Shown here: positions 1 to 61,166 of the stretch, one piece after another | How the letters are laid out: the number at the start of each line of letters is the position of its first letter | Numbering within the stretch: the stretch's first letter is position 1 | IMG/VR virus record: IMGVR_UViG_3300042291_001346 | Location: 1-61,166 of that record | Strand: one strand, 5' to 3' | Length of the DNA: 61,166 bases | Source: a virus | Taxonomy: Duplodnaviria > Caudoviricetes | Translations under genes and position numbers: made by a program | The notes under the pieces: model-generated | Told to the model about the DNA's origin: nothing | Database searches by the model: none | What the model saw: the letters and a program-made list of their open reading frames with translations, nothing else

Positions 1-2
1 CT

Positions 3-2228
3 AAATGGTACGATAAGAACTACGAGAAGATAGAAGCTGATGAAGATTTAAAAGCTTATCATGATTATGTTCTTAGAACACTTAATCAATTAAAATATAT
101 CTTACCTCCAAATAAACAAGCTTTAATGGGTGTAGGAGTTCTTCCTACTATGGAAAAAACCATGATGGATATCTTTAACGAGAAAGGTCTTATGATGGGT
201 ATTGTTCCTTTTTGGGACAAACTAAAACAACTACAAACTACTACTGACTTTGCTAAAACAGTATATTCTGATATTGACCCTTTAACAGGTGACATTGCTA
301 AAAATTTACAAGTACAGCATATTGTAGACACTAATGCTCAAGCCAAAGAGCTTGTTAAAGAAATGTCTATTAAGTACAAACAACAGACTGGTAAAACTGC
401 AGGCACAGAAGAGCGTAAACAGTTTAGAGAACAGGCTCTAGATATCTTGTCAAAAGAGAAATCATGGGATGTAAGTAAGATACTAAAAGCTTACTCACTT
501 ACTGTTCTTGCACATAAGCATAAGTCTATTATAGAGCCTCAAATTAAGCTAGCCGAGCGTGCATTTAAATCACGTAAAGAATTAGTAAGCAACAAAGCGG
601 GGCAGCCACAGAATAAACCTAAAGGTGGGGCAGTTACAGAAGAAGGATTAGATAATTATAAAAAAGCTCTAGACTTCTTTTTAGACTCTACTTTTTACGG
701 TGTTGGGTCTAGAAAAGTTGAAGGTGTAACCGATCAAAAGTTATATACTAAAGCTGAAGAAATACGTAAGAAAGAACTAGAGGAATTATTAGCTAATGAG
801 GAAGACCCTGAATCAAGAGAATTCTTACAATCACAAATTAATAATCTAGGAGGTTTCCGTACATTAAGCGGTACTGGGGATGCTGTGTTAAAGCTAATGA
901 CTTTAAAAGGATTAGGGTGGAACTTAGCTTCGGCATTCTCTAATATTGGTTTTGGTACTATTTCTAACTACATTGAAGCAGCTGATGGTCGTCTATATAC
1001 TCTAGAGAATCTTAATAAGGGATACATGCTGACTACTAATTCTATTGGTAGAAATGTTAGTGCAGATGTATTATTTAATGACCCTAATGGTACGGCTACA
1101 AAAATTAGAAGTATAATGGATGATTGGGATATCTTACAAACCTCAGCAAATGAGATGTATGATAATAGCCAAAAATCTAGCTTCTCTAAGCTTAAAAGAT
1201 TTGGTCCATATACTTTACAACAACGTTCAGAGTACGTCAACCAGGCACCAATTATGATTGCTGTATTGCTACAATATAAAGCAAAAAGTCCTAGTGGCGA
1301 AGAAGTATCTTTATGGGATGCATTTGGACCTGATGCAAAATTAAAAGAGGGCTATACTACCGAAGAAGATATCACTGCAATCATCCAAAAAATTCGTAGA
1401 ATTATCGAAATGAACCACGGTGATTACAACAATCAATTGATGGTTAAAGAAACTTTTGCAGGTAGAGCACTTACACAATTTAGAACTTGGATGTTTGAAG
1501 GTTTTGCTAATCGTTTTGAAGCAGAAAGTGAAGATCATTTACTTAGTTACGGATTAGAAGAAACATTTGTGCGTAAAGGTCGTTACCGAAGTTATACTAA
1601 AGGGCAACTTACTACAACAGGTGCTGCTATCGGAACAGCTGTATTACCAGGTATTGGTACTGCAATTGGAGCAGGAATAGGTTATCTGGGTGGTAAATTT
1701 TTTGGTATGCAGACAGGAGATAGCGCCTTACAGGATACACTATACTCTCTGAAGCAATTAGCTCGTAAGCTAATGTTTATGAAAACTACTTACGGTGATA
1801 AATTCAGCAAAGTAGATGCTGCCAACATGCGTAAAAACATGATGGAACTACATATTATGTTAGGTCTTATGGGATTAGCTTTATTATTTAAAGCTATGGC
1901 TGATGATGACGATGATGAGGACATGGTAGCTAACTTCTTACTTAACCAAACTATCAGATTACGTACAGATATCGGATTCTATACTAACCCACTAGAGTTT
2001 GAAAAATTAACTAAAACTGCTGTACCAATGGCAGGCTTAATTCAAGATGTTAGCACTGTTACTAGTGATATCTTTAAATTCTTTAATGATGATACTGATG
2101 ATGATGTATTCGAATCAGGACCATTTAAAGATGATGCTAAATTCTTAGTACATGCTGGAGAATTAATACCAGGAACTGCTCAAGGTATTAGATTATACCG
2201 TATGGGTGAAACAGTATTTGATAAATAG
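3..2228 (+). CDS. C-terminal part of a giant virion cargo/ejection protein (5'-truncated)
   Basis: Frame is open from base 3 (KWYDKNYEK...) through the listed ATG at 126 to TAG at 2228. It has a glycine zipper GAAIGTAVLPGIGTAIGAGIGYLGG and a hydrophobic helix followed by an Asp run. Its position at the end of the late block matches the large ejected proteins of crAss-like phages. Confidence 0.6.
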   Translation, partial: KWYDKNYEKIEADEDLKAYHDYVLRTLNQLKYILPPNKQALMGVGVLPTMEKTMMDIFNEKGLMMGIVPFWDKLKQLQTTTDFAKTVYSDIDPLTGDIAKNLQVQHIVDTNAQAKELVKEMSIKYKQQTGKTAGTEERKQFREQALDILSKEKSWDVSKILKAYSLTVLAHKHKSIIEPQIKLAERAFKSRKELVSNKAGQPQNKPKGGAVTEEGLDNYKKALDFFLDSTFYGVGSRKVEGVTDQKLYTKAEEIRKKELEELLANEEDPESREFLQSQINNLGGFRTLSGTGDAVLKLMTLKGLGWNLASAFSNIGFGTISNYIEAADGRLYTLENLNKGYMLTTNSIGRNVSADVLFNDPNGTATKIRSIMDDWDILQTSANEMYDNSQKSSFSKLKRFGPYTLQQRSEYVNQAPIMIAVLLQYKAKSPSGEEVSLWDAFGPDAKLKEGYTTEEDITAIIQKIRRIIEMNHGDYNNQLMVKETFAGRALTQFRTWMFEGFANRFEAESEDHLLSYGLEETFVRKGRYRSYTKGQLTTTGAAIGTAVLPGIGTAIGAGIGYLGGKFFGMQTGDSALQDTLYSLKQLARKLMFMKTTYGDKFSKVDAANMRKNMMELHIMLGLMGLALLFKAMADDDDDEDMVANFLLNQTIRLRTDIGFYTNPLEFEKLTKTAVPMAGLIQDVSTVTSDIFKFFNDDTDDDVFESGPFKDDAKFLVHAGELIPGTAQGIRLYRMGETVFDK

Positions 2229-2276
2229 GATTTTTTTAATATATTTGCAATTCAGTTGGAATTGAATTTTTTTCTA

Positions 2277-2305
2277 GAGGGGCTATCGAGAGGTAGCCCT
2301 TTTTT
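2277..2305 (+). terminator. Intrinsic terminator ending the late transcript
   Basis: GGGCTATC-GAGA-GGTAGCCC stem followed by a T run, downstream of the 2228 stop. Confidence 0.8.
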
Positions 2306-2520
2306 CAGGTTATACCCTGATAGCGACACCCCCCTAAGTAAGGTTATACCCTGAATAAATAGCACCTATATAGTAAAAGTAGTGTAGGTGTGTCGCATAT
2401 TTAGTAGATATTTGCGACATTTCCGCCACAAATTTGTCCAGTTTATGTGACAAAAAACTGGACATTAATCGGTTTTATTCCGATTATCTGCATGAATTTT
2501 ACCGTTATTTTTTGCCACAC
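2305..2520. repeat. Array of different short palindromes/inverted repeats, cluster 1
   Basis: AGGTTATACCCTGA twice (2307, 2341); CACCTATA..TGTAGGTG (2363-2390); TGTCGCA..TGCGACA (2391-2419); TGTCCAGTTT..AAACTGGACA (2435-2464); TAATCGG..CCGATTA (2466-2486). Confidence 0.8.
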
Positions 2521-2529
2521 TTGTTTAAA

Positions 2530-2778
2530 TTACTGTGATAAAACTATAACAATAATTGCTCCTGTCATATAGCCAAAGCCTGATGCAAATGCCATCTTCC
2601 ATCTTTCTGCCCATGTCTTAGAGTCTATCATGTAACCTACAAATGGTAACCCTAAGAACGGACCAATAAAAGAGAAGAACATCATACCAATAGGATTTGC
2701 TTCAGCAACATTTCGTATGTAGAAAGTGCTACATATCTCTATTATCAGCGTGCTGATAAAAATAATAAAGTATCTCAT
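2530..2778 (-). CDS. Small multi-pass membrane protein
   Basis: 82 aa with about three hydrophobic segments; has its own TAATTTTG box 4 nt upstream of the ATG. Confidence 0.7.
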   Translation of the reverse strand: MRYFIIFISTLIIEICSTFYIRNVAEANPIGMMFFSFIGPFLGLPFVGYMIDSKTWAERWKMAFASGFGYMTGAIIVIVLSQ

Positions 2779-2782
2779 GACT

Positions 2783-2790
2783 CAAAATTA
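2783..2790 (-). promoter_or_regulatory. Bacteroidota -7 promoter box (TAnnTTTG)
   Basis: Minus strand reads TAATTTTG-agtc-ATG. Confidence 0.55.
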
Positions 2791-2880
2791 CAATATAATA
2801 TGATTTCGGCATAATATATTATTCATAAGTGGTCATATAAAGGGTAAAAACATATTATAATGTCCTTTTTAAGTTACATT

Positions 2881-2972
2881 TTACACCTTATCGGGTATAA
2901 ATAATTTAATTTTCTATACATTAGTACCCTATCGGGTATAAAAAAGCTCATATTTTATACATATGAGCTTTT
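2881..2972. repeat. Array of short palindromes, cluster 2
   Basis: TTACACCTTATCGGGTATAA (2881-2900), TACCCTATCGGGTA (2925-2938), AAAAGCTCATA..TATGAGCTTTT (about 2942-2972). Confidence 0.75.
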
Positions 2973-3080
2973 TAATATTTTTCTACCCTAATAAGTTGAT
3001 CACAAGATCCACATCTGTACTCTAAAGTACCTCCTTTAATAGTTACTTTCCATACCTTAGTATGCAAACAAAATAGTTGT

Positions 3081-3494
3081 TTAATTGCTTTCCAAATTCT
3101 TGATTTCATCTTCTGATAATTCTGTGATTTTACAAGTTGCTAAGTTAAAGCCTTTTCTTGTAAGTAGAGTTATCGCAGATAGAGAAGTTCCGTCTCCTTG
3201 TGCAATTTGTTTGCCGATTAGCTCAATAGCATACATCATATCAGCCGCTTTTTCAGGATCAACTTTCCAGATAGCTTTATGATTATGAGTATTTTTAAGA
3301 TTCATCATATTAATAGCTTCTCTTACTTTCTGTCTAATTTTCCCTTGGTCATATACTGTTCCTTCAAGTTCTAATTGGCAATTGAGTACTACTTGAAATG
3401 CTGCTAGCATTATGATGTAAGTAACTGATTCTTCTGACGGTTTAGTTAGATTCTCCATCTTGCTCCTTAATTTTATCTTTGATACTTGCTTCAC
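3081..3494 (-). CDS. Hypothetical protein (start may be MENLTK at 3458)
   Basis: ORF in the tightly packed minus-strand operon. Confidence 0.6.
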   Translation of the reverse strand: MKQVSKIKLRSKMENLTKPSEESVTYIIMLAAFQVVLNCQLELEGTVYDQGKIRQKVREAINMMNLKNTHNHKAIWKVDPEKAADMMYAIELIGKQIAQGDGTSLSAITLLTRKGFNLATCKITELSEDEIKNLESN

Positions 3495-3780
3495 ATAGGA
3501 TTAGATAATTAATTAAATCTCCTATTTTCTCATTCACAGTTTCCTCTTTAGGAAACTTTCCATTGTCCATATCATCGAGCATATCTAAGAAAGACACATG
3601 ATGTTTTAGTGCAAATCCCCAAAGAACTTTCTCTCTAGATTGACCAGATAATTTAGCGCCTCTATTAAAGTTATGTAATGGATCGTTGTTTCTGCGGTAT
3701 TCTTTGCCTTTTATAAGCAAACTTAATCTAATTGCTCGGAGACGACTCTCCAAGACTTCATCAAAATGATTAATCTCCAT
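3442..3780 (-). CDS. Nucleotide-modification-associated domain / all-alpha NTP-PPase-like protein (DUF1599/Nmad1-like)
   Basis: KGKEY..DPLHNF..KH..EKIGDLINYLIL pattern. Confidence 0.65.
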   Translation of the reverse strand: MEINHFDEVLESRLRAIRLSLLIKGKEYRRNNDPLHNFNRGAKLSGQSREKVLWGFALKHHVSFLDMLDDMDNGKFPKEETVNEKIGDLINYLILCEASIKDKIKEQDGESN

Positions 3781-3793
3781 ACTTTTTTAATTT

Positions 3794-4111
3794 TTAAACT
3801 CCTAACAATTCTGTTAGATCCATTGTTTCTACTTCTTCTTCTGTTGCTTCATCAGCAGTAAGTTCCAAAGGCTTAAACCTAAATGTACCAAACGCTGGTT
3901 CTTGTTCTCTTTTTAATAAATGAATGTACACAGGGGGATTTTTAACTTCTTTTAATAAAATTCCTGGTACGATATCATCATTAGGTAATATTGCTCTTAT
4001 AGTATAAATACTTCCTTCCTTAAGCCAGTTAGGATAAGCATAACCTACGTATGCTAGTTTACCTGGTTTTATGGAATCGTCTATACAAACAACACGATCT
4101 CCTACTTTCAT
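3794..4111 (-). CDS. Hypothetical SH3-like protein
   Basis: MKVGDRVVCID N-terminus typical of small phage SH3-fold proteins. Confidence 0.6.
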   Translation of the reverse strand: MKVGDRVVCIDDSIKPGKLAYVGYAYPNWLKEGSIYTIRAILPNDDIVPGILLKEVKNPPVYIHLLKREQEPAFGTFRFKPLELTADEATEEEVETMDLTELLGV

Positions 4112-4280
4112 TTTTTAATTTGTTCATTTGATTAATATACGCTTGAGCACCTTTCTTTGTGTCAAAAAAAGTAATTGTTCCATCTAGAGCTCTCACAAAG
4201 TCTCTTGTAAACCATGATGTTTTATATTGTACAACATACTTTACAACAAATCTTCTGTGATATTCTCTAACTTTATACAT
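4059..4280 (-). CDS. Hypothetical protein
   Basis: ORF in operon; TKKGAQAYIN resembles TKRGAQAYIN in ORF 21836-22024. Confidence 0.6.
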   Translation of the reverse strand: MYKVREYHRRFVVKYVVQYKTSWFTRDFVRALDGTITFFDTKKGAQAYINQMNKLKNESRRSCCLYRRFHKTR

Positions 4281-4282
4281 GG

Positions 4283-4735
4283 CTACAATTTCGGAAATTT
4301 AAATTTATGACTTTTTAATACTTTATGCGTTTCTGCATTATAAGTTATTACCATTCCATTGTTAACTTTCTGAAAAGTATCTATGCCCAGCTCTTTGTAC
4401 TTCTCTTTTGTAATCTTACCGTCTTCCTCGCTGATATCAGCTTTTGACATGTTAGATTCGTAAATTGCTTCAATAGTACTTACAGGATCAACTCCAAACT
4501 CCATCATTGCCCTTACAGTTACCCATAAAAGATCTCCAAGAGCATCCTTAGCATCTTTAATGTCTTTATGGTCTACTGCTTGTACAAGTTCCATAAACTC
4601 TTCGTCAATTAGATCTAAACATAATCTGGTTCTATACTCTTCAGGGAAACTTTCTGTAGTCTTAATTGGCAAGCTAAATGTTTTACTCCAGTTTTCAATC
4701 ATTTCGAAAACATCTTTCTGTTCTTTCTTCTTCAT
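4283..4735 (-). CDS. MazG-like / PRA-PH-family NTP pyrophosphohydrolase
   Basis: LIDEEFMEL..DALGDLLWV acidic motif, plus ESNMSK and KVLKS. Confidence 0.8.
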   Translation of the reverse strand: MKKKEQKDVFEMIENWSKTFSLPIKTTESFPEEYRTRLCLDLIDEEFMELVQAVDHKDIKDAKDALGDLLWVTVRAMMEFGVDPVSTIEAIYESNMSKADISEEDGKITKEKYKELGIDTFQKVNNGMVITYNAETHKVLKSHKFKFPKL

Positions 4736-4968
4736 TCTTCTAAATTTAAGTTATAGTCTTCTAATATTTTTCTTAATTCTTCTCTAAGCATTTCAGATGC
4801 TTCAATTTCTAGTGAAGTAGCTTGTCTACCTTTAAAATGTTCATTTCTAATAACACTTCTAAGTTGTTGATCTAAATTCCACATAGCAATCCTCCATTTG
4901 CTTCCATCTAATGCAGCTTGAAGGTCTTCTCTTTCTTCGTGTCCGTCAAATTCAATTGTTACTTTCAT
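4732..4968 (-). CDS. Hypothetical protein
   Basis: ATGA overlaps with neighbouring genes. Confidence 0.7.
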   Translation of the reverse strand: MKVTIEFDGHEEREDLQAALDGSKWRIAMWNLDQQLRSVIRNEHFKGRQATSLEIEASEMLREELRKILEDYNLNLEE

Positions 4969-5207
4969 ATCATATTGTGTTTAGTAAAATACTCTCCGAC
5001 TTCTCCAAGAGTATCAAATTTAATAATATCAAACTTAAGTTCTTGAAAATTATACTGTACTATGGATTTTTTCTTTACAGCTGATTCAAAATTACATATC
5101 TTACATACCCTGTTTCTTCCAAGGTCTGTCTTCAATGTATAGTGCCTCTTGTTCTCAGTAAAATTATCTAATGATAGCATCCTTTTACATTTAAAGCATT
5201 CTTTCAT
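4965..5207 (-). CDS. Small Zn-ribbon protein
   Basis: CFKC..CKIC; ATGA overlaps. Confidence 0.65.
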   Translation of the reverse strand: MKECFKCKRMLSLDNFTENKRHYTLKTDLGRNRVCKICNFESAVKKKSIVQYNFQELKFDIIKFDTLGEVGEYFTKHNMI

Positions 5208-5575
5208 AACAAATTCTCTATTTTATATTTGTAATAAAAGTCTATCTCTGCTTGAGATAAGCTCTCCCATGTATAAGGCTCCTCTTCTAGCATTTCCTTC
5301 TCAGTCTTAAAATCCCATAAAGTCTTTTTACCTAAGATAAAAGTAGATCTAACTTGTTTTTCTGGTACAGTAGTTCTATACTTAGCGTGAATGTGATCGT
5401 CAAATATTTTTTGAATAACTTCTCTACTAGCTCTATGCTTTGTGATAATTTCTGATAATAGTACTCCATCAATTAAATCTTTTTTAATATCCTCAATGTC
5501 TTGAAGAGTATAATTAATTTTATTGATGCCTTTTTTCCATTTACCAGTTAATTTTATAACCGCTTCCGTCTCCAT
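5204..5575 (-). CDS. Hypothetical protein, possible HTH
   Basis: GVLLSEIITKHRASREVIQKI helix pattern. Confidence 0.55.
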   Translation of the reverse strand: METEAVIKLTGKWKKGINKINYTLQDIEDIKKDLIDGVLLSEIITKHRASREVIQKIFDDHIHAKYRTTVPEKQVRSTFILGKKTLWDFKTEKEMLEEEPYTWESLSQAEIDFYYKYKIENLL

Positions 5576-6239
5576 ACAATTTTTTTATTAAATTATCTGC
5601 TTGTTTAAAATTAGGACAATTCCATTCTCTGTTTTCTTGTGCTGCTACACTTGGGCATTCCCACGTAAACACATGTTGATTAGTAAGTAAGGGAGAAAGT
5701 GCTTTAGCTTCCTCGCCCCATAAAAAGAATATAATCCCAGGATCATGCTGTACAAAAGACCGCAAAAGTGCGGTGGTAAATTGATTCCATGGTCGCAGAT
5801 GACTACCTGTTTCTTCTCCCATTACAGTAAAACTTGTGTGTAGGTGAACAACTCCTTGTGACTCCCAATGATCAAAATCATGATCGCATTGCAAATATAT
5901 CGAACTATCGCCACAATATTCTCTAGCAATGCAATCATAGATCTTGTGATAAGAGATATTGTGCATGCAGTCGATGTAGTTATCAGCATAAGGTAACTTA
6001 AAATTACTTGCGTTAATTCCTGGCTCCTTTGTGAGTATTACTACTCTTATTTTTTCTATGGGAATTTCTTTAAGTTTCTTAAAGATGTTAGACTCATGAG
6101 GATGAATCCTTTGCATAGCATACTGCATTGCTAAGAAGTTCATTAGCTTATCCATATAAGGACTCTTTAATGTTTCCTTCAGCCTCATAGCCCACTCTTC
6201 TCCTAACTTATCAACCCAGTATTGCTTTGTTTTACTCAT
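5541..6239 (-). CDS. Family-1 uracil-DNA glycosylase fold protein with non-canonical active site
   Basis: IRVVILTKEPG vs VKVVILGQDPY; HWESQGVVHLHTSFTV vs WAKQGVLLLNTVLTV; SH..W..FT; FFLWGEEA; CPS vs HPS; NFKQADNLI..INW end. Start placed at ATG 6239, just past the SPL stop. Confidence 0.8.
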   Translation of the reverse strand: MSKTKQYWVDKLGEEWAMRLKETLKSPYMDKLMNFLAMQYAMQRIHPHESNIFKKLKEIPIEKIRVVILTKEPGINASNFKLPYADNYIDCMHNISYHKIYDCIAREYCGDSSIYLQCDHDFDHWESQGVVHLHTSFTVMGEETGSHLRPWNQFTTALLRSFVQHDPGIIFFLWGEEAKALSPLLTNQHVFTWECPSVAAQENREWNCPNFKQADNLIKKLYGDGSGYKINW

Positions 6240-6241
6240 AT

Positions 6242-7105
6242 CTAAAAAATATAACGTATTGTGTTCCAAGGGATTATCTTCCCATGCATTTCTTTAAATT
6301 CTTGAATGTATCTACTTTTTAAGTCCCTACGATATCTAACGTTTTTACCGCCATAAGAAGAAATCTTTCCCTCTTGATTATCAGGGGTCCATAGTAACTC
6401 TTCGCCAGCAATTCCGTTAGCCATATTGTAATGATGTTTCTGTTCATTATGAGTAAGAAAGATAACCTCGGATTTAACGAGTTCCTTGTATTCTACATAT
6501 TGATCCATCATCATAAACAGTTCTTCGTAATCTTCTTGCCATCCGTCGTAAATAACTACAGGTGAATAATTAACATGCACATCGTATCCTGCCTCGATAA
6601 AGGCATCGATTGCTTTAATTCTATCAATAATTTCTGCAGTATTTGGCTCTAAGATACTAGATATTTTTTGAGGCATCAAACTAAATCTAATTCTCACCTT
6701 ATATTTAGGATTAAAATTTAGAAAACTAGTAGGCACAATCTTAGTAGCTAAAGTAGCTTTAGCAACAGGGTGGTCTCTAAAGAATTCAAATATCTTTTCC
6801 CAAGGATAGTACTTAGCGTGAAGAGCAAAGTCCTCATTGCATGCTAAATCATAAGTGATGTAAGTATCATCTGTTTGATTAGGCTTCTCTACATCAGCAT
6901 AAAAGTATGCATGGTTATTAATACTAGTTAGGATATCCCCAATGTTCTTTGCTACAGATAAACCTTCAGGTTTGTGCCTCTTCATATAGCAATATGAGCA
7001 CTGTAGCAAGCAGCCGTAGCCAAATGATGGAGTTATATAGTCACTAGATCTACCAGATTCTCTGATAGTAAAAGTTTTTCTGGTTACTTTTTCTAAAATA
7101 CTCAT
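6242..7105 (-). CDS. splB: Spore photoproduct lyase-like radical SAM enzyme
   Basis: GCLLQCSYCY (CxxxCxxC plus Tyr), YDLACNED (Cys141-equivalent), RIRFSL, DRIKAI, SPVVIYDGWQEDY. True start is likely ATG 7105. Confidence 0.85.
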   Translation of the reverse strand: MSILEKVTRKTFTIRESGRSSDYITPSFGYGCLLQCSYCYMKRHKPEGLSVAKNIGDILTSINNHAYFYADVEKPNQTDDTYITYDLACNEDFALHAKYYPWEKIFEFFRDHPVAKATLATKIVPTSFLNFNPKYKVRIRFSLMPQKISSILEPNTAEIIDRIKAIDAFIEAGYDVHVNYSPVVIYDGWQEDYEELFMMMDQYVEYKELVKSEVIFLTHNEQKHHYNMANGIAGEELLWTPDNQEGKISSYGGKNVRYRRDLKSRYIQEFKEMHGKIIPWNTIRYIF

Positions 7106-7126
7106 AGTGATTAAATTAAATAAATA

Positions 7127-7157
7127 AAAAAAGGAGAGCAGCCTAAGCCACTCTCCT
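7127..7157 (-). terminator. Terminator-like hairpin directly upstream of the SPL gene
   Basis: Minus strand GGAGAGTGG-CTTAGG-CTGCTCTCC followed by a T run. Confidence 0.7.
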
Positions 7158-7195
7158 GTACGGTTTCCCGCCTTCTTTGTAAAAGATTGTAGATG

Positions 7196-7220
7196 AAAAA
7201 AGGGGAGCTTAAAACTCCCC
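7196..7220 (-). terminator. Intrinsic terminator overlapping the stop of ORF 7209-7829
   Basis: GGGGAG-TTTTAAG-CTCCCC followed by a T run. Confidence 0.75.
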
Positions 7221-7829
7221 TGTTGGTGATAATTCTTTTTTTGTCGTAATCCTAGACATGATAGAATCATTCAATTCTTCATTTTCCGACTCGATAATTG
7301 GCCATACTTCTTGATCTTTTAGTTCTGCTGGGGATCCAGGTGTACTTAACCTTTCTTCCCAACTGTTTTTGAGTGCCTCTGCTTTATTCAAAATCAACGG
7401 TAAGGTAAATGCTTTACCAGAAAAGAAATTATTCAGTAGAATAGCTTTCTTTGCTTCCGCACTTACTTCAGAATATTTACCGTTTTTGATTAAATTAAAA
7501 TCTTTTTGGCGTTTCTCAGGAACATTAAAGATAAAGATGCAACAGCCTTGACTATCATAATCATCTACATAATTTGGAAATGCTTGAAGAGTTGTATAAA
7601 ATCTATCATAATCTACATCTTGATAATTTTTAACCACTATAAACACATAGTCTACATCTGCTTCATTGTACTTGTTAATACATTTATTCTTGCTGAAAGC
7701 ATTTATAAATCTATTATTAATCTTAGTACGTCCGAATACATCTTTGATATTACAATCAAAGAGTGACTTAGGTATGTTTAATAGTGGAAAAAGAAAAGTT
7801 GCAGTTTTGGTAAATTTTAGTTGACTCAT
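7209..7829 (-). CDS. Hypothetical phage protein
   Basis: 206 aa ORF, ATGA-coupled to the nuclease gene. Confidence 0.75.
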   Translation of the reverse strand: MSQLKFTKTATFLFPLLNIPKSLFDCNIKDVFGRTKINNRFINAFSKNKCINKYNEADVDYVFIVVKNYQDVDYDRFYTTLQAFPNYVDDYDSQGCCIFIFNVPEKRQKDFNLIKNGKYSEVSAEAKKAILLNNFFSGKAFTLPLILNKAEALKNSWEERLSTPGSPAELKDQEVWPIIESENEELNDSIMSRITTKKELSPTGEF

Positions 7830-8845
7830 AATGTAATAGGCATTTTTCCATTTAATTGATAATACTCCATAGGATATTCCCAGGCATTGTTTTCATGAGC
7901 ATATTTATATCTCAAGATAGCTTGTTCAAAGCCTTCATACTCTCGGTTAAATACTAAACCTCCTTCTAAACCTATTTTTATAATATTTTTAGATACTTCA
8001 AATACCATGGGAGAGTTGTATAACTCAGTTTCGACTACAATGTACAAGAAATTAAGTAGCTTATATCCTTTGTCTATCAGCTCTTTAATCTCAGGATGTT
8101 TAGATAGGCCCAAAGTATACACTGCTGCTTGGAAATCATATCTGTACTTCCAGAAATCACTGTTGAACATGCCAACAGTTTTGCCTGTAGACTTGAAGTC
8201 AATTGGTTGAATAGTTTGAGTATTATGATCTATAATAACTCTATCTAATTCACCTTTGAAATTTAATAATTTATGTTCAAAAGCCACAATAAATTTATCT
8301 AAAATGTCGATATTCTTACCAGGCTTCTTTACACAATAAGGAGCAGTAAACTTATCTCCTCGTAATGCCATTGTGCAATTGGTTGCTTTTGCATAATCAG
8401 TTTGAGTAATTAAAGACTTACCCTCTGATAATATTTTAATAGCCATATACTGATTACCTGCTTTAATCATAGCATCTATTCTAGTATCGTCTTTCCAATT
8501 GCCTTGATAGTTTTGAAATTTAACATGTTTTAAGATAATATCTCTTTGGGTATCCCACGTGCCTAAATCTGCTTTTGCCTCTATCAATTCTTCATAGATA
8601 TTGTCTAGTATAACTTTAACGGCATCGGTGACTCCCATACTATCTGGTACAATAGCAAACTTGCTATTGAATTCTTCTCTTGTGCTAGTCAACATTAAGT
8701 CTATAGCACTCCCTAAAATAAAGTGATCCTCAGTAGATGCCTCACGAGCCTCCATCTTCTTTACTGCTTGTAAAAAAGATTGAGGGCTCGTAAGTATTTT
8801 CTTTAGAGTACTTTGATTTAGAGCTCTTATTTCTCTATAATCCAT
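7826..8845 (-). CDS. PD-(D/E)XK exonuclease (RecE/ExoVIII-like)
   Basis: LNQSTLK, GSAID, KGELDRV..IDFKST, YRYDFQAAVY. Confidence 0.85.
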   Translation of the reverse strand: MDYREIRALNQSTLKKILTSPQSFLQAVKKMEAREASTEDHFILGSAIDLMLTSTREEFNSKFAIVPDSMGVTDAVKVILDNIYEELIEAKADLGTWDTQRDIILKHVKFQNYQGNWKDDTRIDAMIKAGNQYMAIKILSEGKSLITQTDYAKATNCTMALRGDKFTAPYCVKKPGKNIDILDKFIVAFEHKLLNFKGELDRVIIDHNTQTIQPIDFKSTGKTVGMFNSDFWKYRYDFQAAVYTLGLSKHPEIKELIDKGYKLLNFLYIVVETELYNSPMVFEVSKNIIKIGLEGGLVFNREYEGFEQAILRYKYAHENNAWEYPMEYYQLNGKMPITL

Positions 8846-9338
8846 TTGTCTTTAAAGTTGTTAATTCGTAAACTAATTTGCGCTCTTTAAGCGTTGCTAC
8901 AGGTATAAATTCATAAGAAGTTTTTCTAATAAATTCTACTGTGTCGTCGGGAAGAATCCCTTTCTTAATAATCACATCGTCTAGACACTTAAGCCAGACT
9001 AATGCTAAATTACCTATATCCCAATTTGGTTTATAGCCTACAGGCGCAGGTCTCCAACTTACTTGTCGTTTTCCTGTCTGCTTGTTTTGAATCATTTTCA
9101 TTGCTCCATAATTTACAGGCGCATATACAATTAGCTTTGTCTCTATTGGACCCTGAATGGTTAAATTTTCTGGTATATGTTTTTCTATGTAACCGTGCAT
9201 AGCAGCCACTAGAGCTGCTCTTGTTGCAAAATGCACGGATGCATGGATTTTATTATAACCAATCTTAACCCAAACTTTCTTACTTTGTGGTATATGCGTA
9301 ATAAATTCTGGAAACTCTAATTGAAGCCTACTCACCAT
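8835..9338 (-). CDS. rusA: RusA-like Holliday junction resolvase
   Basis: WDIGNL..K..DD..GILPDD motif matching RusA D-x-x-N..K..D..DD. Confidence 0.65.
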   Translation of the reverse strand: MVSRLQLEFPEFITHIPQSKKVWVKIGYNKIHASVHFATRAALVAAMHGYIEKHIPENLTIQGPIETKLIVYAPVNYGAMKMIQNKQTGKRQVSWRPAPVGYKPNWDIGNLALVWLKCLDDVIIKKGILPDDTVEFIRKTSYEFIPVATLKERKLVYELTTLKTNGL

Positions 9339-9356
9339 ATCAACCCTCCTCTTAAA

Positions 9357-10544
9357 TTAAAACCAAGAAAAATCACTCGATTTCTCTACTATTGGTTCTG
9401 TTACTACTGCTGGAGTCTCTTCCTCTTCCAATTCTATTTGTTCTACTGTTTCTACTGGTGCTGGTACAAAATCTTCTGTAATTTGATTAGAGTAATTAGC
9501 ATTTAATATTTCTAATACTTCAGTACTCATAGTAAATGTTTTAACTTTAAAATAAGTAGTACTGCCGTAATGCCCTAACTCCTCACTGTATCTGTTAATT
9601 AATACATCAAGTTTATCTTGACTTAATACTTTTTTACTAATTAAAGATTGAACAATGTTGTCTAGATTAGTATCAAGATATCGACTGTTTTTATTTAAAT
9701 AACTAAGTAAAGACTTAAAGTTTACGTGTTTCTTGGCATTACAGTTAGAGATCCTATGAGCACATTCTTTAAACAACATTTCTAGATACAACAAACTATC
9801 AGAATAATTACAATTGGCCATAATTTCTAGAGCCAAAGTTGCATTATCCTCATCACTACTATACAACATAGTTTTAAGTTGATCAAAGATTGTCTCATCA
9901 ATAATTATTGCATCATCACCATTTACATGAGCTAATAATCCACTCTCACTATACAAAGTACATTGAGAAATGTCACTATATAAAGTCTCATAATCACTTT
10001 TAATAGCCGTAACTCTAATAGAATTATTATACTGAAGTTTTAATAAATTTTGTTGAAATCTTAAATCAGTCATACAAGGTAAAACATTATCAAAACCTAA
10101 CAAAATCCTTCTAGTGTTATAATCACAATAGATATAAGGCTCTTCATAATCAGCAGTTGCTAGCAATAATTTAGTAAAATCATAAGAATCGATATCATCC
10201 TTAGCAATCTGCAAAAAATTAGTTAAAGCAATTGTATCTAGTGTATTATGCCATTGGATTTCTCCTATCTTACCGCTAGTATCTTTACCTGCAAAAATAT
10301 GAGTGGCATCAGTTATATCTCTAACAGTTTTAATATTGTAAGTAGTAGTTAAATTCTTTAACTTAACTCTTGGAATATTGACCCCAGGAAGAAAGAATAA
10401 CTTGTCGTTCATTCCTGGAGTATAATTTTTAGTTAATACTTGAGGTTCAAAATCGTCATTAAAAATTGTTTTAAAATTTAAATCTACTCCTGTAATTTTA
10501 GAAGCATCTCCATTAAGATGGAGGTGTACATATAATATGCGCAT
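9357..10544 (-). CDS. Hypothetical protein linked to the AAA/VWA pair, possible N-terminal BRCT-like segment
   Basis: LFFLPG..PRVKLK..IKTVRDITDATHIF; acidic tail ending FSWF. Confidence 0.7.
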   Translation of the reverse strand: MRILYVHLHLNGDASKITGVDLNFKTIFNDDFEPQVLTKNYTPGMNDKLFFLPGVNIPRVKLKNLTTTYNIKTVRDITDATHIFAGKDTSGKIGEIQWHNTLDTIALTNFLQIAKDDIDSYDFTKLLLATADYEEPYIYCDYNTRRILLGFDNVLPCMTDLRFQQNLLKLQYNNSIRVTAIKSDYETLYSDISQCTLYSESGLLAHVNGDDAIIIDETIFDQLKTMLYSSDEDNATLALEIMANCNYSDSLLYLEMLFKECAHRISNCNAKKHVNFKSLLSYLNKNSRYLDTNLDNIVQSLISKKVLSQDKLDVLINRYSEELGHYGSTTYFKVKTFTMSTEVLEILNANYSNQITEDFVPAPVETVEQIELEEEETPAVVTEPIVEKSSDFSWF

Positions 10545-10560
10545 ATTAAATAATTTAAGA

Positions 10561-11730
10561 TTAACTAATAGCCATTTTAACTACTCCAGGATTGAGCATT
10601 AATTTAGCAAACTTACTTTTGTTTCCGTTTACAATTTCTTTAACTAAGAAATATCGTAAATCATTAGTAAATGACTCGCAGTCAGTGGTCAATTTTACCA
10701 AACGGTTAGTGATATCATCAGTAATAGTATTTGTTTTAGCATATACTAGTGAGAAGTTAGCCAAACGAGTAGCCATTACACTAGAGATATCTGCACGGAA
10801 ATCCTCTCCTTCACCAACTGCATTACGAAGAGCTGTCAATACATAAGTCTCGTCTTTTGTAAGTGTGTCAAAAGGACTAATGATTCTGTCTAACTTGTTG
10901 TTGATAAACATTACAAACAATGCTGCAAAGTCTGCTCCTACAGAACCTTCACCAATCATTTGGATAAGCGGCAAGTTATCTTCAAACTTAGGAATAGAGC
11001 TAATAGCATTAAAGAACGTAGTTACAGATCGTGGATTAATGCGTTGAGTAACACTCTCAGGGTGCATCAACATAAAGTTAATACAACGACCGTCGATTCC
11101 TGCTTGCTCGGCCCATTTAGCCCACACATCTACATCAAATTTAAGCTCTACAGAGATGAAACGAGTTTTTTGTGCAACGTCTAATGTAGTTACATTATAG
11201 TCACCATTATCAGGATTAGTAGTCAAGATAACATGCCAATCTTTTGGAAGCTTCCATGATACATATTCTTGACGATCTAGGATCTCCATAGTAGCTTGCA
11301 TAAAACGAGCATCTGCACGAGTATAGTCATCTAATACTAAGAAACCGCCTTCACCTTTACCTTGAATCCATTCAGGAGCAGCATGCGTCATTCTCTTATC
11401 TACTACTCGATAACCTTTAGAATTAGCAGTCTCAATCTCATGCTCAGTAATCCATAAAGTTTTACCTTCAGAGTTTTTAACTTGGAATTCTTTAATCGGA
11501 AAGCCGACTAAGTCACCTAATTCTTCTAACTGAGATAAGTTAAGTTTTACAACTTGCTTGTTCATCTCTTGGCCCAATTGCATAATAGCTGAGGTTTTAC
11601 CGAGACCAGCATCACCCTCGATGTTGATGGCTACTGGTACTTTACCTTGTGCTTGGATCAATTGGTTATTAATCACCATATGTTTGATGAAATCTTTTAA
11701 TTCTTCTACGTTTAATTGTGTTTGATTCAT
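10561..11730 (-). CDS. MoxR-like AAA+ ATPase
   Basis: Walker A GDAGLGKT, Walker B FLVLDD, TTNP sensor, KTRF arginine finger. Confidence 0.9.
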   Translation of the reverse strand: MNQTQLNVEELKDFIKHMVINNQLIQAQGKVPVAINIEGDAGLGKTSAIMQLGQEMNKQVVKLNLSQLEELGDLVGFPIKEFQVKNSEGKTLWITEHEIETANSKGYRVVDKRMTHAAPEWIQGKGEGGFLVLDDYTRADARFMQATMEILDRQEYVSWKLPKDWHVILTTNPDNGDYNVTTLDVAQKTRFISVELKFDVDVWAKWAEQAGIDGRCINFMLMHPESVTQRINPRSVTTFFNAISSIPKFEDNLPLIQMIGEGSVGADFAALFVMFINNKLDRIISPFDTLTKDETYVLTALRNAVGEGEDFRADISSVMATRLANFSLVYAKTNTITDDITNRLVKLTTDCESFTNDLRYFLVKEIVNGNKSKFAKLMLNPGVVKMAIS

Positions 11731-11741
11731 TTTTCTAATTT

Positions 11742-13043
11742 TTATAATTCTAACTTAATTACTTTCCCAGGAAGTGATGTGTTTAACGAAGATCTCTCCG
11801 ATATAACCCACAATACATTTCCTCTAGGTTTAATGCTAGCATATGCTTCACCATCAGTGAAATATACTAGACTCGTGAATTTCTTAAGGTTCTCATTGAA
11901 ATAATCAAGAACGGGGTCAAAGTATGTCCCGCCTCTACCTGATACTTTAAGCTCATGTTTGCCTCGATACGGCTCAATTGACTGTATTTCTGTATCACAT
12001 TGCACAATAGTTATATCTACTCCTGTTTTATAGATATGATGAATTTCGTTCATAAACTCTTTTAATTCATCGTCGCTTACTGAGCCTGAAGTATCGATGG
12101 CCAACAACATATGTTGCTTCATCTTTATCTTAAGACCTGGGTTATCAGAGAATCTTCTATTCTCTTTTCTGCGTATCTTCTTAGTAAATACTCTTGTGCT
12201 TACTCCAGTAAACCTGCGAATAAATCCGCGCCAATCAAATTTAGGAGGAACAATCTCCTCGATAACAATTACTCCGTTAATCTCTCCTGGTACTGTGCCT
12301 TGACGTTTTACTGTTTGTTCTTTTGCTTGATTAAGGACACGCTGTGTCTGCTTATCTACAAGTTTTCTTTCTGCCTCAGACAGATCGTCAAATATTTCCC
12401 AATCGTGATTTGTAGGATCTTCTCCATTACCCAATTCATCTAAAAGATTATCCATAGCAGGGCTACCTGAACTTCCTTTTTCATCTTTATCTTTTTGCGC
12501 TTTACGCAATGCATCGTAGTAATATCTACAGCCTGCTCTCTGATTAAGATTTAATTCAGCATAATCCTCAATCATAACACCTCTTGCAGGAAGTTTCTTA
12601 CTAATAGCAAGAAGTTCTTCAGCAGTTGCATTGTTACTTTTAGCTTGAGATAACTCTTGCTTTACAGATTCTTTAAGTTCTTTATACTCATCGGCAGTTA
12701 AATCACCACCTGGAAGCATATTAGCATCTATGTACTGATTAATTTCCATATCCATAGCCACATTAGCGAGCCTTTTATCGCTAAAGTTGAAATGCATAGT
12801 AAGATGATTAAAAGCAATATGAAGTAATTCATGCTTAAGGAGACCCATCTTTTTAGCATCATCCAACGATGTCCAAAATTCTTCATTGATTCTTAGTTGA
12901 TAGTTAATACCATTCTTGCCTACACAGGCAGTAGGGATTTGTTTATCCCATATTTTATTTAGCATTAAAAGAAAAAAGCCGTAATACGGCTCCTTCAATA
13001 ATAACTCTTTGCTGACTTTACTCAGCGATAATACTTTGTCCAT
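11742..13043 (-). CDS. Metallopeptidase-like plus VWA domain protein (DUF2201-like)
   Basis: HELLH zinc motif; MIDAS DTSGS, GRGGT, FTDG. Confidence 0.9.
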   Translation of the reverse strand: MDKVLSLSKVSKELLLKEPYYGFFLLMLNKIWDKQIPTACVGKNGINYQLRINEEFWTSLDDAKKMGLLKHELLHIAFNHLTMHFNFSDKRLANVAMDMEINQYIDANMLPGGDLTADEYKELKESVKQELSQAKSNNATAEELLAISKKLPARGVMIEDYAELNLNQRAGCRYYYDALRKAQKDKDEKGSSGSPAMDNLLDELGNGEDPTNHDWEIFDDLSEAERKLVDKQTQRVLNQAKEQTVKRQGTVPGEINGVIVIEEIVPPKFDWRGFIRRFTGVSTRVFTKKIRRKENRRFSDNPGLKIKMKQHMLLAIDTSGSVSDDELKEFMNEIHHIYKTGVDITIVQCDTEIQSIEPYRGKHELKVSGRGGTYFDPVLDYFNENLKKFTSLVYFTDGEAYASIKPRGNVLWVISERSSLNTSLPGKVIKLEL

Positions 13044-13046
13044 GTT

Positions 13047-14042
13047 TTAAATTTTTAAATTCTTATAAAATTTAATTGCTTCATCTTTACCTGTGACTTT
13101 TACAAGATCACTAAAATCTGTAACGCCAGGTAGCTCAGGTACAAAAAAGTGAGGTATGTTATACTTCTCACTAAAATTAGCAGATAACTTTTTACCTGCT
13201 TCGTCATTATCAAATAGACAAATTACTTTTTGAAATCTAGATTTATATTCATCCATCACCGAGTCTTTCATCATCACAGATTCAGACTGCAAACCAATAG
13301 CACATATGCCTAAGCAATCATGAATACTCATTACATCTTTTAGAGATTTAGTTATAATGAGTAATTCGCCTTTACCAGGCAATTGCATATAACCTTGATG
13401 TACAGTATAATTTGCATTATTGATCCACTTCTTGATTTTAGTCTCGAATGGTTGATAAATCTTATAGCTTGTTCTACCATCTTTAGTTTCTACATATGCA
13501 TAAGCATATTCGTGTGATTTTACAGCAGTATCATTATAGAAGACATGGCTTATAGGGAAAACGTTGAATTTAATTAGAGTCTTTTTGTGGATACCAAAGG
13601 CTGTCCAATAATCTCTATCCTTTATATTCCATAGACGTAGCTTTACGCCTAGCTCTATGCTTTCCTTACTTACTATTCTTGTATAGTTTACCTGCTGATT
13701 GTTGACGTCTACACTTTGATTAGTTAACCCCATATCATATGCAATCTTTCTAATTGCATTCTTATAATCTAGGTTAAACATCTTAGTTACCAACACAACA
13801 AAATCACCGCAGTCACTAGTGGCAAAATCTTTAAACATTAGAATATTTCTATCCAAACGATGAAAATATAATGCAAAAGAAGGTATATTATCTTTCCTTA
13901 ATGGACTATGAAATACTCCAAGGTTTCTAATATCTTCCCCTACATAAAAACTATAGATTTCTTCTTGAGTGACATGTTTAAGTATGTCCTCTCTCGTAAT
14001 AATACTATTATATACTATTGAATTTAGATTGATTTCGCCCAT
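13047..14042 (-). CDS. dnaG: DNA primase (TOPRIM)
   Basis: SPLRKDNIPSF N-terminal domain, LLIITKSLKDVM, FDNDEAG, DFSD. Confidence 0.85.
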   Translation of the reverse strand: MGEINLNSIVYNSIITREDILKHVTQEEIYSFYVGEDIRNLGVFHSPLRKDNIPSFALYFHRLDRNILMFKDFATSDCGDFVVLVTKMFNLDYKNAIRKIAYDMGLTNQSVDVNNQQVNYTRIVSKESIELGVKLRLWNIKDRDYWTAFGIHKKTLIKFNVFPISHVFYNDTAVKSHEYAYAYVETKDGRTSYKIYQPFETKIKKWINNANYTVHQGYMQLPGKGELLIITKSLKDVMSIHDCLGICAIGLQSESVMMKDSVMDEYKSRFQKVICLFDNDEAGKKLSANFSEKYNIPHFFVPELPGVTDFSDLVKVTGKDEAIKFYKNLKI

Positions 14043-14051
14043 AGATAAATT

Positions 14052-14075
14052 AAAAAGAGGGCCCGAAAGCCCTCT
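14052..14075 (-). terminator. Terminator-like hairpin between the SSB and primase genes
   Basis: AGAGGGC-TTTCGG-GCCCTCT followed by a T run on the minus strand; a TAATTTTG box lies just upstream (14077-14084). Confidence 0.7.
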
Positions 14076-14093
14076 CCAAAATTAATGATTTTC

Positions 14094-14690
14094 TCACCAA
14101 TCATCACCCACTGTTGCAGCTTCTGCGGAAGCGCTTGGTGATGAAGTAGTTACATTATCTTTATCCAATCGAGCCATAGCATCGATGTTGCTTACTTTCA
14201 AACGAGAGTTAGCAGCATCTACAGACATTGGCTCAACAAATGGAACCCAAGAACGAGGCTGAATATAATTCTTCACAGATTGAGTAGAACCATAGTTAGC
14301 AAACATTCTGAATTTGTGTCCAGCAGCAGATCCTTCACGAACCAATTTCATACAACCATCTAGCATTTCTTTTGCAGATTGGAAATTAGGTAATTGGAAA
14401 TCTCCACCATAAATAGCGTGAAGTACGTGTTTAAGGATTGTACCTTGTTTTTTGATTTGCTCCTCTACAGTTGCGTAAGCAGTAGCTTGTTCAACATACC
14501 AGAAAGAACTATTACAAGTTGCACCCGATGCATCAGTGAATGTTAACTTGTACTCAGGAGACCCTTGCTTATCTTCAGGTTTCTTTTTGTTTACAGTTAA
14601 TGTAACGTTTTCTACTACACCTGCTTTTCCTTCATTGAAAATAGCTACTCCTGCTTTTGCGTCAAATGCGCTGTCATTTAAATTGATCAT
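14094..14690 (-). CDS. Putative single-stranded DNA-binding protein
   Basis: Beta-rich core, flexible tail ending in acidic/aromatic DDW; lies in the replication block beside primase. Confidence 0.55.
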   Translation of the reverse strand: MINLNDSAFDAKAGVAIFNEGKAGVVENVTLTVNKKKPEDKQGSPEYKLTFTDASGATCNSSFWYVEQATAYATVEEQIKKQGTILKHVLHAIYGGDFQLPNFQSAKEMLDGCMKLVREGSAAGHKFRMFANYGSTQSVKNYIQPRSWVPFVEPMSVDAANSRLKVSNIDAMARLDKDNVTTSSPSASAEAATVGDDW

Positions 14691-14723
14691 TTTACTCTGT
14701 TTTTATTGTTTAAAAATTGTTTA

Positions 14724-15311
14724 TTACCAAACTGATTCTTCTTCAGAATCATCTTCATTTGTATCAGACTCAGTCATTTGTGCCATATCTTCTACTTCAT
14801 CTGCTGCAGCAATACCTAAGCTTTCTGTTGTAGGAATACCACGTAAGTCAGGACCTAAATCCTCTTCGTCAGAGATTTCTCCTACATCAGTAGTATTAAT
14901 CTCAAACACAACTTCCTCTTCTTTTACAGTACCTTCTAAAACTGGAGATAAAGTATTTAATCCATTAACCTCAGTAATCTCAAAATGATTCTCTACTGCT
15001 GTATTTAGACCAAAGATCTTTACCATAAATTCATAAGTTCTCTTGTCACTAATAGTACAAGCTTGAGTCAAAGGAAATCCTTGATCTCCTGTAGCTTTAC
15101 GAACTGCTGCAAGTTTTTTATCAGTACTAAAACCGAAAGAGATACGGTCTCCACCAGTAATGTCTAAATGTTTCTGCGCAGCTGCATTAAAACTAAATTT
15201 ACGACCAGCTCCTAACTTTGTAATAGCTGACAATGTAATTACAGGAAACGCAAATTGTTCTTGTTTTCTTTTTCTTTGTGCGGGAACTTCATCCCAAATT
15301 AATCCTTCCAT
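14724..15311 (-). CDS. Hypothetical protein with very acidic C-terminus
   Basis: E/D-rich last ~60 aa. Confidence 0.7.
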   Translation of the reverse strand: MEGLIWDEVPAQRKRKQEQFAFPVITLSAITKLGAGRKFSFNAAAQKHLDITGGDRISFGFSTDKKLAAVRKATGDQGFPLTQACTISDKRTYEFMVKIFGLNTAVENHFEITEVNGLNTLSPVLEGTVKEEEVVFEINTTDVGEISDEEDLGPDLRGIPTTESLGIAAADEVEDMAQMTESDTNEDDSEEESVW

Positions 15312-15337
15312 TTTTTGGTTTTTAAGGTTTGATTTGT

Positions 15338-16012
15338 TTAAATTGAATAATAATCTCTGATCGTTTCGTTTATTGCGATTAGATCGTTTTCTACTTCGTT
15401 CTCTTCGAACATTTCTAGAGGAGTTTTACAAGTATCATTACCTGAAGACACAGTGCGGAACACGTGTTTATTAGGTTGACCAGGTGTCTTTACAATCTCT
15501 GCATACAACACGATAGTACTAAATGATTCTGGTACAAATTTCTCTAGCATTTTACCCTGTACACCAATACGTTCAGAAGCAAAGCCTGCATCGTCATAAT
15601 GTGTCTCAGGATGAGCAATAAGATATACGATAATATCTTCTCGCATACCGTCATTGATAAAGTTGATCAAATCATATTGAGCAGCTGCCATTTTACCCCA
15701 CTTGTCAAAGCCTTTCTCAGCTCTGAAACTAGGATTCATAATAGCATCAGTCATAATTCTTGACCAAGTATCTACAACAACAGTCTTTACATGAGAAAGC
15801 TCATTGACTTTCTTTAATGTAGCCAGTACTATATTAACATCAGAAGTCTTGCGATAATTACGTTTCTCTTCGCTATAATTTAGACGAAAAGCCTTGAATG
15901 GCAACGCTTTCTGATCGGTGTTAATAATTACTGTCTCTTCAGGATTTAAGTTCCTTAAAGAGGTAGATTTCCCACTTCCTGATTTTCCAACCAGGAATAC
16001 TAATTGACCCAT
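15338..16012 (-). CDS. AAA_24 / Sak4-like P-loop ATPase
   Basis: GKSGSGKSTS, VVVDT, IAHPE, CKTP. Confidence 0.85.
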   Translation of the reverse strand: MGQLVFLVGKSGSGKSTSLRNLNPEETVIINTDQKALPFKAFRLNYSEEKRNYRKTSDVNIVLATLKKVNELSHVKTVVVDTWSRIMTDAIMNPSFRAEKGFDKWGKMAAAQYDLINFINDGMREDIIVYLIAHPETHYDDAGFASERIGVQGKMLEKFVPESFSTIVLYAEIVKTPGQPNKHVFRTVSSGNDTCKTPLEMFEENEVENDLIAINETIRDYYSI

Positions 16013-16067
16013 AAAATTGTTTTTTGATTGTTTGAATTACCTAATAAAGATAAGAATTTTTCTTGTA

Positions 16068-16325
16068 TTAAACAAGTTCTTGTACTACTGTTATTGACAC
16101 TACATCGTGATTAGTTTTCAACCACTGCTTAGCTTTATCAACATCATCTTTAGTATGTTGATGTTCCTTAAACAGCTCAAAAGAACCGCCATTGTGATGT
16201 GTCATTGCCATTTTGTAAAATAAAATTCTCTCTGCTTGCTTTTTAGCCTCATTAATTCTTGTGGATGGAATGCTACCTGCAATTCCATCAGGTTTACCCC
16301 AATCTTGAAAAGTTTCTAATCTCAT
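16068..16325 (-). CDS. Hypothetical protein
   Basis: ATGA-coupled ORF. Confidence 0.65.
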   Translation of the reverse strand: MRLETFQDWGKPDGIAGSIPSTRINEAKKQAERILFYKMAMTHHNGGSFELFKEHQHTKDDVDKAKQWLKTNHDVVSITVVQELV

Positions 16326-16612
16326 AAATTAATAATTTCATCCTTAACTTCATCTTGTTTTGCCTTGCGCTGTTTGTATAGCTTACCCCTTAGATGCGGA
16401 TGCTCTTCCTGTATCTTTCTACTCGCTCTGCCAAAAGAATCTATATAAGGAATAGTTCTTGATTCCATATCTTTTAAAAATTGTTTAATAGGCTTGTCTA
16501 TATCGTAACCTATTTCTTTAAGGTACGTATAATACAGTCCTTCATTACTGTCTCTGAATTTTGGGTGCTTAGATAATTGATCTTTAACCCAATCTAGTTT
16601 GTCTACGATCAT
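16322..16612 (-). CDS. Hypothetical phage protein
   Basis: HPKFRDS..SFGRASRKIQEEHPHLRG pattern; ATGA-coupled. Confidence 0.7.
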   Translation of the reverse strand: MIVDKLDWVKDQLSKHPKFRDSNEGLYYTYLKEIGYDIDKPIKQFLKDMESRTIPYIDSFGRASRKIQEEHPHLRGKLYKQRKAKQDEVKDEIINL

Positions 16613-17688
16613 ACTGTTTCTGTTCTAGTTCGATAATATTCATCAATTTGTTTAAGCATTTCAGGTTTACCCATAAGCTCTTCAGCTTTAGGCAATTGAT
16701 AATAACCGCCGAACTCGCCAATAAATAAGAAACTGGCAAGAAGATTTACATCACCGTCACGATTCTTGCAGACTTTGGCAAGTCTGTAGCGATTTTTAAA
16801 CTTGGTGATATCATACCCCAAGCACTTATCAACGCCAAAGTAAAAAGGACTAGCCAAGCCTATTGCAGTATTACAATCTTCTGCCACATTACCTGTGTTT
16901 TTGATATCACTCAACATAGGCATCCAACTATCTCCCTCACGTCTATCCATTTGCTCGGATCCTCTGTTAATCTGAGAGATAACCACAGGACTAAAGTTGA
17001 ACATGTTTCTGAAGAATACTAGAGTTCTAGAAGCCTTGTCAATTGCTTCCTTCAAGTCCTTGTAATTATTATAGTTGATCAAGCCAATATGGTCAATCAC
17101 AACTAAAGTAATTAGTCCAGGATTATTAGGAATGTAATCAACAATAAGCCCTTCCTTACTTCTTACTACTTGTCCACGATTCTCTGCGTAGGATATAAGA
17201 TCCTTGTATAGAAAATCAGGATTTAGAGTAGATCGGTAGTGAAGATACTTATTCTGGATCTCCTGCATTCTATCCTCATAGAGAGGAATTAATGCTTCAA
17301 CTTCAGGTCTAATAGCTAGATCACCCTTGGATAATATCTCATCCATAGAAGTCATAATACCGTGTTCGCGCCAGATCAAACTTGCAATATGTTTAGCTAT
17401 CTGATGCTCAGGGGGAATCTCTAAAGAATAATAAATAATCTCGATATCATGAATGTAACCAGGATTATTTTGTAAGAATTCTATAGCCCCATAAACATAA
17501 GTGCTATTTACAAATGCAGTCTTGCCTACGCTGGTACCTGCAAAAATTAAATCATAACGACCTTGTTGAATATTCTTAATGTGTTTACTTAAAGTAGTAA
17601 AGCCTTGAAAGGGAATACCTGTATTTAAACCTTGTTTACCTCTTTCTATGCTTGTTTTTAATCGATCCCAATATTTAATTTTAGTCAT
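16609..17688 (-). CDS. dnaB: Replicative helicase (DnaB/SF4)
   Basis: AGTSVGKT, YSLEI, VIDHIG, ISQINR, SDIKNTGNVAED, KNRDG. Confidence 0.9.
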   Translation of the reverse strand: MTKIKYWDRLKTSIERGKQGLNTGIPFQGFTTLSKHIKNIQQGRYDLIFAGTSVGKTAFVNSTYVYGAIEFLQNNPGYIHDIEIIYYSLEIPPEHQIAKHIASLIWREHGIMTSMDEILSKGDLAIRPEVEALIPLYEDRMQEIQNKYLHYRSTLNPDFLYKDLISYAENRGQVVRSKEGLIVDYIPNNPGLITLVVIDHIGLINYNNYKDLKEAIDKASRTLVFFRNMFNFSPVVISQINRGSEQMDRREGDSWMPMLSDIKNTGNVAEDCNTAIGLASPFYFGVDKCLGYDITKFKNRYRLAKVCKNRDGDVNLLASFLFIGEFGGYYQLPKAEELMGKPEMLKQIDEYYRTRTETV

Positions 17689-17708
17689 ATGATTAATTAT
17701 TTAAGGTT

Positions 17709-18269
17709 TTAAATTGAGTCAGTATTCCACTCTTGTTCCTCTGTTCCAACATCCTGTATAAATACATCCCATTGTTCCCAAAGATTGTTATTCAATACTG
17801 TTTCCATTTGTGGAAGAAATTGCAAACTATTAGTCTGCTTTTTCTTATTCACAAAAGCCGTAAGAGCCGCGATAGCTCTTGAGTGTTCCGACGCAGTTTT
17901 AACTCTCGCCAAGTACTTCTTTTCATGCTTTAATGCTACCTGGGAGGTAGGACCTGCGCTACGTAGTACGCGAGATCCTACCTTTATTGGATAAGCATTA
18001 TAAAATTCCCAGAAGTTGATTTCGTCAGATCGTATTCTCAGAAGCTTTTCTACTAACTTATTACTAAGTGTAGTTTCTGTAAATTTGCCAGATGCATCCA
18101 AGATGTAATCAGTACCTAATAAGTTTTTACGTATTTCGAATGCACGTAATGCTCCAAACACTACTAATATATCATCATACTTTTTATGATACATTAAATA
18201 CAACCATACATACTCATCAGGCTTTAACGACTTTTTTGCTAGTTCTTTTAGATTTAGGCTTATTTCCAT
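17709..18269 (-). CDS. Putative replication initiator/helicase-loader-like protein
   Basis: FWEFYNAYP..LNNNLWE pattern; adjacent to DnaB. Confidence 0.5.
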   Translation of the reverse strand: MEISLNLKELAKKSLKPDEYVWLYLMYHKKYDDILVVFGALRAFEIRKNLLGTDYILDASGKFTETTLSNKLVEKLLRIRSDEINFWEFYNAYPIKVGSRVLRSAGPTSQVALKHEKKYLARVKTASEHSRAIAALTAFVNKKKQTNSLQFLPQMETVLNNNLWEQWDVFIQDVGTEEQEWNTDSI

Positions 18270-19368
18270 CTTTCAATTCTTGAATTGTACATTCTTTAAT
18301 TTTACTTGCCTCAAAACCTTTTAATGCAGATCGCATCCATACTTCATCTTGTGTATTTCTTAGGTACACAATATAAATAGTTGCTTTTCTTCCTTTTTCC
18401 ATATTCATAGCACGCATTGCTTGTTGCACTGCTAAATTCTCACCGCTCTTAAGCTGATTGAATACTGCTACTTTTAGATCAGGAATAGTAACACCCATGG
18501 AGACCATCGACACCACACTCAGCTTATCAATTTTTCCTTCAGAAAAGTGTTTCAAGGAATCTTTATCAGATTTACTGTGAAAAGAGTTATCCCCCAGCTT
18601 GTCTGCTATATCTTGCCTACCTGAAAATATAATACACCTATCAACTAGGGATAATATATCTTCAGTAATCTTCTGTTTAGACCTTGCGTTATAAATAACA
18701 TCCAATCTCTTGGACATTAAGAATCGTAAAGAACTCCATTTTTGTCTTTGTTTTGCTTGAGTATACGATGTATCCCAGTAAGAATACGCTTCTAACTCCG
18801 TCTGTAAAAATGGATTTTCTTTATTTCCTCCTAATACATATTTATCTGTATAGTCTAAATCACACCCAACACAAATAATTTCATAGTCAGCGATAATCTT
18901 ATCAGCGATAGCTTGCTCTACACTATATGTATACAATACATTTAGCTTAAGCATTGTCTCTAATAAGAATTCTGTATCACCATCTAATGTGCCTGTTAAC
19001 GCTAATATTCTTGTGCCCTTCAATTGCTCTTTTGACAAGAGATTGAGGACTTTAAGATTATAAGCATGTATCTCATCGGCAATAATTAGATTGTAAGCCT
19101 TTTTGTTTTTACTTATGCTGTTGCTCCAAAGGAATTCTACTTTAATATTATCTCTAAGATTCCACTTCTCCATCTCTTCTTTCCAACTCTCAAAAATCTC
19201 TTTTCTCGGAGCTAATATTAATACGCTAATTTCTTTTTCTACTGTATTTAATGCATCTATAGTAATCTTAGTTTTACCTACACGAGGTGCTACTTCAACT
19301 ACACCTACAAATCTATTGAATACTATTGTATTCGTAGCTATAGATTGCACTTGGGTTCTTATTTGCAT
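18217..19368 (-). CDS. Superfamily 2 helicase
   Basis: PRVGKT, IIADEIH, LTGT, MGVTIPDL, QQAMRAM. Confidence 0.85.
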   Translation of the reverse strand: MQIRTQVQSIATNTIVFNRFVGVVEVAPRVGKTKITIDALNTVEKEISVLILAPRKEIFESWKEEMEKWNLRDNIKVEFLWSNSISKNKKAYNLIIADEIHAYNLKVLNLLSKEQLKGTRILALTGTLDGDTEFLLETMLKLNVLYTYSVEQAIADKIIADYEIICVGCDLDYTDKYVLGGNKENPFLQTELEAYSYWDTSYTQAKQRQKWSSLRFLMSKRLDVIYNARSKQKITEDILSLVDRCIIFSGRQDIADKLGDNSFHSKSDKDSLKHFSEGKIDKLSVVSMVSMGVTIPDLKVAVFNQLKSGENLAVQQAMRAMNMEKGRKATIYIVYLRNTQDEVWMRSALKGFEASKIKECTIQELKDGNKPKSKRTSKKVVKA

Positions 19369-19807
19369 ATTTTTCTATTTTTTGTAGTGCAAAACGTCTT
19401 ACATACTTGTTTTTATTAATACTTAATTCATCGTAATCTCTTCCACTATAAGTTACAGGATATACACCATCTTTCATCCATTGTTTGTAAGAAGCTTTAA
19501 CTGTTTTTACTACATATGGTTGACTTTTTGCTTTAATATTTTTAGATACATTGCAATAGGTAATACCAAACATTCTGCCCATTTCTGAATAAGAAAATCC
19601 TTCTTTGTGCAATCTTTTTGCTGTTACTCTACGCAATTCAACCATATAAATATTAACTACATTTCTTAAAGGTTTAAAATAAAGTTCTAGTTGTTTTAAT
19701 TCTGTAAGTCTCTCTATCTCTTTATGTAATTGAGATATTCTGTCTTCATAAGAAGTTGTTTCTAATTTTATTGATACTCCCATAATTTTTAGTTTTAATG
19801 TTGCCAT
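19313..19807 (-). CDS. HTH-containing protein
   Basis: GFSYSEMGRMFGITYCNVSK helix-turn-helix. Confidence 0.6.
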   Translation of the reverse strand: MATLKLKIMGVSIKLETTSYEDRISQLHKEIERLTELKQLELYFKPLRNVVNIYMVELRRVTAKRLHKEGFSYSEMGRMFGITYCNVSKNIKAKSQPYVVKTVKASYKQWMKDGVYPVTYSGRDYDELSINKNKYVRRFALQKIEKYANKNPSAIYSYEYNSIQ

Positions 19808-21804
19808 TGATGGGTCACCATCGGTTCTGCTTTTAATTTTACTACCGTACAGAATACTTTACCAGCTTCTTCCATGCACAGTTGCAATTGATCCTTGATA
19901 ACATCACTCATATTTTCAGGACATTCTACTATCCATTCATCATGAACGACATTAGGCATTTTCACAGTAAAAACTAGATTATTGGCTACAAGATAACGAA
20001 AAAAATACACACCTGCAAGCTTTGTGATGTCCGCAGAAGTACCTTGAATAGGATAATTCAAGGACATACGCTCAATATCACCTTTTTTCATAAAATACTC
20101 TCGTACTTTAGGCTTGTAGTGATTAATAAATGTGTCTGTATTCCTTGCTTTATGGTCCTTATAATCATCCCAGAATCCTTTTGTATTGTAGATATCTTCG
20201 TGAAGCTTTTTGTATTCTTCAAAATAAGGAATAAAACATTTACGATTACTCACACCATTAAATTGTATATAACCCAACTCTAGTGCTCGTTTCTTCTCTT
20301 GTTTAAAATAATCAGCTAATCCTGGAAAAGCTTTAAAATATGCTGTGTAAACTGCTTCACCTTCTTCTAAGGGTATGCTCAAATTTTGCGCAATAGTTAT
20401 ACCTGTACCGCCATAGTTAATAGCGAAACCTGCAGATTTTGCAATTTGTCTCTTACCCTTATGCTTATCTTTAATTTCATCTAAAGTGAGTTGTGACAAC
20501 TCAGGAAATATTTTAGACGCAATAAAGCTGTGCATATCACCCAACCCTTGGCTGTAGAAATACAGTAAGTCAGGATCTAAAGACTTGTTAGCAAGTACAA
20601 TCTGCTCTTGCCCGCTATAGTCGCTTACTATTAGTACATTGCCAGGCTCAGATTGAAAGCAACTTCTAGTTCGTTTGTCGCTTGGTATATTTTGCATGTT
20701 AGGTGCTTGAGGAATACCACGTTTTCTATCTCCTTTCTGGCCACTAGACAATCTGCCTGTGTTCATAATTTGAGTATAGTTACTATGTATTCTACCTGTA
20801 GCTTTATTAATATATCCAAACCAGTTCTCACCATAAGTACTCACAACCTTTTGATGCTCAGTATACTCTATGTAAGTCCCAATGATAGGATGCTTAGACT
20901 TTTGAGGGCCTAACACTTTCTTATCTACTGAATCCTTAAATAATCCTGTGTCTTTGTCTTTAGTTAAAGTGTCTACACCTAAAGATTTCATAAACGGAAT
21001 TACTTGTTTAGAAGAGGCCCAGTTTAACTTGCATGTCACACCTTCAGAAAATAAACTCAATTGGTTATTTACAAACTCAGGATATTTAGCAGAGTTATCT
21101 AGAATATATTGATCAAGTATTTGCTTTACAGCTTCTAAATCTTTTTGATCATCTTCACATTTCTTGCGCCAGTCTTCGCTATTCATATAGAATCCACAGA
21201 ATTCTATGTAAGCCAGGACTATAGCAAACTCATTGTCAAGAGTCATAGTTCTAGTAAGATTCAGTTCCTTCAGTGCTACTTCTTGTTTACGTTTTACCTG
21301 ATGTAAATACTTCACATCATCAGCAGCATATTTAATTACTCTAGTGGATAAACCTTCTCTATGAATGTTACCTCTAATAGTTTTATCAAGTTCAATTTTG
21401 CAATACTTATACACTACTGCATCTAATGAGCGTCTTGCTGTGTCGATACCTGTAGTCAGGATTCTCTCAGCTAAGAAGCTATCATATACTTTAGTAGGTA
21501 TAATTCCATAATAGAATAAAAATCTAACGTCGAATTTAGCATTATGCATGATTAGCATTTTGCTTTCTAGTAGATCTTTATAAGCTCTAGGATCTACAGT
21601 TGTACAGTCAACAACATATTGTCGTTGCTGATCACCTAATTGCATAGATAATAAAGCTTTAGTAAATGGGTCCAAGCCCATAGTCTCAGTATCGAAACCT
21701 ATAATATTTAAGGTTTGTAGATACTCTAACGATTCTTCAACACTAGCCAAAGAATAACCAGGCGCCGTAAACAACGACGCTTGGTTAGTTACTAAATAAA
21801 TCAC
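19795..21804 (-). CDS. polA: DNA polymerase family A with 3'-5' exonuclease
   Basis: FDTET, HNAKFD, YAADD, TGRLSS, DYSGQE, RQIAKSAGFAINYG, NYPIQG, VHDE; GTG start. Confidence 0.95.
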   Translation of the reverse strand: MIYLVTNQASLFTAPGYSLASVEESLEYLQTLNIIGFDTETMGLDPFTKALLSMQLGDQQRQYVVDCTTVDPRAYKDLLESKMLIMHNAKFDVRFLFYYGIIPTKVYDSFLAERILTTGIDTARRSLDAVVYKYCKIELDKTIRGNIHREGLSTRVIKYAADDVKYLHQVKRKQEVALKELNLTRTMTLDNEFAIVLAYIEFCGFYMNSEDWRKKCEDDQKDLEAVKQILDQYILDNSAKYPEFVNNQLSLFSEGVTCKLNWASSKQVIPFMKSLGVDTLTKDKDTGLFKDSVDKKVLGPQKSKHPIIGTYIEYTEHQKVVSTYGENWFGYINKATGRIHSNYTQIMNTGRLSSGQKGDRKRGIPQAPNMQNIPSDKRTRSCFQSEPGNVLIVSDYSGQEQIVLANKSLDPDLLYFYSQGLGDMHSFIASKIFPELSQLTLDEIKDKHKGKRQIAKSAGFAINYGGTGITIAQNLSIPLEEGEAVYTAYFKAFPGLADYFKQEKKRALELGYIQFNGVSNRKCFIPYFEEYKKLHEDIYNTKGFWDDYKDHKARNTDTFINHYKPKVREYFMKKGDIERMSLNYPIQGTSADITKLAGVYFFRYLVANNLVFTVKMPNVVHDEWIVECPENMSDVIKDQLQLCMEEAGKVFCTVVKLKAEPMVTHQWQH

Positions 21805-21835
21805 TTCTTATTTAACTTTACAGAATTATAAATTC

Positions 21836-22024
21836 TCAGTTTTTCTGTTTTCTAACAGAAGATTTTAAGTTAATATAAGCTTGTGCTCCACGTTTTGTAC
21901 CACTTTGCCAGCGTAACAATGGATATTTAGGGTCATTTAAGTATTTCCAAGGAAGAAACCAATATCTCTTCATCATAACATTAAACTTGCCATACTTATT
22001 CTCTACAATTTTAAACTTTGCCAT
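21836..22024 (-). CDS. Small basic hypothetical protein
   Basis: ORF; shares the GAQAYIN motif with ORF 4059-4280. Confidence 0.65.
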   Translation of the reverse strand: MAKFKIVENKYGKFNVMMKRYWFLPWKYLNDPKYPLLRWQSGTKRGAQAYINLKSSVRKQKN

Positions 22025-22050
22025 ATTATTTGTTATTTGTTATTACTTAA

Positions 22051-22233
22051 TCATTTACTTGGTGAAAGTATAATACCTTCATGTACAATCTTATCTAAAA
22101 TTTGAGTATGGCCATTAATCACAGTAGGCTCCAATGTATTCTTAGATAGTTGTTCAAGTGCTATTTTCTCCAAATCATTTTCGGGAATGAGCACTAATTT
22201 AATAGTTCCATTTAAAATAACCTCTGTTTTCAT
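22051..22233 (-). CDS. Hypothetical protein
   Basis: 60 aa ORF. Confidence 0.6.
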   Translation of the reverse strand: MKTEVILNGTIKLVLIPENDLEKIALEQLSKNTLEPTVINGHTQILDKIVHEGIILSPSK

Positions 22234-22238
22234 AGTTA

Positions 22239-22367
22239 TTATTTTAGTTTTGAGTTAATTACTAGTCCTACTAAGATTACAACTAAGCAAATGGCTGATA
22301 CTATTAATGCAGCCATTTTACTTTCATAATCTCTTGGAACTCTTTCGTATTCTTTGCGCTTTTTCAT
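22239..22367 (-). CDS. Small single-TM protein
   Basis: MKKRKEY start overlapping the upstream TGA (ATGA); C-terminal hydrophobic helix. Confidence 0.55.
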   Translation of the reverse strand: MKKRKEYERVPRDYESKMAALIVSAICLVVILVGLVINSKLK

Positions 22368-22585
22368 AGTAGCAACAATAATATACCTCCAAATCCTATA
22401 CCTGCTAAGAAATAAATAGCATTCCATAGCCATTGTGGATAAAGACTTTTAGGCTTATCACTGATTGCTGCAATAGCTAAACGTTTGTGGAGAATATCAA
22501 TTCTCTCTTGCATAATAGTAATTGTACTATCTTGTACTTCTATTATTTCTTCATACGTTTCAATAATTTTATCTATTTCGTCCAT
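22364..22585 (-). CDS. Coiled-coil protein with C-terminal TM
   Basis: Heptad-like N-half; hydrophobic tail. Confidence 0.6.
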   Translation of the reverse strand: MDEIDKIIETYEEIIEVQDSTITIMQERIDILHKRLAIAAISDKPKSLYPQWLWNAIYFLAGIGFGGILLLLL

Positions 22586-22603
22586 TGTCTTTAGATTTAA
22601 GTT

Positions 22604-22762
22604 TTAATAATGTCTAGGCTTATTTTGAGCTCTTACAATACTCTTAGGTACATAAGCTTTCTTAGCATGACATGTTCTTGCTGTTGAGCAACTTGTTAAT
22701 CCTAATGATAATCCGTACATAAATAATATTAGTAACGAGATGTTAAGTTTTTTCTCTTTCAT
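22604..22762 (-). CDS. Small lipoprotein (52 aa, not in ORF track)
   Basis: Hand translation MKEKKLNISLLILFMYGLSLGLTSCSTART..; lipobox LTSC. Confidence 0.6.
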   Translation of the reverse strand: MKEKKLNISLLILFMYGLSLGLTSCSTARTCHAKKAYVPKSIVRAQNKPRHY

Positions 22763-22783
22763 TGTTCTTGTTGTTTAGTTATC

Positions 22784-22835
22784 ATTTCTATTTAATTTAT
22801 GTGGTAAAAATTGCCACTTATCCTAAATAGAAATG
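22784..22835. repeat. Nested inverted repeat
   Basis: CATTTCTATTTA..TAAATAGAAATG enclosing GTGGTAAAAATTGCCAC. Confidence 0.7.
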
Positions 22836-22842
22836 TTATTAA

Positions 22843-23292
22843 TTAAAAGTTTTTTTGAATGTATTTTAATGCTAGTGTACTACCAGACATATTAAATGTA
22901 TAAACACTTTCACCGCATGTGCTGTCGTTTATTCTAACTTTTACGTCACTGCATACTTGAAAGTCTTCATCAGCTTTAGAGCCAAGTAAGTCCCATGTAA
23001 AGAATAATACGTCGTGATCTTTACTAGCTTCTGATACAAAAGTGTATTTAGAGTATTCATTGTTTATTAAGAATGATAGATCAACTACAATCTCATCTTC
23101 ACATACGTACATACCTTGAATATAGAATACAACTTTGCCATTTACATTCTCAAGTTTGAGTATAGCTCCGTCTACTTCTTTACTGTGACATATACGATAA
23201 GGTTCATCAAATCCATTGTTGACAGTTTTTGTAGTCCATTGTGAGTGTGCAATAGAGCTGCACAGTACAAATAATAATAATAATGTTTTCAT
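22843..23292 (-). CDS. Secreted protein with signal peptide
   Basis: MKTLLLLFVLCSSIAHS/QW, a Bacteroidota-style signal peptide with Gln at +1. Confidence 0.7.
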   Translation of the reverse strand: MKTLLLLFVLCSSIAHSQWTTKTVNNGFDEPYRICHSKEVDGAILKLENVNGKVVFYIQGMYVCEDEIVVDLSFLINNEYSKYTFVSEASKDHDVLFFTWDLLGSKADEDFQVCSDVKVRINDSTCGESVYTFNMSGSTLALKYIQKNF

Positions 23293-23297
23293 GTTTT

Positions 23298-23462
23298 TTA
23301 TTTTGAAGTGTTATAAATATGATCCAGATACATTTTTCTTGGACCTGTTACTGTTGATGCCCATTCTTTAGGTTTACTTACCACTTGCACCTGTTGTTTA
23401 GGTGCAGGTGGATAAGTAAATGTAGTACAAATGGTTACCAAGAAAAGCAATAATGATTTCAT
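23298..23462 (-). CDS. Small exported peptide (54 aa, not in ORF track)
   Basis: Hand translation MKSLLLFLVTICTTFTYPPAPK.. Confidence 0.5.
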   Translation of the reverse strand: MKSLLLFLVTICTTFTYPPAPKQQVQVVSKPKEWASTVTGPRKMYLDHIYNTSK

Positions 23463-23473
23463 GGTGTTAAATA

Positions 23474-23740
23474 TTACATTATGAAATTAAGACCAGTCAC
23501 ATCATAGTATGCTTGGCGACGATTTTCTACTTCGTAGTCTTCACCGATAACCTGAGCATAGTAATGTGATAAATCTTCATAGTATGTTACATCTTCTTCA
23601 AGACATAATACACCAAAATGTTGAGTAACTAATGCAGCTCTTTCTTTATTATCGATAGGCTCATAGTCAAGTTCAATAGCAGATAAGTACATGCCTAGTT
23701 CGTGCATCTGTACTCTTGGGAGGGTGTGAGTATTTGACAT
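23474..23740 (-). CDS. Acidic hypothetical protein
   Basis: 88 aa ORF. Confidence 0.65.
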   Translation of the reverse strand: MSNTHTLPRVQMHELGMYLSAIELDYEPIDNKERAALVTQHFGVLCLEEDVTYYEDLSHYYAQVIGEDYEVENRRQAYYDVTGLNFIM

Positions 23741-23762
23741 AATAGTTAAATTTTAAGTAAAT

Positions 23763-23790
23763 AAAAAGGGCAGTTGTTACACTGCCCTTT
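23763..23790 (-). terminator. Intrinsic terminator
   Basis: AAAGGGCAGT..ACTGCCCTTT, with a T run on the minus strand. Confidence 0.75.
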
Positions 23791-23816
23791 AATCAAAAAG
23801 AAATTAAATAATTAGA

Positions 23817-24329
23817 TTATTTAGCTAATGCAGCAGCAATTGCAGACGCTGCAGAAGTCTCAACACGTGTAGTATCAGTAAGGATGATATGTTTAGCCTC
23901 ACCCAATACTACGCTTGTGCGTACATAAATGTACATACCATTGTGCATAATAAAGTCACCGTCTTTTCCTGCACGTTTAGCACGTGTGTCAAAGTTTGCT
24001 ACTTCGAAGTCACTACCTTTAGTAGTCTCGTTAATTTGAATGTTCAATGGTTGTGATTCGAAACCAACAAAACGTGGATCAACCATGTCTAATTGTAATT
24101 CCTCACCTTCAGCCAAGGCCAAGTCCAAACCTAATAGTTTGTTAACGTCAGCTGGTTGTGCAGATAACCATGCATAACGAGGCTTAGATTGATTAAAGCG
24201 ATCATCAGATGCATTTAATAAACCTAACACGTTAGTAGGATTGTTACCTGTGTTTACTACTTGAGCAAATGTTAATTGTACTTTGCCACCTTTTACTCCT
24301 TTTGCTGATTCTAAAACGATTTTGTTCAT
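23817..24329 (-). CDS. Hypothetical protein, probably highly expressed
   Basis: 170 aa; uses the GGT/CGT/AAC codon style of the capsid gene; own terminator. Confidence 0.75.
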   Translation of the reverse strand: MNKIVLESAKGVKGGKVQLTFAQVVNTGNNPTNVLGLLNASDDRFNQSKPRYAWLSAQPADVNKLLGLDLALAEGEELQLDMVDPRFVGFESQPLNIQINETTKGSDFEVANFDTRAKRAGKDGDFIMHNGMYIYVRTSVVLGEAKHIILTDTTRVETSAASAIAAALAK

Positions 24330-24379
24330 GATAATAGTTTTTAATAATAAATAAATAGATAAATAATAGATTGTACTCT

Positions 24380-24712
24380 GAAATCAGACTTATAAAGTCT
24401 TGAAATTAAGCATGCTAGAGTGACATGCTTAAAGTTATCCTTCACTGTATTTTTTCGACGATGCTAACAGTATGGATTAATAAAAGTTTAATGATTAGTT
24501 TAAAGACCCTCATCAAATAACCGTCAAATAAGTGTCCAATTTAAAACGATTGATTATTTAATGAGGGTTTACCTTAAAACATTGCGTAGTTAGAACATGA
24601 TCCAACTTGATCTAACTATGTGGTTGTTCGGGATTTCCGACTAACCACTTGGTGAGTTACTATTTAGTAAGTAATTAATCCTCCTTATGCACTACACACA
24701 AGGAGGATTAAA
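24380..24712 (-). ncRNA. Candidate structured RNA / leader (tandem hairpins)
   Basis: At least six stem-loops in an ORF-free ~330 nt tract (see findings); strand inferred from flanking genes. Confidence 0.4.
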
Positions 24713-24717
24713 TTTAA

Positions 24718-24951
24718 CTACCTCTTTTCACTTAACCACTCCCCAGTCTCTGCTAGAAAAAAGATGTATAGAATAATGTTCAGCACCCATAATGCAGCTG
24801 ATGATGTTACATCATTAAATGTTAAGGGTGTCAGGATTGATAATCCTAATGCTACTATAAATGTAATAGTACATACCATGATGAATGGTACAATAAATAA
24901 TGCTAGTACTTTAACAGGTCTAGCTGTTGTTTTTAAGTCTTTAAATTGCAT
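24718..24951 (-). CDS. Two-TM membrane protein
   Basis: Two long hydrophobic helices. Confidence 0.65.
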   Translation of the reverse strand: MQFKDLKTTARPVKVLALFIVPFIMVCTITFIVALGLSILTPLTFNDVTSSAALWVLNIILYIFFLAETGEWLSEKR

Positions 24952-24994
24952 AATAGTTGTTTTAATAGTGAGTAATTTGATACAAGTTATAGCA

Positions 24995-25156
24995 TTATCT
25001 TCGTGCTATGTCGAGAAGTAGGTTAATAGCAAAGCCTAACATTGAGGCTAAAGATATTAATGTACCTAAGTTAGGCGCTGTATTATTAATTAATACAATG
25101 CCTAACATAAAGAATACTGTAAATACAAAGTACATGAATATAACTAATTGATTCAT
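24995..25156 (-). CDS. Two-TM membrane protein (53 aa, not in ORF track)
   Basis: Hand translation MNQLVIFMYFVFTVFFMLGIVLINNTAPNLGTLISLASMLGFAINLLLDIARR; ATGA overlap. Confidence 0.6.
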   Translation of the reverse strand: MNQLVIFMYFVFTVFFMLGIVLINNTAPNLGTLISLASMLGFAINLLLDIARR

Positions 25157-25335
25157 AGCTTAGTATGTTTAGTTTGATAGTCATAGTCCAGTATAGCAAC
25201 AAATGCTAGTACAGCAGACAAGATAAATGCGGTTACAGATCCTACTATTTCATTGTTTGTAGTAGATGTCCATAGTGAGCAAACACTAGTAAGCATTAGT
25301 ATAATGCCTAAAGAGATAAAGAATAATTGTTTCAT
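25153..25335 (-). CDS. Two-TM membrane protein
   Basis: Two hydrophobic helices. Confidence 0.6.
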   Translation of the reverse strand: MKQLFFISLGIILMLTSVCSLWTSTTNNEIVGSVTAFILSAVLAFVAILDYDYQTKHTKL

Positions 25336-25440
25336 GGTTATTGTATTATGATTAAGTAAATAGTGAATGTTAATATCACTGCTGAGATTATGATGCCTAG
25401 TATCATATGTAATAGTTTAAAGGTTTATAATAGAGTGGTA

Positions 25441-25677
25441 CTATTTACCGTACCACTCGTCTAACATATCTCCCATAATCTCTTCGATTATAGCATTGTC
25501 GTGCATTTCTTGTGCTATTTCACCATTGAATTTAAATCTAGGTGTAGGCTTAGGTGCTTGTACTCTTGTGCTATTTCTAATGATAAGCTTAAGAGTATTA
25601 CGTAAGTGATTGATATCCATTGTATCAACATCAATCTTCTGACCATTCTTCATAGTCCAGTATACAGGTGAGTTCAT
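25441..25677 (-). CDS. Hypothetical phage protein
   Basis: WTMKNGQKIDVDTMDINHLRNTL, a WxTxDG..MxxxHLxN-type small protein. Confidence 0.7.
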   Translation of the reverse strand: MNSPVYWTMKNGQKIDVDTMDINHLRNTLKLIIRNSTRVQAPKPTPRFKFNGEIAQEMHDNAIIEEIMGDMLDEWYGK

Positions 25678-25699
25678 AGTATTAATGTTAAGGTAAATA

Positions 25700-26010
25700 A
25701 AATGAGCAGTTTGTCTACATGCTCAGGTATACGACGAATATCACGTCCTTTCGTACTCTCACAAGGTTGCAACCCCTGATGTTTCCTTCTGAAACTTACT
25801 TTCTTTATCTGATGTCCGTTCTATTATCTTGCGTCCAAAATACTTTATTTGACGGCTTTAGTATAATACTATTATACTTACTTGACATAAGAAGATCCTG
25901 CTTGGATGAGAGCATTTACATTAAGCCATATCTATTATATGATAGGGCTTATCACGCATACTATGCGTTGGTGTTTACTACCCATGATAGGATAGTAACC
26001 ACACCGTTAA
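25700..26010 (-). ncRNA. Candidate structured RNA / leader
   Basis: Multiple hairpins, ending with TGAGCA-TGTAGACAAAC-TGCTCA (see findings); strand inferred. Confidence 0.4.
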
Positions 26011-26081
26011 CAACGACTAACTTGTTCATACTTAGTGAGTTAAGTGTTAATAATAAGGTTGTATTTCATGCCTTCGGCGGT

Positions 26082-26102
26082 AAAAAAACCCCCTTTCGGG
26101 GG
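26082..26102 (-). terminator. Intrinsic terminator after the first early gene
   Basis: CCCCC-GAAA-GGGGG-TTTTTTT. Confidence 0.85.
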
Positions 26103-26108
26103 CATTGA

Positions 26109-26417
26109 TTACCATGCCAATAGCACTCGCTTGCCCTTGGCAATGCTCCACGCACCATTCGGTCCGTCTTCGCCACTTGCGTCACGCACTGCCTCGAACT
26201 CACCTGCGGTGAACGTGTAGCTTGCGTCGCTTGTGTCGTGCCCTGCATCGATTGCAGATTGACGGATGCGGATATAATAACCGTCGTTCATAAACGTGTT
26301 AGCGTCTACGACTGTTACCTCGGACGCATTGAACTCGCCCAATTCCTGCACTAATGCATATAACGGTGCCCCGTACTGTTTGATGTCGGCAGATACCAAC
26401 GATAAATTTAAACCCAT
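26109..26417 (-). CDS. First early gene, GC-rich, acidic 102 aa protein
   Basis: ORF next to the divergence point with its own terminator; visibly higher GC than the genome. Confidence 0.65.
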   Translation of the reverse strand: MGLNLSLVSADIKQYGAPLYALVQELGEFNASEVTVVDANTFMNDGYYIRIRQSAIDAGHDTSDASYTFTAGEFEAVRDASGEDGPNGAWSIAKGKRVLLAW

Positions 26418-26710
26418 GATTGCTATGTTTTAAGGGTGTAAGAGCCACGGGGGTGTTTCCCCCGCGCCATTTTTAGTAGGGGTTGTTGGTTTAGGTGGTA
26501 ACCACGCCCTTCATATCATAGACCCCCTAAAAAATATATATCATATGATGGGGGGGGTATATTTTGGAGACAGGTACTGATGATATTTTTAGGGCACTTC
26601 CCAAAAAATATTATAGATAGAAAAAAGGATTCCTAAATAATATCAAGCGTGAAAACAGAAAAAATCTTCTATACCCTATACTGCTCCTACGCTACAGAGG
26701 ATTTATACGA

Positions 26711-26758
26711 GTCCCCTAAAAGGGACTTATAAGGGCCTAAAAGTCCCCTAAAAGGGAC
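26711..26758. repeat. Direct repeat of the near-palindrome GTCCCCTAAAAGGGAC (iteron/operator-like)
   Basis: Exact copies at 26711-26726 and 26743-26758 (32 bp period), with a partial CCTAAAAG between. Confidence 0.85.
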
Positions 26759-26789
26759 AAATAAGTACTATACTATCAAAAAATTATAT

Positions 26790-26797
26790 TAACTTTG
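26790..26797 (+). promoter_or_regulatory. Bacteroidota -7 promoter box
   Basis: TAACTTTG-tacc-ATG. Confidence 0.6.
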
Positions 26798-26801
26798 TAC
26801 C

Positions 26802-27320
26802 ATGGGAAACAAAATTACACAACCAAGAATTAGAAAGAACGTAGAGTTTGATTTAGAAACCTATGTAAATATCGAGACAGGAGAAATGTTAAGCTCGTCT
26901 CTAGGAAAAGATAAGTTATCTATAAGTGTAACAGAGAAAGGTGACTACGTAGTAATGTCTTCTGATGACTATGTAGTACTAGATAGTGCAACTGTAAGAT
27001 TCTTATCTAATGAACTATCCAGAGCTGAACTCAGTAACGTACTGATGATGGCCACTGATCTTAAGACTCCCCTGAACTTAGTATATAATGGACCTCAACC
27101 ACACAGCAATGAGTCACTACAATCTTTTCTAGGCTATTCTTCCAGAGATAAATTCTTTAAACTCCTTAAGAAACTTATGGAGCTTGGAGTACTTTATCAA
27201 ATAAAGGGAAAGATCTCAGGAGAACTTCGTGTAGTATATATGCTTAACCCTTACATAGCTCGTAAGCGTAAGACAATAGACAATACTGTCTTCAATGTAT
27301 TCCAGCCTTTTATAAAATAA
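26802..27320 (+). CDS. RepL-like winged-helix protein
   Basis: YVNIETGE, helix-turn-helix then LMELGVL..VYMLNPYIARK. Confidence 0.65.
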   Translation: MGNKITQPRIRKNVEFDLETYVNIETGEMLSSSLGKDKLSISVTEKGDYVVMSSDDYVVLDSATVRFLSNELSRAELSNVLMMATDLKTPLNLVYNGPQPHSNESLQSFLGYSSRDKFFKLLKKLMELGVLYQIKGKISGELRVVYMLNPYIARKRKTIDNTVFNVFQPFIK

Positions 27321-27364
27321 TTATAATAACTATAGAAATTTCTTTTGTTATTATAAATTATTTA

Positions 27365-27372
27365 TATATTTG
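27365..27372 (+). promoter_or_regulatory. Bacteroidota -7 promoter box
   Basis: TATATTTG-tccc-ATG. Confidence 0.6.
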
Positions 27373-27376
27373 TCCC

Positions 27377-27649
27377 ATGATATTAGTACATCTTGACGTC
27401 AGAGACAGTATATTGCTAAAGTGTAACGACAATAGCTTCCATGCCCTATATCATATTATGAAGCAGATGGACCTAGAGAATAACATCTGGTACGCTGATA
27501 AAATTAATAAGGGACATATCTGTTTTCAACTTCAGATATCTAATGTCACATTAGAGAAGATGATAGCTTCACTTAGAAAAAGAGATTTAATTATTAAACT
27601 CTCTCGTGGTAAGTACAAGCTATCTAATCATTTAATAGAAGACTACTGA
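27377..27649 (+). CDS. Winged-helix DNA-binding protein (RepL-related)
   Basis: LQISNVTLEKMIASLRKRDLIIKLSRGKYKL. Confidence 0.65.
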   Translation: MILVHLDVRDSILLKCNDNSFHALYHIMKQMDLENNIWYADKINKGHICFQLQISNVTLEKMIASLRKRDLIIKLSRGKYKLSNHLIEDY

Positions 27650-27867
27650 TGGAAATTGGAGAATTCACATCTACTTGTCTGAACAAGTTAATTAGACAGG
27701 AAAAACATATGAAGAGAAAGTTTGGATCTTATTGTAGACAGCACAGTAAGATCCTTTCTTCTCAGTATTTCCTGGGCGAAGAGAAACATATTTTAAAATT
27801 TACTTTAACAAAAAGACATGGGAACATCAGAGAAACTAGCAATAGCGAAGGAGATGCTTGCGACTAG
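27649..27867 (+). CDS. Hypothetical protein
   Basis: TGATG-coupled ORF. Confidence 0.5.
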   Translation: MEIGEFTSTCLNKLIRQEKHMKRKFGSYCRQHSKILSSQYFLGEEKHILKFTLTKRHGNIRETSNSEGDACD

Positions 27868-28237
27868 CTTTATGCTAGCAACAGAAAAATCAATGGCCCA
27901 AGGGCTTCAGTATGCATACAAATCTTATCCTGTAGATCAGGATAATGAAGACGGTACTTCTTATAAGGCATGGCATATGGATATCATTGTTAAAGAGTTG
28001 GGTTACGGAGAGAAAACTATTCAGCAACTAAGATTCTTAAGACCTAATAACATCGATGCTAAGAATATGGAGTATCATGTTATTGTTGAAACAATGGCTG
28101 CTATGACACAAGGAGCATTAACAATGTGGTATGAAGTAGGCAAAATGCTTGCAACTGATAAAGAACTTCAAAAAGAAATTAGAGATGATGCAACGAAAAG
28201 TGATTTCACTACCAACGAACCAGAGCAAAGTTTATAG
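27818..28237 (+). CDS. Hypothetical protein
   Basis: 139 aa ORF. Confidence 0.7.
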   Translation: MGTSEKLAIAKEMLATSFMLATEKSMAQGLQYAYKSYPVDQDNEDGTSYKAWHMDIIVKELGYGEKTIQQLRFLRPNNIDAKNMEYHVIVETMAAMTQGALTMWYEVGKMLATDKELQKEIRDDATKSDFTTNEPEQSL

Positions 28238-28745
28238 ACAGATACTTGCCTTCATGAACTTCATGCTTAATCTTACTCCACAAGAGCGAGATGTGTTAGC
28301 TGAACTTATTAAACTAGACAACGAATATGAAGCTTTGCCTGTTGAGAAACGGGCAAAGTTTATTTTGTCTACTGATATGCGTAAGGAAGTTAGAGAATAT
28401 CTTGCAATGGAAGAGAAGCAATTTAATGTTGTGATCTCAAGATTAAAGAAGAAGATGTTATTCAACAGACCCTTACTTGATGATAAAAATATTTTACATC
28501 CAGAGCTTAAGTATAAACCAGATAGCGAAGGATTTAAAATAGAAATCAACTTTGTAATGACTGCAGCGCCTACTCCTAGCCAACCTACGGTAACAGAAGA
28601 AGAGCCTAGTAACGAAGTAAGTAACCAAGAAAGTAACGAAGTAAGTGAGCAAGTAATTCCTGTAGAATATAAGCATGATGCTGCTAAGGCACCAGTAATT
28701 GAAGAGGAACAATTTGACTTTACTATATCCTCACCAGATGAGTAG
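28185..28745 (+). CDS. Hypothetical protein, possible wHTH with acidic tail
   Basis: LTPQERDVLAEL..FNVVISRLKKK; start moved to ATG 28185. Confidence 0.7.
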   Translation: MMQRKVISLPTNQSKVYRQILAFMNFMLNLTPQERDVLAELIKLDNEYEALPVEKRAKFILSTDMRKEVREYLAMEEKQFNVVISRLKKKMLFNRPLLDDKNILHPELKYKPDSEGFKIEINFVMTAAPTPSQPTVTEEEPSNEVSNQESNEVSEQVIPVEYKHDAAKAPVIEEEQFDFTISSPDE

Positions 28746-29031
28746 TAGACAGCAAGAAGTAATAGTAAAGTTAGCACGCCTCCATGGCATTACCATAGGC
28801 CAAGCTGAGGAGATATGGTCTTCTTTCGGCACTACTATTGCTACTCATATTAGCTCTGCTCAAAAGAATGATGAAGGGTATTTTATTGAAGACTCATTTC
28901 CTATCATTCACATAGAAAATTTTGGCAAATTTGTACCTAATAAACGTAGGATCAAGTACGCTAATCATTGCATAACATATAAAAAGAAACAAAATGAACA
29001 TAACACTTCCGATACTACACTTCAAGAATAG
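28738..29031 (+). CDS. HU/IHF-like DNA-binding protein
   Basis: VIVKLARLHGITIGQAEEI..IHIENFGKF; start at ATG 28738. Confidence 0.65.
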   Translation: MSSRQQEVIVKLARLHGITIGQAEEIWSSFGTTIATHISSAQKNDEGYFIEDSFPIIHIENFGKFVPNKRRIKYANHCITYKKKQNEHNTSDTTLQE

Positions 29032-29215
29032 TACTGCTTCTGTAAAAGATTTAGAAGTAACTTATGAACTTGAAGATTGTTCTGTTAAAAACGTAACATT
29101 CTATAGAGTAGATGCTATCTCACCATTTAAAGATAGTTACTCTACTATCTATGTAGGAGGACGAGAATTTATTTGTAGTTCTACTTACGGAGAACTGTGG
29201 GATAAACTAAAGTAA
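28994..29215 (+). CDS. Hypothetical protein
   Basis: 73 aa ORF. Confidence 0.65.
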   Translation: MNITLPILHFKNSTASVKDLEVTYELEDCSVKNVTFYRVDAISPFKDSYSTIYVGGREFICSSTYGELWDKLK

Positions 29216-29216
29216 G

Positions 29217-29738
29217 ATGAAGGCACAACATGATTATAGTTTCTGGGAGATTAATCCTGAGCTAATCGTAATAGAGGAGTTCTCTAAGTTTTACGAGCAG
29301 GATAAGAGTAAGCACAAAGCTGACAGCTCTAGAATTATGTGGGCTATTCACTACGGGTTTCATCCAGAGTCTAAGTTTTTCAATCTATCCAATAAGTTAG
29401 ACATTCTTGCTAAAGATTTTTTGAAGAATCCGAAGTTCAAGTGGAACAGTGTTCAGACCCTAATAGACATCTTTAAAAACTTAGTTCTTACTGATGTTGA
29501 AAAGGCACTGGTAAACTGGAACGAGATAATGACTATGCGTGATACTTCTCTTAAAGACATGTACATGGGAGCTATTAATAATAAAGACACAGACGAACTA
29601 GTTAAACTAGATAAGATGTTGTCTAATACTCCTAAGATGTTTGAAGACTATAAAAAAATCCGCAAAGATTACGACGAAGAAAAGATAACTAAGAAAGGCA
29701 AGCACATTGCCTCTCTATCAGATGCAGGAGAAATATGA
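29217..29738 (+). CDS. Conserved protein upstream of terminase (possible small terminase subunit)
   Basis: FYEQDKSKHK..MWAI; position. Confidence 0.55.
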   Translation: MKAQHDYSFWEINPELIVIEEFSKFYEQDKSKHKADSSRIMWAIHYGFHPESKFFNLSNKLDILAKDFLKNPKFKWNSVQTLIDIFKNLVLTDVEKALVNWNEIMTMRDTSLKDMYMGAINNKDTDELVKLDKMLSNTPKMFEDYKKIRKDYDEEKITKKGKHIASLSDAGEI

Positions 29739-29995
29739 CACCACAAGATATTTGGGAAAATAAAAAAGAGATACTTGCAGGTATTAAAAATACTATACGC
29801 AAGCAAGCTTATGTAGAAGAGATTGCTGGAGATAGACTAGCTATTTGTAATGCATGTCCTCATAAATCTACTGACTGTGCTGCATTAATTACAACATGCT
29901 GTTCAGTATGCGGATGCTCTCTTAATTTTAAAACAAGATCTTTACAATCATCATGCCCAGAAGGTAACTGGCCAGCTTTAGAAGAAAAGAAATGA
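29735..29995 (+). CDS. Cys-rich Zn-binding protein
   Basis: RLAICNACP..CSVCGC..KTR..CPEGNW. Confidence 0.75.
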   Translation: MTPQDIWENKKEILAGIKNTIRKQAYVEEIAGDRLAICNACPHKSTDCAALITTCCSVCGCSLNFKTRSLQSSCPEGNWPALEEKK

Positions 29996-32166
29996 TAATA
30001 GAAAATTCTAATTTTAGATTAAAAGAGATACCTAGATTTCATCCAGAGTTAGAGTACTATGAACGTGTTACATTTTGGAAAGATCAAAAGCGTAGATGTG
30101 TAGAAGGATATTGGGTATCTGGAAAATGGATGCCTGGGCCTTTGTACTATTACATTAACTTTCACAACATTCAGTTTGAGGATGATACGTCAGTAGCACA
30201 GGCTTTTGGTCTACCTTTCTTGCGTGACATTGACTGGGAGTTGTTCTTATTATACGAAGAGTGTAGAGGGTTCTCAGGATTTGCTGATGATAAGAAGTAT
30301 ACCTGTGATAGAAAGTACGGCCCTGAGTTAGACTTATCTATTAGATTAAACAGGATTACTGAAGCAGAAGCTAAAACTAGAGAGTACATTCCTGCTAGAG
30401 AATACTTAAGAAAAAACCATAGTAAATCCCTAGGCAAACCTTTATACAAAAACTCGGCAAAACATTTTATGTCGATCCAGGCCCGTGGTTCTGGTAAGTC
30501 TTATTCATCTGCAGGGATTGCCGCGCATAACTTTTTGTTTGATGGTGCTACTGACTACGATGATTACCTAGAGCGTAAGAAACTAAAACAATATACAGCA
30601 TCAGATACAATCATCGGTGCCATCGATACTAAGTATACGGAGCCATTGATGAAGAAGATTAGAACTGCCATGGAATTATTACCTGGAGGTTTTCAATTAG
30701 GAGACGAGTTATATCCTTCTCCTTTAGCTATTAACTTCTCAGGTTCACTAGCACCTAACAGAGATGCTACATCACTGACAGGATCAGTAATACGACATCG
30801 TACATTTAGAGATAACCCGCTAGCAGCCAATGGTACACGTCCTAACTTGTGTATCATTGATGAGGTAGGTTTCATGCATAACATCAAAGAGGCATGGGGA
30901 GCAATCGAAGCTACCCAAGCATCAAAGGCAAAAAAGAATCTAGTTATCTGGGCCCTGGGAACAGGAGGGCTTGTATCTGGTCGAGCAGCATTATATGCTG
31001 AAAGTATTTTTAGAAATCCTGACGACTACAACTGTATATCTTTTGACGATACTTATGAGCAACGAGGTTCAATAGGATACTTTGTGCCATACCGTCGAAC
31101 TCTAAATGAGTTTAAAAAAGGGCCTAACAAAGAGACTGATGAAGCTTTATCAAAATTATACATTGAGAATAAACGCGCGATAGCTAAGAAGTCTTCTGAC
31201 CCAACAGTATATCAGACAGAAATTATCAATGGCCCAGAGGTACCATCAGAAGCATTCTTGGTACTAGAGGGCGCTTTCTTTCCTACACTACTACTCAAAG
31301 AACAGCTTGCAGAAGTTGAAGGAGGTAAATACAAGAAGTATACTGAAGCTTCGTTTAGAGGCCACATATCTTTTAATGCTGCAAACGAGCCAGAGTTCTA
31401 CACTAACCAAGATGCTGAACCTATTCGTAAGTTCCCACTAAGTAAAAACGACGAGAAGAAAGGTTGCATAGAAGTGTGGATGAAGCCACAGAAGAATCCT
31501 GAAGGAGTTATTCCTCGTAATGTTTACATTGCAGGAATTGACGTTGTCGATAAAGATAAATCAACTACAGACTCATTGCCTTCAATAGTAGTAATGAACA
31601 GGCTTACTAGACAACTAGTAGCTGAATACACAGGACGTACAGGAGAAGCTAAAGATTTTTATGAGGTATGTAGAAAATTATTACTATATTACAACGCGAT
31701 AGGAATGTATGAGAAAAACCTTATCGGTCTATATAATTACTTTGATCAAAACAAATGTACTTATCTCTTAGCAGATACACCGTACCAGTTACGATCTAGC
31801 GATACTTACAAAGCAGGAACTAACACAGCTAAAGGTATCAATGCATCAGGAGCAGTAAATGCTGAAGCACGTAACATGATTAAATCATGGCTCCAAGAAA
31901 GAATCTCAGATAGAACAGAGACAAGAGTTTACGAGACTATCTATTCTCCAGCAATGCTAACAGAATTAGTAATGTGGAACCCTAGTGGAAACTTCGACAG
32001 GGTATCAGCGTTAGGTATGTTAATGTGGTTAGACTCTACTATGTATAAAGAGGTCACACAGAAAGCAGAACAAATAAAAACTTTTTTAGATGATCCTTAC
32101 TTTGCACAAATGGGTGTATTAAAAAAGAAGGTGACTGGAACTATAGATTCAAATTTTTATTCATAG
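29992..32166 (+). CDS. terL: Terminase large subunit
   Basis: ARGSGKS Walker A, IIDEVG Walker B, GTGG, IAGID nuclease motif, NFDRVSAL. Confidence 0.92.
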   Translation: MIIENSNFRLKEIPRFHPELEYYERVTFWKDQKRRCVEGYWVSGKWMPGPLYYYINFHNIQFEDDTSVAQAFGLPFLRDIDWELFLLYEECRGFSGFADDKKYTCDRKYGPELDLSIRLNRITEAEAKTREYIPAREYLRKNHSKSLGKPLYKNSAKHFMSIQARGSGKSYSSAGIAAHNFLFDGATDYDDYLERKKLKQYTASDTIIGAIDTKYTEPLMKKIRTAMELLPGGFQLGDELYPSPLAINFSGSLAPNRDATSLTGSVIRHRTFRDNPLAANGTRPNLCIIDEVGFMHNIKEAWGAIEATQASKAKKNLVIWALGTGGLVSGRAALYAESIFRNPDDYNCISFDDTYEQRGSIGYFVPYRRTLNEFKKGPNKETDEALSKLYIENKRAIAKKSSDPTVYQTEIINGPEVPSEAFLVLEGAFFPTLLLKEQLAEVEGGKYKKYTEASFRGHISFNAANEPEFYTNQDAEPIRKFPLSKNDEKKGCIEVWMKPQKNPEGVIPRNVYIAGIDVVDKDKSTTDSLPSIVVMNRLTRQLVAEYTGRTGEAKDFYEVCRKLLLYYNAIGMYEKNLIGLYNYFDQNKCTYLLADTPYQLRSSDTYKAGTNTAKGINASGAVNAEARNMIKSWLQERISDRTETRVYETIYSPAMLTELVMWNPSGNFDRVSALGMLMWLDSTMYKEVTQKAEQIKTFLDDPYFAQMGVLKKKVTGTIDSNFYS

Positions 32167-32171
32167 ATTTG
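32164..32171 (+). promoter_or_regulatory. Possible -7 promoter box before portal
   Basis: TAGATTTG 21 nt upstream of ATG 32193. Confidence 0.35.
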
Positions 32172-32192
32172 TGTTTTAAATAAAAAATCACT

Positions 32193-34634
32193 ATGAGCTC
32201 ACCTGTAAAGATGCAAGGCTACATTAGTTTCCCTAGACAGAAACTATCTGATAAGCAGAAAGATGATAATTGGTACAAGAAGAATATTGACTTCGCAGAA
32301 CACTTACTTACATCTGATGTAAACCTTCGCTCTAACTTTAAGAATAAGAAAGCTAACTATAATCTGAGAGCTAATATTATTAACTCTAAGGATTTTGAAA
32401 AATATATCAATCCTGATAACTTAGATATGGAATCACTTCCTGCAAGTTTTCAGCACGTAGGAATTGAGAATTCTAAAATTAATTTACTCTTAGGCGAATA
32501 CTCTCGCCGTAAAAAAGAATTTAAAGCATATATCTCTTCTAATGATTCAGAAGCAATCTCTCGTAAAGAGCAGGCGTTGATGGAGCAAATTAAAACAGAG
32601 GTTACTAGTATGATTACTAGTACATCTATCACTGAAGAAGAGATTCAAAAAAGATTACAAGCTTTAGAAAAATATAAGACATATGAATTCCAAGATATCG
32701 CTGAGATAGTATCTAATAAAATTCTTAAGAAAGAATATAAAGAAGGAGACTTTGATTTTACTTTCTTAAAAACTTTTGAAGATCTATTAGTTGGTGGTGA
32801 GGAAATTATGTATTGTGGCGTATTAGGAGGTGTTCCTGTAATGCGTCGTGTTAATCCAATGAACCTTTATACTATGGGAGGTAACTCTATGTATATTGAG
32901 GATGCGGATATTATTGTAGAGTACGGTTACAAATCTATTGGGCAAATTATAGATGATTACTGGGATACGTTATCGGCAGATGATGTTGACTTCTTAGAGC
33001 GCGGTAAAACAGATGCATCAGCAGGCGGCGGAGGTATAGGCCTTAACCGAGATATTTCTGTTTATGATTACTACGGCGAGCAAGGAGCACTATCTATTTT
33101 CCATCCCAATGAGATGGGAACTAGAACATTTGCAGGTGCATTTGATACATACGGAAACGTGCGTGTATTGAAAGTATGTTGGAGATCAAGACGTAAGATT
33201 GGAGAGTTAACTTATTTTGATGATGAAGGTCAAGAGCAAAAAGACTGGGTTCCAGAAGACTACAAACCTAAAAAAGAATTAGGAGAAACAGTAGAATGGA
33301 AATGGGTAAATGAATGGATGGAAGGTACAAAAATTGCTGACCATATCTACACACTTATGCGTCCAGTGCCTTATGCATCTAAATCATTAGTAAACAAATC
33401 TAAAGGCACTCCTCCATACGTAGGCTCCGTCAACTCCACCAACGATTACAAAGTCCAATCCCTTATGGACATTATGAAGCCTCTTGCATATTCTTATGAT
33501 ATCGCCTACTATAAAAGAGAGCTAGAAATCGCCACGTATAAGGGTGCCTTTACTGCTATCAACTCGTCGCTTATTCCGTCAGGTTGGGATCCTAAAGAAT
33601 GGATGAGATATGTAACTATCAACAAGTTTGCGTGGTTAGATCCTACAAATGAAATTTTAAAAGGCCCATCTCAAGGTAAATCTGCAGGAGCATTTAATAC
33701 ACTTACTGCTCAACAAATACAAATGGGAGATCCTAATGCTATTGGTATGTATACAAACTTACTATTAGACATTGAGACTACTCTAGGTAAATTAGCAGGA
33801 GTATCAGGAGCAAGAGAGGGAGAAATCAGCAACCGTGAAGCAGTACAAAATGTTGAGCGCGAGATGACTCAAAGTTCTAACATTACTGAGAAGTGGTTCG
33901 CTATCGATGCTAACTTCCGTAAGCGCGTACTTACTAAATTCTTAGAGTGCTGTAAATATGCATACAAAACAAATCCTAAAAAGGGTCAATACGTATTAGA
34001 CGATATGGGCCAGGAAGTAGTATCTAAATTCGACGAGTTTGTATCTACTGAGTATGACGTACACGTTTCTAACTCTACTAGTGATACACAATTGTACAAT
34101 GACCTAAGAGCACTTTCTCAAGCGGCTATTCAAAATGGTCAAGCAACTATTGCGGATCTTGTGGCTATCTCTCAATCAGAATCTGTACAAGAGATTGCTA
34201 AAAAACTTGAATCTTCTTCTAGAAAAATTAGAGAAGAAAATCAAGCAATGGAAGAGAAGAAAATGAAACAAGCGCAGCAGCAAGCACAGCTTGAGGCACA
34301 AGATAGACAAGCACAACGTGACTTCGAAATGAAGAAACATGATGATGAAATCGCAGTTAAACGCGAGCAGATTCAAGCTAACTTAGAATTAGGACACATC
34401 AAAGAAATGGGTAGTGAAGTAAGACATCAACGCGATAATAGTACGCGCGTAGATACTGATAAAAACGGTATCGATGATTTTTTAGATTTACGTCGCACAG
34501 ATATTGATGAGAACTATAAAAATGAACAAGTACGTTTAGAGGAGGAAAAGCTAGCAGAAACACAGCGAGCTAACATGGAAAGAGAAGCTATTCAGAGAGC
34601 AGCTCTTTCTAAGAAACCTACAAGCTCTAAATAA
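32193..34634 (+). CDS. Portal protein
   Basis: FPRQKL..W N-terminus, KINLLLGE, C-terminal coiled coil; follows terL as in crAss-like phages. Confidence 0.88.
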   Translation: MSSPVKMQGYISFPRQKLSDKQKDDNWYKKNIDFAEHLLTSDVNLRSNFKNKKANYNLRANIINSKDFEKYINPDNLDMESLPASFQHVGIENSKINLLLGEYSRRKKEFKAYISSNDSEAISRKEQALMEQIKTEVTSMITSTSITEEEIQKRLQALEKYKTYEFQDIAEIVSNKILKKEYKEGDFDFTFLKTFEDLLVGGEEIMYCGVLGGVPVMRRVNPMNLYTMGGNSMYIEDADIIVEYGYKSIGQIIDDYWDTLSADDVDFLERGKTDASAGGGGIGLNRDISVYDYYGEQGALSIFHPNEMGTRTFAGAFDTYGNVRVLKVCWRSRRKIGELTYFDDEGQEQKDWVPEDYKPKKELGETVEWKWVNEWMEGTKIADHIYTLMRPVPYASKSLVNKSKGTPPYVGSVNSTNDYKVQSLMDIMKPLAYSYDIAYYKRELEIATYKGAFTAINSSLIPSGWDPKEWMRYVTINKFAWLDPTNEILKGPSQGKSAGAFNTLTAQQIQMGDPNAIGMYTNLLLDIETTLGKLAGVSGAREGEISNREAVQNVEREMTQSSNITEKWFAIDANFRKRVLTKFLECCKYAYKTNPKKGQYVLDDMGQEVVSKFDEFVSTEYDVHVSNSTSDTQLYNDLRALSQAAIQNGQATIADLVAISQSESVQEIAKKLESSSRKIREENQAMEEKKMKQAQQQAQLEAQDRQAQRDFEMKKHDDEIAVKREQIQANLELGHIKEMGSEVRHQRDNSTRVDTDKNGIDDFLDLRRTDIDENYKNEQVRLEEEKLAETQRANMEREAIQRAALSKKPTSSK

Positions 34635-34648
34635 AGCTATACGATTAT

Positions 34649-34680
34649 AGAGGGGTAAGTAAAAATTATTACTCCTCTTT
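34649..34680 (+). terminator. Hairpin after portal
   Basis: AGAGGGGTAA..TTACTCCTCT-TT. Confidence 0.55.
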
Positions 34681-34724
34681 ATAAAAATAATTTTAATATT
34701 GTAACCAATTAACGACAGCAAAAT

Positions 34725-35894
34725 ATGGCAGAATTAGGAAACGACTTATTTGATGGGCTTCAAATAATGTCACCCGAAGAGTTAAACTCAGCAGTTAGAG
34801 CTACTGAGGAAAACGATGAGGAAACAGAAACTACAGCAGCGTCAGAGTTTACACTCGAACCAGTAGAAACTGAAAAAGGAGAAGGAGCATACGAAAACAA
34901 AACACCTGCGACAAAGGTCACAGAAGAAAAAATAGATACTTCAGCAGCTAAAAGTGAAGCAGTGTACAAGGCCTTAATGAAGGAATTAGTTACATCTGGA
35001 ATCTTGACCTCAGCAGAAGTAGAACAATTAGATGAGTTACCAGGTACTCTTGATACTATCAAAGACTTGATGACCAAAACAGTAGAGACAAACTTTAAAA
35101 CCAAAGAAGAAAATTGGAAAAGAAGTTTGCCTTCAGAAAAGAAACGTTTTCTTGAGATAGAAGATGCGTTTGATGAAACAGACCAAGCGATCCTAATGGC
35201 GCAACGTCTAGAGTTCTTTGAAAATGTTAATGCAGAGCAAATTAAAAATGATGTTAATTTGCAAAAGCAGATTTACTTTGAGCAATTAAAGTCAAAAAAC
35301 TTTAGTGATGAAGATGCGTTAGAAGCTATTGCAGATGCAGAAGCAGTAAACAAACTTCAAGACAAAGCTTTTAAAGCAATTCCTGAATTAAAGTCACAAG
35401 CTAACCAGGTAATCCAATATGGAAGATCTGCTAAAGAAGCTAAGACTAAGGCAGAGCAAGAAGCACAGTCTAAAATGTTTGACAGTTTAGTATCTAACAT
35501 CGATAGCAGAGATGCATTCATCGATGGTTTAAATCTAAACAAAGTTGCCAAAGATAAATTAAAACAAAACATTATGACTCCTGTCTACAAAGATCCAAAG
35601 ACAGGTTCAGAGTTAAATAGTTTGATGTACAAACAACAAAGAAACCCAGTAGAGTTTGAAATGTTGATCAACTATTACGACACAATTGGATTATTTAATT
35701 TAGATAAAGAAGGTAAATTTAAACCAGACATTACTAAATTAAAAACAGTAGCTAAGACAGCAGCAATCAACGAACTTGATAAAGTGATTGCCGCAGAAGA
35801 GCAGAGAGGTGTAGGCCGAAATACTTCAGTCGAAACGTCTCAAAAAACAGAAGGCCTTCTCAATATGCTCGAAAGTGCATTTGCTAAGAAATAA
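34725..35894 (+). CDS. Putative scaffold / capsid assembly protein
   Basis: Acidic and helical; lies between portal and MCP. Confidence 0.65.
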   Translation: MAELGNDLFDGLQIMSPEELNSAVRATEENDEETETTAASEFTLEPVETEKGEGAYENKTPATKVTEEKIDTSAAKSEAVYKALMKELVTSGILTSAEVEQLDELPGTLDTIKDLMTKTVETNFKTKEENWKRSLPSEKKRFLEIEDAFDETDQAILMAQRLEFFENVNAEQIKNDVNLQKQIYFEQLKSKNFSDEDALEAIADAEAVNKLQDKAFKAIPELKSQANQVIQYGRSAKEAKTKAEQEAQSKMFDSLVSNIDSRDAFIDGLNLNKVAKDKLKQNIMTPVYKDPKTGSELNSLMYKQQRNPVEFEMLINYYDTIGLFNLDKEGKFKPDITKLKTVAKTAAINELDKVIAAEEQRGVGRNTSVETSQKTEGLLNMLESAFAKK

Positions 35895-35938
35895 AAATAA
35901 TTAATATATTCCGTCTAACAATTTAATACAAACAAACA

Positions 35939-37450
35939 ATGGCTCAATTACTTCCATTACAACGGTATGAGGCTAAAGACTACAATGGTTTGGTTACTGA
36001 TAACCACTTCCATTCTTTGTACCAACAAAAACCACAGTTGATTAGCAACGTGATCAAAGAGATCTACAAAACTAATCTTCAAGGTAAATTACGTGAATTC
36101 GTTGATCGCTTCCCAGTAAAAGAAGTTGAACAAGAAAACGGATTCTACAACTGGATGTTGCAAGGTCAACATGACAAAAACTTGCCTCTAGTTGATGCAG
36201 AAACTATCTCAGGAGCATCTATCTCTGCAGGGACATTCCCAGCAAACGTAGGAGCAAACGGTGAGCGTTTCTACTTAATCTTTGACGAGCCTTTATTCGA
36301 AGAAACTAACGTTCTTCGTGGAGAAGTTGATGACTACCATTTATTGGTTAAGAAATCAATGGATGCAGGTTCTCGTTACAAATTTGAAGTTGAATTAGTA
36401 ACTGACAATGCTAACAAAACTATTCCTTCTGAGGAATTAGCTATCGGTACTCGTTGGTCTAAATTCTACTCATTGTCCCCTTCAACGTTGTCTTACCAAG
36501 GTGCTAAACCTTATTTCACTTCTCCTTGGAGAATGGAAAACCGTCCTTCTACACTTCGTATGGAGTATGAAGTAGCAGGTAACACAATCAACAAAGGTAA
36601 AAATGAGCCTTTAGAGTTTGGTTTCAATTACAAAGGTCAACAAGAGTCTATCTGGATTAACTACCAAGATTTAGTAGCTCACCACCAATGTGAAGAAATG
36701 TTCGCTCGTATGTTGATGTACGGTAAGAAAAACTGGACAGCTGATCACAAGTACTTGAACAAAGATGACAAAACTAAATATGCAGTTGAGTCAGGTGCAG
36801 GTTTCTTTGATCAAATCGCTCCATCAAACGTACACTACTACAATACTTATGACTTAGATTGGCATTTAGAGTTGTTGTTAGATATGGGAGTTGGTAAAAT
36901 TGAGCGTGGAAAACGTACTATCCACTTGTTAACAGGTGAGTTTGGTGCAATTGAAATCTCTAAACAAATCAACGCTAAATCTGGAAGCGGTAAGTTTACA
37001 GTTATCTCTGACAAATTCTTAACGTCAAACACTAACCCAGGAAACTTAGGTGGTAAAAACACTAAAGGTTTAATGGAGCCACAGTGGAACGTGTACGAAT
37101 GGTACAACGGAGTAGTTATCATGGTTGAGATCGTAGATTTCTTTGATGATGATGTATACTTCCCACAACGTCACCCAGATGGAAAAGGTATCGTAGAATC
37201 TCACCGTATCCTTGCTTTGGATTATGGAGATAATGCTGGTATCTACCGTGTTAAACCAAAAGGAGTTCCAGATTACAACTGGGCATATATCCCAGGTATG
37301 AGAGATCCATTCTCTCCTGCAGGAAAAGGTTCACCGAAAATGGTTGCATCACGTGTTGACGGTTATGAAGTACATTTCCAGAAATGGGGAGGTATGATGA
37401 TCGAAGATCCAACTAAAGTAGTTGACTTGCGTTTGGCAGTAGAAAGATAA
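35939..37450 (+). CDS. Major capsid protein
   Basis: 503 aa, strongly biased codons, GAGFFDQI, TGEFG, YIPGMRDP, SRVDGY; position. Confidence 0.88.
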   Translation: MAQLLPLQRYEAKDYNGLVTDNHFHSLYQQKPQLISNVIKEIYKTNLQGKLREFVDRFPVKEVEQENGFYNWMLQGQHDKNLPLVDAETISGASISAGTFPANVGANGERFYLIFDEPLFEETNVLRGEVDDYHLLVKKSMDAGSRYKFEVELVTDNANKTIPSEELAIGTRWSKFYSLSPSTLSYQGAKPYFTSPWRMENRPSTLRMEYEVAGNTINKGKNEPLEFGFNYKGQQESIWINYQDLVAHHQCEEMFARMLMYGKKNWTADHKYLNKDDKTKYAVESGAGFFDQIAPSNVHYYNTYDLDWHLELLLDMGVGKIERGKRTIHLLTGEFGAIEISKQINAKSGSGKFTVISDKFLTSNTNPGNLGGKNTKGLMEPQWNVYEWYNGVVIMVEIVDFFDDDVYFPQRHPDGKGIVESHRILALDYGDNAGIYRVKPKGVPDYNWAYIPGMRDPFSPAGKGSPKMVASRVDGYEVHFQKWGGMMIEDPTKVVDLRLAVER

Positions 37451-37470
37451 TCTACTGATCATATAAAATA

Positions 37471-37514
37471 AAAGGACCCTCCCCTGGGAGTTGAACGCCT
37501 CAGGGGACCCTTTT
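37471..37514 (+). terminator. Terminator after MCP
   Basis: CCCCTGGG..CTCAGGGG stem followed by cccTTTT. Confidence 0.65.
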
Positions 37515-37548
37515 ATAATGAGAGAATTAATTTTAAGACAGCAAAAAA

Positions 37549-38490
37549 ATGGAAAAAACAGCAACAGCTGAAAAGATCGTCTACGGGTCTTTTCTTCAAG
37601 ACAGAATTGTCAGCATTAAACCAGTAGAATCAGCGGGTAAATGGAGTAACTTATTAGTTGCAAATCAGGATAATAAAAAGGATCCTTTTTTGTACAACAA
37701 AATAAAAAGAAGCTACCAAGTTCCTCTTAACAGTGAGAACCGTGGTGGTGGAGTAAAAGTAATTTTGGATGACTCAGTAAGAGTAAAAATCCAAAAATAC
37801 ATGGAGTCTCATCCAAACGGGATGACTCAAAAAGAGTTCTTTGAAAAAGAATTAGGAGTAGATTTAAACCCTACACTAATTGCAGATAAAAACTTCTGGA
37901 GATCAGATAGAAGAGGTCGTGTAATTCTAACTAAAGAAGGAGCTACATTAAACCTTAACTATTCTCTAGACATGCTTAAGTACTTAATCTTATTATCTAA
38001 TAAGATGCTAGTTTCTCCATCTTACGATGAAAGAGTAAACAAAGCAACTTACGAGTTTATGATTGTAGACGAAAGCAAAGTAACGACTAAGAAACTTGCA
38101 GAGGCAAATGTTAAAGCACAAGCTTTTGTTAAGTTCGCAGAAATTACAAACAGCAAGAAATCTACTATTGGATTTATTAAATCTCTTGGTAGAACAATTC
38201 CTGCTACAGCAACAGAAGATTGGTTGAAAGCAGAGGTGCTTAATATTGTTGATACAAATCCTAATTATTTCTTGGATATTGTAAACCATCCACAATATAA
38301 TGAGCGTATCTTTGTACAAGAAGCTACAGAAGCTGGAGCTATTATTAGAAAAGGTGAGAAGCGTTATACACTTGATAACGGAGCAGAGTTAGGAGAACTT
38401 ACAGATGTAATTAACTACCTACTTAATCCTGACAATCAAGAAGTTAAACTTCGCATCAAAGCAAAAATTGACATGACTAAACGTAATTAA
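37549..38490 (+). CDS. Conserved crAss-like protein downstream of MCP
   Basis: 313 aa; position; LNLNYSLD and YLLNPDNQEV patterns. Confidence 0.7.
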   Translation: MEKTATAEKIVYGSFLQDRIVSIKPVESAGKWSNLLVANQDNKKDPFLYNKIKRSYQVPLNSENRGGGVKVILDDSVRVKIQKYMESHPNGMTQKEFFEKELGVDLNPTLIADKNFWRSDRRGRVILTKEGATLNLNYSLDMLKYLILLSNKMLVSPSYDERVNKATYEFMIVDESKVTTKKLAEANVKAQAFVKFAEITNSKKSTIGFIKSLGRTIPATATEDWLKAEVLNIVDTNPNYFLDIVNHPQYNERIFVQEATEAGAIIRKGEKRYTLDNGAELGELTDVINYLLNPDNQEVKLRIKAKIDMTKRN

Positions 38491-38492
38491 AA

Positions 38493-39257
38493 ATGACTGC
38501 AAATCAAATGGCCGATGAGTTAGAACTAAAGTTAGATCGTTCAGACAGCTTTGGTTCTCCAGGATACGAGGATTTTGAATTATCTTCTGTCTTAACAGAA
38601 GCGGAACATTTGTATGTTAAAAAGTTTTACGATGAGTTAAATAATCGAAAAGGCAAAGGCTTTGAGGAAATTGAAATACGAAACCAAGGACTAGCAGCGT
38701 TAGTACAAGACGCTGCTTCTTGTCCAGTTTCAGCGTCGCAAGTAGGCGTACTTGCAACGAATAATGTGATAGGCAAGTTCTTTGATTTACCAAGTAATCA
38801 CATGTATACTATCTTTGAGCAGTGTACCATAAATAAAAATTTATGTGGAACCACTACTCCTATGAAAGCATATGTTATCACTGTAGCGCACAGTGAAATA
38901 CAAAGATTCGATTGGAGTAAGTACAAACGTCCTTACTACAGCACAACAGGTGACGCAAGAGTATGGCGTTCAGAGTTTAGCAGAACAGTGTCAGGTATTA
39001 ACCCTAATACTACTGCTACAGCGAAACGCCACGAGCTATTCACTGATGGAACTTTTAATATCGTAGATTACAATATGCGATATCTTAAGAATCCTGAAGC
39101 AATAGTAGTAAACAGGGTGTCTCCTTCGAGTCAAAAAAATTGTGAGTTTGATGAATCAACTCACAGAGTAATTATAGACATGGCAACAGATTTAATGATG
39201 CAACGTGTCAAAGAACAAAAAGCACAACTTATAGAGCCACTTAAGGATCTAGAATAA
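38493..39257 (+). CDS. Head-tail ring/adaptor protein
   Basis: YNMRYLKNP..CEFDESTHRVIIDMA. Confidence 0.65.
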   Translation: MTANQMADELELKLDRSDSFGSPGYEDFELSSVLTEAEHLYVKKFYDELNNRKGKGFEEIEIRNQGLAALVQDAASCPVSASQVGVLATNNVIGKFFDLPSNHMYTIFEQCTINKNLCGTTTPMKAYVITVAHSEIQRFDWSKYKRPYYSTTGDARVWRSEFSRTVSGINPNTTATAKRHELFTDGTFNIVDYNMRYLKNPEAIVVNRVSPSSQKNCEFDESTHRVIIDMATDLMMQRVKEQKAQLIEPLKDLE

Positions 39258-39290
39258 ATAACGATTATTAATTTTAAAACTTAAACAAAA

Positions 39291-40580
39291 ATGTTTAGAG
39301 AAGCAAACAACGTATTTAGTGTCGTTCTTAGTGACGTAACTAAATTAACTGCTAACCTACCTGCTGTAGGAACTGTGGTAACAAATGCCAACCTTGAGTC
39401 TGGCGCAGTAGTATTATGTGATATGGGAATGCGTCGTTTAGATGCAACTGCATATACAGCTTTGGCTGCTACAGCACAATACTTTGTAGTACAAGGTCGT
39501 GGAGCAAACACTTCACTTATGAGATCTCCTGCGATTACTAAAGGAACTACAAATTTTTCTATTGCTAAATACAAAGCACCAGTACAACAAGTAACTTATG
39601 TTGGTTACAATGGTACAACAGGAGCTTTGCCAACAGCAAACAACAGTGATTTCTGGATCAAAGTTCGTAAACGTGATAACGATGCTGCTAACCGTTCTCA
39701 ACCAATGAGTTTATTTGCAGGTCCAGTTAAAACTGACGCTACAGGTAATCAAGCAGAGTTGGCTACATTGTTAGTGAAATCTGGTTACAAAAACTTTACA
39801 TCACAAGAGCCTGCAAATGGTTACTTGAAAATGGAAGCAGTTTGTAACAATGCTGGTGCTTCTATTACAGGTGCTCCAACATCTTTTGGTGTAACTTACC
39901 GTTCTAAAGTAGTTACTATTACAGGTACAGCTACTTCTAACGTTGCTGTAGGAGATTACATCCGTTTAGGAGGTACTACAACTACAACTCCAGTTTACCA
40001 AGTTGCTGCAGTAACTGCAACAACTATCACATTGTCTTCTTTCTATGTAGGTGATACAGCAACTATTCTTGTAGCAAGTGCTCAAGTTATTGCTGCTGCA
40101 ACTGCTGCAACTGCTACATTTGGAATTAAATTGACAGGTGTTCCTGCTCCATTTAACGTAAACACTATGCGTGATTACTACGCAAACCGTTTCACTACTA
40201 CTTTCTCTGATTCTTCAGTATTGATTTCAGTAGCTGGTGCTCAAAATGGTAATGGTGCTTGGCAACAAGTTGCAATGGACGAATACTTATCTTACGGATT
40301 CGAAGGAGAAAACAACCAATTGGCTGTTCCATCTTTAGCTCGTGATCAGTATGTTAAGATCCCTGGTGTTGGTTCTCTTGTAGCTGCTGACTGTACATAC
40401 TCTGCATTAAGCATTGCTTGGACAGAAGATATGAGAGGTCTTGTATCTATGGCTCCTGCTAAAGGAAACGTAATTGTTTGGTTAAACCTTTCAAGTGCAG
40501 GAAGTTTATCTGCTACTACTAATACAGGTAACCAATTAGTAACGTCTTTTGGATTAACTGCATCAGACTTTAACGCGTAA
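39291..40580 (+). CDS. Auxiliary capsid / virion structural protein
   Basis: Ala/Thr-rich, highly expressed codon style, NGNGAWQQVA. Confidence 0.6.
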   Translation: MFREANNVFSVVLSDVTKLTANLPAVGTVVTNANLESGAVVLCDMGMRRLDATAYTALAATAQYFVVQGRGANTSLMRSPAITKGTTNFSIAKYKAPVQQVTYVGYNGTTGALPTANNSDFWIKVRKRDNDAANRSQPMSLFAGPVKTDATGNQAELATLLVKSGYKNFTSQEPANGYLKMEAVCNNAGASITGAPTSFGVTYRSKVVTITGTATSNVAVGDYIRLGGTTTTTPVYQVAAVTATTITLSSFYVGDTATILVASAQVIAAATAATATFGIKLTGVPAPFNVNTMRDYYANRFTTTFSDSSVLISVAGAQNGNGAWQQVAMDEYLSYGFEGENNQLAVPSLARDQYVKIPGVGSLVAADCTYSALSIAWTEDMRGLVSMAPAKGNVIVWLNLSSAGSLSATTNTGNQLVTSFGLTASDFNA

Positions 40581-40592
40581 TTCTCCGCCCAC

Positions 40593-40644
40593 AGTAGTCC
40601 CATCACAAAAATTTTGCTGTCTTTGTGGTGGGCTACTATATTTT
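40593..40644 (+). terminator. Long hairpin/terminator with antisense-like loop
   Basis: AGTAGTCCCATCACAAA / TTTGTGGTGGGCTACT stem with loop AATTTTGCTGTC. Confidence 0.7.
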
Positions 40645-40647
40645 CCT

Positions 40648-40655
40648 TAAATTTG
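40648..40655 (+). promoter_or_regulatory. Possible -7 promoter box
   Basis: TAAATTTG 18 nt upstream of ATG 40674. Confidence 0.45.
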
Positions 40656-40673
40656 ATTAAATAATTAATTCGT

Positions 40674-41504
40674 ATGGCACTAGTTCCTAAAATATCGGTT
40701 TCTTTTACAGGTAAATGTAACAAAGTCACTTTAGTCGAAACTACTAAGCCATATGAAGCAGCAAACTTAGGAGGTTGGGGAACTCCTAATATTAATACAT
40801 CAGTTATTACTTTAGCTTATGTTTCATTTTACCCTACCTCTACTCCTCCTACAGCTATTAATGCTTCAGGTACAGGTTCAATATCAGGTAATGTATTTAC
40901 TGACACTACTCATCTCTCTGGTACTTTTGCAATTGGGCAAACGTTAGTAGGAATAGGTATTGCTACAGGTACTACAATTACAGGATTTCTTACAGGAACA
41001 GGTAATAACAATGGAGGCACTTACACAGTAAGTATCCCTCAAACAGTAACATCTACAACAATTTCAGGTATATCTGTCTCTGCTAATTACTATTTAAAAA
41101 ATGGTAGCACAAATGTATATGCAACAGCTACGGGTGCTCCTACACCAGGGACGTTTACAGCTATTAATGAAGCTTCATGGACAAATCCTGATGGAGTATA
41201 TCAAGTAGTATATACTGTACAAGTAGGAGCTACTACTTACAAAAATAAAACACAGCATGTTTTATTTTTATGCAATTTATGCAATTGCAAGGATGCTTTA
41301 ATAGTTAAATTATTAAAAGCATGTGATACTAAGGCAGTTATTAAATTAAAAGAACAAGTAGATCAGATGGAGATTTTTATGTATGGAATCAAATCAGCTT
41401 TTGCTTGTGCAGATTTTGATACAGTAGAAACTCTTTTAGATGCTGCAACTAAATATTGTCAAACAATTTCTGACTGCGCCGATTGTGGTTGCGGTGGATG
41501 CTAA
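40674..41504 (+). CDS. Virion/tail-hub structural protein with Cys-rich C-terminus
   Basis: Thr/Gly beta-rich core, PDGVY, ends CADCGCGGC. Confidence 0.7.
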
Positions 41505-41515
41505 TACTTTTTATT

Positions 41516-42094
41516 ATGTGCGACTGCGCTAACTGTGATGAAATAACGTTATTTGAAGGTACTGACGGTAACGGTATTGTTTCTACATCTTATAATTCAG
41601 GAACAGGAGTTTTAACTTTGTATTATACTGATGGTACAACATATAGTACTACTAGTTTAATAGGGCCGACAGGACCCGCTGGACCTACTAACTATGCACC
41701 TGTTTTATATACTAATAATGCATTAGGGTCAGGAACATCAGGGACTTTTCCTACAAGTGCTGTATTACCGAGCATGACTTATACGATTCCTGCAGGAGGA
41801 GCAGGTACTTACGAAGTATTATTTGTAGCAAGTTCTGAATTTACTTTCAGCAGTACGACAAATAATACTATAGGAATTAATATATTTAAAAACGGTACTA
41901 TAGTCGGAGCTAATAATAGTAAAGCAATTAAAATGAGTGGTGTATCTGGAGAAAGTTTTAGTATTCCAGTTACAGTACTAGCTAGTAACATTACAGGAGC
42001 AGTAGGAGATATTATCACAGTACAAAGTACCTCTACATCACCTACAACTGCTTATTTAATATTAGGAATTTTAAAAATTAATAAAGTAGCATAA
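41516..42094 (+). CDS. Short fibre protein with mini collagen repeat and C1q/BclA-like end
   Basis: Start MCDCANC at 41516; GPTGPAGPT. Confidence 0.6.
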   Translation: MCDCANCDEITLFEGTDGNGIVSTSYNSGTGVLTLYYTDGTTYSTTSLIGPTGPAGPTNYAPVLYTNNALGSGTSGTFPTSAVLPSMTYTIPAGGAGTYEVLFVASSEFTFSSTTNNTIGINIFKNGTIVGANNSKAIKMSGVSGESFSIPVTVLASNITGAVGDIITVQSTSTSPTTAYLILGILKINKVA

Positions 42095-42654
42095 TGTCGT
42101 GTACTTGTCTACAAGTTAATGTAACACCCGCATCTACAGGTATAGCAGAAACTATACAGGTAAATGGCGTTTTAGTGTCAGGTTCTTATACCTATACATT
42201 TACTGTTGATGGGCAAGAATATACAATATTTTGGGATGGGGAACAATGGTCATTATTTGCCGTAGTTGCAGGTCCTGATATTTTTTTAGGATCCAATAGT
42301 AATATAGATTGTCCTACAGGAGAATGGACATTAGATCCTGATTTATGGCCTTATTACTTTGATGCATTCGGTACAACAAATTGCCCAGATCCAGAACCTA
42401 CTCCACAAGAAGTGGCCACTAATTGTTATAATTTATTAGTTTGGAAGAAGCAATGTGAGTTTGGAAAAGAGGTTGCTAAATATTTAAAATTACTACAGTT
42501 TGGAGTTACTTGTTGTAATGAATTAGAAGAATTAAAAAATAAGCGTAGAGCGTTATTAATTCTTAATTGTTACGATACAAGGGATATTCCGAACAATACC
42601 ACTGAGTATAATACTTTGACATATAGTCAAATAAAAGAATTATTAGAATATTAA
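42094..42654 (+). CDS. Cys-rich structural protein
   Basis: TAATG-coupled; MSCTC start. Confidence 0.65.
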   Translation: MSCTCLQVNVTPASTGIAETIQVNGVLVSGSYTYTFTVDGQEYTIFWDGEQWSLFAVVAGPDIFLGSNSNIDCPTGEWTLDPDLWPYYFDAFGTTNCPDPEPTPQEVATNCYNLLVWKKQCEFGKEVAKYLKLLQFGVTCCNELEELKNKRRALLILNCYDTRDIPNNTTEYNTLTYSQIKELLEY

Positions 42655-42673
42655 TATATGTAATTTTAAAATT

Positions 42674-43552
42674 ATGACACAATATGATGTTAAAGTGGCT
42701 AATGACGCTTCTATACAAGAAATTTTTTTTGACAAAAATACTAACAAACTATCTTATAAAAATGAATACGGTATTATTGTAGCATTTGCTCCTATAACTG
42801 GCGCACCTGCTTGGTTCGAATTTAATGCTACTGACTTAACCATTTGGAATAATGGTAAAGGAAATTTTGATACTAATACCTCATATGGAGATAGAGCTTT
42901 ACGTTCAAATATTGGAGCTACTGGAAGTACAGCTATTGGTTATAATGCACTGTCTACTTCAGTTAGTGCCTCTAATAGTACTGCTGTAGGTTATTCTGCT
43001 TTGGCATCTTCGTTAACAGGAGGAAATAATACTGCTGTAGGATTTCAAGCTTTAATGAGTACAACAACAGGAAATTCTCTTGTTGCTGTTGGAGATAATG
43101 CTCTATCTAGTAATACACTTGGTAATAATTCTGTTGCAGTTGGTTCAAACGCATTATCAAGTCAAATTGGTCAAAATGGTGTTGCTACAAACAATGTAGC
43201 AGTAGGTAGTAACGCACTTACAAATACAACGACTAGTAAAGAGAATACCGCTATTGGATCAGTATCATTTCTTTCTAATACAACAGGTATTGCAAATGTT
43301 GGTTTAGGTTATTTTACTGGAACAGGTAATACTACTGGTTCAGGTAATATTGCTATAGGCCATACGGTAGCTACGGGAAATTTCAGTAACTCAATTATAA
43401 TAGGTAGAGAAGCTTCTGCTACTGCAAGTAATCAATTTGTAATTGGATCAGCAACATACAACGCTGGTGCTGTAACTACAGAGGCTGTATCAAGTACTAA
43501 AACTTGGACAGTAGTAATTAATGGGGTTGTTCAAAAAATACTTTTAGCATAA
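42674..43552 (+). CDS. Beta-roll (YadA-head-like) repeat fibre protein
   Basis: About 14-aa repeats NTAVG/STAIG/NVAVG..AL. Confidence 0.75.
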   Translation: MTQYDVKVANDASIQEIFFDKNTNKLSYKNEYGIIVAFAPITGAPAWFEFNATDLTIWNNGKGNFDTNTSYGDRALRSNIGATGSTAIGYNALSTSVSASNSTAVGYSALASSLTGGNNTAVGFQALMSTTTGNSLVAVGDNALSSNTLGNNSVAVGSNALSSQIGQNGVATNNVAVGSNALTNTTTSKENTAIGSVSFLSNTTGIANVGLGYFTGTGNTTGSGNIAIGHTVATGNFSNSIIIGREASATASNQFVIGSATYNAGAVTTEAVSSTKTWTVVINGVVQKILLA

Positions 43553-43755
43553 TGGAAAATTTAACTCAAGAGCAAATTGCTCAGAACGTAGCAGCTGCAT
43601 TTGATAGCGTAGATTTAATTAATCTAGCACAAGAAGATGCTGATACAATTGAAAGAAATATTGAACATCTTACAATTATGATGAGCAAAGATTGGTTTGT
43701 GAATGCCTTAACCAATACACAAAAAATAGATATTACTAAAATTATTACTAATTAA
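43552..43755 (+). CDS. Small protein coupled to the fibre gene (possible chaperone)
   Basis: TAATG overlap. Confidence 0.65.
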   Translation: MENLTQEQIAQNVAAAFDSVDLINLAQEDADTIERNIEHLTIMMSKDWFVNALTNTQKIDITKIITN

Positions 43756-43786
43756 TATATTAATTTAGTACTTAAAAAAATAAATC

Positions 43787-44122
43787 ATGCCAAATAGAGA
43801 AGTCAAAATACACGGAGGTCCTAGTAACACTGCCGTAAAAGTCAATGGACAAGAAGAGCTGTTAGTAAAACAAAGTATGGTAGGTAGTTCTACATTAGTT
43901 ATCAATGATAATAATGCAGTTACTGGAAATTTTGAATCTATTGTAGTTTTAGAAGATACTTTGTTCAGTAACATTTCAGTTGCAGGTGCTAATGTTTTAA
44001 CTTCATTAGTTACTACTCCAGCAACCGCTGTAAAAGCAGGTGCTATTATTTCTTGGGGTTTAGGACAACCTATTACAACTATTCAATTAGCTAGCGGTTC
44101 AGTATTAGCAGTAAGAAAATAA
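43787..44122 (+). CDS. Beta-rich structural protein
   Basis: 111 aa; ends ITTIQLASGSVLA. Confidence 0.65.
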   Translation: MPNREVKIHGGPSNTAVKVNGQEELLVKQSMVGSSTLVINDNNAVTGNFESIVVLEDTLFSNISVAGANVLTSLVTTPATAVKAGAIISWGLGQPITTIQLASGSVLAVRK

Positions 44123-44123
44123 A

Positions 44124-44996
44124 ATGAGTTACGGTCTAGCATATACTCCTTATAATACTAATCTATTTTTAAATAATAGTGGTAGTTTCCCAGTATTTGA
44201 TCCAGATGCTATGGCATTTATAGCTGCTGCCAATATTATTGATATGACGCAACAAAGTGCCATAAATAATCTTGTAGTCAGTTTAAAAGCAAGCAATATT
44301 TGGGATAAAATGAAAGCAATCTACCCATTTGTAGGAGGTACTGCATTTTCTCACAAATTTAACCTTAAAGATCCTAGAGATTTAGATGTTGCATTTAGAT
44401 TAGTATTTAGCGGAGGGTGGATTCATGACTCAAATGGAGTTATTCCAAATGGAATAAATGCTTATGCAGATACAAAATATATTGCTTCTGTTAATAACAA
44501 TTCCACAGACTATTCATCATTATCTTTTTACTCAAAAACAAATAGTATTACATCTGCTATTCAAGTAGAAATGGGAGCTTCCCAGTTTTCATCACCTACA
44601 GGAGCCTTTGCTTTATTTGCATCATTTAATGATGTAGGACAAAATGCAAGTTTTCAATCAGATTTTCCAAATGCGTTTCCTTATAACTATTGGTCAGTAG
44701 CAGCCCCAAATACAAACACAACAGGGTTTTATTGTGGTAGCGCAGGTTCTGGTAATATAGATCTTTATAAAGACGGTATACTACTTGCGCAAAATACAAG
44801 TGCTAAAGTATCAACAAGAACTTCCCCAACTATTCCTCTAATTATAGGAGCTGATAATTATAATGGAGTACCAAGAAGATATTCTGTTAAAAACTGTGCA
44901 TTTGCACATATTGGAGCAACTCTTGATAATAGCGCTGCAGTTAATTTATATGATGCAGTACAACATTTTCAAACAGATTTATCCAGACAAGTATGA
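44124..44996 (+). CDS. Putative tail/lectin-like (ConA/LamG) protein
   Basis: DAMAFIAAA..AINNLV..WDKMKAIYPFVGG N-domain plus beta-sandwich with LYKDG. Confidence 0.6.
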   Translation: MSYGLAYTPYNTNLFLNNSGSFPVFDPDAMAFIAAANIIDMTQQSAINNLVVSLKASNIWDKMKAIYPFVGGTAFSHKFNLKDPRDLDVAFRLVFSGGWIHDSNGVIPNGINAYADTKYIASVNNNSTDYSSLSFYSKTNSITSAIQVEMGASQFSSPTGAFALFASFNDVGQNASFQSDFPNAFPYNYWSVAAPNTNTTGFYCGSAGSGNIDLYKDGILLAQNTSAKVSTRTSPTIPLIIGADNYNGVPRRYSVKNCAFAHIGATLDNSAAVNLYDAVQHFQTDLSRQV

Positions 44997-45244
44997 AGCT
45001 AGTAGATATAACAACAGAAAATTTAAACACATTAGTAGGATTACTAACTGTAGAACAAAAAGAATCATTAGTAGGCGTAAAATACACAGATGATTCATAT
45101 TATAATCCTATTCAGGATATAAATGATAATTGGGTAATATCTACAGAAGAGATGATTTACACTACTAATCCTGATACAATGTGGGTTAAAGACCTTGATC
45201 TAATTGATTATATAGCTAAACCTGAAGCTCCAGAGCTTAATTAA
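44993..45244 (+). CDS. Hypothetical protein
   Basis: ATGA-coupled; YNPIQDINDNWVIS. Confidence 0.7.
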   Translation: MKLVDITTENLNTLVGLLTVEQKESLVGVKYTDDSYYNPIQDINDNWVISTEEMIYTTNPDTMWVKDLDLIDYIAKPEAPELN

Positions 45245-45252
45245 TTATAACT

Positions 45253-45585
45253 ATGTTAAACTTAACTGCCAAACGAGGAGATACTTTTAATGAAGTACCT
45301 TTTCAAATAAATAAAGATGGAGTTCCAATTGATTTAACAGGTGCTGTCATTCACATGCAGTTACGTAAAAGTCCTAATACTCAAGTATATTTAAATTTAA
45401 TTTCGACAGGTAGTGCAGGTATTACTATTACTAATGCTGTCAATGGAGAATTTAAAATTAATCAAATGATTATGACATTAGAAGCTAATGTCTATCTTTA
45501 CGATATTGAAATTACATTTCCTACAGGCGAAGTTAGAACTTGGATTTCTGGACAATTTACAGTTGTAAATGATATTACACAATGA
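45253..45585 (+). CDS. BppU-N-like tail adaptor protein
   Basis: RGDTF..IDLTGA..YLYDIEI..G.F.V..DIT. Confidence 0.7.
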   Translation: MLNLTAKRGDTFNEVPFQINKDGVPIDLTGAVIHMQLRKSPNTQVYLNLISTGSAGITITNAVNGEFKINQMIMTLEANVYLYDIEITFPTGEVRTWISGQFTVVNDITQ

Positions 45586-48500
45586 GTGAAATTATTGATA
45601 TATCAGTTGGCATTACAGAAGAGCGTATTGAAATTAGCACTACAGAAGTTGGTATTCCCGAAATTAATGCTACGCCAACTATTATTGAAGTAAATATTGT
45701 CACAGGCACAGCTATTAATCCTCAATCTTACGATTTAAGCGATTTTACTAATAATAGTTCTAATCCTTTTGTACAGTATAGTGCTTTAGCAGGATTTGTT
45801 CCTACATCAAGATTAATTACAATTAATGGAGTTACTCAAGATTTATCTATTGATCGTTCTTGGACAGTAACAGCCGCAACTGTTTGGGGAGGTATTACAG
45901 GTACATTAGCACTACAAACAGATTTACAGTCAGCATTAAATGCTAAACAAAATATTCTTACATTAACTACTACTGGTTCCAGCGGTGCGTCAACATTAAT
46001 TGGTGCTACATTAAATATTCCTACTTATACTTTAGCAGGCCTTGGGGGCATATCTCTTACATCGTTAAGCTCTACAGCAACAGGATTAACTTACACTAAC
46101 ACAACAGGTGTATTTAGTTTAACATCAGGATATTTAATACCTACAACAGCCAGTTATAACAATGCAAATTGGGATTCAGCTTATACAAATAGAATAACTA
46201 GTTTAACGACTACTGGCTCAGGTGCTGCTACACTCATCGGTAACGTATTAAATATACCTACTCCTGCAGCAGCAACATTTGTATCATTAACTACAACTGG
46301 ATCATCAGGCTCTTCTACTTTAATAGGAGGAATACTAAATGTACCTACATACACATTAAGTGGATTAGGAGGAGTCCCTGATTCCCGCACACTTACTATT
46401 AATGGTACGACTTATGATTTATCGGCAGATAGATCTTGGACAATTGCAACAGGCCTTACTGTAGGAACTACCCCTATTTCTTCTGGAACAGTTGGTCGTA
46501 TACTATTTGAAGGTGCAGGAAATGTACTTCAAGAATCAGCTAACTTGTTTTGGGACAATACAAACGGAAGATTAGGAATTGGAGGAACTCCTGGTGCATT
46601 TAACTTAGATGTGGTAGGTACTGCGAAAGTGAGTGGGAATATAACAGTCGGTTCATCTACTCAATATTTAAATACTTATTCCGATGGAAGTGGGTATAAA
46701 GGAATAAATATGTTTAGCAGCGGAAATTTTCAGACAAAAATTATTTCTGCTGCTGGGGGCGCTCAATTTTCAGGTTATGACGGTAGCGATGTTTTACATT
46801 GGAGACTACAATCAGGTGCATTAAATATTAATAGAATCTTTAGCGGTTCCTTAGCATCTGTTACTTATTCTCCTTTAGCTTTTGAATCAAATTACTTTCC
46901 TACATCTACATCAGTTGCTGCATATACTTTTAAAACCTTTACATCATCAGGGAGTGGTGTAACTATTCAACGTTTGCAAATGTTTAATGGTGATAATGGA
47001 AAAATTGTACTTAATGAAACAGGCGGTAATGTTCTTATAGGTACATCTACAGATGCAGGATTTAAATTAGACGTAAACGGAACCACTAGGCTACAAGCTA
47101 ACACTACTATTGTTGGAACAAATACACCATTATCAATTACAGGAAATGGAACATCTGCTTTTTCAATGAATTCAGGTAATGATGTTTATTTTGCTTTTAG
47201 TTCACAAAGTGCAGTAGGTAGGTTTTATGCTAACCCACAAGGAACAATTCAAAATACTTATGACAGACCTGTAAGTGTTGGATTTGTTGGAACATTAGCA
47301 GGTAGTGATGTATGGTATGGTAATATGCATCCTAATGGAGGAGCGGTTAAATATAATGCTTCTGAAAATGGAGCAAGTCATTCGCACATTTGGTATTATA
47401 ATTTTACTGAGAGAATGCGCTTAGTTTCATCAGGTAATTTACTTATTGGAACTAGTACAGATTCAGGTTACAAGTTAGATGTTCAAGGTAATACTAGAAT
47501 TACAGGAGCTATATATGATTCAACTGCTTCTCCAGGAACATCTGGTCAAGTACTATCATCTACAGTTACAGGTACTGCTTGGCAATCTCTTCCTTCGCTT
47601 ACAGGATTTGTTCCCTACACGGGAGCAACTACAAATGTAGATTTAGGTGAATACGAACTTAAAGCAGGGCAGTTAACTCTAGATTTAACTCCAACAGGTA
47701 CTGCCGCTATAGGTACAACGCAGTGGAATGATTCTATTGGAGCTTCCCAAACTACTTTAAAAGGTGGTACAGTTATCTTAAAAAATGGAGTAGACTTAGT
47801 TGCTAGAGTAGTAAACAAAGTTACTCCTAATGCTACATTAACCAAAGCAAATTATACAGCAGTAAGAATAAGCGGTGCACAAGGTCAAAGGTTAGCAGTA
47901 GAATATGCACAAGCCAACAATGACAATAATAGTGCTGATACAATAGGATTAGTATGCGAAACAATTGCTACTAATCAAGAAGGTTTTATTATTACTGTTG
48001 GGCAAATTGAGGATGTTAATACAACAGGTAGTTTACAAGGTGAAACATGGGCAGATGGGGATGTATTATATTTATCGCCTACTGTTGCAGGAAGACTGAC
48101 TAATATTAAACCAACTGGGTTAACAGGGCATATTGTTGTAATGGGGTATGTAGAGTATGCACATGCAGTACATGGAAAGATATATGTAAAAGTAATGAAT
48201 GGTTGGGAGCTTGATGAGCTTCACAATGTATATATTAATACGACTACTCTTGCTAACAATGATTTGATTCAGTATGATTCATCAGATTCATTATGGAAGA
48301 ATAAATCATTATCAGCAGCTGGTATTCAATCTACAATAACATTAACTACTACAGGAACAAGTGGGCCTGCTACATTAGTTGGATCTACATTAAACATTCC
48401 TCAGTATGGAGGAGGAGGTGGTGGAGGAACTATATATAAATTAACTGCACAGACATTAACTGCTGCTAGCTGGACTTTGTCAGGAAGTTATTATATTTAC

Positions 48501-48692
48501 ACATTCTCTAATGTGAATATTACAGTGAATACAAGAGTTGACTTTACACCTGACAATGCTAGTTATTCAGAAGTAACTACTTGTGGTATGTTACCTCAGG
48601 TTGATGTATTTGCAGGAACTTGTACATTCTACTCTTTATTTCCACCTCAGAATGATATTACAGGCGAAATAACAATATTCCCAACAGTATAA
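45582..48692 (+). CDS. Long modular tail fibre
   Basis: Repeats LTTTGSSG..TL.G..LNIP (x4), VP.SR..TING...DLS.DRSWT (x2), GN.LIGTSTD.G.KLDV.G (x2). Confidence 0.85.
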   Translation: MSEIIDISVGITEERIEISTTEVGIPEINATPTIIEVNIVTGTAINPQSYDLSDFTNNSSNPFVQYSALAGFVPTSRLITINGVTQDLSIDRSWTVTAATVWGGITGTLALQTDLQSALNAKQNILTLTTTGSSGASTLIGATLNIPTYTLAGLGGISLTSLSSTATGLTYTNTTGVFSLTSGYLIPTTASYNNANWDSAYTNRITSLTTTGSGAATLIGNVLNIPTPAAATFVSLTTTGSSGSSTLIGGILNVPTYTLSGLGGVPDSRTLTINGTTYDLSADRSWTIATGLTVGTTPISSGTVGRILFEGAGNVLQESANLFWDNTNGRLGIGGTPGAFNLDVVGTAKVSGNITVGSSTQYLNTYSDGSGYKGINMFSSGNFQTKIISAAGGAQFSGYDGSDVLHWRLQSGALNINRIFSGSLASVTYSPLAFESNYFPTSTSVAAYTFKTFTSSGSGVTIQRLQMFNGDNGKIVLNETGGNVLIGTSTDAGFKLDVNGTTRLQANTTIVGTNTPLSITGNGTSAFSMNSGNDVYFAFSSQSAVGRFYANPQGTIQNTYDRPVSVGFVGTLAGSDVWYGNMHPNGGAVKYNASENGASHSHIWYYNFTERMRLVSSGNLLIGTSTDSGYKLDVQGNTRITGAIYDSTASPGTSGQVLSSTVTGTAWQSLPSLTGFVPYTGATTNVDLGEYELKAGQLTLDLTPTGTAAIGTTQWNDSIGASQTTLKGGTVILKNGVDLVARVVNKVTPNATLTKANYTAVRISGAQGQRLAVEYAQANNDNNSADTIGLVCETIATNQEGFIITVGQIEDVNTTGSLQGETWADGDVLYLSPTVAGRLTNIKPTGLTGHIVVMGYVEYAHAVHGKIYVKVMNGWELDELHNVYINTTTLANNDLIQYDSSDSLWKNKSLSAAGIQSTITLTTTGTSGPATLVGSTLNIPQYGGGGGGGTIYKLTAQTLTAASWTLSGSYYIYTFSNVNITVNTRVDFTPDNASYSEVTTCGMLPQVDVFAGTCTFYSLFPPQNDITGEITIFPTV

Positions 48693-48694
48693 CC

Positions 48695-50893
48695 ATGGCA
48701 TTTAATCTACCAGTACAGAATTATTTTAGAAGAATTCAAGGACCTGCTACATGGGTAAGGCCTGCTGATTGGCCAGTGATTACAGATGTGGCTAATGAAG
48801 TACAATTCTTAATGTCAGATCTAGGAGATTCAAACTGTTCATTGAGAGCGAACTTTTCAAGAACATCAGGATCCCAAGATATGGTTATTGATTGGGGGGA
48901 TGGAACAACAACAACAATTAGTTCTACCTTAGGTACCGTTACTAATAAAACATATACACCAGGTACAGGAACACCTTGCTCACTTGGGTATACTACATTT
49001 AAAATTAGAGTATATTTTACAGGAACAGGTGTATCTGTTATAACTCAATGTCAAATTACTGCTGTCTATATTTCAGGTAATACATTTAGTACACAAAATT
49101 GTGCAGTACTAGAAGCTTATTATGGAGATGGCACAGTTCCATCAAGCATACCAACATTTTATGCATCAGGAGGAGCTTCAGCATCTCCTAGTTATTATAA
49201 TAATCTTACATATGTAAAACTCCCAGCAACTGTTACTTGGAGTAATATATCAAATATGTTTGCTGGCTGTACAGCTGTAAGAAAAATAGTAATGCCTACG
49301 TCAGCTTCAGCATTAACTAATATATCAAATACCTTTTTTAACTGTTATCTATTAGATGAATTAACGTTACCATCTAATGCAACACAAATAAGTACATTTA
49401 GTACTTCATTTCAAAACTGTTGGTATATACAAAAAATAACATTGCCTACTTCATTAAATCAAGTCAGTACTTTTCTTAATGCTTTTAATGCAAATTTTAA
49501 CCTTAGAAATATTACATTTCCATCTATAAATAATGCTACATCTTTTGGTACTGCATTTGGAAACTGTTATAGCTTAGAATGGGTTAAATTTACTAGCATG
49601 CCTACCGTAGCATTATCTGCTACATTTGCTAGTGCATTTTTAAATTGTCAGAATTTGCAAAATGTATATTTTCCTGCTACTGGTTCTTCAGCTCCTACTT
49701 GGGATTTTTCACAATGTTTTTCAAATTGTCGACAATTAAAAAGTGTTGTATTTCCTTCAGGTATAAATGTATCAGCATTTACTTCTACATTTGCAAGTAG
49801 TAGTAGTTTAGTGTCTTGTGTGCTTCCAACAAATGTTCCATCCTGTACTACATTTGCAAATTTATTTCAAGATTGTTTTGCATTAACTAATGTTACTTTG
49901 CCTTTAACTGCAGCATCAGTAGTAAGTTTATCAAATTCATTTTTAAATTGTTATAAGTTAGAAAAAATAACCATACCTTCAACTTTAAATATAGGGAGTT
50001 TATCTCAGACATTTAGTGGTTGTGCATCATTAAAAACAGTTAATTGGACTCCAGGAGCACAAAATTCTATGACAAGTCTTGTTAGTGCATTTGCTAGTTG
50101 CCGTAATTTAGAGTCCATAACATTACCAACTAGTATGAATTCTTGTTCTAATTTAGGAAGTACTTTTAGTGATTGTACTATGCTGAAAAGTGTTACATTT
50201 CCAGCATCTTTAAATGTTTGTATTTCAATAAGTTCGCTATTCAATCGTTGTAGTAGTTTAACTTCAGTTACCATGCCTACATCTATGAATGCTTGTAATA
50301 GCTTTACACAAGCATTTCAAGGATGTAGATCATTAACCTCTATTACATTACCTAATACTGTATCTACAGCAACAACTAGCTTTAGTTCAACATTTAATGA
50401 TTGCGGTTCTTTAAAGACTGTAGTACTTCCTGGATCAGCTCAATTAATCAATGTAACTTCAATAGATGGTATATTTAGTGGTTGTTCTAATTTAGTTACA
50501 ATAACAAACTTTGATAAAATTGGATCATTAGGAGCTACACCTTTAATTGGTGGTAGTAATAATAGCCTTGCTAGACTTACATCTATTTCATTTGTAGGGC
50601 CATATTCTACACTTTGGCTTAATGGAGCACCTATAAGTACAGGAAGAACAGATGTACAAGCTGTAAGATTACTTAACACATCAGCAGGACAATGGACAGG
50701 AAGTTCTCCGCAAATTAACGTATCATATACTAACATGTCTACTGCTAATTTAGTACAATTATTTACTGATATGGCAGCACAAGGTAACGTTGTAAGTAAA
50801 ACAATAAATATTACGGGAGCAACAGGAGCAGCAGGATTAACAGCAGCAGATAGATTAATAGTAACATCAAGAGGTTGGACAATAACAGGATAA
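48695..50893 (+). CDS. BspA-like leucine-rich-repeat protein (probable receptor-binding protein)
   Basis: WVRPADW, IDWGDGT, then about 18 repeats of F..C..L..V.LP. Confidence 0.8.
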   Translation: MAFNLPVQNYFRRIQGPATWVRPADWPVITDVANEVQFLMSDLGDSNCSLRANFSRTSGSQDMVIDWGDGTTTTISSTLGTVTNKTYTPGTGTPCSLGYTTFKIRVYFTGTGVSVITQCQITAVYISGNTFSTQNCAVLEAYYGDGTVPSSIPTFYASGGASASPSYYNNLTYVKLPATVTWSNISNMFAGCTAVRKIVMPTSASALTNISNTFFNCYLLDELTLPSNATQISTFSTSFQNCWYIQKITLPTSLNQVSTFLNAFNANFNLRNITFPSINNATSFGTAFGNCYSLEWVKFTSMPTVALSATFASAFLNCQNLQNVYFPATGSSAPTWDFSQCFSNCRQLKSVVFPSGINVSAFTSTFASSSSLVSCVLPTNVPSCTTFANLFQDCFALTNVTLPLTAASVVSLSNSFLNCYKLEKITIPSTLNIGSLSQTFSGCASLKTVNWTPGAQNSMTSLVSAFASCRNLESITLPTSMNSCSNLGSTFSDCTMLKSVTFPASLNVCISISSLFNRCSSLTSVTMPTSMNACNSFTQAFQGCRSLTSITLPNTVSTATTSFSSTFNDCGSLKTVVLPGSAQLINVTSIDGIFSGCSNLVTITNFDKIGSLGATPLIGGSNNSLARLTSISFVGPYSTLWLNGAPISTGRTDVQAVRLLNTSAGQWTGSSPQINVSYTNMSTANLVQLFTDMAAQGNVVSKTINITGATGAAGLTAADRLIVTSRGWTITG

Positions 50894-50895
50894 TC

Positions 50896-51060
50896 ATGGA
50901 AGATACATCAGGATTTTACAAATTTGAAGATGACAATTGGCAGTATGCACCTAACTTTGTATACGGTCCAGGATACGAATTACTTAGAGAAAATAAAGAC
51001 ACTTACAACTATCCTGTAGAAGGATGGAGTTGGTATGATGAATCACCTATAACAGAATAA
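50896..51060 (+). CDS. Small aromatic-rich protein
   Basis: MEDTSGFYK..APNFV..YNYPVEGWSWYD. Confidence 0.65.
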   Translation: MEDTSGFYKFEDDNWQYAPNFVYGPGYELLRENKDTYNYPVEGWSWYDESPITE

Positions 51061-51064
51061 TAAA

Positions 51065-51337
51065 ATGAAAACAACAACACCAGTACAAGGGGTAGCAATA
51101 GAACCTGTTTTATTCCCTCTTAATCAAGGTACAGCAACAAGGATGACTGTATTAGTACTTAATTTTGCAACAGATGCAACTACAGCAACTACTTATTGGC
51201 AGTTATTAACAGAAGAAGGAAAACAACTTGCTCAAGATAATTACACATTAACTGCTGAAGAATTTGCAAATTGGGGAGAAAATAATAACTTTGTGAATGA
51301 ATGCGTAGCAAACGCAATTGGCGTAGTATTAATTTAA
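51065..51337 (+). CDS. Hypothetical tail-associated protein
   Basis: 90 aa ORF. Confidence 0.65.
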   Translation: MKTTTPVQGVAIEPVLFPLNQGTATRMTVLVLNFATDATTATTYWQLLTEEGKQLAQDNYTLTAEEFANWGENNNFVNECVANAIGVVLI

Positions 51338-51347
51338 TAAATAAAAA

Positions 51348-51566
51348 ATGACAGCAAATCAACCACAAGCACCAAGACAGATTGTTTTAAATGAGGAACA
51401 CATTAAAAATTTAGAGGCTTACATTAGCGAAATACCAACTAGATTAGGACTTCCTTTAATCAATTTCTTGAACGCGCTTGCTCAAGAACAAGGAAATGAA
51501 AAAAATTCTGTGGAGCCTATTGATCCTATCGTTGCTGCTAGCATGCAGTCCAGCGAAGAGGTTTAA
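51348..51566 (+). CDS. Hypothetical protein (possible tail chaperone)
   Basis: 72 aa; overlaps the next gene by 71 nt. Confidence 0.55.
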   Translation: MTANQPQAPRQIVLNEEHIKNLEAYISEIPTRLGLPLINFLNALAQEQGNEKNSVEPIDPIVAASMQSSEEV

Positions 51567-51948
51567 TCGCTTAATTACTAAGCACCCTGAGTTACTTACT
51601 ATTGATAGTGTAGTAATATACGACACTATTACCCTATATGTACCAGAAGTACATACTGACACAGTAGTAACCTTAAAAGAATTAGTTGATACAGTAACTC
51701 TAACAAAAGATAGGGTTACTGTAAAAGCTTGGTATGTACCAAAAGAAAAAAAGGTATATATTAAAGGGGCATGTGCTCCTGTGTACATTACAAAAGTAAT
51801 TACCAAAAAAATCCCTGTAAAATACTACGAACATTATCCCTGGTGGAAAAAGTTTCTTAATAATGCATTAGCATTTCTTTTGATTTTTGGAATTCTATAT
51901 TTAATCTATATATTAGTTACCAAATATTTTAAGTTAATGCGACTGTAA
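51496..51948 (+). CDS. Putative unimolecular spanin
   Basis: Lipobox LLAC after MKKILW; beta-rich DT repeats; C-terminal TM; adjacent to holin and endolysin. Confidence 0.65.
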   Translation: MKKILWSLLILSLLLACSPAKRFNRLITKHPELLTIDSVVIYDTITLYVPEVHTDTVVTLKELVDTVTLTKDRVTVKAWYVPKEKKVYIKGACAPVYITKVITKKIPVKYYEHYPWWKKFLNNALAFLLIFGILYLIYILVTKYFKLMRL

Positions 51949-51967
51949 ATACAATTATTAAGAAATC

Positions 51968-52465
51968 ATGAAAGAAAAAATTGCAATATTTATTGTGGGA
52001 ATAGGAGCAGTAGTAGCTCCAGTTGAGATGTGTGCATTGTTATTAATGTTTGTAATTTTAATTGACACAATTGTTAAATTAATTTCCCTTAAAAAAATCG
52101 CATGCGTAGAGGGAAGAAAATACAGAGATGTATTTAAATCAAAAATCTTAAGAAGAGGATATATATTTAAAGCTGCAGGTTATTATATTTTTGCTGGAGC
52201 TTTATTTCCATTAGACTATTATGCACTTACTCCTTTTAGTAATGGAATAATTAAAGCATTAGGTTATAACTTAACTCTTCCAACTCAAGCTGTATACACT
52301 AATTTATTACTTTGTTTATTTGCTTTAATAGAGTTAGCATCAATAAACGAAAATTGGTTCGATATTACAGGAAACAATATGCTTAAGTCTGTTTTTACTG
52401 TAGTTAAAAAGATAAGAGGAACTATCGAGAAAATCTCGGATACATACAAAAACATAAAAAATTAA
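51968..52465 (+). CDS. Holin
   Basis: Several TMs, IDT..FKSK, IELASINEN (phage holin 4-like). Confidence 0.75.
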   Translation: MKEKIAIFIVGIGAVVAPVEMCALLLMFVILIDTIVKLISLKKIACVEGRKYRDVFKSKILRRGYIFKAAGYYIFAGALFPLDYYALTPFSNGIIKALGYNLTLPTQAVYTNLLLCLFALIELASINENWFDITGNNMLKSVFTVVKKIRGTIEKISDTYKNIKN

Positions 52466-52468
52466 TTT

Positions 52469-52987
52469 ATGAGTTATGACTTTCTAAAATCGGAAACTTC
52501 TCCGAAACTCCTTGTCGAAGCAGTGAAGCTATTAGGAACAAAAGAAGTAGTGGGTAAACAACATAACCCTGTAATTTTAGGATGGGCAAAAGAGTTAGGC
52601 CTAAGTAAAGTTTATACAGCAGACGAAATTCCATGGTGCGGATTAGCAATTGCTTATGCTTGTCACAAAGCAGGAGTAGGAGTAGTAGACAAACCATTAT
52701 GGGCGCTATCATGGGCCAAATGGGGAACCGAAGTAAAGGAACCGATGCTAGGAGATATCCTAACATTTAAAAGAGATGGTGGAGGACATGTAGGAATATA
52801 TGTTGGTGAAGATAAAGATTGTTACCACGTGCTTGGCGGAAATCAAGGAAACGCAATGAGTGTAAGTAGAATTGTAAAATCAAGATTGTATCAAGCAAGA
52901 AGAACCACATGGAAAGTTGCTCAACCAGCAAATGTTCGTAAAGTAATTCTAGATGCTAAAGGTGCTATCAGCAAAAACGAAGCATAA
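52469..52987 (+). CDS. Endolysin, TIGR02594 / NlpC-P60-like Cys peptidase
   Basis: DEIPWC, ALSW, GGGHVG, LGGNQ. Confidence 0.85.
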   Translation: MSYDFLKSETSPKLLVEAVKLLGTKEVVGKQHNPVILGWAKELGLSKVYTADEIPWCGLAIAYACHKAGVGVVDKPLWALSWAKWGTEVKEPMLGDILTFKRDGGGHVGIYVGEDKDCYHVLGGNQGNAMSVSRIVKSRLYQARRTTWKVAQPANVRKVILDAKGAISKNEA

Positions 52988-53865
52988 TGGAATTAGTAAA
53001 ACATGCAAAGAATATCCACGAATTAAAGATTCGTGGATCAAAAGTTAAAATCGGAATGTTTTCTGATATCCATTGGGATAATCCCAAATGCGATTGGGAT
53101 TTACTAAGAAAAGATTTAGATTACTGTCTTAAGCATTCAATACCAATGATGTTTAATGGGGATACTTTCTGCCTTATGCAAGGTAAATGGGATCCACGTG
53201 GCACTAAGTCTGACATACGACCAGAGCATAATAACATTAAGTATTTAGACTCTATCGTAGAAACAGCCGTAGATTTCTTTTCTCCTTACGCACATCTTAT
53301 TACTGTTATAGGATATGGTAATCACGAGACTGCTGTAATTAAAAGACAAGAGACTGATATCCTTCAACGATTTGTTGACCTACTTAATTATAAGAATGGT
53401 AGCAATGTACAAACTGGAGGATACGGAGGATGGCTAATTATTCGACAAGAGAGTAGACCTAAGTATCATACAGTTACTAAGATTAAATACTTTCACGGAT
53501 CAGGTGGAGGAGGAATAGTAACTCGCGGAGAAATCAATCTTACCAGAGCTCTAGAAATGTGTGAAGATTTTGATGTGTTTGCTATGGGGCATATACATGA
53601 AAATAAATGTACAAATGTTTCACGTGATGCTTTAGAACACCATGCTCTTACGGGATATAGACACAAGCAACGACAAATACATTTAATGATTACAGGTACT
53701 TATAAAGAAGAGTACGGTGATGGATCAAAAGGATGGCATGTTGAAAGAGGGGCTCCGCCAAAACCTGTAGGAAGTAGAATACTAATAATTGATACAAGAA
53801 GAGATGCATCTAATAACAAAGATGTTACTTTAAAATCATTTGATAGTATTAAATTCCCTATTTAA
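52987..53865 (+). CDS. Calcineurin-like metallophosphoesterase
   Basis: SDIH, GD, GNHE, HG, GHIH. Confidence 0.88.
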   Translation: MELVKHAKNIHELKIRGSKVKIGMFSDIHWDNPKCDWDLLRKDLDYCLKHSIPMMFNGDTFCLMQGKWDPRGTKSDIRPEHNNIKYLDSIVETAVDFFSPYAHLITVIGYGNHETAVIKRQETDILQRFVDLLNYKNGSNVQTGGYGGWLIIRQESRPKYHTVTKIKYFHGSGGGGIVTRGEINLTRALEMCEDFDVFAMGHIHENKCTNVSRDALEHHALTGYRHKQRQIHLMITGTYKEEYGDGSKGWHVERGAPPKPVGSRILIIDTRRDASNNKDVTLKSFDSIKFPI

Positions 53866-53885
53866 TAATTTTTTATATTTACATT

Positions 53886-54044
53886 ATGAAACTAAGAAAC
53901 AATTGGAAAAATGTCAATAAGCAGTGGGATAAAATCATGATTAGATTTAGAATCTCTGCAGTTGATATAATTAATATTGAGATAGACAAGTCAAGAAACT
54001 TCTATCTTATTACTATTTGTAACATTACTTTAAAGAATAGATAA
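53886..54044 (+). CDS. Small hypothetical protein (52 aa, not in ORF track)
   Basis: Hand translation MKLRNNWKNVNKQWDK..; TAATG overlap with the next ORF. Confidence 0.55.
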   Translation: MKLRNNWKNVNKQWDKIMIRFRISAVDIINIEIDKSRNFYLITICNITLKNR

Positions 54045-54184
54045 TGGCTAAGATTAAAGACACTACGGGAGGTGCTAAAGCTAAAGTAAAAGTATCTCGT
54101 CCAGGAGTACACGCTAAAACACAGACGTCTAAGATTAAAAGTTCTAAGAACTATAAAAAAGCTTACGGCGGCCAAGGCAGATAA
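54044..54184 (+). CDS. Small basic protein ending YGGQGR (46 aa, not in ORF track)
   Basis: MAKIKDTTGG..RPGVHAK..SKNYKKAYGGQGR; resembles phage K-x-Y-x-GQG peptides. Confidence 0.7.
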   Translation: MAKIKDTTGGAKAKVKVSRPGVHAKTQTSKIKSSKNYKKAYGGQGR

Positions 54185-54195
54185 TTAATTAATCG

Positions 54196-54203
54196 TATAT
54201 TTG
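54196..54203 (+). promoter_or_regulatory. Bacteroidota -7 promoter box
   Basis: TATATTTG-taatt-ATG. Confidence 0.55.
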
Positions 54204-54208
54204 TAATT

Positions 54209-54928
54209 ATGTTATCACTAAATGATTTACATGCTCAGATTGATGAGTCGTTAGAAATAAACTCGATAGAGTCCTCAAATTCCTATGAGCTCTATACGGA
54301 TTTAATTAACGAGCAGAGATCACTATGGATCAGAAATGAGTATAATAAGAATCGTAGTATAGATCCATATATATTACAAGAGATAACATGTTTAGAATTA
54401 GAGTTAGTTAATCCTATTGATTGTTGCATAGATGTACCAGCTGGTTGTCAAGTATTACGTACTGTTAAAGAGATACCTAATACAATTGAGTTTTTCTTTA
54501 CAAAAGGTATTGCAAGTGTTGGCCCTGCTGACATAATGAAACCTAGATTTATACTTATTGATTACTCTCGCGTACCTTACATAGGTCACGGTAGGACTAC
54601 TCAAAAAAGCATTTACACTTTCTTCTACGGTAAACATTTATATATTACAAGTAAATCATCTGCACATTTAATGATGAAGTACCTTAGTATTAGAGGAATC
54701 TTTGAAGATCCTACTGAGTTACAAGGATACTACAACTGTGCAGGAGAAGCTCCTTGTTGGACATCGTCAAGCGCTTATCCATTAAATATGTGGATGTGGG
54801 CATATATTAAACCGTTAATACTTCAACAATTGATGCAAAAAGGAATTGGTCAAAAAGATGAAGCTAATAATGCACAAGATCAAAAAAGTAGCTTAGGCAT
54901 AGGAGGACAACCAAGTGGAGGACAATAA
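54209..54928 (+). CDS. Tail ring protein
   Basis: LELELV..C..LRTVKEIP..GIFEDP..YPL. Confidence 0.65.
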   Translation: MLSLNDLHAQIDESLEINSIESSNSYELYTDLINEQRSLWIRNEYNKNRSIDPYILQEITCLELELVNPIDCCIDVPAGCQVLRTVKEIPNTIEFFFTKGIASVGPADIMKPRFILIDYSRVPYIGHGRTTQKSIYTFFYGKHLYITSKSSAHLMMKYLSIRGIFEDPTELQGYYNCAGEAPCWTSSSAYPLNMWMWAYIKPLILQQLMQKGIGQKDEANNAQDQKSSLGIGGQPSGGQ

Positions 54929-55454
54929 TTTTTTAAAGAGAGGTAAAGGTAAACTAACTGGTGATATCAAGAAGGACCAGTTTTACAAATACTACTCAGA
55001 GAATGCAAAAGAAAAAGTAGTTGAGCGCAGCACTTATAACAAATTTATAAAAGATTTGTTACAAACTTTTAGCCAAGAAATTGTAGAAAAAGGCTTAGAG
55101 TTAAAGATAAATCGAGTAGGTAAGTTAAGAGTAAGAAGTCGTGAGATGCATTTCTTTAAGAAGAATGGAGAACGCTCCAAAAGCTTAAGAGTAAATTGGG
55201 TCGCTACCTGGGAATACTGGCACACTAAGTATCCAGGATTAACTAAGGATCAAATTACAGAAGAAACAAACAAGACGTTAATTTATCATGAAAATGATCA
55301 CAGTAACCAAGAGTACTATGAGCATTTTTGGGATAACTTTACAGCTAATTTAAAATACAAGAGTTTTTATACTTTTAAAGCATCTAGACAATACTCTAGA
55401 TTAATTGCTCAAATAGTTAAAGACCCTAACCGTAAAACATTTTATTATGGATGA
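54915..55454 (+). CDS. IHF-like protein (crAss type)
   Basis: GTG start; LKINRVGKLRVR, VNWVAT, YHENDHS, FKASR. Confidence 0.6.
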   Translation: MEDNNFLKRGKGKLTGDIKKDQFYKYYSENAKEKVVERSTYNKFIKDLLQTFSQEIVEKGLELKINRVGKLRVRSREMHFFKKNGERSKSLRVNWVATWEYWHTKYPGLTKDQITEETNKTLIYHENDHSNQEYYEHFWDNFTANLKYKSFYTFKASRQYSRLIAQIVKDPNRKTFYYG

Positions 55455-55722
55455 TGCAATGGAAATGACAACAGGAGGTAAAGCAGTAGAATCTACTGTT
55501 AAAATTACTCGTAAAGAATTTGAAGACGGCGGTTCAGAAGAAACTCGTATCGAGCAAGTTGACGGAGGATTCATTATCACTAAAGAATGTCGTTGTAAAA
55601 ATGACAAAGGAGAGTGGGAATGGAAAACAGAAAAATCGGTAAGCACAGAAGATCCTTCTTTAGATAAAACTTCTGAAGGTATTGCTAGCCGCTTAGAATC
55701 AGTGCTTAAAAACTTAATGTAA
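55447..55722 (+). CDS. Acidic hypothetical protein
   Basis: 91 aa ORF. Confidence 0.65.
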   Translation: MDDAMEMTTGGKAVESTVKITRKEFEDGGSEETRIEQVDGGFIITKECRCKNDKGEWEWKTEKSVSTEDPSLDKTSEGIASRLESVLKNLM

Positions 55723-56546
55723 TGTACTCAGGTAAAACAGTCTCCTATAAAACAATCCTTGATAAAACTATCAGGGATTTTGGTTTTAACTACGACGTCA
55801 AAGAAGAAGAAGGCGTTGAGTGGCTTGCAGAGTTTATGGCGCATACTAATGTGCCCGTAACTATGGAAGAAAAAATCGCTTATATTCAAATTTGCGATGG
55901 GAGAGGTGATTTACCTTTTGACTTATATAAGATAGGACAAACTGCTCATATTGTAGGAGTTAGTACTATAGAGGAAGCAGAATGTGGTAAAGGTAGAATG
56001 TATCCAATGCGTTGGAAAACTGACTACTTCCACAACAGATATCATTTAGATGATAGAGATTATACTACCGAGGGTCGCGAGACTTATACAGTAGGACAAG
56101 GATATATCTTTGGTTCTATGAACGAAGGATTTGTAGCAATGTCATACAGCGCTATTCCTACAGACGAATGTGGATATCCTACTATTCCTGCAGAGCAACA
56201 ATGGTTGGAAGCAGGAGCACATTATATAGCACAACGAATCGCACGTAAGTTATTAATCCGTGGAGAAATCAACCCACAGGTTTATCAAATGATCGAGCAA
56301 GATAAAGAATGGTACTTTGCACAAGCAGTTAATCATGCTAAACAATGGAACGGCGTAGATGAAGCAGAAACAGTTAAAAACTCTGTTGTTCGTACTATTC
56401 CTCAATTGCAAGACCATGCATCATTCTTTGCAAATATGCAGTTACCTGAGCAACGTAAATTTAGACCTAAATCTGGTGTAGCATTAGTATCTACTATTAA
56501 TGCAGTATCACCAAGTGTCAATGGGCCAAACCCAGCAACATCCTAA
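55722..56546 (+). CDS. Tail tubular/ring protein
   Basis: GDLPFDL, Y.AIPTDECGYPTIP, WYFAQA; precedes the muzzle gene. Confidence 0.7.
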   Translation: MYSGKTVSYKTILDKTIRDFGFNYDVKEEEGVEWLAEFMAHTNVPVTMEEKIAYIQICDGRGDLPFDLYKIGQTAHIVGVSTIEEAECGKGRMYPMRWKTDYFHNRYHLDDRDYTTEGRETYTVGQGYIFGSMNEGFVAMSYSAIPTDECGYPTIPAEQQWLEAGAHYIAQRIARKLLIRGEINPQVYQMIEQDKEWYFAQAVNHAKQWNGVDEAETVKNSVVRTIPQLQDHASFFANMQLPEQRKFRPKSGVALVSTINAVSPSVNGPNPATS

Positions 56547-56555
56547 CAGCACAAC

Positions 56556-59500
56556 ATGGAGCAACATATAAATACCTACCAAGGAATGAATAAAGATACT
56601 GCCTACGATAGTTTGGCAGCTACTTTTTATATTGATGCTTTAGATGTAAGAATTACTACAACTACAGGAGATTCCTTAGGAGGCTTCACTAATATTAAAG
56701 GCAATGATTTAGCAGTCACATTGCTTACATCAGGAACATTTAACAGTTCTAGTTGGTCAGCATTAAATCCTGTTGTAATAGGTTATGCTACAATTAGAAC
56801 AAAGATTATTCTTTTTGTTGCTGATGATAGCGGCACTAAAGGTTGGATATATAATCTAGAATATGATCCTGCAACTAAAGCTGTTACTACTTTTAATTTA
56901 GTTTATTATAATGCAGCATTAAACTTCAAGAAGCAATGGCCAATTGAAGCACTAGGGCGTTTTGAAACAGAAACTATTCAAAGAGTTTATTGGACAGATT
57001 ACAATAACTTTTTTAGATCTATTAATGTAGTAGATTCTAATTTAGCTAGTTTACCTGTAGGACTGATAGATATTTTCCCAAATGTTAAATTTACTCAACC
57101 TTTATTTATTAATATAGCAGGAGGAGGTAGTTTAAATACAGGAGTCTATCAAATTGCTTATCGATTAATTACTGCTGATGGAAAGCAAACTTTAATATCT
57201 CCGCCAAGTAATTTAATTCATATTGTTTCTGATTCTGAAACAGGTGGAAATTCTAATACATATAATGGAGATAGTACAGTAATTAACAGTGGGAAAGCTA
57301 TTACTATTACTTTAGATTCTAGTGACTATTTAAATTTTTACAAAATAGAATTCATTTCTGTTTATAAATCTTCCATTACCGCAACAACAGAAGTTACTTC
57401 GATAGAAGAAGTTGTTATTGCTAATCAAACAAGTATTACTTTTACATATACAGGAGGAGAAAATAGTATTTTTGATTTAGAACTATTTGATTTTTTATCC
57501 AGAAATTATGCTTTTAAGACTCCTAAAACTATTACTCAAAAAGATAGTTCTTTATTAATTGCTAACATTAAAGACTCAGCAGTAAGCCTTAAAGATTTAC
57601 TACCTGCTGGACAAACATTTGATGCAAAAACTAGGAGATATAAATATAATGGAGGTTCTCCAATTCCACCATTTACTCCAGGTACACCCACTAACGATTT
57701 AAATAATGCATTTAATACTGATTACAATTCTGATGCACATTGGAATACAACTTGGCAAACAAATTCTCAATACAGATATCAGAGTGACGGTTTACGTTTA
57801 GGAGGAGAAGGTCCAAATATTACTTATAATTTCCATTTAGAAGAATTTACATTAGACGAAACTGCCCCAGTTGCAGGAAATACAGTAGGAACAGTTTTTG
57901 TAAATGATGTTCCTGGCACTGCTGTTCACGATTTAAACGATGGTTACGGACCATATGCTAATACAACTTTTCCTAATAATGCATCTCCTTTTATATCTGG
58001 GTTATTACGTGGCTACAAAAGAGGAGAAACTTATCGTTTTGGAATTATATTTTACACTATTAAAGGCGAAGCTACATTTGTAGAATATATAGGGGACATT
58101 AAGTTTCCAGATATTTCTGAAAGAGATTCTGTAGCAAATGCTTCAGGATATAAATTTTGGCCTATTAGTAAAAAAAGACCTGCTAGTGAACATACTTTAG
58201 GATATTCTATGGGTATTGAGTTTAATATTGACTTTAGTACTTGCCCAGGTTTATTAAATAATATTACGGGATACCAAATAGTTCGAGTAAAAAGAGAAAA
58301 TATTGACAAGAGACGTCTTACTCAAGGATTAATTAAAGGATTTTATTACAATCCTGTTCTATCCCCACATTTTACAGGTTCAGGAGGATTTGATTTACAA
58401 GTAAATGGAAATAATAATGTATTACACTTATACCCTTATTATCCACCTGCATCAGAACCTAATGCATCTTTTGCTACATTAGAAGATAGCTCTACAACAA
58501 GTTATGTTCCAAAATATGAAGATTATTTAATTAAAGGAAATTCTTTCGGATTTTATTCTCCAGAAATTTCTTTTGATAAAAATAATGTAGCAGATTTAAT
58601 GTTAAATTTAGGAAGTAACCCTTGTATATTAATTACAGGAGCTTATTCAAATAGATTGCTGTATGCTACTCCTACTTTGACTTTTGAGGCAGAAGGTTTA
58701 GGAAATAGATCACAAGATATAAGAAACCAGTATTACGACACTTATCCTGTAAATTTTAATAGTATTGAAAATATTAAACGATGGAAATTCAATACTAAAT
58801 TTAAAATGGAAGCTGATTCAGATTACACTGTAAAAGTAACTGGATTATTTGACGGAGATTACATGAGAAATTACTGGTGCATGGATAATTATTTTGATGC
58901 ATCAGATCCACAAGTTAATCCAAATAGGCCTCAACAAGGTGCGGGAACTAGTGAAGTTCCTGAATTCTTTAAAGGAGGCTCAAGTGTTGTAGGTAAAGTA
59001 GAAAAAATTACTAATGACTTTTTTACTAATGACATTATAACAGGATCAACTGCTGATTACTTCAAAGCTCCTAATAATGTATTTCCTGTAGACAGAAGTA
59101 CTTTTGCTCCTACAGGAAGTTATAATGGGTATTTCCCAATTGCAGAGAATATACTACCTAAATTAGAAGTATATGGCGGATATAACATGGATAGTTTAGA
59201 AGCTAATCAATTTATTCCTGCTTCTCCTATTATTGATCCAGCAAATACAAATCCTAAAGTATTTGGAGGAGATATTTTTGTAAATATGTTTATTGTACAA
59301 ACAGGATTAGTAGAATTTAATACAGCATTTTATTCAGATAATAAATATCGTAAGGACAGTACTCGTACAGATATTGTTGGACTAGAAAGTGAATTAAATC
59401 TTGATTTAGCAAATGGGGCGACTCTTCGTACAGGAGTTCAATATGAATTTTCTGGTACAACAATACCAGCTTTTAGACAAGAAACTGGTAATGCTATAGC

Positions 59501-60875
59501 GCCTTATGCAAAAGTATTAGATATGTATAATTATAATACAGTCTATTCTCGTCAAAATGATGATTTAGGTTTTTATGTTCAGCCTGCAAACATGCAAACT
59601 AATGGGGCTAATGATATTAGAGCCTACTTATCTAATGTAAAAATTAATGAAGAAGTAGTAGACTCTTGGACTAAGTTCGGTTTAAATAACTATTATGATG
59701 TAGATGACTACGGGCCTATTAATAAAGTAATTAACTGGAAAGATACTGTATACTTTGTTCAAGATAAAGGAATCGGGGCATATGCTATTAACCGCGCCGC
59801 TGTCACTACTACTGCTGATGGAGTACCTACTCAATTGGGTACAGGATTAGGATTTGGTAAACATATCTACTATTCTAAAGTACATGGGGCTATTCATCAA
59901 TGGGCAGTAGAAACTACCGAAGCAGGTATTTATTTCTTTGATGCATTCCATAGAAAGATATTTATGATGCAAGCACAATCAGGACAAACTGCAAATAGTG
60001 CTATATCAGAAATTAAAGGGATGCATAGTTTCCTGCAATTATTACCTAATGATGTATTTACTCGTAAATCAAATGGAGGAGATAATCCTATTTTAGGCAA
60101 AGGGGTTCATATTGGTAAAGACATTATTAATGATGAAGTACTATTTACTTTTATGAGTAAAGCGGCTTTCAGGACTTTAACTATTAATACTTTATATACA
60201 GAAGGAACTTTAGTTTATTCTTCAAGTATTAATGCTTACTATTATGTAACTAATACATTTACTTCAGGAGTTAATCCTATAGCAGCAATAGCAACATTAA
60301 TAGCAAATAGTTTACCCGCAACTGCTAAACAACTATATAATTCGAATACTTTAGTATTTGATGAATTAGCACAACAATTTTCTTCTAGATACTCAATGGC
60401 TCCAACTATTTGGATTCAAAATGGTGATATTATTTTAACTCCTAATCCATTAGATCAAAAAGAATTATATACTAATGCTATAGGTGATTGGGGAGTATTT
60501 TACGGTGTACAAGAACCATGTGAATTGACTTTAGTAGTTAACCCACAAGCTGACGTTAATAAGATACTACGCACAATGGAATTTAATTCTATTGTAAGAG
60601 ATAATAATAAAATTATAGATAGAGGACAAACTATTACTGCTTTCCGAATATCTACACAATATCAAGATACAAATGTAGTACCTTTTTCTCCAGATAGATT
60701 TAGAAGAAAGTTTGACAAGTGGAGACTTAAAATTCCTAGAGATCAAAATAGTTCTAATCAACAAGGACGTTTACGTAGTACGTATTTTGTTGTAACTTTA
60801 TACTTCGATAACTCTCAGAATAAAGAGTTAATCATGAATCGTTTAATGTCTTACTTTGATTATCAAGTATTCTAA
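56556..60875 (+). CDS. Tail stabilization (muzzle) protein, P22 gp10-like
   Basis: GMNKD, VYWTD, GYKRGETYRFGI, FGGDIF, YGPINK, RGRLRS-like end; 1439 aa. Confidence 0.8.
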   Translation: MEQHINTYQGMNKDTAYDSLAATFYIDALDVRITTTTGDSLGGFTNIKGNDLAVTLLTSGTFNSSSWSALNPVVIGYATIRTKIILFVADDSGTKGWIYNLEYDPATKAVTTFNLVYYNAALNFKKQWPIEALGRFETETIQRVYWTDYNNFFRSINVVDSNLASLPVGLIDIFPNVKFTQPLFINIAGGGSLNTGVYQIAYRLITADGKQTLISPPSNLIHIVSDSETGGNSNTYNGDSTVINSGKAITITLDSSDYLNFYKIEFISVYKSSITATTEVTSIEEVVIANQTSITFTYTGGENSIFDLELFDFLSRNYAFKTPKTITQKDSSLLIANIKDSAVSLKDLLPAGQTFDAKTRRYKYNGGSPIPPFTPGTPTNDLNNAFNTDYNSDAHWNTTWQTNSQYRYQSDGLRLGGEGPNITYNFHLEEFTLDETAPVAGNTVGTVFVNDVPGTAVHDLNDGYGPYANTTFPNNASPFISGLLRGYKRGETYRFGIIFYTIKGEATFVEYIGDIKFPDISERDSVANASGYKFWPISKKRPASEHTLGYSMGIEFNIDFSTCPGLLNNITGYQIVRVKRENIDKRRLTQGLIKGFYYNPVLSPHFTGSGGFDLQVNGNNNVLHLYPYYPPASEPNASFATLEDSSTTSYVPKYEDYLIKGNSFGFYSPEISFDKNNVADLMLNLGSNPCILITGAYSNRLLYATPTLTFEAEGLGNRSQDIRNQYYDTYPVNFNSIENIKRWKFNTKFKMEADSDYTVKVTGLFDGDYMRNYWCMDNYFDASDPQVNPNRPQQGAGTSEVPEFFKGGSSVVGKVEKITNDFFTNDIITGSTADYFKAPNNVFPVDRSTFAPTGSYNGYFPIAENILPKLEVYGGYNMDSLEANQFIPASPIIDPANTNPKVFGGDIFVNMFIVQTGLVEFNTAFYSDNKYRKDSTRTDIVGLESELNLDLANGATLRTGVQYEFSGTTIPAFRQETGNAIAPYAKVLDMYNYNTVYSRQNDDLGFYVQPANMQTNGANDIRAYLSNVKINEEVVDSWTKFGLNNYYDVDDYGPINKVINWKDTVYFVQDKGIGAYAINRAAVTTTADGVPTQLGTGLGFGKHIYYSKVHGAIHQWAVETTEAGIYFFDAFHRKIFMMQAQSGQTANSAISEIKGMHSFLQLLPNDVFTRKSNGGDNPILGKGVHIGKDIINDEVLFTFMSKAAFRTLTINTLYTEGTLVYSSSINAYYYVTNTFTSGVNPIAAIATLIANSLPATAKQLYNSNTLVFDELAQQFSSRYSMAPTIWIQNGDIILTPNPLDQKELYTNAIGDWGVFYGVQEPCELTLVVNPQADVNKILRTMEFNSIVRDNNKIIDRGQTITAFRISTQYQDTNVVPFSPDRFRRKFDKWRLKIPRDQNSSNQQGRLRSTYFVVTLYFDNSQNKELIMNRLMSYFDYQVF

Positions 60876-61166
60876 TGAAAAAGACTCCTAGTATTATTGA
60901 CGCTTATTATAAATCTTTAGGTACAAAGATCTTTAGAGATACTACTGAAATACCTTTTGCAGATGGGGGACCTCTTAATGATAGAAACATTCATGGAGAT
61001 TTATTACCAAGTGTATATGCATCAGCATTAGGAAGATATTACGGTAATGGAGGAATGATTAAACGTGCAGATGGATCTTATTCTAAAAGAGGATTGTGGG
61101 ATAATATTAGAGCTAATGCAGGTTCAGGAAAAGAGCCTACAAAAGAAATGTTATCACAAGAAAGAA
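60875..61166 (+). CDS. Start of a probable virion cargo protein (3'-truncated)
   Basis: TAATG-coupled ORF MKKTPSII.. open to the window end; contains FADGG and YGNGG motifs. Confidence 0.6.
   Translation, partial: MKKTPSIIDAYYKSLGTKIFRDTTEIPFADGGPLNDRNIHGDLLPSVYASALGRYYGNGGMIKRADGSYSKRGLWDNIRANAGSGKEPTKEMLSQER

What the first reader, a model, noticed from the sequence alone, without database searches (positions are those of the whole stretch)
5541..6239. UDG-fold protein with every uracil-pocket residue substituted
Seen by eye alignment to family-1 UNG: GQDPY becomes TKEPG (catalytic Asp to Glu, thymine-excluding Tyr to Gly), LLLN becomes VHLH (uracil-reading Asn to His), and HPS becomes CPS, while the scaffold motifs persist. 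Established: human UNG Y147A excises thymine and N204D excises cytosine. Inference: this is a natural specificity switch towards 5-substituted or damaged pyrimidines, or a non-catalytic lesion sensor, rather than simple decay.
Basis: partly seen in the sequence, partly recalled or inferred. Interest (0 to 1): 0.8.

Follow-up and report, generated by a model that had tools for sequence, protein, structure and literature searches.

The report
Phage UNG-fold protein with eroded pocket
A conserved gene of an uncultured crAss-related phage keeps the uracil-DNA glycosylase fold but has lost the residues that recognise and cut out uracil, so it probably works without glycosylase catalysis.

Summary
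Window 5541-6239 (- strand, 232 aa) is a family-1 UNG homologue (PDB UNGs E 2.5e-18; AF2 pLDDT 89.4, Foldseek TM 0.73-0.78 to UNGs only). Asp, Tyr, Asn and His of the uracil pocket are replaced by Glu72, Gly74, His134 and Cys195.

It is not decaying. dN/dS is 0.08-0.25 in 15 pairs, and 36 viral loci carry it in the same replication/recombination module.

The new pocket is not a conserved new specificity. TKEPG/HLH/C(P/S)S is kept only in the focal subclade (at least 66% identity). Syntenic orthologues run from canonical DYNH (L014) through KYNH, QHND, GSNH, EGNS and EGPS to EGHC. Among 181 relatives the catalytic Asp changed at least 28 times.

The adjacent SPL-family radical SAM gene is a mobile accessory. 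It is present in 17 of 36 loci and is unrelated to pocket state.

Best reading (about 0.5): a UNG-derived protein kept for a role that does not need catalysis, like poxvirus D4 or the catalytically dead UDG domain of N4-like phage polymerases. No partner is shown. An altered-specificity glycosylase is not excluded.

The parts
5541..6239 (-). UNG-like protein ('UNGL', 232 aa). It has the family-1 UNG fold with pocket residues Lys71, Glu72, Gly74, His132, His134, Cys195 and Ala199.
6242..7105 (-). SPL-family radical SAM protein (287 aa; a longer 342-aa frame runs to 7270). The CxxxCxxC cluster motif and the Cys aligned with the SPL H-donor Cys are kept. It lies 2 nt upstream of UNGL. It is an accessory gene and not an obligate partner.
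   Evidence: TIGR03886 E 2.5e-92, 309.7 bits (cut-off 437.55); PDB SPL 4fhc E 4.9e-11; present in 17 of 36 loci
7209..7829 (-). p206, a conserved protein of unknown fold. In the ancestral arrangement it lies directly upstream of UNGL (gap -13 to +4 nt in 9 loci).
   Evidence: no Pfam, PHROG or NCBIfam hit; found in 33 of 36 loci; AF2 pLDDT 85.3, no PDB fold match (best E 0.035); gaps
7826..8845 (-). PD-(D/E)XK exonuclease (exonuclease VIII-like), part of the conserved module
   Evidence: PF12684 E 4.8e-07, phrog_412 E 8.3e-21; found in 32 of 36 loci
5204..5575 (-). p123, a small protein whose start overlaps the UNGL 3' end by 35 nt. It is detectably conserved downstream of UNGL in 16 of 36 loci.
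4283..4735 (-). MazG/PRA-PH-type nucleotide pyrophosphohydrolase at the downstream end of the module
   Evidence: PF01503 E 8.3e-11, phrog_671 E 2.7e-21; found in 14 of 36 loci
19795..21804 (-). Family A DNA polymerase with 3'-5' exonuclease. It is a candidate docking partner, and this is inferred only.
   Evidence: PF00476 E 1.7e-57, PF01612 E 1.7e-23; 74-78% identical in relatives whose UNGL is 44-48% identical

Best explanation
UNGL descends from a genuine family-1 uracil-DNA glycosylase that an ancestor of this crAss-related phage lineage carried in its replication/recombination module (PD-(D/E)XK exonuclease, p206, UNGL, p123, MazG). In this lineage glycosylase catalysis became dispensable. 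The uracil pocket eroded step by step: Asp to Glu, then loss of Tyr, then loss of His, then Asn to Pro or His. The fold, its N-terminal helices and its hydrophobic core stayed under purifying selection.

The protein is therefore most likely kept for a role that needs the UNG scaffold but not uracil excision. By analogy with poxvirus D4, gamma-herpesvirus UNG and the catalytically dead UDG domain of N4-like phage polymerases, I infer a structural accessory role at the replication or recombination machinery.

Shown: homology, fold, substitutions, synteny, purifying selection and the lability of the pocket. Inferred: loss of glycosylase activity, and the accessory role. No partner and no DNA binding is shown.
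For: (1) The fold and family are secure.

(2) It is a core gene:
- 36 IMG/VR loci carry it at the same place, with p206 upstream in 33 and the exonuclease in 32. The exceptions have truncated flanks.
- All 5 long records examined hold exactly one copy and no second UDG-superfamily gene.
- The association with the exonuclease extends to Cellulophaga phage phi14:2 and crAss001.

(3) Purifying selection acts whatever the pocket state. dN/dS is 0.08-0.25 in 15 pairs, including K-, Q- and E-state subclades.

(4) Pocket lability:
- Of 181 non-redundant relatives, 59 have the canonical quartet DYNH.
- The catalytic position is E 80, D 67, Q 7, K 6, G 6, S 6 and others.
- On the tree there are at least 28 Asp/non-Asp changes, 16 for Tyr, 11 for Asn and 25 for His.
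- Inside the 60-row syntenic clade the Tyr and His columns rank 146 and 158 of 224 by number of changes.

(5) Direction of change. Outgroups and basal L014 are DYNH. Nested clades with 100, 98 and 100% SH-aLRT support lose Tyr, then His and Asn. The window lies in the most derived clade.

(6) The Phe-bearing strand is not modelled (residues 77-90, pLDDT below 50), and the Leu wedge is Ala.

(7) Precedents in print:
Against: - A carboxylate is still there: Glu in 43 of 60 clade members, 11 changes against a median of 16.
- Asn is kept in 38 of 60. So the pocket is not fully free to drift.
- Glu is a catalytic residue in an active phage UDG domain of another UDG family (phiLo E53, passages of PMC13697223).
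- UDG families 2 and 3 work without the Tyr and His of family 1 (recalled knowledge, from no call). So glycosylase activity cannot be excluded from sequence.
- Within the focal subclade the derived residues are themselves conserved through synonymous changes, as expected if they do something.
- No interaction with the polymerase or any other protein has been shown.
- No fused form was found (weak evidence).
- Non-canonical members are less basic than canonical ones (median pI 6.79 against 8.18; window 6.41). This does not favour a DNA-clamping role of the D4 kind.
Confidence: 0.5

Rival explanations
1. UNGL is an active DNA glycosylase whose pocket has been retuned. Gly in place of Tyr opens room at C5. 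Glu acts as general base. His134 reads the base. The target would be a 5-substituted, damaged or otherwise modified pyrimidine, in the phage's own repair or against host or competitor DNA.
For: - Glu72 keeps the carboxylate, and Pro73 is kept in 50 of 60 clade members.
- The derived residues are conserved with synonymous codon changes in the subclade.
- Y147A and N204D change the specificity of human UNG (passages of PMC11162499).
- UDG-superfamily enzymes with new specificities exist: Brig1, Brig2 and Brig3 (passages of PMC13160076).
- The wider radiation contains recurrent, apparently non-random states such as E-Y-D-H in 5 of 181.
Against: - The proposed new pocket is confined to 8 sequences.
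- Sister clades at the same locus have Pro at the Asn position and Ser at the His position. Others have Lys, Gln or Gly at the catalytic position.
- The leaving-group His is lost, the Phe strand is unmodelled and there is no Leu wedge.
- No thymidylate-synthase-like (PF00303, PF02511) or dUTPase (PF00692) gene was found in the window or in 4 long relatives. All five are only 46-70% complete, so this is weak.
- There is no PADLOC hit.
Confidence: 0.27
2. UNGL works with the adjacent SPL-family radical SAM enzyme. It would flip or present a thymine-derived lesion (spore photoproduct) or a thymine to be modified.
For: - There is a 2-nt gap between the two genes in the window.
- When the SPL gene is present it always lies within about 1.3 kb of UNGL, upstream in 12 loci and downstream in 5.
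- An SPL-like radical SAM enzyme does act in phage thymidine hypermodification: M6 gp53 (passages of PMC8989533).
Against: - The SPL gene is absent from 19 of 36 loci that keep UNGL. Two of these have under 1.1 kb of upstream flank.
- It occurs with canonical DYNH (L014) and with six other pocket states.
- L031 lacks it while L034 and L036, with nearly the same UNGL (dS 0.2), have it.
- It sits in an insertion hot spot whose length varies from -13 to 2715 nt.
- It is far more conserved than its neighbours (57-80% against 36-44% for UNGL), as expected for a horizontally moving gene.
- No 5-hmU pathway genes were seen.
Confidence: 0.06
3. UNGL is an ordinary uracil-DNA glycosylase, and the substitutions are tolerated variation.
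For: Relatives are annotated 'uracil-DNA glycosylase' in public records. The overall fold is intact.
Against: All four specificity and catalytic residues are replaced, as are Gln144, the Leu wedge and the Phe strand. It scores 97 bits against the 185.75-bit equivalog cut-off of TIGR00628.
Confidence: 0.05

Closest known systems
[quoted passage not shown]
   Same: Full-length homology and fold. The N-terminal helices and the W..QGV, LWG and C-terminal W.C.NF scaffold motifs are shared.
   Different: Asp, Tyr, Asn, His, Gln and the Leu wedge are all replaced, and the Phe strand is not recognisable. The score is below the equivalog cut-offs.
Poxvirus D4 / mpox E4 and gamma-herpesvirus UNG (viral UNGs used as replisome parts)
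   Same: A virus-encoded family-1-type UNG located among replication genes, with a role that does not need catalysis (abstracts of PMC1936997 and PMC5934625).
   Different: As far as I recall (from no call), those proteins keep their catalytic residues and remain active glycosylases. Their partners (A20, polymerase) are known. Here the residues are gone and no partner is known.
UDG domain of N4-like phage A-family DNA polymerases
   Same: [quoted passage not shown]
   Different: That domain is fused to the polymerase and is not family 1. In the same paper the related YerA41 domain is compared with MUG. UNGL is a separate gene 13.5 kb from PolA and is clearly family-1 derived.
crAss-like phage 'UDG' (for example crAss001 gp74, Cellulophaga phage phi14:2 gp053)
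   Same: The same protein lineage and the same neighbourhood with a PD-(D/E)XK exonuclease. The window's PolA is 38-40% identical to crAss-like PolA.
   Different: crAss001 gp74 keeps GQDPY, the Asn and the His. phi14:2 already has Glu and Asp in place of Asp and His. The window's protein is the most derived state.
Brig1/Brig2/Brig3 defence glycosylases
   Same: UDG-superfamily proteins with changed base specificity (passages of PMC13160076).
   Different: Those are bacterial defence genes with defined new substrates. UNGL is a phage core gene, gives no PADLOC hit and has no conserved new pocket.

Membership tests
Family-1 UNG (enzyme) | UNG alpha/beta fold and full-length sequence homology | tested here: met
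   PDB phmmer E 2.5e-18. Foldseek TMq 0.70-0.78 to UNGs only in the rows shown.
Family-1 UNG (enzyme) | Score above the curated equivalog cut-off | tested here: not met
   TIGR00628 gives 97 bits against 185.75. Four NF00359x models are also below their cut-offs.
Family-1 UNG (enzyme) | Water-activating loop GQDPY with catalytic Asp and thymine-excluding Tyr | tested here: not met
   The loop is TKEPG: Lys71, Glu72, Gly74.
Family-1 UNG (enzyme) | Uracil-reading Asn at the end of the LLLN strand | tested here: not met
   The strand reads VVHLH, with His134 at this position.
Family-1 UNG (enzyme) | HPSPLS loop with catalytic His and intercalating Leu | tested here: not met
   The loop reads CPSVAA, with Cys195 and Ala199.
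Family-1 UNG (enzyme) | Uracil-stacking Phe on the GLAF/GLCF strand | tested here: inconclusive
   There is no GLAF-type motif. Residues 77-90 have pLDDT below 50.
Family-1 UNG (enzyme) | Uracil excision activity | not testable with these tools
   This needs a biochemical assay.
Catalysis-independent viral UDG-fold replisome parts (D4-like, N4-like PolA UDG domain) | UDG-fold protein encoded among replication genes of a virus | tested here: met
   The module also holds PolA, a DnaB-like helicase, a primase, an exonuclease and MazG on the same strand. Synteny holds in 36 loci.
Catalysis-independent viral UDG-fold replisome parts (D4-like, N4-like PolA UDG domain) | Retention under selection although catalytic residues are dispensable or lost | tested here: met
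   dN/dS is 0.08-0.25. There are at least 28 changes at the catalytic Asp.
Catalysis-independent viral UDG-fold replisome parts (D4-like, N4-like PolA UDG domain) | Physical association with the DNA polymerase or its cofactor | not tested
   Complex prediction gave no result: the job was lost and the machine was then unreachable (and later).
Modified-base glycosylases of the UDG superfamily (Brig-like) | A new pocket conserved across the family | tested here: not met
   The pocket quartet differs between sister clades.
SPL-coupled system | Obligate co-occurrence of UNGL with the SPL-family radical SAM gene | tested here: not met
   They co-occur in 17 of 36 loci. There is no relation to pocket state.

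The most novel reading that the evidence does not exclude
In the focal subclade the former uracil pocket may have been rebuilt into a metal-binding or otherwise new reactive site.

The branch leading to the subclade gained two histidines in an H-x-H arrangement on the pocket strand (His132, His134). They sit next to Cys195 and Glu72, which are the positions of the old His and Asp. All four are kept in all 8 members, through synonymous codon changes.

That would make this a family-1 UNG scaffold re-used for new chemistry or for recognition of a bulky thymine lesion. More broadly, the phage UNG radiation (122 of 181 non-canonical quartets) would be a natural library of pocket redesigns and not a collection of dead enzymes.
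Probability: 0.12. Interest if true: 0.8.

Novelty: new variant of a known kind. Interest (0 to 1): 0.45.

Why it matters
Genes of this lineage are annotated as 'uracil-DNA glycosylase' in crAss-like and related phages. This analysis shows that the annotation is unsafe for a large part of a phage-associated radiation. Only 59 of 181 close relatives keep the canonical catalytic quartet, yet the gene is a conserved part of the replication/recombination module and is under purifying selection.

It offers a natural series, at one genomic position, from a canonical enzyme (L014) to a fully substituted scaffold (the window). With it one can ask what a UNG fold does for a virus when it no longer cuts uracil. 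That question has so far been studied mainly in poxviruses and herpesviruses.

If the role is structural, the series extends the 'UDG as replisome part' theme to family-1 proteins encoded in trans in abundant environmental phages.

My searches found no paper that describes this. They covered only the open-access library, and no supplements were read.

Tried and rejected
Thymidine hypermodification. I first suspected that UNGL might be the glycosylase-fold transferase of such a pathway. This is rejected. Passages of PMC8989533 state that aGPT-Pplases have a helix-hairpin-helix fold, not a UDG fold. No PF00303 or PF02511 gene was found in the window or in 4 relatives, all of them fragments of 46-70% completeness.

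SPL partnership. Rejected as an obligate system.

Covalent Cys adduct of the UdgX kind. Cys195 is present in 11 of 181 relatives, so at most it is a subclade feature.

Defence gene. There is no PADLOC hit for UNGL, the SPL-family protein or p206. p123 gives a weak AbiEii hit at E 1e-4, which I do not trust.

Polymerase docking. The job was lost on the remote machine. There is therefore no result and it bears on nothing.

Fused forms. None were found among proteins of 407-2000 aa for the window protein (weak evidence). Tandem UDG-UDG proteins and one HhH-GPD+UDG fusion exist among more distant relatives.

Bacterial or prophage copies. None were found in the genome-contig collection (described as one genome for each of 185,579 species) with the A1 patterns.

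p206. The protein atlas gave no informative hit (best 0.89, unnamed clusters). The Foldseek PDB search gave no fold match.

D145E literature. No paper in the library holds this term together with uracil-DNA glycosylase.

Net charge. The shift to lower pI is crude and is used only as a caveat.

I had no model coordinates, so pocket geometry and the proposed metal site could not be examined.

Rows dropped. P0008, a 138-aa fragment, was left out of A1. For the 181-row set I dropped identical duplicates and sequences shorter than 195 aa or longer than 262 aa, which are fragments and fusions. A2 used the window and the first 140 of 149 proteins of 200-262 aa. A3 used 35 of the 120 listed polymerases.
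Full report
**What is there.** The window is an IMG/VR virus record of 61,166 bases, classed as linear and about 46% complete. It is 32-37% G+C.

- Genes on the - strand between about 3 and 22 kb form a replication/recombination block: family A DNA polymerase with proofreading domain (19795-21804), an SF2 helicase, a DnaB-like helicase, a Toprim primase, an AAA ATPase, a DUF2201 metallopeptidase-like protein, a PD-(D/E)XK exonuclease (7826-8845), and a MazG/PRA-PH pyrophosphohydrolase (4283-4735).
- The + strand from 30 kb carries terminase, portal and major head protein genes.
- The polymerase is 48% identical to that of Leptolyngbya phage Lbo-JY46 and 38-40% identical to crAss-like phage polymerases. 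It has thousands of close metagenomic relatives.
- So this is an uncultured tailed phage whose replication genes are crAss-related.

**The observation.** The finding's ORF (5541-6239, - strand, 232 aa) is a full-length family-1 UNG homologue.

- phmmer against PDB returns 45 sequences, all uracil-DNA glycosylases, the best at E 2.5e-18.
- TIGR00628 matches at E 1.4e-27 but 97 bits, far below its 185.75-bit cut-off.
- Pfam UDG sits exactly on its cut-off.
- An AlphaFold2 model built on 141 sequences has pLDDT 89.4. The Foldseek rows shown are all family-1 UNGs, at TMq 0.70-0.78.
- They add three more. Gln becomes Lys71. The Leu wedge becomes Ala199. The Phe-bearing strand is replaced by a segment (residues 77-90) that is the only part of the model below pLDDT 50.

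**Relatives and context.**

- A word-indexed search found 15 proteins, itself included, at 40-100% identity. In their alignment Glu72 is invariant. The Tyr position is G8/H2/E1/N1/S1/I1, the Asn position N7/P4/H3 and the His position C4/S4/H3/N2/D1 (14 sequences).
- A scan of IMG/VR gave 36 loci. In them the gene always lies in the same module: exonuclease (32 of 36), p206 (33 of 36), then UNGL, then in part of them p123 (16) and MazG (14). The loci that lack the upstream genes have truncated flanks.
- Parts of the same association are seen in Cellulophaga phage phi14:2 (UDG, exonuclease-like, p206-like, MazG) and in crAss001 (UDG gp74 near the PD-(D/E)XK exonuclease gp70).
- Each of five long records holds one copy and no other UDG-superfamily gene.
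- No copy was found in the bacterial and archaeal species genomes of genome contigs with the family's patterns.

**Selection.**

- dN/dS by Nei-Gojobori is 0.076-0.134 between the window and L002, L003 and L005. It is 0.08-0.25 in all 15 pairs tested, including subclades with Lys or Gln at the catalytic position.
- UNGL diverges about as fast as its neighbours or somewhat faster (for example L009: exonuclease 49, p206 53, UNGL 48%; L024: 50, 59, 39%). It diverges much faster than the polymerase (74-78% where UNGL is 44-48%).
- Within the focal subclade the codons of T70, K71, E72, P73, G74, H132 and L133 differ synonymously while the residues stay the same.
- The gene is functional and not decaying.

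**The pocket is labile.**

- At the orthologous position the four key residues (catalytic Asp, Tyr, Asn, His) read: DYNH in L014, with an intact GQDPY; DANH in L030; KYNH in L015, L018 and L037; KHNH in L022; QHND in L019-L026; GSNH in L032; EYNG in L031 and L034-36; ENNH, ESNH, EGNH and EHNH in others; EGNS and EGNC; EGPS and EGPC; EEPD; and EGHC in the window's subclade only.
- An exhaustive profile search found 11,372 proteins at E<=0.001 and 279 at E<=1e-30.
- Of 181 non-redundant sequences (window, loci and the best representatives), 59 have DYNH. The catalytic position is E 80, D 67, Q 7, K 6, G 6, S 6 and others.
- On a FastTree tree the minimum numbers of canonical/non-canonical changes are 28 (Asp), 16 (Tyr), 11 (Asn) and 25 (His).
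- All syntenic loci fall in one 60-row clade (support 99). An IQ-TREE run of that clade with outgroups gives the same nesting. DYNH lies outside and at the base. A 41-row clade (100) lacks the Tyr. Inside it a 16-row clade (98) has lost His and Asn. Inside that is the 6-row focal clade (100).
- Within the 60 rows the Tyr and His columns change 19 and 20 times (median column 16). The catalytic column changes 11 times (E in 43 of 60). The Asn column changes 5 times (N in 38 of 60).
- The least variable columns are the N-terminal helices (W8, G13, W16, L20, L24, Y28), F53, Q128-G129, W151, F154, W206, F211 and W232.
- Hence the scaffold is constrained, two pocket positions are free, and two are partly constrained.

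**The neighbouring radical SAM gene.**

- Window 6242-7105 is a member of the SPL family (TIGR03886 E 2.5e-92, below the cut-off).
- It has the CxxxCxxC motif and a Cys aligned with the Cys in the AAC-TSD segment of the solved SPL. The role of that Cys as H-atom donor is recalled, from no call.
- It is present in 17 of 36 loci, upstream of UNGL in 12 and downstream in 5.
- It lies in a stretch between p206 and UNGL whose length runs from -13 to 2715 nt and which holds other small ORFs in other phages.
- L031 lacks it, while the closely related L034 and L036 have it.
- It is 57-80% identical between phages whose flanking genes are 36-59% identical.
- It occurs with seven different pocket states, including the canonical one.
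- It is therefore a mobile accessory gene and not an obligate partner.

**Interpretation.** The most economical reading is that an ancestral, active phage UNG became dispensable as an enzyme but not as a protein.

Precedents for UDG-fold proteins serving viral replisomes independently of catalysis are in print:
- vaccinia D4 (abstract of PMC1936997);
- gamma-herpesvirus UNG (abstract of PMC5934625);
- the UDG domain of N4-like phage polymerases, which has lost its catalytic residues;
- the suggestion that UDGs encoded in trans dock on A-family polymerases (passages of PMC13697223).

I commit to this reading at about 0.5. The role itself is inferred. No partner is shown, the complex prediction could not be obtained, and the lower pI of non-canonical members argues against a simple DNA-clamp function.

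An altered-specificity glycosylase (about 0.27) remains possible for several reasons:
- A carboxylate and often the Asn persist.
- Other UDG families work with different residues.
- Specificity can be switched by single changes (PMC11162499).
- UDG-superfamily enzymes for modified bases exist (PMC13160076).

Against that reading, the window's particular pocket is a subclade feature and not a family feature.

**Novelty.** This is a new variant of a known kind: a family-1, trans-encoded, pocket-eroded UNG scaffold in an abundant environmental phage lineage. My literature searches found no description of it. They cover only the open library held here, and I read passages and abstracts, not whole papers or supplements.

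Noticed in passing
window 6242-7105 (-); L002-L005, L010, L011, L014, L016, L019-L021, L023, L024, L026, L034-L036: A phage-borne SPL-family radical SAM gene (TIGR03886-like, cluster motif and aligned Cys kept). It moves between related phages: present or absent between near-identical genomes, and 57-80% identical where neighbours are 36-59%. It could repair spore-photoproduct-type damage in densely packed virion DNA. That is speculation.
   Followed up: partly
L019:7202-8070 and L002:4170-4580: In L019 the SPL-family gene is split into two frames (7202-7858 and 7918-8070), while L020 has it whole. L002 carries an extra 136-aa SPL-like fragment upstream of the full copy.
   Followed up: no
window 7209-7829 (-): p206 is conserved in 33 of 36 loci and directly abuts UNGL in the ancestral arrangement. 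It folds confidently (pLDDT 85.3) but matches no Pfam, PHROG or NCBIfam family and no PDB fold (best E 0.035). It is an orphan fold in a recombination module.
   Followed up: partly
proteins P0067, P0086, P0095, P0109, P0159 (and P0075): These are natural UNG-like proteins with Asp at the uracil-reading Asn position together with Glu at the catalytic position (quartet E-Y-D-H; E-F-D-H in P0075). That is the substitution that makes human UNG excise cytosine. Four of them group together on the tree.
   Followed up: no
L015, L018, L037 (UNGL orthologues): The loop reads G-D-K-P-Y. The catalytic position is Lys but an Asp sits one residue earlier, at the Gln position. This may be a shifted carboxylate and not a loss.
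   Followed up: no
proteins P0036, P0080, P0093, P0070: These are tandem UDG-UDG proteins (438-512 aa) and one HhH-GPD glycosylase fused to two UDG stretches (712 aa), found among the relatives.
   Followed up: no
L001 (phi14:2 gp053), L040 (FPSV-S29), L039 (crAss001 gp74): Isolated phages' genes annotated 'uracil-DNA glycosylase' differ. crAss001 gp74 has the canonical residues. FPSV-S29 has Glu for the catalytic Asp. phi14:2 has Glu and also Asp for the His.
   Followed up: partly
record of L010 (G002:C1:16663-19626): The PolA orthologue is in two frames (residues 1-589 and 583-669), which suggests a frameshift or an assembly error. The Leptolyngbya phage PolA match is in two pieces around an annotated LAGLIDADG endonuclease.
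   Followed up: no

What the first reader, a model, noticed from the sequence alone, without database searches (positions are those of the whole stretch)
5541..7105. Phage UV-repair cassette: spore photoproduct lyase coupled to a rewired UDG
Seen: an SPL-like radical SAM gene (CxxxCxxC-Y, Cys141-equivalent in DLACNED) ends 2 nt before a UDG-fold gene. Established: spore photoproduct (5-thyminyl-5,6-dihydrothymine) forms in dehydrated A-like DNA, and SPL is classically a spore enzyme. Inference: tightly packed capsid DNA in sunlit water may accumulate this lesion, and the phage may repair its own injected genome using SPL plus a partner that recognises damaged bases.
Basis: partly seen in the sequence, partly recalled or inferred. 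Interest (0 to 1): 0.85.

Follow-up and report, generated by a model that had tools for sequence, protein, structure and literature searches.

The report
Phage spore-photoproduct-lyase-like repair gene
An environmental crAss-like phage carries a shortened relative of the bacterial spore enzyme that undoes a UV-made thymine dimer without light, probably as an optional DNA-repair gene, while the degenerate uracil-glycosylase-like gene next to it looks like a chance neighbour and not a partner.

Summary
A 287-aa radical SAM gene (6245-7105, minus strand) ends 2 nt before a 232-aa UDG-fold gene (5544-6239).

The first gene belongs to the spore photoproduct lyase (SPL) superfamily:
- Pfam SPL scores above its cut-off.
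- The predicted fold matches Geobacillus SPL (TM 0.87).
- The Fe-S cysteines, both relay tyrosines, the H-donor cysteine, the SAM ligands and the hairpin-tip tyrosine are invariant in 40 of 40 aligned relatives.

It is a short form. It lacks about 60 N-terminal residues and two phosphate-binding residues.

The family is abundant in environmental crAss-like phage contigs. None was found in 50,697 GenBank phage records, and my searches found no paper describing it.

The "cassette" idea fails:
- The UDG-like gene directly follows SPL in 7 of 80 related loci.
- It is absent from 3 SPL-bearing genomes that are 97-100% complete.
- SPL itself is present in only 6 of 11 records of close relatives.

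The UDG-like protein has all five checked family-1 UDG residues replaced.

Best reading: an accessory, stand-alone, light-independent enzyme that reverses thymine dimers. Activity and substrate are untested.

The parts
6242..7105 (-). Short-form SPL-family radical SAM gene (287 aa, P0001; stop at 6242-6244)
   Evidence: Translation. Pfam PF20903 at 5.4e-22. TIGR03886 at 2.5e-92, matching profile positions 62-346 of 346. AF2 model pLDDT 89.8. Foldseek top hit is Geobacillus SPL 4fhf, TMq 0.87, rmsd 2.4.
6986..7012 (-). CLLQCSYCY: [4Fe-4S] cluster motif C32/C36/C39 with flanking Tyr38 and Tyr40
   Evidence: Aligns with CMGHCHYCY of Geobacillus SPL (C90/C94/C97, Y96, Y98). All five residues are invariant in 40 of 40 aligned sequences.
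6839..6841 (-). Cys89, the equivalent of the SPL hydrogen-atom donor Cys140 (Geobacillus) / Cys141 (B. subtilis)
   Evidence: Aligned to Cys140. Invariant in 40 of 40. The residue's role is taken from PMC3467042 (passages read).
5541..6239 (-). Divergent family-1 UDG-fold gene (232 aa, P0002; stop at 5541-5543)
   Evidence: Translation. TIGR00628 at 1.4e-27 (97 bits, cut-off 185.75). PF03167 at 24.3 bits, equal to its cut-off. PHROG 12143 at 1e-29. PDB UNG 3tr7 at 2.5e-18.
6015..6032 (-). TKEPGI, replacing the UNG water-activating loop GQDPYH (Asp to Glu72, Tyr to Gly74)
   Evidence: Alignments. Glu72 is invariant in 14 of 14 close homologues.
7132..7157 (-). Terminator-like hairpin (11 pairs plus a T run), 27 nt upstream of the SPL start
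   Evidence: 3 terminator-like sites found in 5000-8000, against 1.1 +/- 1.1 in shuffles.
7201..7221 (-). Second terminator-like hairpin (9 pairs plus a T run), overlapping the end of the upstream gene 7209-7829

Best explanation
The gene at 6245-7105(-) encodes a short-form member of the spore photoproduct lyase (SPL) family of radical SAM enzymes.

Proposed mechanism, inferred by homology to Geobacillus/Bacillus SplB:
1. The [4Fe-4S] cluster on C32/C36/C39 reductively cleaves SAM.
2. The 5'-deoxyadenosyl radical abstracts H from C6 of the dihydrothymine half of a methylene-bridged thymine dimer (spore photoproduct or a very similar lesion). The lesion is flipped out of duplex DNA with the help of a beta-hairpin tipped by Tyr251.
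3. The bridge breaks.
4. Cys89 donates H to the thymine allyl radical.
5. Tyr40/Tyr38 relay the radical back to regenerate SAM.

In the phage this would be a stand-alone, light-independent, direct-reversal repair enzyme. It would be made from the replication module after injection and act on the phage's own UV-damaged DNA (and possibly on host DNA).

It is an accessory gene of the flexible genome. It is present in about half of the records of close relatives and sits at different sites in the replication module.

The UDG-like gene 2 nt downstream is a replication-module gene shared with other crAss-like phages. In this environmental clade its uracil-excision residues are replaced. It more likely serves as an altered-specificity glycosylase or a non-catalytic DNA-binding or replisome accessory protein.

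The adjacency arises because SPL was inserted in a variable spot between the UDG-like gene and the conserved 206-aa gene at 7209-7829.

Shown: family, fold, residue conservation, distribution and lack of synteny. Inferred: substrate, activity, timing, and the role of the UDG-like protein.
For: Family and fold:
- PF20903 at 5.4e-22, above its cut-off. TIGR03886 at 2.5e-92.
- The model's best PDB match is SPL (TMq 0.87). The next radical SAM enzyme scores 0.52-0.54.

SPL-specific residues kept and invariant in 40 of 40 (roles from PMC3467042):
- C90/94/97 to C32/36/39
- Y96 to Y38, Y98 to Y40
- C140 to C89, D143 to D92
- K174 to K122, S195 to S142, R193 to R140
- hairpin Y305 to Y251
- the loop that holds the 3'-thymine (S76-S79) to S17-S20
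- C-terminal Y339 to Y285, by ungapped extension of the alignment

Strong purifying selection and abundance:
- 204 of 208 candidate stretches in IMG/VR encode relatives. The best 80 are 63-97% identical.
- 4115 proteins at E<=1e-5 among 4362 candidates.

Stand-alone gene:
- No neighbour family occurs in more than 26 of 81 viral loci.
- No real neighbour family occurs in more than 26 of 78 cellular loci. The one family seen in 58 loci is an antisense ORF inside the SPL gene.

Accessory gene: 6 of 11 records with at least 91% identical MCP carry it.

UV link of the wider family:
- An SPL-family gene is induced by UVC in the non-spore-former Curtobacterium (PMC12029717, passages read).
- splB homologues carry predicted LexA boxes in alpha- and beta-proteobacteria (PMC3323433, passages read).
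- Cellular homologues at 44-49% identity occur in Spirosoma, Fibrella and Mucilaginibacter.

Absent from GenBank phages: no match in 50,697 records. That collection holds the 116 records whose MCP matches the window's, largely gut and isolate crAss-like phages.
Against: - No member of the TIGR03886 branch or of this short form has been assayed, as far as my searches show.
- The protein scores below the curated cut-offs of TIGR03886 (309.7 against 437.55) and of true SPL TIGR04070 (82.5 against 400).
- In the profile alignment the two residues proposed to bind the intra-lesion phosphate are not kept (R273 to N220, K309 to N255). E268 aligns with I215, although an invariant E213 lies two residues upstream.
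- Spore photoproduct is known from dry or A-form DNA. I found no report of it in phage capsids.
- An SPL-like fold can do other DNA chemistry, as M6 gp53 shows.
- None of the 16 related phage records examined carries a photolyase or a DenV-type gene. There is therefore no independent sign that this lineage invests in UV repair.
- Habitat could not be checked.
Confidence: 0.55

Rival explanations
1. SPL and the rewired UDG form a two-gene UV-repair cassette. The UDG-fold protein recognises damaged bases and hands them to SPL, or processes what SPL leaves.
For: - A 2-nt gap on the same strand, preceded by two terminator-like hairpins, so the pair may be one transcription unit.
- The same junction is kept in the closest relatives L001-L005 and in L032 and L034.
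- The UDG-like pocket is altered (Tyr to Gly, Asn to His), so a non-uracil ligand is conceivable.
Against: - Direct adjacency in only 7 of 80 loci. No UDG-like gene was found in 51 loci that have at least 1 kb of downstream sequence.
- SPL is present without any UDG-like gene in 3 records that are 97-100% complete.
- The UDG-like gene is present without SPL in 4 of 11 records of close relatives, and in phi14:2.
- Where both occur they can be 14-16 kb apart or more.
- None of the 78 cellular SPL-family loci has a UDG-like neighbour.
- The specificity Asn position varies (N, H or P) within the UDG-like clade.
- Bacillus SPL needs no partner (established knowledge).
Confidence: 0.06
2. The SPL-like enzyme is not a repair enzyme. 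It would be a DNA-modifying radical SAM enzyme, like the phage M6 gp53 isomerase in thymidine hypermodification, or it would remove a host-imposed modification. Either way it would help the phage evade restriction or defence.
For: - M6 gp53 models onto the SPL structure and acts on DNA-borne thymine derivatives (PMC8989533, passages read).
- The gene sits in the DNA replication and nucleotide metabolism module, next to MazG-like and nuclease genes.
- Patchy accessory distribution is also typical of anti-defence genes.
Against: - M6 gp53 is only 13% identical to SPL. This protein matches the SPL family at E 1e-92 and keeps the repair-specific Cys and Tyr relay.
- Hypermodification pathways are multi-gene clusters (kinase, aGPT-Pplase, PLP enzyme). 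No conserved partner gene exists in the viral or cellular loci.
- None of the 37 window ORFs scanned with PHROGs and/or Pfam matched such an enzyme.

Caveat: the record is estimated 46% complete, and I did not search with dedicated 5-HMUDK or aGPT-Pplase models.
Confidence: 0.15
3. The short form has lost DNA-lesion repair and acts on another substrate (RNA, a nucleotide or a protein), or repairs a different UV or radical lesion than SP.
For: - Loss of most of the N-terminal domain and of R273 and K309.
- Below the equivalog cut-offs.
- The short form is a large, old family of its own, with 83 clusters at E<=1e-30 in the 50% identity library.
Against: - The base-contacting residues (R193, Y339), the thymine-holding loop and the DNA-flipping hairpin Tyr are kept and invariant.
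- The fold superposes on SPL over the whole length.
Confidence: 0.15

Closest known systems
Spore photoproduct lyase SplB of Bacillus/Geobacillus (TIGR04070; PDB 4FHC-4FHG)
   Same: - Radical SAM partial TIM barrel with the CxxxCxYCY cluster motif.
- H-donor Cys at the same position in an A-C-x-x-D context.
- SAM ligands Lys and Ser, lesion-contacting Arg, C-terminal Tyr, and a beta-hairpin with Tyr at its tip.
- Model-to-structure TMq 0.87.
   Different: - About 20% identity.
[quoted passage not shown]
- R273 and K309 are replaced by Asn.
- Encoded by a phage and not under sporulation control.
- Scores 82.5 bits against a cut-off of 400.
TIGR03886 'spore photoproduct lyase family protein' of non-spore-forming bacteria
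   Same: - Best-scoring family (2.5e-92).
- 44-54% identity to homologues in Spirosoma, Neolewinella, Cesiribacter and Paracaedibacteraceae.
- Shared C-terminal RY(I/A)F ending.
- The family is linked to UV response by expression data and predicted LexA boxes.
   Different: - Canonical members are about 346 aa with an N-terminal domain. By my reading, about 58 of the 78 cellular loci are this long form.
- The phage protein matches only profile positions 62-346 and falls below the cut-off.
- In the canonical member P0160 the cysteine sits four residues later (NSDC), whereas the phage form has the SplB-like position.
- No member has a demonstrated activity.
Phage T4 endonuclease V (DenV), the classic phage-encoded UV-repair enzyme (recalled from general knowledge; not fetched)
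   Same: A phage gene that repairs UV lesions in the infecting genome in the dark. It is dispensable and accessory.
   Different: - Unrelated fold and chemistry: a glycosylase/AP-lyase acting on cyclobutane dimers, against radical direct reversal.
- No Pyr_excise homologue in any of the 16 related records examined.
Phage M6 gp53 radical SAM isomerase of thymidine hypermodification (PMC8989533)
   Same: Phage-encoded, SPL-like fold, and acts at the C5 substituent of thymine in DNA.
   Different: - 13% identity to SPL.
- Embedded in a conserved kinase / aGPT-Pplase / PLP cluster.
- The present gene has no conserved partners and keeps the repair relay residues.
Family-1 uracil-DNA glycosylase (UNG), and the UDG encoded in trans by crAss-like phages (e.g. 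crAss001 gp74)
   Same: - UDG fold over about 210 residues.
- Same place in the replication module.
- Viral UDGs encoded in trans are known to contact replicative polymerases (PMC13697223, passages read).
   Different: - The window's protein has Asp to Glu, Tyr to Gly, Asn to His, His to Cys and Leu to Ala.
- crAss001 gp74 keeps GQDPY, Asn and His.
- The score is below all UNG equivalog cut-offs.

Membership tests
Spore photoproduct lyase (SplB, TIGR04070 / Pfam PF20903) | Curated HMM score cut-off | tested here: inconclusive
   PF20903 scores 78.6 bits against a cut-off of 27 (met). The TIGR04070 equivalog scores 82.5 bits against a cut-off of 400 (not met). In the control genomes TIGR04070 passes its cut-off in B. 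subtilis.
Spore photoproduct lyase (SplB, TIGR04070 / Pfam PF20903) | Radical SAM CxxxCx(aromatic)C cluster motif with flanking Tyr96 and Tyr98 | tested here: met
   C32-x3-C36-S-Y38-C39-Y40 aligns with C90...C97-Y98. Invariant in 40 of 40.
Spore photoproduct lyase (SplB, TIGR04070 / Pfam PF20903) | Hydrogen-donor cysteine (Cys140 Geobacillus / Cys141 B. subtilis) | tested here: met
   C89 aligns with Cys140. Invariant in 40 of 40.
Spore photoproduct lyase (SplB, TIGR04070 / Pfam PF20903) | SAM and lesion base contacts: Lys174, Ser195, Arg193, Tyr339 | tested here: met
   K122, S142 and R140 are aligned and invariant. Y285 corresponds to Y339 only by ungapped extension beyond the end of the HMM alignment, because both proteins end two residues later.
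Spore photoproduct lyase (SplB, TIGR04070 / Pfam PF20903) | Intra-lesion phosphate ligands Arg273 and Lys309; Glu268 contact | tested here: not met
   The profile alignment gives N220, N255 and I215 at these positions. Invariant E213, K223 and R257 lie nearby and might substitute. A residue-level structural superposition was not available.
Spore photoproduct lyase (SplB, TIGR04070 / Pfam PF20903) | Beta-hairpin with an aromatic residue at its tip (Tyr305) for lesion flipping | tested here: met
   The model has strands 244-248 and 254-258. Y251 aligns with Y305 and is invariant.
Spore photoproduct lyase (SplB, TIGR04070 / Pfam PF20903) | N-terminal alpha/beta domain (four-stranded sheet, three helices) | tested here: not met
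   The match starts at profile position 64 of 338, which is Geobacillus residue 67. Only the last two strands and the thymine-holding loop remain. The domain description is from PMC3467042.
Spore photoproduct lyase (SplB, TIGR04070 / Pfam PF20903) | Overall fold | tested here: met
   Foldseek hit 4fhf: E 1.3e-18, TMq 0.87, rmsd 2.4 over 289 columns. The next family (PFL-AE) has TMq 0.52-0.54.
Spore photoproduct lyase (SplB, TIGR04070 / Pfam PF20903) | SAM-dependent cleavage of 5-thyminyl-5,6-dihydrothymine | not testable with these tools
   Needs an anaerobic enzyme assay.
TIGR03886 SPL-family protein (non-spore-formers) | Curated equivalog cut-off and full-length match | tested here: not met
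   309.7 bits against 437.55. Only profile positions 62-346 of 346 are matched. The genuine member P0160 scores 566.6.
Family-1 uracil-DNA glycosylase (UNG) | Curated HMM cut-offs | tested here: not met
   TIGR00628 scores 97 bits against 185.75, and four further UNG equivalogs are below cut-off. PF03167 scores 24.3, exactly at its cut-off of 24.3.
Family-1 uracil-DNA glycosylase (UNG) | Catalytic and specificity residues: Asp and Tyr of GQDPYH, Asn of LLLN, His and Leu of HPSPLS | tested here: not met
   The residues are E72, G74, H134, C195 and A199. Within the clade, Glu is invariant in 14 of 14, the Asn position varies (N, H or P), and His is mostly lost. The motif names are recalled. The canonical residues are read from the UNG rows.
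Thymidine hypermodification radical SAM isomerase (M6 gp53 type) | Embedded in a cluster with 5-HMUDK kinase, aGPT-Pplase and a PLP enzyme | tested here: inconclusive
   No conserved neighbour in 81 viral loci. No such hit among the 37 window ORFs scanned. However, the record is 46% complete and no dedicated models were searched.

The most novel reading that the evidence does not exclude
DNA packed at near-crystalline density in phage heads forms spore-photoproduct-type thymine dimers in sunlight. A large group of environmental crAss-like phages would counter this with their own minimal radical SAM lyase. That would be the first virus-encoded radical SAM DNA-repair enzyme, and the first natural role for spore photoproduct chemistry outside spores and desiccated cells.
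Probability: 0.3. Interest if true: 0.8.

Novelty: new variant of a known kind. Interest (0 to 1): 0.55.

Why it matters
Spore photoproduct and its lyase are textbook spore-specific biology. A highly conserved, abundant, N-terminally trimmed SPL in environmental phages has several consequences.

1. It would add a light-independent direct-reversal route to the short list of virus-encoded UV defences.
2. It makes a concrete question testable: which photoproducts form in packaged viral DNA?
3. It offers a minimal 287-aa SPL scaffold for mechanistic work.
4. It gives a marker gene whose patchy presence among near-identical phages could be read against light exposure in metagenomes.

It also flags that the 'UDG' of this environmental crAss-like clade is probably not a uracil glycosylase.

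Tried and rejected
**Searches that found nothing**
- blastn of the 1565-bp region and tblastn of P0001 against 50,697 GenBank phage records gave no match.
- PHROGs has no real family for P0001. The only hit is phrog_13321, of unknown function, at E 7e-6.
- I looked for a conserved partner gene by clustering all ORFs of the 80 viral loci plus the window, and of the 78 cellular loci. None was found. The most frequent 'neighbours' (viral families 1 and 12, cellular family 1) are antisense ORFs inside the SPL gene.
- A hidden N-terminal domain is rejected. The 55-codon upstream extension of the ORF overlaps the terminator-like hairpins, and homologues are 275-311 aa.
- A search for photolyase (PF00875) and T4 DenV-type (PF03013) genes in 16 related phage records found 0 of 16 for each.
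- Literature searches for phage-encoded SPL, or for SP in phage capsids, found nothing relevant beyond M6 gp53. Supplements were not opened.

**Limits on what was done**
- Phylogeny: only the quick, midpoint-drawn tree finished, and the careful search did not. I use it only for 'the 11 sampled phage sequences form one clade (SH-aLRT 98)' and draw no donor or direction from it.
- Complex prediction was not used. My report does not claim binding, and neighbourhood alone is not reason enough.
- A second structure prediction, for the UDG-like protein, was not run because HMM evidence for the fold was sufficient.

- The look-up of sequencing runs was unreachable in five tries. Habitat and expression were therefore not examined.
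Full report
**1. What is there**

The window is a 61,166-base viral record that CheckV estimates at 46% complete. Its terminase, portal and major capsid proteins hit PHROGs 6681, 6547 and 11589. Its capsid protein matches 116 GenBank phage records at 29-31% identity for the 12 listed. These are dominated by crAss-like phages of Bacteroides, Flavobacterium and Cellulophaga. So it is a distant, environmental crAss-like phage.

Positions 2.3-24 kb, on the minus strand, form the replication and nucleotide-metabolism module. It holds:
- PolA
- SF1-like and DnaB-like helicases
- primase
- an AAA ATPase
- a PD-(D/E)XK nuclease
- a weak RusA-like match
- a MazG-like pyrophosphohydrolase

Inside this module the SPL-like CDS runs from 7105 to 6245 (287 aa, P0001) with its stop at 6244-6242. 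Two bases later, at 6239, the UDG-like CDS starts (232 aa, P0002) and ends at 5544.

**2. The SPL-like protein**

*Sequence evidence.* P0001 matches Pfam SPL (PF20903) at E 5.4e-22, 78.6 bits against a cut-off of 27. It matches NCBIfam TIGR03886, 'spore photoproduct lyase family protein', at E 2.5e-92 and 309.7 bits. That match covers only profile positions 62-346 of 346 and falls below the 437.55 cut-off. The true-SPL equivalog TIGR04070 gives 82.5 bits against 400.

*Structure evidence.* An AlphaFold2 model built on 40 homologues has mean pLDDT 89.8. Its best PDB matches are the six Geobacillus SPL entries, with TMq 0.85-0.87 and rmsd 2.4-2.8 over about 290 columns. The next radical SAM enzymes reach TMq 0.52-0.54.

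*Residue mapping.* I used the profile alignment to chain 4fhc, where chain index minus 27 gives Geobacillus numbering. Residue roles come from passages of Benjdia et al. 2012 (PMC3467042).

| Geobacillus SPL residue | Role | Phage residue |
|---|---|---|
| C90, C94, C97 | Fe-S cluster | C32, C36, C39 |
| Y96, Y98 | radical relay | Y38, Y40 |
| C140 | H-atom donor | C89 |
| D143 | cluster environment | D92 |
| K174, S195 | SAM ligands | K122, S142 |
| R193 | contacts the dihydrothymine | R140 |
| S76-S79 | loop holding the 3'-thymine | S17-S20 |
| Y305 | hairpin tip | Y251 |
| Y339 | lesion contact | Y285 (by ungapped extension to the shared C-terminus) |

All of these phage residues are invariant in the 40-sequence alignment.

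Three residues are not kept. R273 aligns with N220, K309 with N255, and E268 with I215. An invariant E213 lies two residues upstream on the same strand.

The first 60-66 residues of SPL are absent. [quoted passage not shown]

So the protein keeps the chemistry-defining part of SPL, including the Cys and Tyr relay. That relay has a known role only in SPL's repair cycle. But the protein is a trimmed variant and fails the equivalog thresholds.

**3. How common it is, and where**

In IMG/VR, 204 of 208 pattern-matched stretches encode relatives. The best 80 are 63-97% identical over the full length. In the 5.8-billion-protein collection, 4115 proteins reach E<=1e-5 among 4362 candidates. The 120 listed are 275-311 aa and 66-89% identical, and JGI's pipeline already names many of them 'spore photoproduct lyase'. 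In the 50%-identity library there are 687 clusters at E<=1e-3 and 83 at E<=1e-30, and most full-length ones are short forms.

Of the 80 viral loci, 75 share at least one further gene family with the window, such as PolA, helicases, primase or nuclease. So the carriers are one broad group of phages.

In contrast, no GenBank phage record among 50,697 gives a tblastn hit at E<=1e-5. That collection includes the 116 records whose capsid protein matches the window's, largely gut and isolate crAss-like phages. PHROGs has no corresponding family.

My literature searches found no description of a phage-encoded SPL. I saw listings and abstracts, read passages of seven papers, and did not open supplements.

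**4. Cellular relatives**

A scan of one genome per species found 78 loci at 37-66% identity. By my reading they divide as follows:
- About 58 carry the long form, with a conserved N-terminal domain of about 60 aa (Spirosoma, Fibrella, Fibrisoma, Mucilaginibacter, Chitinophagaceae).
- About 17 carry the short form (Neolewinella/Lewinella, Cesiribacter, Aureispira, a Kordia MAG, Odyssella/Paracaedibacteraceae, and Janthinobacterium and Neisseriaceae MAGs).
- Three Rickettsia hits are partial.

Two 'MAG' contigs, L086 and L087, carry phage replication genes and are probably phage DNA.

A quick, unrooted tree places the 11 sampled phage sequences in one clade (SH-aLRT 98), apart from a long-form clade (96). 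The careful search did not finish, and I infer no direction of transfer.

The cellular genes have no conserved real neighbours beyond genus-level synteny: at most 26 of 78 loci share a neighbour family. None has a UDG-like neighbour.

**5. Is SPL coupled to the UDG-like gene?**

No. Among the 80 viral loci:

| Position of the UDG-like gene relative to SPL | Loci |
|---|---|
| Directly downstream | 7 (L001-L005, L032, L034) |
| Downstream with a small ORF between | 5 |
| 2-2.8 kb upstream | 5 |
| Not in the fetched flanks, at least 1 kb of downstream sequence | 51 |
| Not in the fetched flanks, less than 1 kb downstream (uninformative) | 12 |

In other loci SPL sits next to PolA, next to the AAA ATPase/HNH pair, or elsewhere.

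At whole-record level, I took five SPL-bearing records with no nearby UDG-like gene. Two have one 14-16 kb away. Three, at 97-100% completeness, have none.

I also examined 11 long records chosen from the 80 closest capsid relatives. These were the contigs of at least 45 kb, and their MCPs are at least 91% identical to the window's. The result was:
- SPL in 6 of 11 records.
- The UDG-like gene in 8 of 11.
- Both in 4 of 11. Two of these have a gap of about 240 nt. In the other two the genes are 16 kb and about 66 kb apart.
- The UDG-like gene alone in 4 of 11.
- SPL alone in 2 of 11.
- Neither in 1 of 11.

All of these records are incomplete by CheckV (35-70%), so absences there are soft.

Where the conserved 206-aa gene (7209-7829 in the window) and the UDG-like gene are both present, they are either adjacent (L018, L021, L022, L025, L026) or separated by a variable set of small ORFs with or without SPL (L016, L028, L029, L032, L034, and the window). 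I read the window's arrangement as an insertion into a variable spot.

Two terminator-like hairpins lie between the 206-aa gene and SPL, at 7221-7201 and 7157-7132.

**6. The UDG-like protein**

P0002 is a family-1 UDG relative. It matches TIGR00628 at 1.4e-27 (97 bits, cut-off 185.75) and PDB UNGs down to 2.5e-18 over about 207 residues. Its closest named relative is Cellulophaga phage phi14:2 gp053, at 31% identity.

Compared with canonical UNG rows, every functional position I checked is replaced:
- GQDPYH becomes TKEPGI (Asp to Glu72, Tyr to Gly74).
- The Asn of LLLN becomes His134.
- HPSPLS becomes CPSVAA (His to Cys195, Leu to Ala199).

In 14 close homologues Glu72 is invariant. The Asn position varies (N, H or P) and the His is mostly lost. 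The gut phage crAss001 gp74 keeps GQDPY, Asn and His.

UDG is a recurrent crAss-like replication gene (PMC7886860, passages read). Viral UDGs encoded in trans are known to bind replicative polymerases (PMC13697223, passages read).

I therefore think this is a lineage-typical replication-module protein that no longer excises uracil efficiently. It may have another specificity, or it may be a non-catalytic DNA-binding or replisome accessory protein. That is inference. Nothing links it to UV lesions.

**7. Most likely function of the SPL-like gene**

The retained relay residues and the whole-length SPL fold point to a stand-alone direct-reversal enzyme for a methylene-bridged thymine dimer. So do the absence of any conserved partner gene and the very strong sequence conservation. 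So does the patchy, accessory distribution among near-identical phages.

The wider family is tied to UV response in two papers:
- An SPL-family gene is induced by UVC in the non-spore-former Curtobacterium aetherium (PMC12029717, passages read).
- splB homologues carry predicted LexA boxes in alpha- and beta-proteobacteria (PMC3323433, passages read).

The absence from the GenBank gut crAss-like genomes is compatible with a light-related role. It is weak evidence, because cultured marine relatives such as phi14:2 also lack the gene.

The main rival is a DNA-modification role, with phage M6 gp53 as the precedent (PMC8989533, passages read). It is less likely. gp53 is only 13% identical to SPL and works inside a conserved multi-gene cluster, and no such cluster exists here.

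The lost N-terminal domain and the missing phosphate ligands leave room for a different substrate.

No photolyase or DenV-type gene occurs in the 16 related records examined.

**8. Verdict**

The SPL assignment is supported at superfamily and mechanism level, but not as an equivalog. The 'cassette' coupling is not supported. The capsid-DNA spore-photoproduct idea remains an untested but now sharply testable hypothesis.

The gene family is a new, trimmed, virus-borne variant of a known enzyme kind. It is auto-annotated in databases but, as far as my searches reach, not described in print.

Noticed in passing
window 7132-7157 and 7201-7221 (-): Two tandem terminator-like hairpins with T runs lie in the 103-nt gap just upstream of the SPL start. 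The second overlaps the stop of the upstream 206-aa gene. SPL plus the UDG-like gene may therefore be a separate or attenuated transcription unit.
   Followed up: partly
P0137 (451 aa, representative-library protein): A short-form SPL is fused to an N-terminal DUF4326 domain (PF14216, E 2.8e-10). This is either a real fusion or a merged gene call. DUF4326 has no known function.
   Followed up: partly
viral loci L016, L018, L021, L028, L032, L034 and window 5541-7829: The stretch between the conserved 206-aa gene (no Pfam or PHROG hit) and the UDG-like gene is a variable spot. It holds different small ORFs, with or without SPL.
   Followed up: partly
L098 and L101 (Neolewinella maritima, same contig, about 18 kb apart): Two nearly identical short-form SPL-family genes occur in one bacterial chromosome region. 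The second is followed by a run of repeated ORFs of one family.
   Followed up: no
L086 (Bacteroidetes MAG contig) and L087 (120-kb contig binned as Rickettsiales): These 'bacterial' MAG contigs carry phage replication-module genes next to a 62-66% identical SPL. They are probably phage contigs that were mis-binned.
   Followed up: partly
L153, L154, L159 (Rickettsia spp.): SPL-family matches cover only residues 49/51/76-287 of the query, at about 50% identity. They may be decaying genes or contig-end truncations.
   Followed up: no
P0160, P0199, P0244 compared with P0001 and P0157: In canonical long TIGR03886 members the cysteine near the H-donor site sits four residues later (NSDC) or is missing (NSDA). 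The phage short form and P0157 have the SplB-like position.
   Followed up: partly
G001 (84,121-bp record holding L007 and L212): The record has direct terminal repeats, so it is presumably a complete genome. CheckV nevertheless estimates 64% completeness. The completeness values for this phage group may be underestimates.
   Followed up: no
window 6711-6899 and 6770-6988 (+): Antisense ORFs inside the SPL gene recur as 'families' in many viral and cellular loci. This happens only because the sense gene is so conserved, and they are not genes.
   Followed up: yes
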